DNA of 58,380 bases, the filler included, from Sphacelaria rigidula (Eukaryota), in the NCBI GenBank assembly GCA_964200075.2. It is 6 parts of 6 records of this genome, joined end to end, with 100 filler letters (N's around TTAATTAATTAA, not from the genome) between each part and the next. Parts side by side here need not be neighbours in the genome. Positions count along the whole stretch, not along the records: positions 19,497 to 29,143 come from CAXNAA020008041.1; 5 more parts are not named here. One strand, written 5' to 3'. Position numbers and translations under genes: made by a program. The notes beneath the pieces were generated by a model, which worked only from the letters and a program-made list of their open reading frames with translations, ran no database searches and was not told where the DNA came from. This document shows, piece by piece, positions 1-58,380 of the stretch (within the stretch, counting starts at the first letter, position 1; each line of letters opens with the position of its first letter).

Positions 1-939
1 TGGAATGGCGCAAAAGTTGCGTGGACACCCCTTGGACCAGCGGTCAACGTTTGTCTCCCTTTTGGGCAACCAGGCCGAAGAAATCCTGGATTTGGTGACC
101 CTTAGTCGTGATGATTCGTCCTAACCGTGGAAGGTTGGGACGTGGGTTCCAACCTCGGTGAAGCCACACGATCTGGGATGAAGATTTTCGGGCGGTTGGT
201 TGGGCAAGTTGTACTAAGCAAGTACGTTCGATGGTTCCGCAACATGCGGACAAATGTAAAGTTGAGTGAAGGCTCCTCTTATGCAGTTTCAAATTCGAGT
301 GTGGACGTACATCTCCGTGTTTTACAGTAGAAACACGGTTACTGTGTCGATGCGGAGAGACTCGGGAACCGTTTCCGGGGAGAAAGTGGCGTGGTTTATT
401 GTGGCGTCAGTGAACGGCAAATGAGCAGCAAAAGAGTCGAATGTGTGAGCGCCATGGTTGAAGTTGGCGCGTAGACTCCCTTGCGCGCGATGTGCCGCAT
501 CAGGTAACGTGTAGAGAGCGATGGCCTAGCTCAGGTACGTTCTCGGCCGATCGGTGGCCCAGATGAGGTACGATTGAAAAATAATTCCTAGATCAGGCAT
601 ACCTGAGCAAAATTTGGCCTACAAAAGGTAGGCGGTTTCTGAAGGCGAAATGTCCATTTTAGCGTGGCCATATCCCTCGAGTAACATGTTTTCCCCCAGT
701 TTTGTTGCGAGGCCCGGGTGCCAATGCCCCCTCCGAATGATATGCGTGAAAATCCGGAGCGAAAACGGTCGAAATGGCGTGTTCGGCTGTTTTCGCTTTT
801 CTGGTCATTTTTTGTGACTTTTCAAGGCAAATAACAGGAAGGTATACCTTTTCTAGGCCATTGTCCATTTTTTTTCCCCAATTTTTCTCACACGAGCCTG
901 TAGGAGAACGTCGATAAAGTTATTGGCCAGTGTTTTTCA

Positions 940-1610
940 ACACCCAGTATAGAGGATATGATGCGTTCGACTAAAGGCCATTATAAACGTATCCGGGAAG
1001 CACACACAAATTAGACTCGCGAAAATATCATTCTCCCACTGCCCGCCACGAGCCTCCAAAAATGGACTCGAGGCACACCAGTGGAGGGGGTGATATGGAG
1101 ATCGGCATTTTCGTATGTGCGGAGAGATTTCCTTTTGTGACGTGTAAGCTTGTGAACGACTGTTATAGGGGTAGTTCACGGGAGCGCCTAAACTCCCATA
1201 TCTGCACAGCCGGATCTGGGACCCCAAGGGTAACAGGGATCTGTCCAGCGAACTGCGGTCAAGCCCTGGCGATCACTTTCCGGCTAACTCGCTCGCGCTG
1301 GTCGAGCTCTCCCGAGTGATCTAACCAGCTAACCGCCTAAATCCCACGACTTGCTGTCAATCCTTGATTATATAACACGAGGAAAACCATCGGCCACCTT
1401 CAACGGTTCCTCCCGTCACCGGGAGTCTCACGACGTCCACATACGTACAGTATATATATATATACCCTTGTCCGACCTTTCTCCAGCGAGTGTTTTCGTG
1501 TTTCCTCTAACGAACGTTTCCATTTATATTCCCCTGGGTACGCGTATCCCGTCATGTCGGCTGGGTTCGTAGCGGATCATCTTTCACTCATTATTAATAA
1601 GCGACAATCA
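940..1610 (+). mobile_element. Possible degenerate 3' end of a tyrosine-recombinase (DIRS/Ngaro-like) retroelement
   Basis: Frameshifted translation around 1025-1125 gives YHS..ATSL...(I)WRSAFSYVRR. This resembles the tyrosine recombinase C-terminal HSLR.GGAT...GRW.S.AF..YVR. A non-coding terminal-like segment follows, ending TTATTAATAAGCGACAATCAATCA. Confidence 0.3.
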
Positions 1611-1728
1611 ATCAGCCAACCTATCAGTCTACTGGAATCAAAAGTTGTGAGGGCAAAACTGCCGTTTTTTTGCGGCCGCCAGAAATTACCTTGACATGTC
1701 GCTATATGCCCCCCCCCCCTCTCCCTGC

Positions 1729-2011
1729 TGGGAATGATCCTTCCACGTAGTGTTTAAATGGTAAAGGACCCATGAGGCAGTGTATAAGCTGTGGCTCTCA
1801 GGGAGTGGCGATACCAGAAAGTAAAGCAAGTCATTGTAGGCTGTCATCCAAATGCAAGACAATCAGTAGGCTTCGGGCCAAACAATCTCAACAGGAGGCA
1901 GCTCACCCTTCATNNNNNNNNNNCCCGGCGTGCTCCGTCCCGGCTTTGTAGGGATTCGAGTCAATGGTTTGACTATGGCATGCATGATCATGAGTACGCC
2001 CCCCCTCTCCC
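1729..2011 (+). mobile_element. Poly(C)-tailed interspersed retroposon (LINE 3' end/SINE-like), 5'-truncated copy
   Basis: Aligns by eye with 19057-19396 and 27690-28022 (e.g. GGCCAAACAATCT..GCAGCTCACCCTTCA..GCTCCGTCCCGGCTTTGTAGGGAT..GTCAATGGT..GAGTACGCCCCCC); contains a 10-N gap. Confidence 0.75.
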
Positions 2012-3879
2012 TGCGACATAACCAAAGGAAAACGAAACGAACTCGAGCAAGTGATTTGTGCGTTAGGGATAAGGTGCAACGATTCAGATGCTTGCCCTAT
2101 ATGGACTGAGGACGGAAAAACTCAGCCGATGCGCTGATACTTGTAGCTTCATGTGCACTTATAGGGGGCGAGCCAGGCGTTGGTGTTTTGCTGCGTATTC
2201 GTTGTAAACATTTATTACATGAACACCGATGGAGAACGTGGGCGTTTAGCGTGGCCTCAACAGCTCAAAAACTGCCCTTGCGAGCGCATGAACCGTCACA
2301 TGCTTTGACCGTGCATCCCCCATGTCACTCCTCAGAACCTCAGCAGGTTTCTGGGTTTCTCCACCGAAACGAGCCTGAGCCAGGGCGCCGGCCAGAACTG
2401 CTCCCACGTTTCCCCTTTCAAAATGGAATATGTCTATCCAATCTGATGGTCTACATCAACCTGTGGCCTACGAAATACGCGAAAAATGGTTCGCAATCTA
2501 CAACGGCAACTGGGGAAAGGTGTACTGTGTCGGCCTCCGCTTCGTGCGGCGGTCTTTGTCGTCCGCGAGCCACTACCGCCACCGTTCCTGCCGCTACTAC
2601 TGCTTCTCCTCTACTCCTACTACTTGGGCTGCGACAAGCCCCTGTCACTCAGTCCCAAATCTATTATGCAGTCCAACACCAAAAAAACTGCGTCTAGTTC
2701 CGTCCTGGCGTGGCGTTCTTTGCTCTCCCGTATCGCATCGGCATGCTGGTGGCCGGAAGGTCTTTCGTCGAGCGTCACGATGACTAGCCTGTGGGTTTCG
2801 ATTTCCGCAATACCGCAGGGGGCTGCGTGCTATTGATTGATTGTTATACATCCTCAAAACAGTCAGCTGATATGGCTACGCTCTTGCAGCAGTGGCATTG
2901 GATGGCGCGACCAGCAAAATAAAAAGCATCCGAAAGGTATACTATAGTATACATACACCAACCAGGCGTTGGAAACTTCCAAAATAAATTCGAATATCAA
3001 CTGGAGGAGAAGCAACCACCGTCCGGTGTGTCTTTTCCCTTCAGATTACGCCGCCACACACGCGAGCACGGCACTCGCATCGCCGCAAAGATGCAGCATG
3101 CTTTTTGCCGCGACGAGTTATTTTCCGCTCCACGAGCACAGACGGTAAAAAAAACAATGGGTGATAAGATGTTTACCGAAGGAAGGCAAATCAACAAGAC
3201 CATTTCACCGAAGGAAGGCCCCTTGTTTTGAAAGTTGTCAATGTTGTTGCAAGGACGCACGTAGCCGTCAATATGGGCGTCGCAGTCTAAGCGACGGGGC
3301 TACAATTAGAGGATAAGTCTAAAACAAATTCCATCATGGTAATCACTGATTATTAAGTTGACGAATGGATCAATTATCGTCCTCGTGGGTTGTGGTTGCC
3401 GACTTTTTGTCCTACTGTTGAACTAGAACTTTAGGACGGTATTTGTCGCTTCTTGTTTCTTTTGTTTTTTGCGTAGAGGCGAAACTTGTGCTGTAGAAAC
3501 GTAGTATTCGTAGGCGGAACGCGAAAACACGCGCTTGCCTGCAGGCCGCCTCGATGCACTCGGTGAACACCAAGTGTGTCAGCGGCGGTGTCCCTTGTAC
3601 CTGAGCAACGCACGTCAAGATCGATGACGGCACCATTGTCAACAACAAGGGGACAGGCGAAAATGACGCGTGTAAAGGGCAGACTTTCTCTTGTCATCGT
3701 ATTTCATTCCTCTCCAAACCTCCTTGGGATAAGTCTGTGGTATCGTAGAGCTCTAGTCCCACGGGATCATCCAACCGCTCTCACAGTTCTCGATTACCAC
3801 GGTATTTTCGAGCATTCGATTGTGACTACTAGATGATAACTATTAGCTCTCCCGCAGTCCGTCGTCTTTCAATCGGTTT

Positions 3880-6800
3880 TCCTTACTCTTTTTCACGTAG
3901 CCATTTTGATATGGCCAGGAAAACTTGGGGTTCGTACCATCGCCGTAAGCTACTACTATGATTCATCGTAGAGCATGGTTGAATGCTGCGTCTGGCCAGC
4001 TGTGGCATTCAATGCACCAGAGTGTAAGTTTGTCGTTTGACGGCTGCGCCTGGTTTGGTTGGGCGTTATTATATTTGTGTCGACTGACCCACAATAATAT
4101 CGGCCATCTCATAGCAGAGATGTCCCTATCCTAGATTTCTGTATGTTCATCGGAACACCTCGGAGTTATGCTATCAAGCACCTAGAATCTACGAATAGAT
4201 ATTCCGAGGAGTCTGAGTTCCTCGCAACAAGATGCAATTGAGCACACTTCATTGCCCCCGCGCCCCGCTTGGCAAAACACTAGTGTGGGTTGAGCAGATC
4301 TTGTGTGTTCAAATCCCAATACTCGTAGGAGAGTCTCTTTTTCGGCTTCTTGCCGGAAAATGTGAGGGCGAGACTAGGCAAAATGAATTCGATGAAGGCC
4401 AACAGGCTGCGTCAGCCTCGACCCAGTGCTCGAAAGTAGGGTGTGCGGCAAGTGTCGGAGGAGAGGTTGTTGGATCCCCTGAGAAAATGTACTCCCCCAT
4501 GTAGCGGGAGATGTTACAAATACGGCAAAATGTTTTGCACGTAACATGGCACAACATAGCAGCACATCGCGCAATATAAGATATCTCACCTGAAGGAAAC
4601 ATGTCTCGGCGAAAATGTCAAACTTTTCCCTGCCATTACTGGTGGCCGTCATTGCAGACATCACGCCGCAGTCGTCCATCAAATTTCTGTAGTCGGAACA
4701 GCGTACGGTGGGGGACACACAGGAAAACGATCAGCGAGTGCATACATAAAGCCGCGACGTATTTTGAGGGCGACGCCGGCCATGGCTGGCCGAGCAAACC
4801 ATCCCCACGCTGGAGCAGAAACAAATCATTGCTTGCGAGAAATGTCAGTCCCTTTGCCCTGCAAGGATTTTTCCACATGCTTACCCGGAGTCCGACCAGA
4901 TATACAATTATGAATTAAATGAAAAAAACGCAACAAGACGAACATCAAACACACGCTCACACGGGCACAGATCACGGCGACAACCACTCCACCTCTTCAA
5001 GTGGTGCAAAATGACCTGAACTGGGATAACTCGATCAGGGGTCCGTCATCCGAAAGCTCGGCGTACATGAGGTACACAGCGTGCAGCAGCCCCCGGTTGT
5101 CTGCGATAAAGGCGGTCACCTCCTGCACAGAGTTCCAATCAATGGAGTGAGTCAGTTTTTTTGTAGGGGAAATGCTGACCTTCACCAGAATGGAAAGGAA
5201 CGTCTGGACCACGGAAGATCCATCGCTACGGTGTTTGCAACTAGGAAGGTTATTTCAAGAATCTCTGCTTCTGACATTTACTTCGTCTTGATTTTCTATT
5301 TCGCTCTTTACTCGTTACTTTTACCTCCATCATCGGACACGAACTCCATCAACATAATTGACTGATTTGTGCCCCTTCGAGCCCGTTTGGCGGCCTGCAG
5401 TCCTGTGTCGAGCGCCTATTTCCATGCTATATGTATGGTGTTTGGTATTCACGAGAACACATCTGTACGTATAAAGCCGATAGCAGTAGTAAAAACAGTC
5501 TGCCTAGTTCTTCATTTTAGAAGCACGCAGTTGGTCGCTCAACACTCAACTCTACGTGTAACATGTACAGCCGCAATGGCCTGGTTTAGCAGCAACCAGT
5601 TTCGCAGGTGTGAAGCTTAGCAACATATGTGTGTCCGTACCGGTCGGCTGATTTCTACCCCCACGTCATCGGCCGACCACCGGGCGTAGGATGACAACAA
5701 TTGCTCCTCCAGCATCTCTCTCAGTGCTTCCGCGGGTGGACCGCCTTTTCATGGGAAATATTGGATCATGGTCAAAAGTATAGAATTTTCCACGGTCTCA
5801 TTAAGGCGCGTGAAAACCACCAATTGAGCCGAAGACATCGAGCATGCGGTGGAGGGGTTGCGGCTTGCAGGGAATGTTTATCGGAACCGAGTATACATGT
5901 CCAAAACCCGCCACTTTTTGGGGCACGGTGAAAGCATTGGCTGACAGGAATGGAAAAGAGTGATGGTTTGACCGGTTTTGAGTGATGCGAGGAAAGTTAA
6001 TTTTGAATGAAGGCGTTGAATATACGACGACTCGCGGTGTGAAGGATCGCTTTCAGATGACCCGCCGAGAGAATTTCTACGGTCAACGATCCTATCGTGC
6101 TGCTTTCCGCGATGCACACTCGCGACACGTTCGCCACAGATCGAGTCGTAGCTGGTTGATCAGCCGGACGAACGGGCCAGCCATACAGGTACAGTACAGT
6201 ACGGTATGACATACGTGAAACAGGTAAAACATGCATGGGGGCACTATCTCAAACAGCCAAATAGCGTCATGATAGATGGGTGGATGAATGGATGGACGGA
6301 CCGGTTGGTTGGTTGGTTGTTCCATAATAAATGATGATTCGCTACAACCCCACTCGATGTCACGAGGTGGTAGACGTACCCAAGATAAATTACAGAAGCT
6401 GGGAAATTCTTCTCAAGAATCCCGGCGTGCGCTTTAGACTCCCTTCCAAACTCACATCGTTGTTTCCTGGCCTCCACGCATGACCTTCATCGTCTTTCCC
6501 TCAATCGTTTGAGCACGTTAACATTGCTCCGTCGCTGCAATTCTACCCACTCTTCGCTACTTTCACTCTACTCCTACCCTCTACCCTGTGTGTGTTGTAG
6601 GTCGGTCACCTCGGGCTCGTGCAGTCAGTACCAGCACCGCCAAGAATTGAGCCCTGGTCAACACCTGTAAAAAGGACACCGGCGTTTCAACAACGCAGAT
6701 CAAGCTATTACGCATTTCGAGAGGGAGGCTCCGCTATTATCTGCTTCGTGCATCAATCAAGGGAATAGAACGCAAAAGTCGCGAATTTGTATTTCAAAAG

Positions 6801-9600
6801 TTGGCGGTATCCACGAAGGCTGTGGTGGGCGCGCTCACTCCCGCGTATACTTCCCCCATCCGCTCAATACTCTAGTTGAGCTCAAGCATTTCACACACGC
6901 GGCCACTCAAAGACGCAATATTTCCGTAGGATACTTCGCGCTCAACGACCTAAGCGACTCGCGGGTAACGTACCAAATACCAGCATGATGACATTTTTAC
7001 GCGGGTCGAGCAACCCCTTCAAAGGCAACAAGTGGAATACGACGCTGTTCTTCCTCCGTGGCGGAACTCTAAATAGACCGAAGTAGGCGATACGCACAGA
7101 CGGAAATCTAAATATATTGAAAATCGGCCGAAATGGCACCCTGGCAACGCGCCAGTCGTACGGTGACAGCATGGACACCCCTCTTGTGATGTGTTTGACC
7201 GCTTGACCGCTTGATCGTTTGTCGCTCCCACTTGTCCTGAACAATCACAGGTAAAGCAGGACTTGGTACCGAACTCGCCTTGCTGTCCCCTGGATACGGT
7301 CTCCTGTGTGCCTTCTTGAACGAGTTCTTGATTGCACTCTTCGCAATCAGCTCCTCGTCTTGGTCCTGCTGGCCTGCGAGCTGCGCTATCCCGCTCCGAT
7401 GCACCAGATGAACGAGGTCGTTGAACGACATGATGGCCTGGCCTGCAGGCCTCCGTACTCCTCCGCCGCTGCAAAGATGAAGTTACGCACAAATACGTGA
7501 AACAACAACATTGATGTAAGAATACCGAAGGGGATCGCACTCGCATCTGACGAGTCAGTTTTGCTCTGTGCGTCTCACAAAAGACACGATACATTCTTGC
7601 ATCACAAGGAGAAGTTGAACGACCGCTGTTGTTTTGTTGAACATCTGTACCGCACGCGTTACAAGTTCGCCATTGGTGCTTGAGATACCCATCCTGTCCA
7701 AGCAAAATCCGAGGATCAAGTATTCTTCGTACCAAACAGTGAACGACCGATCGGCCAGAGATAGTTTGAACTCTCCCAGACAGTGCACTGCACTTCATCT
7801 AACGGGGAGTAAGGTGATGAGAAACAGGAGAGTTGGCGGCTCCCCCCCCATGTAAATACTAAATACACATCAATGAGACGGGTACATGTCGCACAGCAGA
7901 GCAGAGCGGCATACAAAAACAAGCCAGAGGGTAAAAAGGGTATTATCGATGTTTGAAGATGAAGACGACGACCGGGTCGACCACACCCGGCATTCTCGTA
8001 CTTGCTGCCTGTGTTACTCTGTCACTAAGATGGGACACTGCCGGAAAATATGCACACAAAATAATTGACAAAGGTCGGTGGATCCTGACCTCTGTTGTCT
8101 ACGAAGTGAAATGATCTTTGCGTCGAATTGGTTCCTCTGTAGAACCGGGCAGACAGAACTCACCGATATATCTAGCGGCATTGATTTTGCCAGACTATGG
8201 CATGGCAACGTTGTTCGTGTTTGTGTTTTTCTTCAATACCTGCACGAGGAAAACACTTGGTTCAGAGCTGGAAGGTGGGTCTGTAGCATCGCCTTGGCCG
8301 CGGAGGCCTCTTTGGCATCTGAAAAAAGTCCTGGTGGTGCAAGACAGTCGGGCAACGACATGCGTTACACACAATCGGGGCAAAACATCTCGCATGTGCC
8401 TTTATCTTCTGTTTCGGCGAGTGTTCTCTAATCCGTGGCGTCCAGAACTTTACAGGAATGCCCTGTGAAAGGAACATACCAAAGAAACGGAAGGCGTGAG
8501 ATGTAGCAGGGTAATCTGGTAGACCAGCGCAGCACACAGCTGCTTGTACCGACCAAGCCGTCGAGTTCCAGTGAGCGAGCAGATAACAGCACACCACAAA
8601 CCCTGATCTCAACTCTAGCCACCTCATTTGCTGCAACACTTTGTGCCGACGCACGCCAGAACCGTCCCAGGTCCCTCGCCCGTTCACCTCCACCCCACCT
8701 CAAATGCACCGCCACGAAGTGCCCACCCGGTTATATATGAGGGATACTGTACACACTGTCGGGACTCGATTCGAGCTTTTGTTTTTTGTGGCGCAGATAC
8801 CGACCACGTAATATTATCCTTCGTGGCCAGAATGTTTGACAGCGCTCGTGACATTCTCTGTATCTGTCCAAGGCTCACCGCCAATATCAGCAGATCGCCA
8901 GTCCTGTTCCATGGCCACCCGAATCTCTCCAGGAGTCTCCAAGGGTCCGGAGATGGTGACGCCTTCAACGGTGACGTCAAATCCCGCCCGACCGTACCCG
9001 GGGATGCCCGACTCCCGCCCCCCTCCCCTCGCCAGGTTTTCGGCCTCCAGCTTGGTTTGATACTCCTGCCTGAGGCGCGCACCGTTCAGCCTGATACGTA
9101 ACATGGCGCGTTGGCGGAAATGAACCGCTTCGTTGCCGAGCAGTTCGTTCGATTCCACGCGTGCCAACATGGGTCCTTGTGACCTTTTTAACTTGTGCAG
9201 GTACTCGTGTATCTGTATGATACCGGAAACCCTCTCTGCGTCGGTTAGACGCGGGCCGCTACTCAGAAGCCCGTAGATTACAAATAAGACTTCACCTTAA
9301 AAATATTTGAAGAACACTTCGAAGTGAGGAATTTGGCCTCAGAAGGGAGAGTACATCGAAGAGTGCAGACTAATTCCTGCACAACCTTGTAGGAAGAAAT
9401 CCACTCCAGCATTTCCACGACTGACACCTTCAGCGTTGGCACCATTTGTTGTTTCAAAAAAGCTAGTCGGGTCTGAATAAAAGGTCGGGGGTTAATTGCC
9501 TCTGGTGAGGCGTTCCACAACCCACAATGCGATTTTCCATCCTCAGTAAAAACGTGCTGTTCAATTTTATCTTTTGAAAAATGTTCGATTCTGTGTTCGA
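3880..9600 (-). pseudogene. Decayed multi-exon coding region, possibly a KDZ (Kyakuja-Dileera-Zisupton)/CxC-type transposase
   Basis: Several protein-like but stop/frameshift-broken minus-strand segments: 9270-8700, 7800-7530 (Cys-containing, MFNKTTAVVQLLL), 7431-7280 (MSFNDLVHLVHRSGIAQL, SAP-like helix pair) and 4997-5212. Segment 4320-3890 reads VLNCILLRGTQTPRNIY, then ALNATAGQ..SSSLRRWYEPQVFL, loosely matching the KDZ LL..ESP and N....EQ...L..M....F motifs. Confidence 0.35.
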
Positions 9601-9648
9601 GAAGAATCGAGCTTGTGTGCAGAAGCGGAAAGGAATTTTCCAGATCTG

Positions 9649-9748
9649 NNNNNNNNNNNNNNNNNNNNNNNNNNNNNNNNNNNNNNNNNNNNTTAATTAA
9701 TTAANNNNNNNNNNNNNNNNNNNNNNNNNNNNNNNNNNNNNNNNNNNN
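9649..9748. other. Artificial scaffold linker (44 N + TTAATTAATTAA + 44 N)
   Basis: Exactly 100 bp; palindromic core with stops in all six frames at 9693-9704; identical to four other linkers. Confidence 0.98.
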
Positions 9749-10298
9749 AAGGCCACCCCCCAATGACTCGCCCCCCCCCCCTTCCCCCCCCCAGCCTTTC
9801 ATTCCTCCCTCTTGATCACGCTGACTTTGTTCGACCGATTTGTACCCCTACTTTGCAGAATCCTACTTTCGCCGTATCTTGTCTGCAGACACCCAGAAAA
9901 GGCCGAGACACAGACGGGGAGACGGGCAGAGTACGATTGCGTGTGTCCATCCAATTTTCTGCGAGAAAGCATGGGTCGTGAGCCGCCTGTGGGGTGTTGT
10001 TCCTCCCAACATTCGAGCGGTGGTGCTGTGTTTGTCTCATCTTCTTTGTCTTCATTTTGCCCATCACTCTGCAGTGGTCTGTTCTGACCGCCGATTACCC
10101 CCCACTCCCCACCCCCGCCCTCCCGCTTTATAGGGATACGAGGTCAATGGTCATATGACAAAGGCAAGCAACAATGAGTAATCCCCCCCCCCACCCATTT
10201 TCTCTGCCGCTGTGCCATCTGTTCATTTGTGTGTATCAACGTGCTTCCATCGTGCTCCCCCACCACCCTCCACAATCTCTACCGACTGTGCCGCAGAC

Positions 10299-11327
10299 CT
10301 TCCCCTGTCCCTGAAGTGTCGCTGCGCCTGGTGGGTCCGCCAAATTTCGCTCTCGTCGGGTTCATAGTTGTGGCTGTCCGGTTCCGCCTTGTCTCGCTTA
10401 CGGCTTGTCGCCCACGCCGCGTATCCCTGTCCATCGCACACACACACACACACACACACACACGAACACACGCACGCATAACACAGGGCGGACAAGAACA
10501 GAAAGAAGATGTATTGATTCCTCGACATCACGGAGTCATTTTAAGCATTGAAGAAGGGGAGGGGGGCGTACTCATTTGTTGCTTGCCTTAGTCGTGTGAC
10601 CATTGACCACGCATCCCTTTCGAGACGGAGCAAGAAGAAGGGGAGGGGGGGGGGGAATCAAAGTGCGACTCGAAGCAGTCACGGGAATACATCCGTCCGT
10701 CGGTATCATACAGGTAAATGATGACAACGGAGTGTATGTTCCTTAACCTCTTTTGCTTCTTTTTTTTCGATTGTTTCCCCATTTTTTTGCATCAGAAACT
10801 TCGGCATGGCGAGCCAAGTCGCCCGAAAGGGGTGTCGTGGGAAAATTTGGAAGTAACATAATTTTCGGTAATCGGGTTACTTCGGCAGTCCACGTACGGG
10901 GTCGTCTTTTCGTGGAAAAAAACGAGATCGGAGACTCTCAACACCCCGGAGGAGGTGAAAGGGGGGGGGGGGGGGGGGGGAACCATTTGGTGCCTCCTCT
11001 TGGCCAATTGACCTAGGACCACCCCCCCCTTGGGCGGCCGGCCAGGGGNNNNNNNNNNTCATTTGTTGCTTGCCTTAGCCATTTGACCATTGACCACGCA
11101 TCCCTTTCGAGACGGAGCAGGAGGTGGAGGTGAAAGGGGAGGGGGGAATTGACGAGTGGCTGATTCAATGACTGTCGCACATCAGCTGATCCCCCGGGAT
11201 TCCAGTTGTGGTCATTATCCATACGATGGACGTACCCAAGGTAAACAAAGCGGAAATACTCGCGAATGAAAACTCGAGAGAGAAGAAATATAATAAAAAT
11301 GGAGAATGGAATAAACAGAGTAAACTG

Positions 11328-11367
<40 letters not shown>

Positions 11368-13134
11368 GTGACCGGGGCGGAAAAAAGAGGAAAAAGAAAA
11401 CAAGGCAAGGGGGCGGGAGAAGAGCTTGCGGGGCTCCTATAGTCCGCCACCTACAATAGTAAGCGATCATCGCCCAGACCATTTCCGTTGTGTGCAGTCC
11501 ATCGGTTCATCGTCCAAGGTAAGAGCGGGGTGTTCAATACTTCACTATCTTAAGTCCGGGAAAAAGCACACCCACAGAAGTTGAGCCTCGTTTGCGTCAT
11601 CTTCCAGAGGACATCAACACCGCTCCAAAGTAACATTCCTGCCCTCGAACGTTGTCCTAACAGTCCGCATGATACTCATTCTCACGAGGGAATATTTGTC
11701 CGGCAACTCATGAGCTACCGGAATATTTTGTTAGTTATCATTAGTGTACTGGTGCGGACCACGAGCTAGGCCATTTTGCCCCCCGCCACCCCTCCCCGCC
11801 CCCGTTTTTTTCTTCGTTCCATATTTGCTCCCTACAGCGCTGGACGCCTAGCACTCGGAGTCGCTCAAAGGTAGCGCTTTGGCTTCTCTGACCCCGCTGC
11901 CACGAATTTTGTGTTCTTGGACAACGGATCTGAGAGTCCGCTTCTATTAGTTATTTCAGCTAGCGAGCTCATGACCTGTCTGATGTGTGGAATAGATGAC
12001 GTTTCGTATTGAAGCGCGAACAGAGCGCGCGACGGGTGCTACTCGACTTCTACTGTACTGCCTGTACCCGACTTTTGTGGCCAACAGCTGATCAGCCAGT
12101 GATGAAAATACGCTGCAAAGTGAGGTGCTTCCACGCTACCACGAGTATGTGTGTGTTGTGTGTTGTGTGTTGTGTGTTGTCGCCCCTTCCATTTTGGACG
12201 CCGGTCCACACCTTTCGGTATATGTGGGCGCATCAGCCGGGGTCACGCACGAGGAAGGTCAACACAGGAGGTTTACTTTTTCAATTGTTTTTGGTACCCC
12301 ACCTTCATTCTGCGGTGCTTGCGTTTATTTTTTATCGCGAGAGGAGGTCAGCAGTCCCTTTCCCTCGTCGACCGTTGAGTCGAATTTTGTGTACCCACGA
12401 CATAGTCGCTCTCCACTGTTGGGCATGAGAAAAATTCCAGATCACTCCGAGATTTGAACCCACGGCCCAACCGTCAGAAGGTTCCGGGGTTACCAACTGA
12501 GCCACCGGGGATACCATCTCTCTTTTCTCAATTTTTGGGTTTTGCTCTGAATTTACACGGCTGGTTCCTACCTGCTTGTCCGCGAGGAGGTCGTTGTCGC
12601 TATCCTCTGCGTCATCCTCCAGAGCGTAATACCTGCAAAAACAACGAAGCAACAGATCCAGAAACATAAAAGGAATGATGAGCACAAGTGTCCACAGACG
12701 TTACGAAAGAAAGGTATATCGAGCGTAAAAAGTAAACACGGCGCAGCACCGTACGTAGCACAACAATATCGTTTCTAACTCAAGCCGAACTCCCACTTCA
12801 CCAGCAAAAAATAAAACGGAAAAAGAGACTGATATAGGCGTAAACTGCCGTCGTGACGATGGCATCTGGACTTCGGCAAGCTTTTCAACCCGTTTTAATC
12901 ACGAGTGAAGAGCACACCGTGGTTCCATGAAGATTCAACACCCTCTGCCCCGTCGGCGAAATTGGCGGTTTAATGCTTTGGGTACGTCTCTCATGAGACC
13001 ACGGCTGGACCCCTGGGGGGTCAGCTAAAGTGCGACAACCAATCAATCAATCGATCAATCAAAATGCCCGGACTGGCAATTTTCTTCCTCGGACTTTCGA
13101 AAGAAAAAACATGGTATTATCAGTTATGGACGCA

Positions 13135-13166
<32 letters not shown>

Positions 13167-13400
13167 CAAGCTTCCATATATTCTACTCCAGACGCTAGGC
13201 AAAACAAATTACGCCAGGAGAAAATGAGAATATTCTGGGAAAAAAAAAAAAAAGACGAACCGCTGTCAGCGTAAACGTTGAACACAGAAAGAGATACAAG
13301 TAGACCACTACCTCCGCCCACCGCCCCACCGCCATGAACCGCAGGCACCAAGACATTCGCTACACTTCGAGCCTTCACACCCAGAATTCTCAAACGGGAG
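10299..13400 (-). CDS. 5' exons of a spliced gene with weak similarity to the N-terminus of a CLC (CLC-6/7-like) chloride channel/exchanger; remainder is off-scaffold
   Basis: Phase-compatible GT-AG exons: ~13400-13312, 12632-12572 (YYALEDDAEDSDNDLLADKQ) and 10426-10299 (GYAAWATSRKRDKAEPDSHNYEPDESEIWRTHQAQRHFRDRG). DSHNYE resembles the CLC ESLDY motif preceding the first transmembrane helix. The product call is tentative. Confidence 0.4.
10558..10632 (-). repeat. Short 3'-end copy of the poly(C)-tailed retroposon (subfamily B)
   Basis: Reverse complement reads CTCCGTCTCGAAAGGGATGCGTGGTCAATGGTCA..TAAGGCAAGCAACAAATGAGTACGCCCCCC; near-identical copies at 11059-11120 and 48585-48635. Confidence 0.75.
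11328..11366 (+). repeat. (AAC)n microsatellite
   Basis: Perfect tandem AAC run. Confidence 0.95.
12150..12510 (-). mobile_element. tRNA-derived SINE, apparently full length
   Basis: Minus-strand head CCCCGGTGGCTCAGTTGGTAAC (A box) ... GTGGGTTCAAATCTCGG (B box), then a body of ~270 bp and a (CACAA)n tail at 12150-12180; no complete cloverleaf. Confidence 0.75.
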
Positions 13401-15562
13401 GCTACCGGACCGGGAAAGGAGAAAAATTAAACAAAGGATACTTGAAATATTCGTTGGCAAGGAGCAGAGTATGACCCATGGGCGTGGGCGGACGATGGCC
13501 TGCAACATGGTCCGTTGCCAGCGAGCCATTTTATTGCGCAAAAGAGTATGACCAGATCAAGACGACTGAGAGCGCTGACAGCACTCAAGCTGCGATGGTT
13601 GAAGAAGAGGCAGGCGCGATACTTCACGCATGCCATACGTCTGTTGCGGTAATAATCGTGCACGCGTGCCCTGCTTGGGTAACTGTCTCGGCCGGTGCCA
13701 TCCATCACAATGATGCTACGTGCCGGTTCTTTTTTCGAGTGCAGCCAACGAAAAGTGGGAACTTTGCACACCAATGAATATATAGGCTTGAGTTCGATTG
13801 GAGTGATTGAAAAGCGTGGCACAGAATACCTCGTCTTTTTATGCTGTCTACTGCGGACGGTGTTCGAACGAGGTTTGCCTAGTGATCGCTTTTTTCATTG
13901 ATTGTCGTACATCAACTGGTTCAGAGGGATCCAGCGGGAGGGGACCTGAGGAAATGTACGTGAACAATGGTTGGTACTATGGAGATGCCGTCAACCCTAA
14001 CGCTGACCCTGACCCCGATCAAGGCATACCGAGAGCTCTCGGGCATAGGGGGTGCAACGTGTTCCATGGGGCAAAGTGTGCGTTGTCAGAGCTCAAATCG
14101 ACGCCTTTCAGTCAATTTTGGACCAAAATACGTTCTGGACGAGCTGCGTCTACTGCTCACCACTGCTCACTTGCCCCAGACCATAGTTTTTCTCAGAACT
14201 TTATTCAGTCTGAAATCAAGTGAAATCGAGTACCAACCATTGTTCACGTACATTTCGTAAGGTCGACTGCCCAGCGGTGGTCATCATTCACGAGACTGAC
14301 GTGTATACCCAAGAAGTTAAAAAAAAAAACCCGGAAAAATCGCTTGACAAATAAAAAGATAGTTGAAGAAGAGCAACAACAACAACAATAAATTTCTGGA
14401 AGGTCATTGTATGCGGGGTTAGATTCATTTTCTCCTGAGAGAAACCAGCGGGTACGCTATTCTTTGTGCGTTGCATAAGAAACGAACCTCGTTGACAAAC
14501 AAGGTTAAAAAGGCTGACCTCAATTTCATCATGTATCGCCCTTCTTCATTTCCTCGTATCGGGCAAGAAAGACTTCACAAATATGGAAATACAGTACGTA
14601 CGTTGGCGTTTGTCTCTTTGCAAGACATAAAATTCTCCGGTTCCCACAGTCCACGGCAAGTTAAGAGTTGTGTCAACATGGCCCACAGACTGGCCTAGAT
14701 CACGGTCTATGAAATAGGAGGGGTCAGGGCGACACAAGGTGGGGAGCACGCCAGATGGAAAAAAAAAGCCCTTTGTACAGATGAACTATTTCTTCGCCCG
14801 AATGTTGGCTGCAGGCAACCGAAGGTGCAGTCACTGGGTATTTACATGCAACCAGTTGCGCGGGGTTTCTTCTCCCGCAGTTGTCTGAAGCCAACGAGTA
14901 GCACAGGTGCTGCACCCCGGAGTGGTGTGAACTTAGCGCCTAGTGTCGGAAAAGTCGCGAAAAAAACACGATTTTCTCCCCAAATCTGTTTTGGTGGAGG
15001 CACAACGCTCACGTGGGACGGCCGTTGTCACGCACATGCGCGTGTCACAGACACTACAAGCCTACAGTGGAGCACAGTACAATCAATCTGCGGTGACTTT
15101 TTCTTGCACACGGGAGGAGCAACGGCACTGCCGTCTCACAATTTTCAACAGCGAAGACAGTGAAGGGGTAGTGATCGCGCTAAAACGCTACATTTACGTG
15201 CACATGGTCAACACGTAACAACTGAACTGTCTGCTGCCGATCAGCCGAAGAGCGTGGCGCATTTGGTGGGGGGGGGGGGGTACGTGTTGCAGGCGAGGTG
15301 TGCGGGTGTGGTTCGGAGCTGTTTGATTTGGGCACACCCCGGCGGATAATAACAATAGATGAAGTTGGCAAAAAATGTACTTTGCACAGTATTGACAATT
15401 GCGTCTATTGTCCATAGCACAAGGCAATAGATTCCATACTGTACGTGGTACAATTTCTGACAATGTCATCTCTTGTCCAGGGTATGGATTCGAGCCAAAG
15501 TTTCGCGGAAATCTTGCCTCTATAACCTGCACAGTCGATTGAGCACGACGAACGCATCCAGT

Positions 15563-15599
<37 letters not shown>

Positions 15600-17999
15600 G
15601 CAACACGCGCATGGGTTGGGACCTCGATGGTGAACTTGTCCTTCCCATAAACTCTCGCTTCCATCCGCGGCTGTACGCTGTTGAGTTTCGGCAAACAAAG
15701 CTGAAGACCTCAACCCACCCTCTCAGATCAGCGTACTGCGATGCTTTTTGTTTGAAGAAAAAATAGAAGAACGCAAAATCTGTTTTAGGGCTCGGGCGTC
15801 CTATTATAGGACGTATTTCTCGTCTACAACATCGCCATCCTCCCCACGGGATTGGCAAGTCTAATTGCAGGCGAGGAGCACTAAATCCGCTGATATCAAT
15901 ATGATCCTCGTATCATCCCCCAGCCATTTTTCGCACGGATGTGAGCCGGGCGGCGATGTCCTGACGAAAGGCAGTCCCGCCCCCGAGTCGAGTCGCAGCC
16001 GACGGGTTAATCCTGAAGGAAGCAACAGCTAGCTGGTCATCCCCTGAGTGGCAAGTAATGACATCCAATTCACCCCCCAAGGCCTCGAAGCCCAAGGGAT
16101 GACGTGCAGTGCCGTCAAGTACAAGTTTTAATTCACCATACGGATAGCTTTCACCTTGGGGCCCATTTGTATCGACACTGCTTTTTTCTTTATACATCTC
16201 CGACAAATTTCGGACATAGATGACTCTCGAAAGCTTATGAGCGCCACGGCGTACATACACACAGGGCAGCTCTCCGGAGTGCTGGGTTACAATCTTCAAT
16301 AGACAGGCTTGTCCAAGCACCAAGCACGAAGGTTCGAATAAAACATCAAGCCGCTTCACTGTTGGACAACCCCGATCGCAAAGCCCGACATGTTCGAAAA
16401 GTTGAGAGGTCTCCGAAAAAACAGTGTCCACAACACTGGGGCCTCACTGGGAGAACCTTGGAGGTCACTTTTGTACACGATTTGCTGGCCCAGGGAATCT
16501 GGAGGAAAAGACTGCAGACCACAGCATCGCGTCTTTTTACAGTAGGTGGGGGGCGTGCCAAAGCAATACGTGTCAACAGCTTGAAGTTTTTCCGAACAGC
16601 TTGCGAGTACATCATATGCATAGTGATGGACTCTTGGTTCCTATGTAGTTATCTATTTGAACGTCAGGGTCGGCCATCTGTAAAACGGGCATTATTTTCT
16701 ACACCCCGAACAATGTATATATATATATATATGGGTCAATAGATGCAATGGACGAAAAATATACTGGGATAAGTACAAGCTCATTGTAGCTATTGTCGGC
16801 CGAAAATAGTTTCAATAGGCATATACTCTACCCAGTACATTCATGTTTACGGCATCTACTACCATGTAGTGTACTGAATAGAGTATATACTATTGCGGCT
16901 TTTGCAATCGACTATAGATTTTATACAGTACGCAGTGCATTCGTTTTGGCAATGTAATCTTTTGTCCAGAGTGTGATTATCCTACATGAAAGTAATTGCA
17001 TGACCCAGATGACCCGCCCTGCCGGTCGAGGGGCTCGGTAGAGTTTACCGACGTTGGGTTACAAATATGTTGATATTACTTGATTTGAGTATTTACGACG
17101 AGAATCGGAATTTTTAGTAGGGATAACAGCCCCGTGTGCTCCTCGCGCGCCGGTAAACTGGCCTCCTACGGGCTGCTCCCTTAGCCCTACGGCGCCACAT
17201 GTCAGAAGTAGACTCTAGATTCGACCAGTCTGTACAGAGATGACAGATTTTCGTCACGACGCCAGCTACGGCGTGTCGGTGGGAAAACGTGCAGCTGTAT
17301 CAGAGTACGGAGCATGAAGCATCCCTTTGTTTTTTGTGCGTTCATCGACAATAACTGCAGTGGGTCGAAACATGGCGCGCCGTATGCATAAACATGGGAA
17401 CGCTCGGCGCTTCTACAGCGGCGCTGTATAAAATAGCTGTGCCTCTCTCAGTCAATGGGGGTGCTGCCACATCTTGCTCGGGTCGTGGGGGCGTTGGCTC
17501 CTATGCCCCTTGGGCACGGTCCTTTTGCTAACACAACATATTCCAGTCGCACACTTTTGGCAATCACCAGTCAGAAGTGGTCAGCCAGCCAACAGTCATA
17601 CAGTCGGCGTTTGCTCCGATATCACGCGTTTCCTGACGGAGCCATGCTACGATAGGGGGTGGGGGGATCTTTACGGCCATTTTTTGCACGAGATTTCGCT
17701 CAAAAATCCATTAGACCGCGAGGGCAGTCCATCTGGGTCTTGCACACTCCTTTAGGGTGAAATTCATGCCGATTCAACAGATGCCCTACCTCTCGCCGTC
17801 AAAGATTATGAACCGTCCTTGAGAGCAGTAACGGTTGTTCGAACGCGCGTGTTACCGGTGAACATAACACTCATTCACGCTGCTTGACACCGTTTTCACA
17901 CAAATACAAACGCACCGCGAGTGTGATAAGTTGACATACCTATATACTTTGTTGCCGTGGAGTCGAACATGCCCCCCGCCTAATCGAAGAGAACGATCG

Positions 18000-18205
18000 C
18001 TATACTAGGAGATACATGGTGGCCACACAAAGCGAATAGAAGGGACAATATATGTAGAAGGTTCTTGTGTCATGTATGGAAAAAATATGATGAGCGCTCA
18101 AGTGTTGGACGTGTCTCTAGGAGTTGGAACGGTGCTCCGTCTTGCAAGGGATGAGTGGTCAATGATCGCAAGACTAGAACAAGCAATAATGACGACGCCC
18201 CACCA
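18000..18205 (+). repeat. Longer copy of poly(C)-tailed retroposon subfamily B
   Basis: GGAGTTGGAACGGTGCTCCGTCTTGCAAGGGATGAGTGGTCAATGATC..AAGCAATAATGACGACGCCCCACC shares the 3' end of the 10558 and 11059 copies. Confidence 0.65.
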
Positions 18206-19056
18206 CCCTATCGCAGAATGACTCGACGCGTGTCTAGTATAGTGTGTGCCAGTTTTCGTTGCTGAACTCCCCCCCACCCACCTTCCCGGATCCAGTTGAT
18301 ATGACTTCCGTCATATGTGACCCACTCACAGCATACCTTCCAGTCCCGTTACGACTCTAGTCACTCCACGAACCCAGATCCACTACGTTGCTCTGACGCA
18401 CAAGCACTACCGCCGTGATTGTTTTGCACTCTTCTGTCCATCACCATCGACCAGCCCACAGCACACTACAGGTTCTGGCTGTGCCCTCCCCTTCACTACA
18501 TGCACGACGTCCCCTGCACCCAAGCCCGCGGCTGCACTGAAATCCAGCACCGCGACCGGGAAAATATGATGTTGACGTACGGCAAGGCACTTTGCTCGAT
18601 TTTTTTGTGGTAGAGCTAACCCTCAAACGGCGAGAGTAGGTCATCTGTTAAGTCGGCATCACCTTCACTTGAAAACGTATGCATGATCCAGATGGACTAC
18701 CCTCCTCGCGCTCGAAATATTGAAAGTTGACCTGTGCGTCAGAAGCCAAGTCAACGCGGCGGACGGAGAACTGCCCGCGCAGGGGAAATAGGCAAACCTG
18801 ACCCTCCCCCCCCCCGTCAGCCTGGTCCGGCGAAAAACTCGTGTGCTCCGTTCCGGCTTTGTAGGGACGGACCCCCTATGGGGTTGGCGTCGGTTGGCAA
18901 TGACGCTGTAAAACACGCCACTCACTGCGTAAGCTAGGCAACCAGGTTGGGGTGTGTTTTTACGCGCTTGCGTTTTTCTCGCGTTAGCCATATGATGGTC
19001 GTCGAGCTAGATCATATTGTGCGGCGTCGGAGAACCTCAATTCAATTTCTCACAAA

Positions 19057-19396
19057 GGGAATGATCACGTTGCGTAGTATGGAAATGGTGAGATACCCAT
19101 GAGGCAGTGTGAAACTGTGGCTGTCTCTGAAAGGAGCGATACCAAAAAATGAAGAGACTTATCCGAGGCTTCGGGCCGAACAATCTTGGCAGGATGCAGC
19201 TCACCCTTCACGCGACTCGCCCAACATATCACGGCGCTTGGCGCTTGGTGATTGATTGCGGGCCTGGTCCGGTGACAACCCGGCGGGCTCCGTCCTGGCT
19301 TTGTAGGGATGCGAGGTCAATGGTCATATGACTACGGCAAGCAAGATCGTGAATACCCCCCCCCCCCCCCCCCCCCCTCCCCCCCCCCCCCCTCCC
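19057..19396 (+). mobile_element. Poly(C)-tailed retroposon copy (subfamily A), ending in a long C tract at the scaffold end
   Basis: Homologous to 1729-2011 and 27690-28022; C tract at 19355-19396. Confidence 0.75.
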
Positions 19397-19496
19397 NNNN
19401 NNNNNNNNNNNNNNNNNNNNNNNNNNNNNNNNNNNNNNNNTTAATTAATTAANNNNNNNNNNNNNNNNNNNNNNNNNNNNNNNNNNNNNNNNNNNN
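19397..19496. other. Artificial scaffold linker
   Basis: 44N-TTAATTAATTAA(19441-19452)-44N. Confidence 0.98.
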
Positions 19497-20662
19497 CGGC
19501 GAGCGGGCAGGTAGAGCTGGTTGGGGGGGGGGCGGGGGCGAGGGGGGGGGCAGTGCGTCCCCGAAAATATTCTCTCGACAGACCGTCGTCATGACGCAGG
19601 CTTTTGTGAAACCAAAATATTCCTAGCATCAGAGCACAAGTTGCCGTAGTTGTGTACGGTACAGTCATAAGGGGCCGTTTTAACGAGACAAAAAGTGAGA
19701 ACACGTGAGAGTGCGAGTGGTTCTGGCGGCTTCGGTATTTTTCTCTTTGCTCTGTCCTCCCGATTGGTTGGGCGCTGGAGGCGAGAGCTGGTGGTCAACC
19801 AAGTGGAAGGGTACAAAACAAAGTATAACCAAAACCACCAGAATCACTCTTACTCTCATGGCGCGTTCTTACTTCTATTGTCTCGTTAAAATACGGTCTA
19901 ACAGCGTGGTTCAGGGTGGGTGCCAAAATGTATTCCCCACTAGATGCAGAGCGCAGAACTGGCCGGATAGAAAACATGTTTGGTATCATGATGACCCCCA
20001 CGAGAAAGCAAACGATGCCGCGTGAGCTGGAATTCTTGTACCGCATGTTATTCGACTGAAGAGAGTTTCGCGTCTTGACTGCTGCAGGAGGCTTATTCGA
20101 AGATATGATCGAGGAGCTAAGGTCGCGATACGTTGCCTTGAACGACAAAGTGACAACCTAGGACCAGGGGTAGGGTTTGGTTCTTGATCCGTCGCAGGGT
20201 GGACTATCTAGGTCTTACGTTCCATTTTATTGTTGATGGATCCTGGTGACCCAACAGATGATGCACCCAGCGTTGAATCATGGCGGTTTCGGTCGAAGTG
20301 TACACGCCACTGCAGAGGGATACTTTGGCACCATACTCATCACCGATAGCTACACTAAAGTCAATGGGAGCATTAAGGTTCAAAAGGGATAAGAGTGGAC
20401 TCTGCGAGGAAAAATGAACGCTCATGTTTGCATCACCTTCCTATAGCATGCAGTATTTGTACTCGCATCTTGGGGTATACGTCGCCGATTCCTCCTGATG
20501 GTGCACCCGTGGAGAACTGGAATCGGGTAAGACTCGTCGCTCGCTGTTTGCTCGTGTCGTCAGGATACGGCTGCCAAGCGTTTCCCTCTACTACAAGCGG
20601 GGTGCGCACACCACGCCGCAGCGCCGCGTTCTTCACCGCAGCCGGAGCGAGAACACGGGTTC

Positions 20663-23600
20663 ATGGTAACTCATCCCCCGTGTGCACTTCGTGTTCTTAA
20701 TCGCTCGTAACCACCCCTGTACAGAACTCGCATTACCGTAAGCTCACTATACTCCCCCGTCTGTCACCTTCATGTTTCGCCCACGTCGCTTGCCTCCGCG
20801 ACCTATTTGGCGCAGCTGCCCCCCCAACGCGGAATTGTGGTCAACCTCGTCGTGGATAGCGCAGACAAAGTCGTCGAGAGCCTGGGCAAAGTTTTTGGGG
20901 CACGAGAGTACTTCCGCAGTCCTGACAGCAACGGCAAGATCATGCACCTCGCTCTGGACATGGGTGGCGTGTCTATGTTCGTCGTGGAAGTTGGTCATAG
21001 CATGTACAAGGGAGCGGAGAAGGTAAAGCTCTAATATTTCGTCGCGGGTTGACGCCTGTTGTGGCCTTTGGAAGATCATCGCGGGGAGCGAAAATCTCGA
21101 CAATTGTGATTGATCCCTCGCCCGGTACAGGCCGGTTCACGTTTCCGATCCAAGAGTCATTCATCTGCATATAATGGCCAGGCCGATCCTTGAGTTAGAC
21201 TCTAAACATTTGCATAAATAATATGGAGGATTTCCAAACTTTAAGGAACAGGGTTCTGTGTTTCTTCGCGTTTTTCGCTTCTTTTGGGAAAGACCTAGGA
21301 TCCTGGGGGGTACCGTGCCGTAATGGCTTGTACAGATTATGCTGCTACCCCCGCTTAATTTGCTATTATGGTATAGAAAAGTTCGGTACAAAGATTTCCA
21401 TTTTTGGACGCTCGAAAACCGGCGAAAAACAAACATGAAAATTCTTCGAAGTTTGTAAACCGCCTCGTAGTATATGTGTGCATTTTTTCGGAGTCTAACG
21501 CCCAAAATCCGGTAAGATGTTTCGGCTTTTTTGCGACATTGTGTTGGTATCGAAACAACTTTGTTCGGGTATTTTTGACGTTGAAGCGACCCCCTTGTAT
21601 CTGGTTTTTTAGCCACGCAACGACAATTCGTACAGATTTCCCTCTGTCTACCCTGGGACGAGTATCTCTCTTATTTCTATATATCTTCAGGCATTCTGTA
21701 CAGGCTTCTGCCGGCCCCCGGATAAATCAGACTGTACCTGGGTGTTATTCGCCTTCGCGATATTTTGGAGTTGTTGGTCGCAACTCCCTGTCAATCCAGT
21801 GCGGACCTTCAACAATAGATTCTCGGAAATGCGGTTAAAACAATATGAGGTTCAACTCAAAAGCCGTGCTTTCCCTGACCTAAGTTCATGACAAATGACT
21901 TTCATATGGACAACCCCTTCACTCCCGACCTGCCCAAAACTACTACGGAGGGTTTTTAGCCTTCCGTTTCCCCAAAGGGCATGTACGAAAGCACGATTTT
22001 CGGGCGAAAAAGTCCTTTTTTCACCCCGAAGTCGAGGCAAAAGGATGCTTTCGCACAAAACCTTTGGGAGAACGGAAGGCTAAAACCCCCCGGAAATATT
22101 TGATGGAGGTCGGGAGGGATGAGATCGTCTGTGTGGAAGTCATTTGTAATGAATTTAGGTCAGGGAAAGCACGACTTTTGAGTTGAACCTGATTTTTTTT
22201 CAACCCCATTTGCGAGAATCCACTGTCATTTCAACATTTGGCATGTATTGCGAGGATTTTGTCTCTGAGCGCCCACGAGTGGACTGTTCACTTGCCAATT
22301 ATTCATGTGGACATGATACCGATTCGACATACGTGCACCCGTTGCCGTTGATTCATGGGCTGCGGGTTGCCAGGGGCACGACTGATATTTCACGAGGGTC
22401 TTGGTCAATTGGGGGTTAGGATTGCTGTATTGTGTAGACGCGCGCACACAATGACAGGTACTGTCACACAAGTACTCTGCGCCTGCGAAAAGGTTTTATT
22501 GTAGTCGAAGTTTTTCGGATCGCATGGGAGCGTTCGATCACGGGGTGTTGCAGTGAGATTTTCGTTTGAGAAAAGGCATTGGAGCAACATGTCCCGTGTT
22601 GCTGGACCAATTTCGCGGTAGGAATTTTATACTTGCGTGCAGAATATCCTTGCACAATTTCGGCTACTCTCAAAATTGGGTGAAGTATAAACACTTTCTT
22701 TGTGACACCGATGTGCCCCGGTTGTCCAAGTGGTATAGGAGACTCTATTCGTGGAGATCGCGAGTTCGTATCCTGACTGCTGCTTTTTTTTCCTCGCGGA
22801 ATCTGGTTCCGTCACTGCATATCTTATGCAGTACATTTTTCTTCTTTTTTTACCAGCGGAGCGTGCATCTGCAGATTCGTCTCCAGTCCGTGGCGATATG
22901 CTTACACCGGACGAATTGGGGAAGCTGAAGAATTATTTGGGTGCCGGCGGTATGCACGTTTTTGGGCGGGCTCAGCTCGTATAACAGGAGCAAGCTGTTG
23001 CTCGCGGGAAGTGATTCTCGATCGTGGATGTCGCCTGGGGGACAGGAATTGCAGGGATCCAGGAATGTCAAAAAGTGCTACCCGTGCGCTCTTTTGTTTT
23101 CCGTAGCAGCCCCACTCCATTGTCATGCAAAGTCAGCAAAGAGGTATCTTCCATGATGAGGGTGTGTCATTCTGCGAGCACGAGAAATTCCCGCCTCTGA
23201 TCCTTTCGCCTTACGTGTCCATCTTATCCGGATCACCGGCGAATTAGGCGCACGCCCGTCTTCACTTGAACGTGGAAGATCCAATGAGCGTCGCAGAGAA
23301 GATGGTCAAGGCTGGCTGCAAGACCATCACCAAATGCGAGAAGCAGTTCTGGGGAAGCATGTACGTATATATTGATGAACTGATAAAGTAAGCTGATTGA
23401 TTAACGCGTTTCCGAGAAAAAAACGCATTACCGTCTACGCGGTCGCTTTGAGATTACCGAAGCAGACTGTCGAGTATCGTGCAAGTATTGCAAGGGCGGG
23501 TCGAGTAGAGTGTACTCAATAATCAGTATTTTCGAAGAGTCAATCTTTGAGTACTCAATTTTTGAGTAGAGTATTCGAGGCCGTACTCAATCTACCTAAA

Positions 23601-26600
23601 AATTGAGTAGAGTATTTGGGGTCATATTCAATCTATTTAAAAGTTGAGTAGAGTATTGAGGCCATACCCAAGTGATACTCTCTACACAAGTATTACTGAG
23701 AGTGCTTACTCAATGTTTGAGTAGAGTATTTGAAGTCGTACTCGATCTACTCAAAAATTGAGTAAAGTATTTGAGGCCGTAATCAACCTACTTAACGTTT
23801 GAGTATAGTGGTTGAGGCGGTCCTCCACCTACTCAAATTTTGAGTATAGTAAATACTCGGGTATTTTACTCGTGTACATACTCTACCCGACCTGCCCTTG
23901 AAGTATTGCTATGTTTCACCGCTTGAGTGAAATTCAGGTCGCGCCAAGTGCATACTTGTTGATGCTTACCTTGATCCAGGCCCAGCGCTGCGTGGTACAT
24001 GTCGAATAGTACTTCTGTGGTCAGTGTTGATGATCCATCCGTATACCCTTGCTGCCTGTGCCGTACAGTTGGTGCCTATATAGAAAGTCCGAGTATATGT
24101 CGGTCAATGATTGCTCCAACCGAGCATCCAACATCTGGTGGGGGGTTATGGTAGGCTGCTCACGACTTGCTTCGCAGCGAATTTGACAAGGTGTACGGGA
24201 TTTACCGTAACTGTTAGAGCTCGGGGACAGTATCAGTATTGACTGTCCATTATCATTATAATGGAAATGATGGTAAAGGTTAAATGAAAAAAATTGGATA
24301 ATGGCTTCAAACCATTATTTACCGTTACCGGTTACCTGTGCTCCATAGAGCCCTTAAAAATTGGCCCAAATTAAACGATTTTTTGAGCTCTCACGAAGCC
24401 AAATCACGTGAAAACGTACCTCCGGCACGGCGCCTCCAGCGGGGCCCTCTGTGGGTGCCTCTGGTGGGGTGTCCTCTGTCGGAGGAGGATTTTTTGGCTC
24501 GCGGCTACGCCACTCGACGACCGAACCATTATGTACCATTTAACTGGTTAATGGTTAAGATATACCATTTCCGAGCTCTATAAACAATCTATCACCACAG
24601 CGGTTGTCCGTTGACAACGAAAATGTCTGGTAATCATTTTAAACTTCTTCTCGTCGATGTGGGCTTGGGGTTTGATTTTCATTTGCGCCACTGTACGCGT
24701 AACCATTCAACTGGTTAGTGGTTAGACACACCATTTCCGAGCTCGAGTAACCACGTATCACGACAGCGGTTGTCCGTTGACAACGAGAATGTTTGGTAGT
24801 CATTTTGGGTCCGTCTCTCGTCGATGTGAGCTTGGGGTTTGATTTTCATTTGCGAAATCCGCCTTGTATAGTAACAACCTCAAAATTTCGAACGACAGAC
24901 GTCGAATTCCACTCAACAACCGCCTTGATCCATCGCTGGTACCGTGTCGGGCGATTACGTCAAAGCCTCTCCGCATACGGGGCGGTGGTATAGTGCTCCA
25001 GGGCTTGTCCTGAAAAACGTATTTTGTGGTGTTGACACATATATGTGGTGAAAAGTTCCAATAGGCCTATACATTATGCAGTACATTTCTTGTCTATCGC
25101 AACTCTAACCAAAACGATTCGCAGGGTGTGGAACAATGTACTGTAAACAGAAACACTGAATATTCCTGTCCTACCACATCGAGACGAAAAATTATCTACA
25201 CGGCTGACTGGATCTACTCAACTCACTTTGTAGGGTCGCAATCTGAACTTCTCCGTAAGGATCTCATGCATTAGCTGAAGTGTGGATACCTCTACTCTCG
25301 AACCGATGCATTCACGTCCCTACATGCATACCAGCTACGGCGAGTTCGAGGATCCCTTCGGCTTGGTCTGGAGCGTTTCGGACACCACCACGCCGATCGA
25401 GGACGTTCCCAAAGAGCTGCAGAGCAAGCTGATGCCCTTTGCCATGGTGCATAATGCGACCGAGTATATCAAGTTCTTGCAGGACGTGCTCGATGCCACG
25501 CCTACTATGGAGCCCGTGAAGCAGTCCAACGGCAAGGTGAGTTCTTGACAGATCGGCTGATACCAGGCCCCTCTCGTATTTGCCTTTCACTATCCCCCTA
25601 TTTTGTTGACACATGAGGACGCATATATTTCAGCATTTTGGGCGAACGTATTGTAGAGTGAGTCTACGGAAAGGTGAACTTTTAACTCGATTTTTTTCTG
25701 GGGCTGCACACTACGGCCCAGATGATTGTCATCGAGAGGTTCTCGAAGTGAAGAACCTCAGGAAAAATTGTGCACCCCTACCGGACAAGCGCTCAGTAGG
25801 GAAGCGGAGGAAACGGCGCGAACGCTGCGGCCTCGGCACGTTTTTGATCCTGTAAAGTGCGCTTTTTGTTTTTTTCGAACCAGAGACTGTTGCCTGCCTC
25901 ACTCGCAGCAGACGACGGGAGCAGAATCGTCGAAGACGTTGGAAGGTGTTCTTCACAAGACAAGCCAAGCGGCCATCACATGGAACAAAACATACACTGT
26001 GGCGGCAGAAATATAGTATACCCCGGGACACGGTTACGGTGTAATGATCGCCAGCACGTTGCACATCACCCCCTCGAAAACACGGCGGATCGAGGTCTTC
26101 GACTATTCCTTGCAACTAAGCGAGTACCTGCAACACTTCATCACTTTTAGTCATACCTTTCAGTTCCTGCAACTCGTCACGCGGGAGAAATATATTCGCC
26201 GCGAGGTGCAGTACACACAAAAGTTAATGTATTAATAATGCAAAACTTACACCACGCACAAGCTACCCTTACCGACGATGAGGTGCGTCGTGCGTGCTAC
26301 GTACGAGGGTGGGGTATCCACGCTCACTTTCGACCTATACGCCAAGGCTCATGTTGCATACCCGTGATTTCTCTCTCCGAAAAAATATCACGTTAATTAT
26401 GCTGTGGGCCTGATCCAACCCCGTCTTTCTTGAATCCTAATTGCTTAATCAGATTATGTGGGCGGAGCTTATGATCAACGGCGGCAAGTGTGCCGTGAGC
26501 GACCAATGCTGTGACGAGGCCAATTGGACGATGACCATCACCACCACAGTTCCCACTGGACAAGCACAGTCCGTATGCGACGCTTTCAAGGCCGGTGGCG

Positions 26601-28980
26601 GCAAGATTCTCGACCGGCCATCGCCCCAGTTCTGGGGCCAAGGTACGGTTTGCCTGTTGATACCTAACCCATTCGCCAGGAAGAACCACGATCCTACAGA
26701 AACCGGTGCTGATGCTGTAGGGTTGAGTACGAGCTTCTGTACGGCCCAGGACGACGGGCTCATCTATTGGCCCGGTGAATATTTTGACACATGGGACATA
26801 TCGTGACGTGACTGAAACAACCAATCAAAGAAGACACTCGAATCTGCTGGCCCAAAAACACAAAATATGTGACCGCGGACTCAGGAAAGCCAAAACGCAT
26901 ACTGAGAATAAGTAATTTTCAGACTGATCATGATCCGTCCGACGTGTGGAATATTTTGGGCGACGGGTCAGATGTGAAGGGGTGAGTCTCGGCTCGTCAT
27001 GCGTCATGGCAGCGGTCTGGTTCTGCTTGGGAAGCCCTCATGCTTAGGTCGTCGTCGCCGCCGTCTGTGGTTTTCTGATCGATGTGTTGCCGCCGCAACA
27101 GATTGAGATTTGGTCTTGTACACTGTGCCTGTATGTCTTCTTCGCGTTGGCTTGACGCTGCTCGTCCTGCCAGCGTGTGCATCGGCACCTGCACCATGAT
27201 CGTTGGGCAGAGAGTGGTGGGCCATGACCTATGCAGAAGCATCAACGATGCCCTTCGGAGAGTGAACATAATTGCCGAGTAATTACGTTTGTCAGCATTT
27301 CATATAATGTTGTACTACCGTCTGGGTGCAGATACCCCACTACCTGGTCACCAACCCAACCTCATGGTCTACAACCCCGGAAAATTCCTTCGGAATATTC
27401 GCCGGTTGAGGCGCATAATCTTCATCGCCAAGTACTCAGATTTCGAGCTCAGGCTGATCTCTGAGCTTGAAATACAATACACCAATATACCACGATGAAT
27501 TTAATCATTTTGACTCGATATTTGTTTTTGCATGCATGTTGCCACACACACCCCCCTTCCTCCCCCCCCATCCCCCATTTTTCTACACGCTTGCGTATTT
27601 TTTGCGGTAACGATGACGGTCGAGGTAGATCATGTTGTGCGGGGTGGGAGAACCTTATTTCCGCGCGAACGGAGACGATTGTGGTAGGTAGTGTTAACAT
27701 GATGAGACACCCATGAAGCAGTGTGGAACCCATGGCTTGTCTCTGGATTTGGTGATACCAGAAAATGTAACCACTCATCGCAGGCCGTCATTCAAACGCA
27801 AGATAATCAGTACGCTCCAGGCCGAACAATCTTGGCAGGATACAGCTCACCCTTCGTGCGACCGGTTGTACACATCACGGTGCTTCGCGCTTGGTGATCG
27901 ATTGCGAGCCCGGTCGGGCGAGAGGCCGGCGTGCTCCGTCCCGGCTATATAGGGGTGCGAGGTCAACGGTCATATGATTACGGCATGCATGCAAGATCAT
28001 GAGTACACCCTCCCCCCCCCGCCACGCCGCTTCGTTCGCGCCGCGTACTCTAGTGTGGGGCAGGTGCAAGGATGCGTTCGGGCAGGACTGGGGAGTGTGC
28101 GAGCCACCCTCTGGACCTCCCCCAAGCAAGGAGGACATGGCAATCGATATACAGTTTGGCGAGAAATATCAGTGGCAGTGGTCCTGGGTGATTGAAGATG
28201 TGCCCAAGATGTACTGCTTCGGGCAGGTAGGAGAAAATCGGTGCAGCAGCGTTATCATTCTGTTCGGGGGTGAGGGTTGGGGGTTGGATAGCAGTAAATG
28301 ACCCCTGTGTCGTAAAGTGATTTGGGGGTGAAGCTCATAAGGGCATGAGGTTTGATGAGCACAGTATAATAGTCTAGGAATCTCGCGACCTCAAGCTCAT
28401 GAACGCTTGCCAACGGAAACAAACAACTGACTAGAATCGGAAGCATACCCAGCTATTAGCAAGATTTGCTGTACTCTCCTCCATCCTAGATCTTCCTCGC
28501 CCCCCTATCCTCGAACAAACTATAATATCGATTCAGGTGCGTACATCCTTGACAGAGGGATCGGAAATCTCGGCCGCCTGTGCCGAAATGATCCCTGTGG
28601 CTTCCGCAGAGGCAGGAAAGAGGGGTCTCCAGAGCGTGGGCCCGCCCATTTGTGGCTATTTCGCGTGGGACCCCAAAGAAGGCGGTGAAACGAAGCTGAC
28701 GGTTGGCGTCAACGTCGCCGGGGACTCTTCTCACGTGGAGGCGGCAGAGGGGGACGATGGGTTTGGCATCCGCTCCTTGGGTGGGGTGAAGTGCGCCACC
28801 GTGACCCATGTAGGCCCGTACAGCGAGCTCAAAGGTGTCTATAACGCCACGTTCGAGTGGATCGCCGCTAGAGGGTACGAGAGCAAGATGCCGGTGGTTG
28901 AAATTCATGAGGATGGACCTCCGGATGTTGAACCCGCCAATTTCAGGACTAAGATCTGTGTTCCGATTGTCCGCAAGTAG
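20663..28980 (+). CDS. Tandem PhnB-like VOC (glyoxalase/bleomycin-resistance fold) x2 + GyrI-like small-molecule-binding domain fusion protein (~443 aa)
   Basis: Exons (20663-20665 ATG, tentative), 20816-21022, 23248-23360, 25335-25536, 26453-26642, 28054-28226, 28537-28980. All introns are GT-AG with compatible phases (0,0,2,0,1,0) and there is no internal stop. VOC1: NLVVDSADKVVESLGKVFGA..NGKIMHLAL..LHLNVED..QFWGSIYGEFEDPFGLVWSV. VOC2: LMPFAMVHNATEYIKFLQDVLDA..NGKIMWAEL..QFWGQVWGRCKDAFGQDW. GyrI: GPPICGY..CATVTHVGPYSELKGVYNATFEWIAARGY..VVEIH..TKICVPI. Confidence 0.85.
20816..21022 (+). CDS. VOC-VOC-GyrI gene exon (VOC1 N-half)
   Basis: gcag|CTG...GAGAAG|gtaaag; LPPQRGIVVNLVVDSADKVVESLGKVFGAREYFRSPDSNGKIMHLALDMGGVSMFVVE. 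Confidence 0.85.
21848..22190. mobile_element. Foldback MITE in an intron (long inverted arms)
   Basis: AGGTTCAACTCAAAAGCCGTGCTTTCCCTGACCTAA... pairs with ...TTAGGTCAGGGAAAGCACGACTTTTGAGTTGAACCT; imperfect arms of ~150 bp; no clear target-site duplication (TSD). Confidence 0.8.
22715..22782 (+). repeat. Degenerate tRNA-like/SINE head
   Basis: A-box-like TGTCCAAGTGGT and B-box-like GAGTTCGTATCC, but no intact cloverleaf. Confidence 0.4.
23248..23360 (+). CDS. VOC-VOC-GyrI gene exon (VOC1 C-half); not in the ORF track
   Basis: ttag|GCG...AGCAT|gtacgt; AHARLHLNVEDPMSVAEKMVKAGCKTITKCEKQFWGS. Confidence 0.85.
23491..23900. mobile_element. hAT-type MITE
   Basis: TIRs CAAGGGCGGGTCGAGTAGAGT / ACTCTACCCGACCTGCCCTTG; perfect 8-bp TSD AAGTATTG (23483-23490, 23901-23908); internal TTGAGTAGAGTATT repeats. 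Confidence 0.9.
24215..24580. mobile_element. hAT-like MITE
   Basis: TIRs TAGAGCTCGG / CCGAGCTCTA; the right end plus flank is tandemly duplicated (24535-24688 vs 24702-24855). Confidence 0.6.
25335..25536 (+). CDS. VOC-VOC-GyrI gene exon (end of VOC1, start of VOC2)
   Basis: ccag|CTAC...GGCAAG|gtgagt; YGEFEDPFGLVWSVSD..LMPFAMVHNATEYIKFLQDVLDATPTMEPVKQSNGK. Confidence 0.87.
26453..26642 (+). CDS. VOC-VOC-GyrI gene exon (VOC2 core)
   Basis: tcag|ATT...CAAG|gtacgg; IMWAELMINGGKCAVSD..CDAFKAGGGKILDRPSPQFWGQ. Confidence 0.85.
27690..28022 (+). mobile_element. Poly(C)-tailed retroposon copy (subfamily A) in an intron
   Basis: Homologous to 1729-2011 and 19057-19396; ends CATGAGTACACCCTCCCCCCCC. 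Confidence 0.75.
28054..28226 (+). CDS. VOC-VOC-GyrI gene exon (end of VOC2, linker, start of GyrI)
   Basis: ctag|TG...GGGCAG|gtagga; VWGRCKDAFGQDWGVCEPPSGPPPSKED..WVIEDVPKMYCFGQ. Confidence 0.82.
28537..28980 (+). CDS. VOC-VOC-GyrI gene last exon (GyrI-like domain)
   Basis: tcag|GTG...TAG; 147 codons with GyrI/AraC effector-binding motifs THVGPYSEL, YNATFEWI, VVEIHED, TKICVPI. Confidence 0.88.
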   Translation: MRTSLTEGSEISAACAEMIPVASAEAGKRGLQSVGPPICGYFAWDPKEGGETKLTVGVNVAGDSSHVEAAEGDDGFGIRSLGGVKCATVTHVGPYSELKGVYNATFEWIAARGYESKMPVVEIHEDGPPDVEPANFRTKICVPIVRK

Positions 28981-29143
28981 GTGAACTGAAGGGCATTCAT
29001 GCCCCATTACGTGATTCTTCGCCACCGGCTTGGGTTGGGCGGCTGTTCGCCGGAGGTCGGGAGAAGAGGGTGGGGGCGTGTTCTTATGATCTTGCATGCC
29101 ATAGTCATGAGATAGTTGACATCAGGGGGGGGGGGGGGGGGGT

Positions 29144-29243
29144 NNNNNNNNNNNNNNNNNNNNNNNNNNNNNNNNNNNNNNNNNNNNTTAATTAATTAAN
29201 NNNNNNNNNNNNNNNNNNNNNNNNNNNNNNNNNNNNNNNNNNN
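29144..29243. other. Artificial scaffold linker
   Basis: 44N-TTAATTAATTAA(29188-29199)-44N. Confidence 0.98.
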
Positions 29244-29284
29244 CCCCTATCGTAGGATGACTCTCAGAGACAAACGGTTTCACT

Positions 29285-30195
29285 TTGTTCGACAAGACTG
29301 ACCCCATGGTTGTACACGAATCGACTGATGCGCCTGACACAAACCCTCTGACTGCCTTACTAGATACATTCTCGCCAGAGCAACGTGTTAGTTTTCAACG
29401 ATTATGGGATGAAATTCCCCCCCATTTGAGACACATTGCGTTTGATTTATCTGGTGAGGATTGGACACCCACGGTGATTGATCGGTTGCGCTCCATCTTG
29501 ATATGATACTCTGAACGGTTTTCCAAATCGTCAGCAGATTTAGGCCGCTGCAACACTACACCGTTCACAATCAACATTCCTGATGGTACGACACCTATCG
29601 CCATGCGTCCATACCGTACAAGCCCTCTTCTAGCGGGTAAAATTCAAGTAATCCTCGACGAATACTTGTCCGCCGGGTTAATATGGCACTCAACGTCTCC
29701 GTGGGCCTCGCCGTTGGTAGTCGTTCGGAAGAAGAATGGTAAGATCCGACTGACCGTCAATTATCAACGATTGAACGCAGTCATCCAAATCGCACGTCTA
29801 CCTCTTCCCCGGATAGATGAGATCACCGACTCCCTCGGCGGGGGCAAAGTTATTTTTCGAACTTCGACATGCAGTCCGGTTACCACCAACTGGTGATGGA
29901 TCCGCACTCTATCGAGCTGACAACGTTTTGCACCCCGTCAGGTCTATATGGGTGGCTGGTCACTCCACAAGGTGCCGCCGGCGCGCCAGGAGCGTTTCAA
30001 CGTGTGATGTTTCGCGTCATTGATGGATTGTCCAAATACCGCATGTACCTCAACGATGCGGTGGTTCACAGCAGTGCACGTGCTGAGTATGTCGAACAGT
30101 TGGCGTCCTTCTTTGCTCGTTTTGAACAACACAATTTGAAGCTCGCCCCATCCAAATCCCGCATTGGAGCCACGCGCATCGGGTTCCTAGGCCAT
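29285..30195 (+). pseudogene. Gypsy reverse transcriptase (disrupted)
   Basis: RPYRTS..SPWASPLVVVRKKNGKIRLTVNYQRLN, SGYHQL, PQGAAGAPGAFQRVM, YLND (YxDD mutated, 30046-30057), KLAPSKS..FLGH; stop at 29504-29506 and frameshift near 29855; connection and RNase H domains missing. Confidence 0.9.
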
Positions 30196-30829
30196 TCTCA
30201 CTCAACGGCACCCCGGCACTTCTTGAAAATAAGCTTACGCCTTCGGCTCACGCTTTTGTATTGGGCAGTTTGGCCCCACGATCGTTGTGTTCACTTGGAG
30301 ATGAAGTTCGTGCAACTACCGGCGGGTATGATCAATTTCGTGCGTATGATCATCGGATGGTTTGCACTGTAAAGCCGGTTTCTACTGACTGCGTCCTCCC
30401 GGTTCAAGTCCGAGACCTTATCTCGAGCCGGACCCGAGGACGCCGGGCCGCAGAAACGGCTGCCGCCCTGGCAGCAGCCGGCCCAGGCCTCCCCATCCCC
30501 AACCCCAACCCCATTCCAGTACCCGATGGCCTCCTTGCGCCCCCGTTCCCTCCACGGCGCAAAGCTCCCAGACAATCGACACCTTCCAAACCACCTCTGC
30601 CGACCATAGTCGAGACCTCGACTGTGCCTTCCCCACCCCCTGATGGTACCACCTCCGGTACCACACCATCCGACACCCTCCATAACGTAGGAATAAAGGT
30701 GAAGGTTCCGTTTGAGAATACACTGACCACCCTTTCTGCCCTTGATCCAAAAAACGCCTCGTGTCCACCCCACAGCGATTCGATCCCCTGCGGTTTGGAC
30801 AACCCCTCTGACACTGTATTCAAGGAACT

Positions 30830-33024
30830 GACCCTCTTTTCTCACGCCGATTGGGCCCGGGAACAGCAAGCTGAACCTGCTTGTAATGCAGCTATACGTT
30901 ATCTATCCAAGGATGCCCCTCCCCCTTCCCAGAAACTGAGTTCCTTTTGCCAGTAGGGCCCCACCGAGCCCCCACACAGGATGAAGTTACTGAATTATCG
31001 CGTAAAGGCATGCTTTACACGGATGATGATGGCGTTGTTCTTTTAGTTCACCGGCCCCCCACGAACCCTCCTAGAGGGACATCTACAAGTAGTCACTCCC
31101 GTTCGTTGGGTGATACCCCCGTACGTATTTATGTTCCGATGCTTCTGCGTCCATGGGTTCTCCATGAATGCCACTCGCAAGCATCCACACATCTGGGCGT
31201 CGCTAGGATATTTCAGATGCTTCAACGTTTCTTTTGGTGGATTTGTATGGACCAATGTGTGCGTTGGTGGGTTCGGCGGTGTCTTCTTTGCCAAGCACGC
31301 AAAACTTCACGTCAAACAGTTCGATGGCCGGTAATCTCTATGCCCCTTCCCAATGGGCCTGGTGAAATAGTTTCATGCGACTACTTTGGCCCCCTGCCCC
31401 TCACTGGTAGTGGTAACAAGTACATTTTGTTGTTTTCGGATCGGTTCAGTCGACATGCTGTGATGAATGCTGTTTCGGAGGCCAATTATAGTGCAGAAGG
31501 AACTTCCAATGTCCTTGTGTACACATACATCCCTCAGTGAGGTGTTCCCAAACGTTTGTTATCCGATAACGGCCCACATTTTGCCGGCAAACTTTCTGCC
31601 GTGATCAGTGATCTCCTGGGTGCCCATCGTATTTTTACTAGTTCATACCATGCGTCCACAAACGGTGGGGCCGAACGAGTGAATCACACAATGGCGAAAA
31701 TTCTTGCCACAGTGACCAATGAGCGACAAACGGACTGGGACCTGCATTTACCCCTTGTCCAAATGAACTACAACAACTCCGTCAATGCCGCCACAGGCTT
31801 GGCTCCCAATGAAGTTCATATTGGTCGTATGCCCAGGCTGCCTTTGACAGTGTTCGATAGGAAACCCCCTGGTGGTCATCAGAGTTTCGATCGGGATATC
31901 GTGGAGGATCATACGTCTGTTAGTAATCGTCTTCGTCTTGCATATGAGGTGGTACGGGAGCAGACCTTGATCAACGCAGCAAAACTAAGGCAAACCGCGT
32001 GTTGGATGATGCAGTGAACAACAGTCCGGTGTACAAAGTAGGTGACTGGGCATGGATGTATAACGATGTGAGAACTGTAACCCAAGGTGCAAGCTCTGCA
32101 AAGTCGTCGTCGGATAAGGTGTTGAAGTCGAAGCTTTGCTTGAATTGGACTGGTCCTTGGAAGATTTTGGCAGTTGGGCCCTGTGATACCGCACCTGACG
32201 ATAAACCAGCAGGTGAGAAGCATTTTTATTTGGATTTTCCCACGGATGAACCTGGCGTCAAACTCAAAAACCGGGTCTCGATGCTTCGGTGCAAGCCATG
32301 TCTGCCCCCTCACGACACTAGTGATCTGCCCAAGCAATTGCCTATGGGGCTCAGTCAGTATGTGCTAACCAGGAATGCGACGAAATCCACACCCTACCAC
32401 ATGACGGTTGAAGACGCTGACGGTCCTCTTGAACGTGTAGTGGTAGATCGCATCTCGGGCCATCAATTGGTTCGAGGTCGAGGCGGTAAAATTGCGGTTA
32501 TGTATCAGACTCACTGGAAAGGTCTCATGCTTATTACGTGGGAACGGGAGGAGGATTTGCGTCATTTTCGAAGAGATATACTTTTATATTGGGTCGGAGA
32601 TGTCGTCCAACACCGCCCGTTGAACAAACGATATAGGTCTATGCGAAAAGGCGCGGCAGCTCGTGAACTGGCCCGGGAACACTCGGCACGATTTGTCATT
32701 TCGGGCTTTAGTCTTATTTCTCGTTCGCAATACCTGCGCTCTTTTACGAAGAAAAGTTTGCCGAAAGGTGCATATTTTTGGTACAGGGCTATGGATTCGC
32801 GGTGGTGGCTGGGGAAGATTCATTTGATAGATCCTGAGGCGGACGATTCGTACTACATCCGCTTCCTCGATGACCCGGGTCCTCTCAAGATCCGTTTCAA
32901 CGACGAATACTACACCGAGATGCCGACCGCTCGCCGAGGATCTTGGTGCCTACAACCACACGACAAAGGGGACATCGACACAGCTATCTTGCGCAACCCC
33001 GACACGGCGTGGGACACGAAATAA
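30830..33024 (+). pseudogene. Gypsy integrase with GPY/F motif, chromodomain and a C-terminal Tudor/SH3-like domain (disrupted)
   Basis: HHCC (ECHSQASTHLG..RRCLLCQ), DDE (VSCDYFGP, LSDNG, GGAERVN), NWTGPWKI, chromodomain VVDRISGHQLVR..MYQTHWKG..TWEREEDL; TGA at 31538-31540; frameshifts near 30950 and 32000. Confidence 0.9.
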
Positions 33025-34908
33025 TCTTGATAGCGAATTGCGTTCCTTCCGATTTTATTCGCGTTCTTTGAACCCCCCCTGTTTTTTTCTTGTCGTTGGT
33101 GTCGTTTTCTCAAGTACCATCGCGAGTCGGTTGTCTGCGTTTGTCCCTACCGCCAATCGTAGTCCCCCTGGTCTCGTCGTGTTTTTTTTTCAAAATTCCC
33201 CCTGGTTCCCCTTGTTCTCTCGTGGTCTCGTTTCCTTGAACACCGTGTAGCCCGGTTGCCCACGTTTCCCTCGGCGGTACCCAGTAGCCGCGTATGTCTG
33301 TTCTGTAGTGAACCGGTGCCGCGTATGCCTGTTCCTGTATGCTTTTGTGTTCTCTTTTCCTTGTTTTTGTGTTTTTCGTTCTTGCGTTTTTTCTCGTTTT
33401 TCGTTCTTTTGTTTTTTCTTGTTTTCTGTTTTGTTTTTTTGTTCTGTCCTGTTTCCCCTTCTTCCTCCCCTCGCATGGTCACCTGTTTTCCTTGTTTCTG
33501 TCCTTAGTTTTGCTTTTTGTTGTATTCGGAGGTGGCCGACGCACACCGTTGGTATTCTTCAGCACGTCCCGTACAACCCCTTCTCGGAGCACATACCCTG
33601 TGTGTGCGATTGTCCAACCACGTCCGCCATCAACCTCATCAACGGACTGGTTCTTTCGGCGTACCCTGTTATTCGTTTCCCCCCTACTCTTTTCTTTGTT
33701 TTGTGTGTGTGTTTTTTTTTGTTTTTGTTTTTACGGCTTAATACCGTTGGACTCACGTCGGCTTTCGATGCCCGGGTTATGTGTTGCGTGTCCAACAAGC
33801 CCTCTCCTTGAGTACCGTCGCAGATTCTGTGTAATTGCTCGCTGTATCAGGTGTCCCATGTTCGGGGATATTTCTTTTCTCTTGAATAATGTTGGGTTCC
33901 GTTCCTACAACAGTCCGCCGAAACAAAAAGAAAAATTCGTTTTGTTTTTCGCAGTCTCGAGGTCGTACATCCGGTCCGCCGCTTCGGAAACCAGTACGGT
34001 GGTTCGTTTTTGTTGTAGGGTTATTGCTGGCGAATTATCACGTTGATGTGCTCGGCGGGAGTTTATCCTCCCGTTTCTATGCCCACCCTCTCGATTTTCT
34101 CGTCTGAACGGGCATGTCTCTGAGAGCGGACCGCATCGGCCCCTCTTTCTGTATACTTGCCGTGGTTCACCACGAACGCATCGGATTACCCGCCTTGGAT
34201 TTATCTCCTACGGTTGTGTGTTATTCGTTGACGCTTTGTGGGACGATATGGGCACCTTTTCAATTCGATGGGCCGCCCTTCATCGTCACGTTGGTGAATC
34301 ATGTTGTCTCACGGCTGCATGTTGATTTTGGTTTCCGGTGTCTTTCGCGCAGCGATTTTCTTTTCCCGCTTGAGCATTCAACACCGTCGCGTTCTACTGA
34401 TGAACGAAGTGTACGATCGTTTGTGCTTCCCCCGTACTGTGAAACGCCTTGGCGGGCTGCTTAACAACCTCTGACAGCGGAACTGGACGTCTATTGAGAC
34501 ATGATTTCCCCTTCGCATGATAGCAGTCATACTTTATATCAAGGTTTTGTAGCGGATGGACTACCGGCTTGTTTTTTTTGCTGCTTTAGTTTTTGTTTTT
34601 ATATTTTTTATGGCGGATTTGTCCTAGATTCCCGGATATTTCATAGCTTCTGGCGCTATTTTTCCGAAGGTTGTCGATTCTTGCGTTTTTCACACCCTTC
34701 GGATTTTTCTTTTTTTTCCATATATCGTGTCGCCCTCTGAGTCCCCGTCACAGTACTCCCCCCTTAACGTGTCTCACATTTTCTTTTAATTATGGTATCT
34801 TGTTTTTCTTTTTTTAATTTTTTCTGTGGGTAAAGCAATGGAATGTGTGGGTAAATCAACCTCGTTTCACTGCGTTCTCCTGCGATTGCTTTACCCATTG
34901 GAGGCTAG

Positions 34909-35542
34909 TGTGGTATGATGTGACTGCAGGACGTAGCCATGATCTTGGGCAAAAGCGACATTGAATGATGGACATTTTCATGCTCAATTAGCGGAGAATT
35001 CGATGCCCCTTGAGGTTGACGTTCTACGAAGAGCATGTATTTGAATTTAAAAAAAGGTAGTGACCCAACCATGGCATTAATTGAGGAGAACGGCTTTTGG
35101 GATTGTATGGTATGACCTTAGCTATGTTGATTTAGGGGGCGGCGAAGCGCGTTCACAATAGCAGCCCCTACGATCACTCTCTCTTCTCATCTCGGTTTTT
35201 GGCTGCGATTCACTACTTTCTCCATTTGAGTATCTACAAGCCGCGATAAAGTGAGTCCCAGAGATAAGAGCAGTAATCGGGCTGCTGTTTTTTCTGGTGT
35301 GTTCTATTTATATAGGTTTCGGCTTGTTTCGGTTTGTGTTGTACCCCCCTGTTCTTTAGATGAGGTTAGATACAGCTAATTGCGTGATAAAAGTGCTACT
35401 CTGGTCTGTATTATTTGCTCATTGTCTCCTTGTGCGAAAACAACATGAGAGCGACTGTGGTCAGCCCGCGCTGTTGAGCTGAGTAAACAAACAACGTACG
35501 CAGAGGTCTGAACCTGGAACAACCTTGGTGAACACCATTACA
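34909..35542 (+). repeat. LTR of the Gypsy element (single copy in the scaffold)
   Basis: Begins TGT after purine-rich GGAGGCTAG (PPT-like, 34900-34908) and ends CATTACA; TATA-like TATTTATATA at 35305-35314; lies between the pol 3' UTR and the leader preceding protease. Confidence 0.65.
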
Positions 35543-37346
35543 ACCTCCTCAAGGTGCCTTCACTTCTATCACATCACAGTTGGAGCTCCCGCACTGCCTC
35601 CGCTGTACTTTTTTTAGTTGCGTTGTGTTCGGACTGTCGAGCTACCGTGTACACCACACTACCACTGTATGCCCTGCATGCGCGTCTCTTTTGTTTGTTC
35701 ATCATCTAGCCGTCTGTAGTTGTTGCTCTGTCCTTTATCCCTGGCAAGATGAGTTCAAGGGCCTCTGATACACTAGGCGCTCGCATCCTGCGCCGCCTCC
35801 GACACGAACGTACGCGAGCAATAGCACTTGCCCCCCCACCACCCTCACCTGCTCGTCCCAGCTGTCTATCTGTGGCAACTGCCCCAGTAATGATACCCAT
35901 CTACTCTGTAGCGGATGCGAGTCACCAGGTAGAGTCCAATTTATACCGTGACTCTCCTGCCCCATTACATTTTTTTCCCACATGAGCTGCCCGAACATTA
36001 TCAGATACCAACTCTTTTCCACCACCACCGGCACTGTATCAGCGTGCATCCTTTCGCTACACCCACCCCGCCGCATGTACCGCCGGCCTTTCATTCTTCA
36101 GTAGCTAATGTGGACCGTCTCTTGCTCTCTCAAAATATGCTCACTGTGCAGCACATTTTTTGTAGTGCCCAACCTGGGTGTTGACTGTACATCACCCGAC
36201 CCCACACTGTACTATGTATGTGAACCAAACATCCGTGATAACACTACAGTACCACCCTCTTCCCAAGGTCCTGTGTGTGTGAGTTCCAAATGGTCTCGGC
36301 GGGCAATATGTTGCGGACGGCGAGGTACCGTGGTGTGCATACGTTGTTACTACTGCACTATCTGAACCTTGTCTATATTGCATTGTACATGTGAACACGG
36401 CGCGGATATAGCGGGTGTCGGGTGTTCTTCGTGTAATCCGAACGAATTGACGTCGGTACAGCACCATTGAGCCGGCCCTCCGCTACCCCACGCGAACATC
36501 ATATGTACTGTAGTGTGCCACCGTGCATTTTGCTGTCTGGTGCTTTGTACGCTGCTGTTGTACTGCACTACATATTTGTATTACGGTTGCGCTTGTACAT
36601 TTATTGCCTGTTTACCTGCACGATGATACGTCATCAACTCCCGACTCGGGGCGATTTTCAGCGAACTACGCGGTACAATAATCAGTATCACCAGCTGCGC
36701 TGGTATTGCCTCTAGACACGGCATCCGGTAGTTATGTCAGCCTCAACGTGTTCTCGAAATAGAACTGAGCGGTTTGACGTTGCTGTTCGTTATATCCCAC
36801 ACGTCTCTTCCTTCGTGGCATGCAGGTTTGTTAATGCGCTGTTGCGCTGGTGACACTGTCTGTCTGTTGGTGGTGAGAACCTTCGTTTTCTTGTCTCTTG
36901 CTGTTACAATCTATTCCAACACACACACACATACCGTTTGTTGTGTGCCTTCGACACACACACACATATATATATATATATGTTTTTTTCTTTCGTCTGC
37001 ACCCAACTCAAAAGGTGATGGACCGCTACACATGCGGAGTGCGCGGACCTACATGTCGCTCGAAAACTGTCGACAGTACCCTGCCACTATGTTTCTTTTA
37101 CTTTCGTTCGCTCCGCCTCAGTCCTCAACAACTGTGCTGTCTCCCACGACGAAGCGTCACACTTCTACTTCGAACCCATTGTCGACCAGAGGTCCACAGT
37201 CGGCCCCCAATAACCTTCAACAACAAACCCGCGGCCATATATTTTCTTTCACTCAGCCAGTGCACCATCACCACTTAACAGAATCCTCGTCGGCCAGCGT
37301 GGGTTCTCGCTTGTGGTGTGGGTACGCTAGCGTTGAACGTTCGGTC

Positions 37347-38889
37347 ATGATGGGTTCCATGACAGCACAGTCCCGTGCAACATTGCATGACTCCCAAATG
37401 CGCAATGACCAACCCCAGTGTTTTCATCTTGAATCTGATCACCCAGTTGTATTTCCGAGTGGTAGTAATCAGTGCCAGTTGGATCCGATTGCCCCGCGGA
37501 ATCGGCAGTCATGTAGCGTAGCGCCTACCGCCTTAGAAGCAGGAACATCTTCTGATACGGTAGCTGCTACCCGTACGACCGTTCATCGTAGGATGGGAGG
37601 TTTACAGAGGCTCCACAGCCCCGAGAAGGACTCAGGAGTCCAGTCGGACACGGTAACACACGCGTGCGAAATTCCGCGTGTGCCCGGTCCCCTTTTATTT
37701 GGTGAGCGTAATTTTTCGTGCACTACGCGCGCCAGTGCCAAACCCTTGACTTCCGTAGCTCAGCGGGTTGGGAAGGAACCCCAAGCGACAGTGCCGACCA
37801 AGAACCACGCGTGTAGCCACGAACGGAATGGCCTTGCCAACTTCTCAAAAGCCCCTGGAACAGCCGGCTCTAGAGTGCGCTATACGCGACACCAGGAGAG
37901 GGCTCTTCCGGATGAAACTGTAGGTAAACCTGTAGTTGCCGCTGCATCCGCCCACCAAGAACGTGCCCGGGTGCCGGGCACAGCGGATGAAGGCCTTGTC
38001 GTAGAACAGGTCGGTGTTTCCCAGATCCCAAACAGATCAGCATCGCTTCCTGCCGACCCCTCGAAATCTATGTTGAAGAATAAAGTAGCGTTGACAACTG
38101 TTGGGACAGTAAAACCGCTACGCCCTGAATGTGTGTCTCATGGTGCCGGACAACCCCCGGCTGTACCGTCCAAATTGCAGTCCGATCAGGACTGTTTCTC
38201 CCCTGTTTCTCATAGCTCCAAACAAATATCGCAAACATCCACATCCACTTCCTTCCCTAGGCGTCGTCTATCCCTGACTGTGTACGAAATCCAACATTCG
38301 TCTACTGCACCACTCGTCATGCAAAACCCCCCGTGCCACGACGGCCCTTCGGAAAACACATTTGCTCCGGAGGATCAATCTCAAGTCTATTTTAGTACCA
38401 TTGGCCAACAACACAAGAGCGATGTGGCTGCGGATCACTTGTCGGAATACGGACCCGACTTGGTAAGTGGAACTGCACTCATGGATGACGCCTCCTTCAC
38501 AACCCGAATAGGTATACGTAGTGGAGTGCATGCAACACGCCCTTTGATGGCCGTTGCCCTGCCCGACACTGGCTCGCCACAAACTTTCATCACAGCCAGC
38601 TGCTGGCAACACCTGATGAACGCTGGAGCAGCAGACAAACATTGCCTTTCTACTGTTCCGCCTCGTGTTTTGGGCGGGTTTGGTGCCTCCACTCCCCTTA
38701 CGGTTGATCAATCAGTACGACTCAGTGTGCAATTCTTCGATGACACGGGTCCCACTGCACGATTAGCTGTGTGGGCACTCATTGTGCCCGATGGTTCCAT
38801 GTCGGTTGATGTTCTCTTGGGACGTGATAGCTGGCTACGTTTTTCCACACATACATACACGACAAACTCACCTGTTTCGAACCGACCAC
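37347..38889 (+). CDS. Gypsy polyprotein N-terminal region with retropepsin aspartic protease (truncated by scaffold end)
   Basis: Open frame; ALPDTGSPQTFI (38565-38573 DTG) and VDVLLGRDSW; upstream part is low-complexity with no recognisable capsid or CCHC. Confidence 0.8.
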
Positions 38890-38989
38890 NNNNNNNNNNN
38901 NNNNNNNNNNNNNNNNNNNNNNNNNNNNNNNNNTTAATTAATTAANNNNNNNNNNNNNNNNNNNNNNNNNNNNNNNNNNNNNNNNNNNN
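38890..38989. other. Artificial scaffold linker
   Basis: 44N-TTAATTAATTAA(38934-38945)-44N. Confidence 0.98.
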
Positions 38990-39542
38990 CTGTTCCCCGC
39001 CACGCTGTCCTGCGGGGGGAGGGCGCGAAGGCGAGAGGGGCGGGTTGGGGGGGGGGGGGGGGGGGTGGAGGAGAGGAGCTAGCAGCACGGTCGGTAAAAA
39101 CATAGTTGATTTCGTTCACAGTTTTGACCCCTCTCTTTCCGCGGGACGACTCCGCGGTCTCAAAGGATCAACCCTATGTCCCCCTCGGTACACGGCTTAC
39201 ACCTTGACATTAACATCGCGGTTTGGGCCAGCACTACCGCTACCGCACCGTGTCGTCTCTCGTCGAATGCATTTCATTAGCTAACCACCGCCCTCCCGTC
39301 CTCAAGCAGGTGGCTGATTATCAGAGAACAACCTCCGAGCACCCTCAGAGGTTTTGACTCACAAATCTCTCGCCCAGACGTAACAGACTCTAGTTGTATT
39401 ATACCGTCTTTTTAGACCACCAGGTTGCAGCGGCATAGTGAGCACAGAACGTTGCCCTTGCAAAATCTGCAGGTAGACCTTACGCCCGCTATGGTCAATC
39501 CTAAGGTCAATCCTACGGAACGGCGATGAAATGGAAGCTCAC

Positions 39543-42500
39543 CGTTAGCGGAGAATACGGAACCGGTGGTGTATCCGCCGACAATCAAATCGCCAGCGCT
39601 CTCCTCTGCGTCCAGGGCGTACAGCCTTTCCGACCCGTCGGACCCCCCCTGCCATATTCCCAAACTCTCTCCTGTAGTTGGATCTCGTAGCGTCAGAAAT
39701 ACATCTTCGCCTCCTGCAGCTGCTGTGAAAAACACGTGGAGCATGATATTTCAAATACATAAAGACAGCACACCGACAAACCTGAACGGGCGAGATCGTC
39801 GTCAGATCATCACGATTGAATTTACCTTGTTTCAGAGTAGGACCTTCAGCTTCAGATAGTCTGCGGGCATGCAGTCCCGAGTGCAACGCACTTTGTTGCT
39901 CGAAATCGGCGCCTGCGGCACCGATTTGAACTTTGCCAACACCCGCTTTGCCTATGACACCATACGCATACCCCTTACTCGAGGATTCTTGGTATACTTG
40001 GGTTCGGGTTAGGGTCCGGGTAAGAGTTACTGTAGAGTGACATCACGAGTTGTTCCTCCGTTACCGTATAACCTTCCGATACGGAGAAGATCTCGGGATC
40101 TCGTTTGCTGCGGAAGAATTCGTATATTTGAAGTCGAGGAAAAAGAGGTTCGCGTTAGCATACTCTGAAAAATGATTACCTTTCTATCAAAGAGTGTAAA
40201 AATCGTGAACAACCACAACATCGGGAGGACGATGACGATGTGGACGGGGGAAATACAAACTCTTTTCATAAAACAAACTGTGTAAGTACAGGAACCCAAG
40301 AAGAAAAATTGCAGTCATGAGTCGACATGAGTGCGCGCTGACTGACGACCGAACATGCCGCTCGTGACCCGCTGCGAATCGGTCATAATTGACCAACGAA
40401 TCCACTGCCAAAACTCAGAGAAAACCGCCTCCTTACCGTTTCCGGCCAGCATTAGATCACCCGTGGTGTATCCCGCGGTCATGATGACATCATCGTGAGC
40501 TGCGACGCACAGGGCAACGTCCTCCTCTCCTATATCGGAGCTCATTGTCGTTTCCCAGTTCTGCGATTGTTTGTCGGTTGTTGTTTGTTTGTTTGTTGCG
40601 TGTTTCTTTTTTTATTGTCTGTTTATTTGGTCGGTCGTTTGTCCCTTGTTGTTGTCGTTCCCGCCCCCGATATCGTCTTTATCTTTCGATGAAGGCATGG
40701 GTACAACAAGGATGCGATTGAGAGTGAAAAGCGGTCAATTAGTGAATGATTCGTTTCAGTTCCGACATACCACTCCACGAGGCCCAAAATGCTTTCTGTA
40801 GTAGCTTGGCACTGAGGCCCATGATATCCCCGAGTAGGATATCGACGGGTAGCTGTAAGCACACGCCAGTGGTACAGGCAGATAATATCACACCCGGAAT
40901 GAATAATTGGCAAAGTTAAAGCGATTGATCAAATCCATTCTCAATCAGCGCTTTACTCTCAATCTCACGAAAACTTTGTTAAATGCGGAAGATTTGTCGT
41001 GCCTTTCGGGGGAACACCTGAAAATCTTGGAATACAAATCTAAAAAAATGGGCCGTTTCAAACAACCTTCACAGGGAAAAATCAGACGACCGATTTCGTC
41101 GAGTCTCCGTTCATTTTTTTCCTGTGTCTGGAGGATGAACTGAGTGTCGAAGACACGAAGTCCTTGATTTGTTTGCCGTCTTCGGGTAAATTTAGCACGT
41201 CCTTCGAATACCTATTTTTATCGATACCTATACGACCTTGATGCTACCAGGGCTGTTCTAGCTTTACAGGGGAATTTTTAAGAAACCGTCTATTGTTCTG
41301 CGTTGCATTCTGTTTATCTGAATTCGTCCAAGGGGAGAAGTTGTATCCAAATGAGGACATTGGCTTCTTCGGCGACTGAACATGGGGATCAAAAACTCCA
41401 AAATGAGAGGGTTGTTTTTATCATCATATCGGACATGTCGTGATTTACTTGTCACTAGATCTGTGAAGGCATAGACCATGGACGCGCGTGCAGGGTCATC
41501 CGGTCGACCTGTGAAAGTGCAGAGGACAACACGCTTCTTCTTCTTTTTGTTCACACTTTGAGCCCCTCCCCTTCCGAGGGATGACTCCGTGGTCTTAGGG
41601 GATCAACCTATCTCTCCCCCCGTACGTGCCTTGCATTTTGGACTCGCAAATGTGAAATGCCAATTTCACGTCTCGAACTCCTCGTGTTCGTGCAACCAAC
41701 CACCGAAAAAAAATACAGAGATGGACAGTTTTGTGGACCCAGGGGAGGTTTTTCACCGCCACCCTGTTGAAGCGCAAATTCTCGGCATCTAGTTAATCAG
41801 ATAAATCTAGGAAAGCATTCATATCTTTCTCGCGTTTTTTCTCCCGAAGCCGTTACGTGTGTGAAATATATGCTGCCCCGAGGAGAAAAAAAAGCTATGC
41901 TGAGCAAAGTGACATCGATGCCTGAACATTTTGGCCAGGTGCTTTTTTCTCCTGTCTAAACGTGTTGTATGTACGTGGTGCAAGGCGTACCTGAACACCG
42001 TCGCTGGAGTATGACGCGGTAGTCGTGTCTACCCCCCATGACGTCACTTCCGATTGCAAACGCCTCCGGCGCCAGCGTCTGCGCGTACGCTTTCGTCTGC
42101 TGAGGCCATCGTCTCCACGTGTTTCAAAAAAGAAAGCAAGTACAGCGAAACGAGAAATGAAAAAGGAGAATGAGTTGCGGTAACGTCATGATGCAACAAG
42201 AAAATTTTCTGCCTCGCGCCGATTCTTTTAAAGATGTGGAGCGTATTTCTCAGTTGAATGTTCTCGTGCCAGTTCTGCTAGATATAGCCCACATCCTCAT
42301 AGCCCACGACTCTCCACGTAGAGCAGCTACGAGAGCCAGCTCTATTACGTAACGTACGGATACACGCTCTCAGGCAGCATATCAAGTTCCGGTATTGTGT
42401 GGACTGCGGTAGTCCTGCTACTCCAGATCGTGATCAGGGTTAAATGTCGCATGATTACGTCCCTGTTGGATATTAGTGAGCGTGTTGATGTGTTAAGCAA

Positions 42501-45500
42501 GAGAGCTGACCATTATGCGGAAGGAGGTTTGGCCCGCAAGGATATGGGCTACGACACAGTGGCATGAAGCACAGAAAAACCGCAGTGTGGGTCCATTGGA
42601 CTCTTGAAGAATATCTGGTTGAGGAAAGCAATCTGCATCCCCGAGGTCTGTGACATCGCGACGGCCATGACGTCGAGTGTGTTTTTGCGGTCATTAAATT
42701 CGTAGAAAGAGTGTTCCGCGCGCCCTGGACAGTAGAATATCAGGCATTCGGTTGTTCCGACAGGGTTGGCAGACCGCACTCTATGTTCAACATCGACCGG
42801 AACTTGTTGTTGTTCGTCATCAAATGCTGATAAGGTTATGGAATGGTGGTACCATACGTTTTTCACAAATATATTCACTTATATGCATACAACTTCCAAC
42901 CCTAAAATTCGTAGCCGAAATACGTTTTGTCGGGCGCCTTGATGATCAGTGCAAACCTGCATCTGCACCATCACCATCACCATCACCATCCTCACCATTT
43001 TCGCCATCGTCGTCATCCACAAAAAACGCCTCCTGCGTTCCAGCGGTGTAAACGTCCGCGGCGTGCTCACCTGCGCCCCGCGTCAGCCCATGAATAATAT
43101 CATCCCCAATTGTCCCCGTCTGTGACCACCACAACCAATTGCCGTCTTCGCCACTAGTAGTGGGCGACAACGAATTGTCGACGACCATCGTGGGGTTAGC
43201 GGTTGGAGCCGTCGTACCACCGCCGAAAGTGCCTGTTGGAGCTTGACTACTGCTAGCAAACCCGGTCGTTGGAGCGGCGCCGCTGGTGGTATCAGTGACA
43301 GAAGGAGTTGTGGTGAAACTGACCGTTGGAGCGCCGGTAACTGCAGTGCCAGTAGGACTAGCCGTTGGTACAGCTATATCGCTACCAGGACCAGATGTCA
43401 TGGTAAGACTAGCCGTTGGAGCGGCGGTACCGGTGATACCAGTGGGGCTAGCCGTTGGCACTTCGCTATTGCGAGCAGGATCAGAGGTCGGAGATCCGGT
43501 ACCATTTTCCCTTTCGGTTTCCGAGCTGCCCGGAACGTCCCCGACAGCTGTCGGTCGGGCGGTGGGAGCATCGGTCTCTACTTCGACAATTAACGGAGCG
43601 GGTGTTTCTGTGAACGATGAGGCTGGAGCGGCAGCAAGTGTAGGGCTGGGGGTGGTGCCCTCAGAGGTTCTGTCGCTGCCAGTTGTTGTTTCTGTTCCGT
43701 CATCGCTGGATGGATCTCCGAAGAATGCGGTGGGAGATGCCGTGGGAGATGCCGTCGAAAACGCTGTCGTCGTCAGAGGTGCTGATGGGATCGCCGTCCA
43801 CACTCCAGTGGAGCTTTCGGTAGGATTGCTACCTTTATGAATCGAATAACGCACGGAACAGATGGCAGTAACAACGCCCAGGTACCGCGTGTAACACGAA
43901 TTAATAAGAACGCTGTTCTTGAAAGCTTTGACGGATTGCTTATTACTCTTGCAAGCATCGTCGTACACAGCTTCGTTCGCTATTTATCAAAATATTGCCC
44001 CGTTAGGGAAACGAACGATAATGATCGGTATGAACACGAAAAAATGCACCAAGGTCGGGCATAGAACTGTTGATGAACGTATGTTCGCCATTCGCCGCGG
44101 ATGTAAAGTCCGTCAATCGCCATGAGGTTTTTGAAAAGAAGTAAAATACGATACGTCAGAACTGCCAGAAATATGGATCAAGAACGAATGTCAGATTTGC
44201 AAAGCGATGTCACAGCAACCGCAGAAGCCAAGTGTACCTACCTGAAGGAGCAGCACTTCCTAGGGCGGGGTTCGTGATCCCTGCGCCAGTGTGAGCTACC
44301 GACGGGCTCATAGAGTTCTCGGAAAACATGCTTGAAGTTGGTGTCGCTGTTGTCCGGGAGAGCTCCGTGAGCGTAGGGCTGATAGACAAGGTGCCGCCGC
44401 CGCCGCCCTTATCTGTTGTTGTTGGGCTGATCGTCGGAGGCGCGGTAGCGGTGGGTGCCGACCGTGCTCTAGGCTCGCTGCTTCTAGCCTGTGTAGGCAA
44501 CGAAGTTGGTGCAGGAGTTGTTGCGGTGGTCGTTGATGGTGTAGATGAATGTGTTGCCGGGGTAATTGGCGCGGTTGTCGGGGTAATTGGTGCATGCGTC
44601 GGCGTAGCAGAACCTCCGAATGCGGTCGAGGACGAGCGGTGGGGAGATGGTGCCGTAGAGGGCATTATGGAAAAGAACGAAGTCGCAGTGGCTACCGCCG
44701 GTGCTGCGGTCGCTATTTGCGCTGTCGGCGTTGGGATTTCTGGCCACGCCGTCGTTGGCGGTAGGCTAGCATGATCCATGGAATATGAAAAACTGAAAGC
44801 TTCATCATCATCCTTATCGTCACCATAGCCGCCGTCCGCTGATCCCCACGATGGAAGAGAATGCAACGATGACATCACTGTAGGACTGGGGCTGAATTCG
44901 TTCCGTCGCCGGTCAGTATAAGATGTGCTCGTCGTGGGAGCTGCTGTCTCAATGCGAAACCCCTCCTGTGGTGATCTCGATTCCGTGTATGATGAGGGTG
45001 ATGACGTCGTCGGCACCGGCATTCCGCGGGCGGTGCTCGAATCAGTGTACCATTCGGACGCGGACGCGGTAGGTGCAGATGAGGAGGAAGTCTCCCAACC
45101 CCGCCAATCCCATGCTTCCGTTGGATTTCCGGTCGCAGCATTCGGGGACCATTCTGAGGATCCTTCTTGTACTTTGTTTGGGGGTAAAAATGGCATCTCC
45201 GATGAAAGAGCACTAATACTTGGAGAGGAGGTTGGCACAGCCGTGTTCCCAGAATTGCCCGCAGAATTCGCGGGGAGAGCGTCTCCGCCGAAACTCAAGG
45301 CGGTATAAGAGGACGATTCTGAAGATTTTGCGGATTCTGAAGAACGTTGTGAAGAGGCAGGGCCAGCAGGAGCCCGTTGCGGCGGTGATACGAATGGCAC
45401 GGAAGTAGGACTAGTAGTAGTTGACATCAAACGTACCTCGAAATCCTTCCGGTATTTATCGGCGCCATCAGCGGATGTGAGGCCATCGCTCGCTTGGCTC

Positions 45501-46748
45501 GCCAACTGCGATGTTCCGGAGAGGGACAAAGTGGGAGATCAGCATGCCGGTTTAGGTTTTGCGCCGATTTTCGTCGGCACCATTGAGGACTGTGCCGCCA
45601 TCTCTCGCTAGGCTGGCCATTTGCGGTCTTCAGGAGAGGGATAGAGCGGTGGAGGACCATACTGGGATAGGTTTCGCCATAAGGGTGGACGAAAGAGTTT
45701 GGGCTGCTTCCCTTTAAAGCGGCCAATTGGTGCTGTGCTTCATTTTGTCGACGACCCCACGCCGTTCGAATTTTTTCACAAAGAAGTAGAGTGCGACGTC
45801 CTGAGTTGAAAAAAACTACGAAGAACCTTCGTGCTCCGTTTCCGTCAGTGGAACGGAAACGTAACCAAACACTGTATTGTACAAAAGTACATGAATGGAA
45901 AGAAAACTTTCCCACAGACAGAAGGTATAATAACTGGTAAGAGCAATGCTACGGTAGGGGTGCCCTTTTAGCACAAAATCCTGTCTGGTTCAGGGGCTAC
46001 TCACGACTCTAGATGCACAACAATATGGGGCAGGGCATCCCAGTTTGCAAATCCATTCGAAATATCCCTACCACATTGGAACAGTAATCCTGACGAACTC
46101 TCACATATTTCGTAAGTCGTGTTTTACATGAGATAAAGGGCTCCTAACAGTTCTAACCCCAGAAAATGTTTATGCACCCCTACCGTGGCATCCCCCGTAA
46201 GCAATTTCTCATTAGCCAGCAAAACAAAATGGAAAGCAGATTGACCGATATTCCGCGGTCGGCGGCTGACGTCATCCAAGGTGAAATCACCGCAAATCCA
46301 CCACGTAACTCCATCCATCTTCGAACGTCCCTCCGCTCCAAAGGGTCATGGATGACGTCAGCCGTCGACAAAGGACTATCGACCGATCGGACCAATATAC
46401 TTTTTCTTTGGCCACTCAGAAAAATGCTCGCCATGCACTTTACTCTCTGTAGAGTGCTCATCTACGTCAAATGTTCACTCAGCCCGTGGTTTCGACGGTG
46501 ACCAAACCAAGGTCACCCACCACTAAGTGACCTCTACCTGAAGAAATATTTGTTTTGGTGCACATAGACACAGCGTGTGGAGTAGCAAGCGTTACAGGTC
46601 ATTATGTCATCACCTGTAGTGATTATGCGTTTTTGCCGAACCTGGAGATTTCGGTGGAAGACGGAAGGCTTCTCCTCCCCTGAAATAGCATCGCTTCTCT
46701 CGTCGTTTGGGTCACCCTTCGGCAGCGCGAAGTGCTCTTGTAAGGTAC
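39543..46748 (-). CDS. Mucin-like Ser/Thr/Pro-rich protein with SBBP-type beta-propeller repeats (partial; 3' end off-scaffold, 5' end unresolved)
   Basis: Phase-compatible GT-AG exons 46748-46642, 45505-44242, 43832-42957, 42112-41991, 40560-40437, 39722-39543. APT.SPT repeats are followed by WSQTGTIGDDII..VYTAGT, DVALCVAA..MTAGYTTGDL..AGGEDVFLTLRDPTTG..WQGGSDGSERLYAL..LIVGGYTTGSVF. Confidence 0.75.
46258..46369. repeat. Short inverted repeat/hairpin (mini-MITE?) in an intron
   Basis: GTCGGCGGCTGACGTCATCCA (46258-46278) vs TGGATGACGTCAGCCGTCGAC (46349-46369), 20/21 complementary. Confidence 0.7.
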
Positions 46749-48635
46749 CTGCAACAGACAAGAATGACGAGCGAAAATCTCAATCATCTGGCTGCGAAGA
46801 TCTTGAGATATTTACTCTAAGCGAATGTGTACACCAAGATCACGGTACCGTACAATCGCTTGTGCTGGCGCACATGGATTCACTGGAAAACGGTCACTTT
46901 GAGTTCAGGTGAAACTTTCCTTTAATGGAATACAGTCGTGTTTTCATGTGTGCATGGGGAGATAATAGGGCGCAAACGGCACTCCTCACTAATATGTGGC
47001 AACTCCTGAGAATTACGGAAAGAAGAGGGCTGTGACGAAATGTCTTTGCCGTGGATCCTGGATATTGCTTGCAGTGCGTCCTCGGTAACAACGGTGACAC
47101 TCTCCAGCACGATATCCGCAAGAAAATAGCACTGCTGAACATGCGTGCTCTGCGCTTGTAGTGTAGCTTGAGGAAGACTGTGTCGCGTCGATCGACCACC
47201 AGGGCTGTTACGGGAAAACGTTGTTATTTATAGTATGAGTATTACAAAAGTAGTATACAGGATTGGAGGGACGCCAACAGAAAGATTCACGAAATGAGCC
47301 TTAATTTCTTGTGTCCATCTCATCATTCTTATTTTGTGTCGCTGACGGCTGACTGCGGGGACCTTGCGGTTCATCAGACCTGTCGTTTGTTGAAATCGAC
47401 CCATAAACGCCCGAGGTACGTCCGTTCATGCATCTACTCGTACTAAACATTGTTCCCCCTTGATACATGAATACGGGCAGGTGCGACTCAGGCCGTCGGG
47501 TACGGCCCCTGACCTTGCGACGGTACACCCGACGGAAGGACCCTGCGGGAGGTTATACGTCCTTCTGTACTCTGCTTCATCGAGTATGGACGTCGGGTTC
47601 GACGTCGACGGGTTTCTGATCCTTTTCTCGCACATCTAACCACCGGAAGACTTCCCTTAGGACATGCTTGTCGCGGCACTTGTACACAAAACCTTGCCTG
47701 CGAGTGACTTCTTCGACGCACGATTCTCCAGCTCTGACACAAATAAGCCGTGATATTTTCCCCGCAGTCGCCGAGCCTGCTGGTGCAGAGACAGAAGATA
47801 GTTCTCGTTGTTGTCGCCGAAGGCGCAAAAATCTTGATATTCGAATTTATTTATAGTTTCCCGGATGGCGACATGTGTGACTTCATGTTAACGTTCGGTG
47901 GTTGGTTGGGCGTTAAACCCTTCTGTGTAAGCCTGCTGAACGTGCACGCTAATTTTATGTGGCTGCCACAAAGTCGATCGCAGCAGACCTACTACCGTAG
48001 CAATACCTAGTTGAAGCACACGTTTTCCTCGTTACGCGCAGCTATTATTGCAATAGTTGAAAACATAATACGGTGAGGTTACAAGTATCGGAGCATGTTT
48101 TCAAGCGGCGTGACATCGCTGCTCAAGATTATGAATGTACGGTACTTGACGAACTGAAAAACCCGCAGGTGACCGGAAACAAGGAAATGGGTAGTCTCAA
48201 TTCTCTCGAAAACATACGAATCGCCCCGCAGAACATTCATGCCATGAGAAAGGCTCTGTGGAGATGTTTCGAAGATCGAGATCTCTCGACTGAGAACAAC
48301 TTTTCGTAAAATCATCAATGTTATTCACCTGACATCCTGGGAAGGTTGAGACTACACCACTTACGATACAAGTAGACACTGGAAAGTTTGACATAATTCG
48401 GAAAGCGATAATTCGGAAAGCGGCGAGCTTAAGAGCCAAGTGCAACCGCGCGGGTCTCGCTAGTATTCTAGATAAACTCTCCCCTGGTTCGCGTAGGTTC
48501 ACTATTATAGTCACGCCGGGTACCAATAGTGGTCTTGAAAACGGTACAGTTCCTTGCACGAAACCTACTACTGTTGTTGTCACGGGGGGGGGGGCGTACT
48601 CATTTGTTGCTTGCCTTAGTCATTTGACCAGTAAC

Positions 48636-48735
48636 NNNNNNNNNNNNNNNNNNNNNNNNNNNNNNNNNNNNNNNNNNNNTTAATTAATTAANNNNNNNNN
48701 NNNNNNNNNNNNNNNNNNNNNNNNNNNNNNNNNNN
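48636..48735. other. Artificial scaffold linker
   Basis: 44N-TTAATTAATTAA(48680-48691)-44N. Confidence 0.98.
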
Positions 48736-49068
48736 TGCCATGGTCATAGGACCATTGGCTCAGCATCCCTACGAAGCCGGGACGGAGCAAGCCGGGTCTT
48801 CGCCGGACGGGGGGGGGGGGGGGAACCTATTGGCGCCTTCTCTATGTATTCCGCGGAACAACTTACGCTGGGCATGAAAGGAAACCGTCCCCCCGGGTTG
48901 AGATATACAGGATTTTCTGTCTCCGTTTCTCCCGTTCAACCGAGAAATCACCGCAAGATGTCTGTGGGGAGAGGCGGGGAAGGGGGGGTGTCCTCATAAT
49001 TCCCCATGCCGTAGTCATAAGACCATTAGCCTTGCATCCCTACAAAGCCGGAACGAAGCACGCCGGGG
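48736..49068 (-). repeat. Two truncated copies of the poly(C)-tailed retroposon (subfamily A)
   Basis: 48736-48810 and 48985-49068 reverse-complement to GCTCCGTCCCGGCTT.GTAGGGATGC..AATGGTC.TATGAC.A.GGCA, flanked by G tracts. Confidence 0.7.
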
Positions 49069-49664
49069 GAAGAGGGGAGGGGGGGGGCTTTGTCAATCCC
49101 CCGGGAACGTTCAAGACGCAACGCTCCCCTCCTCCGCCCTATAGTCGTTGGTCGACTTGCATCCGTGTATCCATTGCTCTGGGTAGGTCCATCTCATGAC
49201 CGGGATTAGATTAGTCATTGCAGTCCAATCACCTCATCATTCGAAAAAAAAAAACAGAAATCGACCTGTCAATCAACCAATCAGCAATGTACATCATCGG
49301 CTGATAAATAACAACTGGGTCGTGTTCGTTCTTTATCCATCTGATCACATATGTCCAGTCTGGTCGTAAACGACTAACACGCCACCATCAAAACGACAAA
49401 ACAGTCAGTCGTTCTTCACGAACACACCTGAGGTCGTATGCATGCATGCATGTACTGCACGCTTCGTTTTCGGCTACATTGCTTCGCCCGCCCGTGCAGT
49501 TGGATCTGCTCCTACTGAACATGACAGCTTACCATGTGTTCGACCAGACATTTCGAGATCCGACGACCGCAGCTCTTCTTACTTTTTTGCTCGACAGGTA
49601 CGTGCTATACGTGGTAGTGTACCAAGGCGCGCTGCTATCTTGGTTCAAACTATGTTTTTTTAAT

Positions 49665-49675
49665 TAGTAGTAGTG

Positions 49676-49732
<57 letters not shown>

Positions 49733-49762
49733 ATATAGTAGTATAGTAGTAGTAGCAGTAGA
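49665..49762 (+). repeat. (TAG)n microsatellite, likely the tail of an upstream retroposon fragment
   Basis: Long TAG run following a T-rich end at 49655-49664. Confidence 0.9.
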
Positions 49763-49779
49763 AGTAATATTTTTCCGCG

Positions 49780-50600
49780 CATTAGTCCAATCTCTCGAAT
49801 CCGCGGTCACATGTATACTATCTGCAAAAGGGACGTCTGCCGGGGATAGACGTCGGCGTGTGATGATGCACTGCTGGTGATCGAGGCTCAGTACTCGTAC
49901 GATAACGTGCTATTGATCGTCCAGATGATCGTCAAAAGAGGCTTTCGGTTGGATATCAGGCTGTCGGCTAATGCACCGTAGCCCGGCTCTGTCTGTCGTG
50001 ATGCCCATCTTACACCTTGAAGCCGTGTTGTCGCGTTAGTGGTGAAGAATATCAAGGCACAGCTGGCGCTGGCTCCCTGATCCCCATCTTCCGGTCGAGC
50101 AATCAGCACGTGCCGCCCAGCGATGATACATGCGCAGTATATAATATAATGTAAATTCATGGGCTATCGATCGGTGCTGCCTGAGGCTTCGAAGGCGGAG
50201 GTTCATATCAATGCTCGGGCAGACACAAGAGCAAGAAGCATGGTAAAAGAGCAGATGGAGTACTTGGGCCGTCAATTCCTTTCCGGAATGCACGAGCCGG
50301 GGCAGATGATGGTTATGCTTGAGCGCAATTGACCTCCACTGTAACCGCGTTACTTCTCCGATTGGAGGCGTGTAGTTCCAAGCACCCGTCCATGTAGCCG
50401 AAATCTACCCAGAGATCCAGCGCACGTTATGCGGTCATCATATACTTGTGCTCGAGGCTCGCTAGGATACTACGAGCTGGGCCGGCCTAAATTCTGATTC
50501 AAACTGCCACAGCCATGTCTCCTCGGCGCAGATGACTTGAGCCGGTATCCGCACATCTTGTTCGTCGTTGAATCAAGGAGCAGATGCCAATCTTATGAAA
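49780..50600 (-). pseudogene. Possible decayed hAT transposase fragment
   Basis: Broken frames give a BED-finger-like LLDSTTNKMCGYRLK..GSLNQNL and VPFADSIHVTADS.DWT, resembling the first catalytic D.WT; many stops. Confidence 0.25.
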
Positions 50601-52699
50601 AGCCTCGTCAGGCGCTTCGTCGTTGCTTCAACGCCATGTAGAGTAAATACATTGACGTACGGAGATATGTCGATACTGAAGTCTTTACGAAACCTCATCA
50701 CAAAATAAGCAGCGGATGTAGACGGAATTCTTTCGCGTAAGCTTTCCTTGAGGCACCGGGAGACGATCGATACCCTCACCCTAACTATTTTTTTAATCTA
50801 TCAAGAGATGTGGCGCGCATCAGATGAAGATTTCACGCTAATACAAGGATTGCAATAAAATGCATTAGATCTGGTTTCAGCACCTCGGTTTTGACAGCTG
50901 TGCTTTGAGATTTGGTGCCGAGAATCGCAAGGGCGTAAAAACGTAGGTGGCAGGGAGGGATTGAGTTCTATTTCCTTCAATTATTCAAGGATTTTATGTC
51001 AAAAAGTCATATTGTTGTTGGTTGCTAAGTCATTATATGTATATACATATATGTTGATGCCTTGCCGTAACTTTTGAAGTATGCCCTTGCGACACTCCAT
51101 GCCAAATTTCATGGCACAACGCTCAGTGCCCCGGTGGTGTCATGGTTCAACCGTCGCCATTAGGGTGGAGAGAACGAGGGTCCGATACCCGATGCGTTGG
51201 GTTTTCTCTTCGTAGTATCTGATTTCCACCGTGGAAAGCGTGAGAACGTGACTATACAAAGTAGTCGACTGAGTGTGTTTGATGTAAGTTGACGCGGTGC
51301 GGGAGTGCTGATCCAATCCGCGAGACCAAAACGCAAGGCGTGTACCGGGGAGAGATGGGCTGATCCCCTTAGACCACGGACTCGTCCCGAGGAAGGGGAG
51401 GGGTTGAAAGTGCGACAAATAATAAAAAAATAATAAACACTCAAGACCGGGATGCTGAATCCACTTACAACCTCAAATCCGTTGCTACGGCGGCCCAGCT
51501 AGTTTGCGTGAAAATTCACAACCGTTTCGCCCCCGGTCGATGTGGGCGTAGGCGACAGAAGTGCAGCCACTGAGATGTGAGCGACAAGTCTCAGAGATGT
51601 CGGCCGATATTGTCACACCTCGGACGGCAGTAAATATATAGTGCGAGAGAGTTAGCCAACAGGGTCGCAAGCACGGCATCCCGATCATATTTGTGAAGAA
51701 ATATACAGTTTTATGTCTTGAAATTATACCTAGTCATTGCACTAGAGCCGAAAAACTGTGTTTCACGGTCAACAACACCCTCCTGATAAACGGGGTATTT
51801 ACTCGTATCGCCCGATAACACCAACTAACACTGACTCGGGCACGGTGTTTCGAGGATGATCTGTTTATTGTACCAAAATCTACCGACGCTAGCAATTTCG
51901 AGTTCTATCGAAGAGTAGTACCCGAGGAAAACCCCAAAACACCCCTGAATAGGTGGACCGCCCACTACTGTATATCTGTATACGAGCTGGGCCAGCCGAG
52001 GAGCGAATCTGTAGGTTGCAGGCCCGTTTTCACCTCAATTTTGAGAGTTGGACTTTCAAATTTGGCATGAAAAATCGACAGGGTATGTTGAAAAAAGTGA
52101 GCCTTGGAACAATGAGACTTTTTTTTCCCATGAATGCGGGGCAAAATGAATATGCAGTTTTCGGTAAAATGTCCGTAAGTCATGACAAAAAAAAAAACTC
52201 TCGAGGGTTCTTCTTTATTATGCCCTCCTGATTCTCCAACCAAACTTGAAAGTCAAACTCTCAAAAGTTAGGTGAGAGTGGGCGATTTAAAACCTGGGCC
52301 GGTGGAGACTCGGAACAGTATTTTGCACGCCTTTTACCAGGCCAGTTTTGGTGCGTGTGCTTTGACATTTTGCGTGGAGAGTCGCTAGGGGATCGTGAGG
52401 AAAAAATGGGACGTGTTGAGTTATTTATTTTCATTATTCAAGGCGTTCTACTGTAGTAAGGACCAATTTTTTACGGCAACATAGTCAACTTATGAAACAG
52501 TGAACAAAAAGTTGGAGGCCCACCTTTTTTTGGAATCAGTATGCCCTTCGATTATCCATACGAAATTTCAAAGCACAGTTTCAATAACTGGGGTGAAAAA
52601 CTGAGTAAAGGGCCAAAAAACAATGTCCATTTTTCACTAAAACGCCCCTCAGGCCACTTCTTATGTGTGAAGAACAGCATCTTGTTGAAAGGTGCCGTT

Positions 52700-55600
52700 T
52701 TGGCCCTCCTCCGTCGTTTTACGCCCGAAAAGAGGGCTAGGAGGATGATGAGACCTTGGGGTGACTCACTGAGATCGTTCCAGCGCACCTTTGCGTTTTC
52801 CGGTGGCCGCAGCTTTTTTTTGCCAGACTTGCATTTTCAATAACAAAAGGTCAAGTTATTAAAATAGTTGGCAGTTTCCCCTCTGTTTTCATCACCTGAC
52901 CGTTTGTTATTGAAAATGCAAGTTTAGCCAAACAAAAAAACCCGGCCACCGGAAAAACGCAAAGGTGCTCCCGGAGCAGCCTCAACGAGTCAAGCAAGTA
53001 ATCCCAAGTTGACAATACTTGCCTAGCCCTCTTTTCGGGCGTAAAACGACGGAGAAGGGCCCAAAAGGCAGTTCTCGACAACATTATTTTTACACATGAG
53101 AAGTGGCCTTCGGCCGCTCCCTATGACGAACAAAAAAGGAGACTTGTAAAGAAAAAAAATGTCCTTATTCGTCGCTTCACGCCCGAAAAGGCAGCTACTA
53201 TGACAGGCAGAGTTTCACACCTTGGATACTCTACTCGTTGAGACGGTTCCAGGACATCTTCACGTTTTCCGGTGGTCGCACTCTTCGTTTTGGCCCAAGA
53301 ATATTTTTGTCCAGAGACGGTCAAGTCCAAAGAAAAAAAAAATGTTCTTCCCTCTAGATTTGACTGTTCTTGATCGTCCTTGCAAAAAAATGCAAGTTGA
53401 AGCATTTTTGTCCAGAGACCGTCGAGTCTAGAGAAAATAGGCGTTTTTTCTAGATTTGACCGTTCTTGACAGTTCTTGGACAAAAGTGCAATTTTGGCCA
53501 GAAAAAAATCCCGGCCAGCGGAAAACGGGAAGATGTCCTGAAACCGCCCCAAAGAGGGGAGCAAGTCATTCCAAGGTGTCAAACTCCGCCTAGCTCTCTC
53601 TTGGAGCGTAAAACGACGAAGAAGGACCAAAACAGCATTTGTACAGGGTTTATTTTTTGCAGGGCTCTTTACTTTACACGTCACAAACGTATGTCACGAG
53701 GGTGTGACGTAATGTAACGTACGTTTTTGGAATACGTCACAAATTTGACGTAACGTACCGGTGAAAAAATGTGACGTGACGTAAGTTCAGATTTTCAATA
53801 CGTCACAGATGTGACGTGACATGACGTACTGTTTTGTATACGTAACAGTAACGTATTTTGAAACGTTTCCCGTAACGTGTAACGTATTTTATACGTTACA
53901 CGTCACAAATACGTTGCACGTCACAATAAACGTTACACGTCACCTTATTACACGTTTGTGACGTCTGAATGAACGTCACGATCGTCACACGCTCAACTTG
54001 TACCACAATTAGTGTGATATTAGCATATGTGATACTCGCATGATATGATACATACATGGGTTCAAGAAGAGTGTGCATACGTCATCATAATACGCACGCG
54101 ATGTAAGCGCAAGTTCAGCGCCACGGCAGCATGCATCACCACACCACACCCAACCATAGTATGCATTGTTTTGAGTTGTCGTGTGCCGTTTCACCTATTG
54201 GTCTCACTAGCATCAAAATATGGACTACGAAATAATCAGAGACCTTGTGCCTTTGAAGAGGTGCGAAGGGTGACATGAGCTTGTGACCTCGTGGATAAAT
54301 TTGGCGGCCCCACTGATGTTCTGTAGTTTTGTTCTTTATTTCGTTGATTCTGCTTTGTTTCCGTATGTTGGGGTTGTTTTGTTTTCCTGTTTTATGCCGT
54401 CCGCCTCTGTTCGAACGGTTTTGTGTAAGTTTTGTCTCTATTCTTGGCGCAATGAGTCATCATGTGATTCCACCTTCATGATGTCCGCCCTGCAAACGCG
54501 GCTGGATTCGTACCGGATCATCAGTTCGTGTGTACTATATATAGAATATAGATCTTCTGCATACACTCCCCGCTGAGAGGGCAAATAATTATAAAAATAC
54601 AGAATCGGAATGCTATATGTTGGATGTCCTACAAAATGACAGCCGACTACCAGGTATCACTAACGTATGATCTGTTCATACTTGCGTTTGTATGTGTACA
54701 TCACGGCCTGCGCGCATCTTGGTATCTCACTATTGATTATCGTGCATCAATAACGTACTCGTGTATTTTTTTTAACTTTCAACGTGTGAGTCAGAGACGC
54801 ATGAGTGGTACACTAGCTGAAACTGTGACGTAACTTAACGTATAACTTTTGCATACGTCACAAGTGTGTGACGTAATGTAACGTACCCGAACAAAAATGT
54901 GACGTGACGTGTAACGTGTAACGTGTAACGTAAAGAGCCTTGATTTTTTGCTCGAAATAAGGTCGCTTCTTACAGCAAATTGAAAAAAAAAAAAGTGTAA
55001 AAAAGCTATTTTGGTCCTTCTTCGTCGTTTGACGCTCCAAGAGAGAGCTAGGCGGAGTTTGACACCTTGGAATGACTTGCCACTCGTTTGAGCGGTTCCA
55101 GGGGATCTTCGCGTTTTCCGCTGGCAGCAGTATATATTTTGGCAAAACAAGCGTTTTTGTTCAGAGACGATCAAGTCCGGAGAAAAATGGCGTTCTTTTC
55201 TAGATTCGAAGGTTTTCTTGACCGTCCACGGAAAAAAAATCAAGGCTGGCCGAAGAAAAACTGCGGCCACCGGACAACGCGAAGATGTTCAAGAACCATC
55301 GCAACGAGTAGAGCAAGTCATTCCAAGGTGTCAAACTCCGCCTAGCTCTCTTTCAAGGCGTAAAACGACGAAGAAGGACCACAAGAGTATCTTTACAGGA
55401 CATTACTTTTGTTTGCTATAAGGAGCGACCTAAGAGGCTCCGCCTACTTGTCTTTCGGGGTGTGAAACGACGAAGGACCAAAAAATCCTGTAAAATTCCA
55501 GCATTGACACCTAAAAGAGAACTAGGCGGAGTTTAACACCTTGGAATGACTTGCTCCGCTCGTCGAGACGGTTCCAGCACATCTTCGCGTTTTCCGGTGG

Positions 55601-56200
55601 CCGCAGTTTTTTCCGGCCAAACAAGCATTTAGCAGCCGATCGTCGAAATTGAGGATGGAGCTTTTTATTGAGTAGGAGGACCCGGAAGACTAAATCTGCG
55701 TACCCACACCAAATCTTCAAAATATGGTTCCATTCCTTCTCTTACTGGTAGCTATTGACAACTGCTACACGCCCTACAAATTTGGATTTGGATAACCAAC
55801 ACGGTTATCGAAATCCAAATTTGCATCACGTGTAGTACTCGTAAAAAAGCTACCTGTGCGTGAAGGAATGTAACCATATTTCAAATATTTGGTGTGGGTA
55901 CGAAGATATTAATCCTCGGGGTTCTCATCCTCGATAAAAATCCATCCCCAGGTTCGATGATCGGCTGTTATTTTTGTCCAAAGACGGTCAGGTCCAGAGA
56001 AAAGTGGCATTTTTTGGGATGTGACCGTCTTTCATCACTCTCGGACGAAAATGCTTCTTCGGCCAGAGAAAAACACGGCACCATCGGAAAACGCGAACAT
56101 GTGCTGGAACCGTCTCAACGAATAGAGCAAGTAATTCCAAGGTGTCAAACTCCGCCTAATATAGCTCTCTTTTAGGGCGTAAAACGACGAAGAAGTGCCA
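52700..56200. mobile_element. Cluster of foldback MITEs built from a ~120-bp arm in alternating orientation
   Basis: Arm CGTCGTTTTACGCC.GAAAAGAG.GCTAGGCGGAGTTTGACACCTTGGAATGACTTGCTC..GAGACGGTTCCAG.ACATCTTCGCGTTTTCCGGTGGCCGCAG at ~52710(+), 52940(-), 53170(+), 53510(-), 55020(+), 55260(-), 55515(+), 56075(-). Confidence 0.85.
53660..54942. mobile_element. hAT-type non-autonomous element nested in the foldback cluster
   Basis: TIRs CAGGGCTCTTTAC / GTAAAGAGCCTTG; perfect 8-bp TSD ATTTTTTG (53652-53659, 54943-54950); dense subterminal (G)TGACGT/TAACGT repeats. Confidence 0.9.
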
Positions 56201-57815
56201 AAAAAGAATACGTACGGGGCTTTTTTTGTTTGCCCTAGGGTGCGGCCGGAGACCTTGAAAACAAAATCGAGGAGCTGCAGGGGGGGTTATTGGTATTCAA
56301 TAGCGGTTCTCTATACCAAATTTCAAAGTGCAACTCTCAAAACTGAGACGCGAAATCCATATTTAGTGCGTCTAGTTTAGTACGGAATATCATATGCACC
56401 ATATCTCCAGATAAATAACGAATTAGGTGAAGATGAGGGTATCGATTGTTTCCCCGTGCTCCAGGGATCGGATATTCATTCACAACAAAAATCGTCATCA
56501 TCCACTGTACATATATCGTCACGGGTTTCATCAAGAGTCTGTTGGGAGAAGATTTTCGGACACAGACCCCGCCCCGCCCCCTCCCCTCCCGGAGGGCAAT
56601 TTTTCGACAATTGGCATGATCTTTTTTTTCTTGTTAATATTATTATCAAGAAATTCGTCAAGAAACACTGACAAAAACCGGAAAGTCTGGTGGGCTTTGC
56701 GAGATTCGTATATTTGCTTCTGCTCCTTACAAGCTCTACCGTCCCGATGATCCCGGATGTCGGCCACCCTCACACACATGTATGCACACGAGCGCACGGT
56801 AGCGAAAGCCTGCAGCCAAAGTAGCAACTTTATCTCGTGCCTCGCCAAACTTGCCCGGACAACTGGTAGGTACCTGAGGCCTGCGACACGGAACATGATC
56901 CCATAAACGTGATCATGGTGAGTGATGAGCTTGGGGGGGCGGCGTGTCCTCCATCTCATCGGTCTCCATGCCAAGGATCCCTGTAGACGGTAGCTGACCG
57001 CACCCGCCAACGCCTTGGCAATAAACTAGGGGACAGCAAATTGGGCGTCCCCCCTCCCCTCAAAAACTCGAATTCTGGATCTTGGGATCTACGTGCCCAG
57101 AAATATATATTTTGCAGACCCCTGGTCTCATGTAGACTTTAGCATGAACCCAATCTCCATACGTCCGGTGTAGGAATTACTCGACTTGGGGTAAAATCAA
57201 CTTGAAAAAAATGGCACAGGCTCGAGCAGAGGGATGAACATCTTCCTCCTTGATTATAGTAGATTACTATGAAATATGGTGCGGATCACCGCCTAATTCG
57301 TCTGTGTCGATGAGATATGGCTGAGAGCGTATGTATATATCATGATGTTTTAGTTTTTAGGCCGGCTCAGCTCGTACTGGATGCACACGATTCAGTGTTC
57401 GGGGTGCACATCAGGTGGGTGGATGCAAAAACACGCGTATCTTTTACGAGTACGACCCCACAAACAAACGCGGCATAAATGGATTTCGGATATTCATGTG
57501 AGCTGAATCCTGTCCACACTGAGACCGGCCCCTGCTGCTTCGCACGCCGCTGCTGCCCCACCACGCCGTCATGGGCCGGGGCTGGAAGAAGAAGAGATGA
57601 CGGCACTCTTCCCCCACAAACCGCGAAGTGGTGGACACTAGAAAAATAAATCTTATGGTACGTTTGTCGTAATCGTTTCCGTGGACGCCCTAGGAGTCGT
57701 CTGTTTGCCGACGAAAAAACAAGGATGCATACCACTGAATAGTTGAGAAAAACGAAAAAATAACCGGCTAGACCTACAAGGAAAAAAGATCAGCCCTAAC
57801 AGTCGTTGCTTATGC

Positions 57816-57888
57816 AACCCCTGGCGGGACTTGAACCCGCAATCTTTGCCTTAGGAGGGCAACGCCTTATCCATTGGGCCACAGGGGC
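57816..57888 (-). tRNA. trnR-CCT: tRNA-Arg (anticodon CCT)
   Basis: 73 nt GCCCCTGTGGCCCAATGGATAAGGCGTTGCCCTCCTAAGGCAAAGATTGCGGGTTCAAGTCCCGCCAGGGGTT; all four stems pair; anticodon loop CTCCTAA; downstream Pol III terminator T6 at 57782-57787. Confidence 0.96.
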
Positions 57889-58380
57889 TTTGATCGTGGT
57901 GGTTTTGCAGAAAACTTTGTTTCTGAAACGATGCATGAACAACGCAGATACCGAATCTGAAGGTATCTGGTGAGTCTCAGCGCCATAAACCTCGCGAATC
58001 CTCCCGACCCCACATGCATCGCCACTACCCAGGAATATTGCTGTTTTGTCAGCTTTAGGGATGACGCTGTGTTGCGCGTATATATGGACTCCATCGATCA
58101 CTCCAGCAGCTCGGCGATATAGTAAATACAAGAGACTTCCCACGTCATTTTCTCTGAATGAGATACAGTAGTATTACTAGTAGCGTTTCACTCCCCGTGT
58201 TGAGCGGTGTTGTTCACCGTCCTACCTTCGCCCAGGAGAGGCCGGCTTTGTCTCGGCTCCCGTGTGTTTGTTGTACTGTACTGTACTATTGTCAGTAAGG
58301 CTGGGGGGGGGGGGGGGGGGTGGAAACCCGCGTTGTTACTATTATAACAGAGGGGTACATACACACACACAGACACACAC

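Follow-up and report, generated by a model that had tools for sequence, protein, structure and literature searches.

Which protein does the region between positions 20663 and 28980 of this Sphacelaria rigidula DNA encode, where did the gene come from, and what might its product do? A reading made from the sequence alone had proposed that an intron-containing eukaryotic gene here fuses two PhnB-like VOC domains with a GyrI-like domain, and that the product is a candidate toxin sponge or detoxification protein of bacterial origin. The window (the whole stretch of DNA that was analysed, 58,380 nt) is made up of six blocks, each about 9.65 kb long, with spacers between them (44 Ns, a 12-nt sequence and another 44 Ns). 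The gene lies in the block 19497–29143, and the blocks that flank this one in the window need not adjoin the gene in the genome.

Exon-intron structure and transcript support

The locus is a spliced, expressed, intron-containing nuclear gene of a brown alga, and its protein contains two PhnB-type VOC units and a GyrI-like domain. The coding exons found in the window, all on the plus strand, are referred to as A to F. Exon A (20816–21022, with an AG acceptor at 20814–20815 and a GT donor at 21023) codes for the N-terminal half of the first VOC unit and is present in spliced contigs from all four runs. Exon B (23248–23360), whose joints 21022/23248 and 23360/25335 are likewise found in 4 of 4 runs, encodes the second half of this unit up to the FWG motif; by itself it gives a weak match to Pfam Glyoxalase (E 0.021). 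Exon C (25335–25536), placed by transcript joints, completes VOC unit 1, crosses a short linker and opens VOC unit 2; the central part of VOC unit 2, as far as its FWG motif, is in exon D (26453–26642), which is bounded by the joints 25536/26453 and 26642/28054 and was also recovered by tblastn of orthologues. In exon E (28054–28226), again placed by transcript joints, VOC unit 2 ends and is followed by a conserved helix-bearing linker and by the opening strand of the GyrI-like domain; most of this domain is encoded by exon F (28537–28980, stop codon at 28978–28980; Pfam PF06445), joined to exon E at 28226/28537 in 4 of 4 runs. On the annotated protein from this species (P0001, see below), VOC unit 1 corresponds to residues 1–93 and VOC unit 2 to residues 94–217.

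All five introns have GT..AG ends (phases 0, 2, 0, 1 and 0), and the five joints occur together in one long spliced contig per run (1553, 2019, 1727 and 1438 nt in runs X1–X4, respectively). Because all five joints sit in single contigs, the VOC and GyrI-like exons belong to one transcript and not to separate genes. We note that the four runs come from one study and that their RNA status was guessed; the spliced contigs are the evidence relied on, and a processed DNA copy may formally be the source of the joined form seen in them. The six joined exons translate to 442 aa plus a stop codon with no internal stop, and within the window, tblastn places the orthologue proteins on these six exons alone. 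The six phase-compatible exons of the sequence-only reading were therefore all borne out, including exon B, which had been reported as absent from the ORF track; it sits in a 47-aa open frame and is missed because the usual ORF cut-off is 60 aa.

The 5' end turned out differently. The tentative ATG micro-exon at 20663 (20663–20665, plus strand) was rejected, as the contigs leave the genome sequence at 20816 and do not land on 20300–20815. They extend 162–273 nt upstream of the acceptor of exon A with letters absent from 20300–20815, and the last 16 letters of this upstream part were not found anywhere in the window, even when two mismatches were allowed. Since the upstream letters are open when read in frame and absent from the window, the protein must exceed 443 aa, and the first exon of the gene lies outside the window. 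Of the ~443-aa protein proposed earlier, the six exons (442 aa) stand, while the start codon at 20663 and the total length do not. Exon A is the first exon within the window and not the first of the gene. At the other end, the 3' UTR (28981–29140, plus strand) continues past the block end at 29143: the contigs end at 29104–29140, and one of them has about 360 further letters.

The NCBI record P0001 ('unnamed protein product', Sphacelaria rigidula, 400 aa) exactly equals the last 400 aa of the 442-aa frame, which confirms the algal host. P0001 begins at an internal Met at position 20942, inside exon A, and the 42 aa preceding this Met align with residues 20–61 of the Ectocarpus orthologue P0002. 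The public gene model is hereby corrected: 52 or more residues at the N-terminus (first VOC unit and leader) are missing from the annotated protein.

Two repeats lie in the introns. Intron 1 contains an inverted repeat (21812–22226, with 164-nt arms that are 76% complementary), recognised by self-match and high contig depth; it is probably a small transposable element, outside the coding gene. Intron 4 contains a dispersed repeat (27580–28023) that ends 30 nt before exon E and has copies elsewhere in the window (18957–19373, 1747–2011 and 48736–48812; 71–79% identical). Contig depth reaches thousands at this repeat, with many loose ends at 27981–28010, and the very high depth in intron 4 is due to the repeat being dispersed. 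An Rfam scan of the block returned no matches. An antisense ORF (28486–29121) matches no Pfam family and was interpreted as a by-product of coding on the other strand.

Domain composition and predicted fold

Profile searches put both domain types above their Pfam cut-offs, in agreement with the initial assignment. P0001 matches Glyoxalase (PF00903) with 43.3 bits (cut-off 20.6) in two stretches, and the orthologues do likewise; the paired beta-alpha-beta-beta-beta modules of the VOC fold are present, and each VOC unit covers about 120 of the 134 positions of an HMM derived from single-domain metagenome VOC ORFs. A profile of eight VOC-VOC relatives (A4, with the window's own protein left out) matches PhnB 5kef (1.8e-11), TioX 3itw (7e-11), 1u6l (3.7e-9) and 3oms (3.4e-8), and also 3l20 and At5g48480 (1xy7), the PhnB-type matches ranging from 1.8e-11 to 1.1e-5. 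The nearest ESM Atlas clusters for the relative P0013 are named 'PhnB, glyoxalase superfamily' (score 0.92, a lead only). The A4 and Atlas comparisons used relatives at 30–38% identity rather than the window's protein, whose own phmmer matches are weak (0.084 for 1xy7 and 0.71 for 1u6l). P0001 also falls below the cut-off of the NCBIfam YjdN/PhnB equivalog NF007537 (15.9 bits vs 122, E 0.013). The protein is not a YjdN equivalog, and is PhnB-like distantly at best.

The likeness to the PhnB/YjdN-like proteins (5kef, 3oms, 1u6l, 3l20) and to the plant protein At5g48480 consists of a unit of about 130 aa with the C-terminal motif FWG..G...D..G..W. PhnB/YjdN-like proteins are single units that pair as homodimers, whereas the algal protein has two diverged units fused to each other and a third domain. 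To our knowledge, PhnB-like proteins have no established function. TioX and the bleomycin- and mitomycin-binding VOC proteins share the VOC fold with the algal units and provide the mechanistic model for a 'sponge'; the available text of PMC4052310 likens the capture of thiocoraline by TioX to the action of BlmA, a bleomycin-resistance protein. TioX is encoded in the gene cluster of an antibiotic producer and is described as a tetramer, whereas nothing ties the algal gene to a biosynthetic cluster.

For the GyrI-like domain, PF06445 matches exon F alone with 71.7 bits (E 1e-19) and P0001 with 65.2 bits (cut-off 26). The domain has the duplicated beta-alpha-beta-beta (SHS2) arrangement and the conserved buried Glu of the GyrI-like fold (E253 in BmrR, E185 in Lin2189); the Glu aligned to this residue is invariant in 8 of 8 rows of the full-length alignment A2, and the aromatic residue two positions past it is a His in Sphacelaria and a Tyr in Ectocarpus and in the profile. 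The GyrI profile (A5) matches the CTR107 family at 1e-31 to 3e-33. CTR107 (5kax, 3e0h, 2kcu; 9rtm/9rtl for the engineered Rho-tag) and SAV2435 are stand-alone GyrI-like multidrug binders. CTR107 is a bacterial protein of 158 aa that stands alone, whereas the algal domain, about 20–30% identical to it, is covalently tied to the VOC pair by a conserved linker (near-invariant residues ahead of the GyrI-like domain in alignment A1). According to the part of PMC12814168 available to us, CTR107 is multidrug-binding, was co-crystallised with rhodamine 6G and binds TMR with a Kd of 5.2 uM.

The AlphaFold2 model used here is that of the Ectocarpus orthologue P0002, which is 49% identical to the window's protein (44 rows in the underlying alignment; mean pLDDT 93.2, pTM 0.85). 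In this model, the two VOC units pack like known single-chain two-domain VOC proteins, and a helix (residues 284–296) lies ahead of the GyrI domain. The idea of a single-chain VOC pseudodimer therefore holds: each unit corresponds to a whole PhnB-like protein of bacterial size (~134 positions), and the predicted packing of the orthologue is that of such a pair. VOC proteins with two domains on one chain, Rv0577 (3oxh) among them, are 11–14% identical to the algal pair and have no GyrI domain.

Distribution and origin

Proteins with the same architecture and 47–49% identity were found in Ectocarpus siliculosus (where the record is named 'glyoxalase family protein'), Ectocarpus sp. 6, Ectocarpus sp. 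12 and Scytosiphon promiscuus. More distant full-length members are P0008, P0017 (EukProt), P0020 and P0037; the EukProt transcriptome protein shares the architecture at about 25–30% identity. Public records of the architecture are already annotated with both Pfam domains. Our literature search for VOC-VOC-GyrI, which covered papers without their supplements, found none, so the earlier remark that this architecture had not been described holds for papers but not for public annotation. One diatom paper gives GyrI-like and glyoxalase genes as separate genes only.

The presence of the architecture in Ectocarpus and Scytosiphon, together with the EukProt protein, points to long vertical descent within eukaryotes, and within brown algae the gene would have been passed down vertically. 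In the GyrI tree, which bears on whether the fusion was a single event, seven members and four fragments form a core clade (SH-aLRT 98), and the three distant members have long branches of unresolved position; a constraint joining all 14 GyrI rows is not rejected (p-AU 0.75), its log-likelihood being 11.75 above that of the free quick search. The sequence-only reading had instead called horizontal acquisition probable; in such a scenario, the gene, or a fused VOC-GyrI cassette, would have come from bacteria and gained its introns later. Single-unit PhnB-like VOCs and CTR107-type GyrI-like proteins are indeed abundant in bacteria, the nearest solved GyrI relatives of the algal domain are bacterial, and an ESM Atlas cluster of bacterial 315-aa proteins (64 members, 98% with Glyoxalase and GyrI-like; score 0.86, a lead only) has both Pfam families on one chain, in a size that fits a single VOC unit plus GyrI. 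However, when P0001 was compared with 185,579 prokaryote species, each represented by a single genome, 4 pattern matches were obtained and none was confirmed, leaving no close relative; with P0074 as query, the same genome contigs gave one locus, a distant one with 27% identity. In the flanks examined around 60 metagenome VOC loci, no GyrI domain was present (nearly all loci are single-unit; one ORF in L010 covers most of a second unit as well, and in L031 two units lie side by side). Among 401 genomes of one bacterial phylum (not that of the Atlas lead), 75 have matches, which are GyrI-only or single-VOC; none of the match positions listed spans both VOC and GyrI, and 0 of 13 loci scanned (L062–L074) contain both.

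The VOC-unit tree (unrooted, most rows without a taxon) also argues against a bacterial source, as both algal units fall in a 52-row clade (SH-aLRT 94) that includes 0 of the 52 metagenome ORFs, which are bacteria-like. Introns 2 and 4 cut the homologous codon of both VOC units, a hint of duplication in an already intron-bearing gene, and the VOC tandem may have arisen from a duplication that preceded the diversification of the family. The authors of PMC5684135, as far as the available text of that paper goes, place GyrI-like proteins in eukaryotes as well as prokaryotes and see in them signs of conservation, not of transfer. The searches of prokaryotes, metagenomes and the 401 genomes and the VOC-unit tree thus gave bacterial transfer no backing, and we regard it as quite unlikely; in its remaining form, it may have been an ancient event.

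Putative function and competing explanations

We favour, with a probability of about 0.55, the explanation that this is a vertically inherited, cytosolic three-domain protein of brown algae that captures planar or hydrophobic small molecules, non-catalytically or with weak catalysis. Two PhnB-type VOC units fused head to tail would pack as the partners of a usual VOC dimer do, but within one chain, and this packing would yield a cleft between paired beta-alpha-beta-beta-beta modules, as used by VOC binding proteins; the conserved linker would join the pair to the CTR107-type GyrI-like domain. Bacterial proteins of the CTR107 type stand alone and bind multiple drugs; their pocket, centred on a buried glutamate, takes up planar cationic dyes. 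One chain would offer two different pockets, with xenobiotics, microbial metabolites and the alga's own reactive aromatics as candidate ligands. This explanation builds on the gene structure, expression, domain identities, predicted fold and packing, and brown-algal conservation described above; ligand binding and a protective role are what we infer from them, and a putative function in defence or as a sponge is plausible. The location is probably cytosolic because the N-termini of the orthologues are hydrophilic and without a signal-like stretch. The N-terminal exon of the Sphacelaria gene lies outside the window, and a targeting signal is possible in this species.

A more specific scenario is possible, though we think it less likely than not: a three-domain, two-pocket 'toxin sponge' would have been assembled in eukaryotes by duplication of a PhnB-type unit in an intron-bearing ancestor, followed by a single fusion of the pair to a CTR107-type GyrI domain. 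Brown algae, along with certain other eukaryotes, would then have retained it in the cytosol for chemical defence against planar microbial metabolites. That the protein is an enzyme seems doubtful to us. The VOC pair would then be metal-dependent or use acid-base chemistry (of the AbxF, glyoxalase I or extradiol dioxygenase type), or the GyrI domain would be a toxin hydrolase like the cyclopropanoid cyclopropyl hydrolases (CCH), with the other domain delivering or holding the substrate. Real enzymes (extradiol dioxygenases, HPPD and AbxF) do figure among the structures that the VOC pair matches most closely, so the fold alone cannot tell a binder from an enzyme. However, enzymes among the single-chain two-domain VOC matches use a His/His/Glu metal site, whereas the eight full-length rows of A2 have no invariant His and no invariant Glu within the VOC units (the sole invariant Glu outside the GyrI domain follows the end of VOC unit 2), and the relatives at the sequence level are PhnB, TioX and At5g48480-type proteins, not dioxygenases. 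The hydrolases YtkR7 and Lin2189 (3b49, 5x5m) have the GyrI-like fold and the E185-equivalent Glu in common with the algal domain, but A5 matches Lin2189 at 5.5e-7 over the C-terminal half only, compared with about 1e-33 for the CTR107 binders. The CCH signature, as given in the available text of PMC5684135, comprises E157 and E185 and an aromatic cage (Y46, W85, W99, F154 and Y187 of Lin2189). By offset mapping (an estimate, not residue-level), E185 corresponds to the conserved Glu, and the second catalytic acid, E157, to the Pro or Tyr of HVGPY in both the profile and the window's protein, neither of which is acidic.

A role in handling the alga's own metabolites, as a carrier or buffer for reactive aromatics (e.g. 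phenolic or halogenated) or as a ligand sensor, we consider unlikely. The 47–49% identity across Sphacelariales and Ectocarpales and the near-invariant linker suggest a housekeeping role, and the spliced transcript contig was found in each run, but expression levels cannot be ranked by contig depth. Those relatives that are best characterised and closest (TioX, CTR107, CtaZ-like 7zhd/7zhe and EcmrR) all handle toxic or foreign compounds.

Implications

Both domains are known and their fusion is visible in database annotation; the gene is no surprise in principle, and no new mechanism is indicated. If the binding role is true, brown algae have a protein devoted to mopping up small molecules, made of two modules of bacterial antibiotic self-resistance; this would bear on how seaweeds cope with dense bacterial biofilms, and would give a testable function to the large, uncharacterised group of PhnB-like VOC proteins. 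Should the sponge reading be true as well, the protein would be a eukaryotic counterpart of the bacterial antibiotic-sequestration proteins and a compact natural scaffold for two ligand classes.

Gene structure and transcripts

Six open segments on the + strand encode a VOC-like and GyrI-like peptide. With ends set by AG/GT sites that preserve the frame, and with joints also found in transcripts, they give exons A (20816–21022), B (23248–23360), C (25335–25536), D (26453–26642), E (28054–28226) and F (28537–28977, followed by the stop codon). The five GT..AG introns measure 2225, 1974, 916, 1411 and 310 nt (phases 0, 2, 0, 1 and 0), and the joined frame encodes 442 aa with no internal stop. 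Tblastn matches of three orthologue proteins fell on these six exons and on no other place in the window. The window consists of six blocks of ~9.65 kb, separated by spacers of 44 N, TTAATTAATTAA (12 nt) and another 44 N (9649–9748, 19397–19496, 29144–29243, 38890–38989 and 48636–48735), and the gene lies entirely inside block 19497–29143; since the blocks may not be genomic neighbours, sequence outside 19497–29143 is not to be taken as the neighbourhood of the gene.

Four sequencing runs (X1–X4) of one study, labelled as RNA by guess and not on record as such, contain 12–21% of the words sampled from the 8.8-kb gene stretch, which is about the exonic fraction. Each run yielded one long contig (1438–2019 nt) that omits exactly the five introns, with 115–190 letters on the shorter side of each splice joint; intron-less contigs with GT..AG boundaries and a small share of words are as expected for a transcriptome. 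All five joints are therefore seen in 4/4 runs, as predicted when the sequence-only reading spliced six exons into one open frame, and because one contig spans all joints, the VOC and GyrI exons belong to one mRNA (again in 4/4 runs), as that reading had also held. The VOC-VOC-GyrI architecture is real, expressed and conserved.

Apart from the start codon, the earlier observation is sound. An ATG micro-exon had been placed at 20663, but the contigs leave the genome at acceptor 20816 and continue for 162–273 nt upstream, so that the ATG at 20663 was rejected as a start. No place in the window matches the last 16 upstream contig letters, even with up to two mismatches allowed, and the last 30 are open when read in frame. 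With these letters absent from the window, at least one 5' exon lies outside it, which makes the protein longer than 443 aa; Ectocarpus orthologues carry about 20–30 hydrophilic residues ahead of the point matching 20816. At the other end, the 3' UTR extends past the end of the block. The spliced X4 contig differs from the window over 25391–29085 by 13 single-letter differences and one 1-nt deletion, some of them also in the X2 contig within the 3' UTR, and X1 and X3 are nearly exact; the X4 differences are likely allelic or strain variation within the same species.

Several introns carry repeats. A dispersed repeat in intron 4 (27580–28023; copies at 18957–19373, 1747–2011 and 48736–48812, 71–79% identical) has contig depth in the thousands and many loose ends in the four transcript-like runs, and no Rfam match; it probably belongs to a repeat family that is abundant and transcribed. 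The inverted repeat in intron 1 (21812–22226; 164-nt arms, 76% complementary, 87 nt apart), where contig depth is raised, looks like a MITE. Direct repeats in intron 2 (23552–23850 and 24558–24806) form two small families (three copies of 103 nt; two copies of 83 nt). In the next block, a + strand open frame at 29821–30372, in which a reverse-transcriptase domain is recognised (RVT_1, E 5.7e-19), is a retroelement fragment.

Family members and domains

Searching with the last exon, we matched a 400-aa NCBI 'unnamed protein product' (P0001), encoded by a 9647-nt contig of Sphacelaria rigidula, a brown alga of the order Sphacelariales, and identical letter for letter to the last 400 aa of the exon translation. 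P0001 begins at an internal Met and is without 42 exon-A residues (20816–20941) that align to Ectocarpus residues 20–61; they are a conserved part of the first VOC unit, encoded in the same exon as that Met. It is also without the upstream exon, which appears in transcripts only. The architecture search in brown algae that the sequence-only reading had proposed was productive: the 471-aa 'glyoxalase family protein' of Ectocarpus siliculosus has the same architecture, also on record for Ectocarpus sp. 6, Ectocarpus sp. 12 and Scytosiphon promiscuus (47–49% identity for the Ectocarpus and Scytosiphon members, with both Pfam domains precomputed). The suggestion in that reading that the architecture might be undescribed fails for public annotation and holds for print, as our literature search found no publication on it. 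An exhaustive search of representative proteins gave 817 matches with E no higher than 1e-3, of which 8 reach E ≤ 1e-30. According to the family profile, 10 of the 158 proteins scored have VOC-VOC-GyrI coverage, namely the five named brown-algal proteins plus P0007, P0008, P0017 (from a EukProt transcriptome), P0020 and P0037. Many proteins of 400–880 aa (P0011, P0012, P0014, P0016, P0036, P0039 and others) are made of 3–6 tandem PhnB-like VOC units, some of which share a clade with algal units.

In P0001, Pfam GyrI-like matches residues 258–397 (65.2 bits, cut-off 26) and Pfam Glyoxalase matches two stretches (43.3 bits, cut-off 20.6). Using a VOC-unit HMM of 134 positions (derived from 13 metagenome VOC ORFs, each of a single domain), two complete units were found in every full-length member, and since each covers ~120/134 positions, each equals one whole bacterial-size VOC protein. 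The profile of eight VOC-VOC relatives matches PhnB structures 5kef (1.8e-11) and 3oms, and also 3l20, TioX (7e-11), 1u6l and At5g48480; the ESM Atlas clusters nearest to relative P0013 bear the name PhnB. These similarities support the earlier PhnB-like label for the VOC units in a loose sense, but against the NCBIfam YjdN equivalog model the window's own protein scores far under the cut-off. For the GyrI profile, the best matches are those to the CTR107 family (1e-31 to 3e-33), followed by CtaZ-like 7zhd/7zhe, EcmrR and 7r3w (~1e-15), and Lin2189 (5.5e-7) over its C-terminal half only.

Because the public Sphacelaria form is without part of VOC1, the complete Ectocarpus orthologue was folded instead (44-row alignment). 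In the predicted model, units 1 and 2 form a classical single-chain VOC pair, in line with the pseudodimer proposed earlier, the third domain is a pocket domain of the CTR107 type, and helix 284–296 in the conserved linker connects the two.

Origin

The sequence-only reading took the gene to be probably acquired from bacteria, a history (of origin, not of function) that we consider improbable. Among 185,579 prokaryote species, each represented by one genome, no close relative was found (4 pattern matches, 0 confirmed). Bacterial sampling for loci with both parts covered one phylum, that of one bacterial match, where matches in 75 of 401 genomes each take in the GyrI portion or a single VOC unit; none of the 13 loci scanned (L062–L074) has VOC and GyrI together. 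Metagenomes scanned with the family alignment gave 60 loci; most hold one VOC unit in a short ORF of bacterial type, and no locus has a GyrI domain within its flanks. Pointing the other way is a bacterial Atlas cluster whose 315-aa chain carries both Glyoxalase and GyrI, which is a lead only (score 0.86). In an unrooted, quick-method VOC-unit tree (205 units, 135 columns, most rows without taxon label; units with <100 HMM positions or E above 1e-5 excluded), all 17 family units fall inside one 52-row clade (SH-aLRT 94), together with 14 units of two-VOC proteins, 6 of single-unit matches (several being family fragments) and 15 of multi-VOC proteins, and none of the 52 metagenome ORFs in the tree belongs to this clade. 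In the GyrI tree (55 rows, unrooted, most without taxon label; matches <110/158 positions excluded), the brown-alga-like core forms a clade with an SH-aLRT of 98. Three distant members have long branches, and a single clade for all members is not rejected (p-AU 0.75). Taken together, these results fall short of proof of a eukaryotic origin. A recent transfer from bacteria is unlikely; an ancient one may have taken place.

Within the 52-row clade, first and second units separate, each group being shared with GyrI-less VOC-VOC proteins (supports 70 and 72), so the duplication is older than the family. Introns 2 (23360/23361) and 4 (26642/26643) split homologous codons of units 1 and 2, those of the second residue past FWG, in phases 2 and 1; this could be the trace of an intron older than the internal duplication, or coincidence, and hints that the gene was already intron-bearing when duplicated.

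Putative function

We favour, at roughly 55%, a protein whose two distinct pockets, the VOC pair and the CTR107-type domain, would bind or sequester small molecules in the cytosol. We read it as a binder because the closest characterised relatives by sequence are binders: TioX is described as capturing thiocoraline as a bleomycin-resistance protein does (PMC4052310), and CTR107 as a multidrug binder, which was co-crystallised with rhodamine 6G and has a Kd of 5.2 uM for TMR (PMC12814168). An enzyme rather than a sequestering protein is doubtful: among eight aligned full-length members there is no invariant His, nor an invariant Glu within the VOC units, which makes a metal enzyme less likely. 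The pocket-buried Glu of GyrI-like proteins is invariant across the family. The hydrolase subfamily of these proteins is described as defined by an acid pair and an aromatic cage (PMC5684135); by offset mapping only, the E185 position is the conserved Glu and the E157 position falls on Pro/Tyr, and we lean slightly against membership. A role in handling endogenous metabolites seems improbable. Under the binding reading, the VOC-VOC-GyrI proteins would be a variant on known binding proteins and no new principle.
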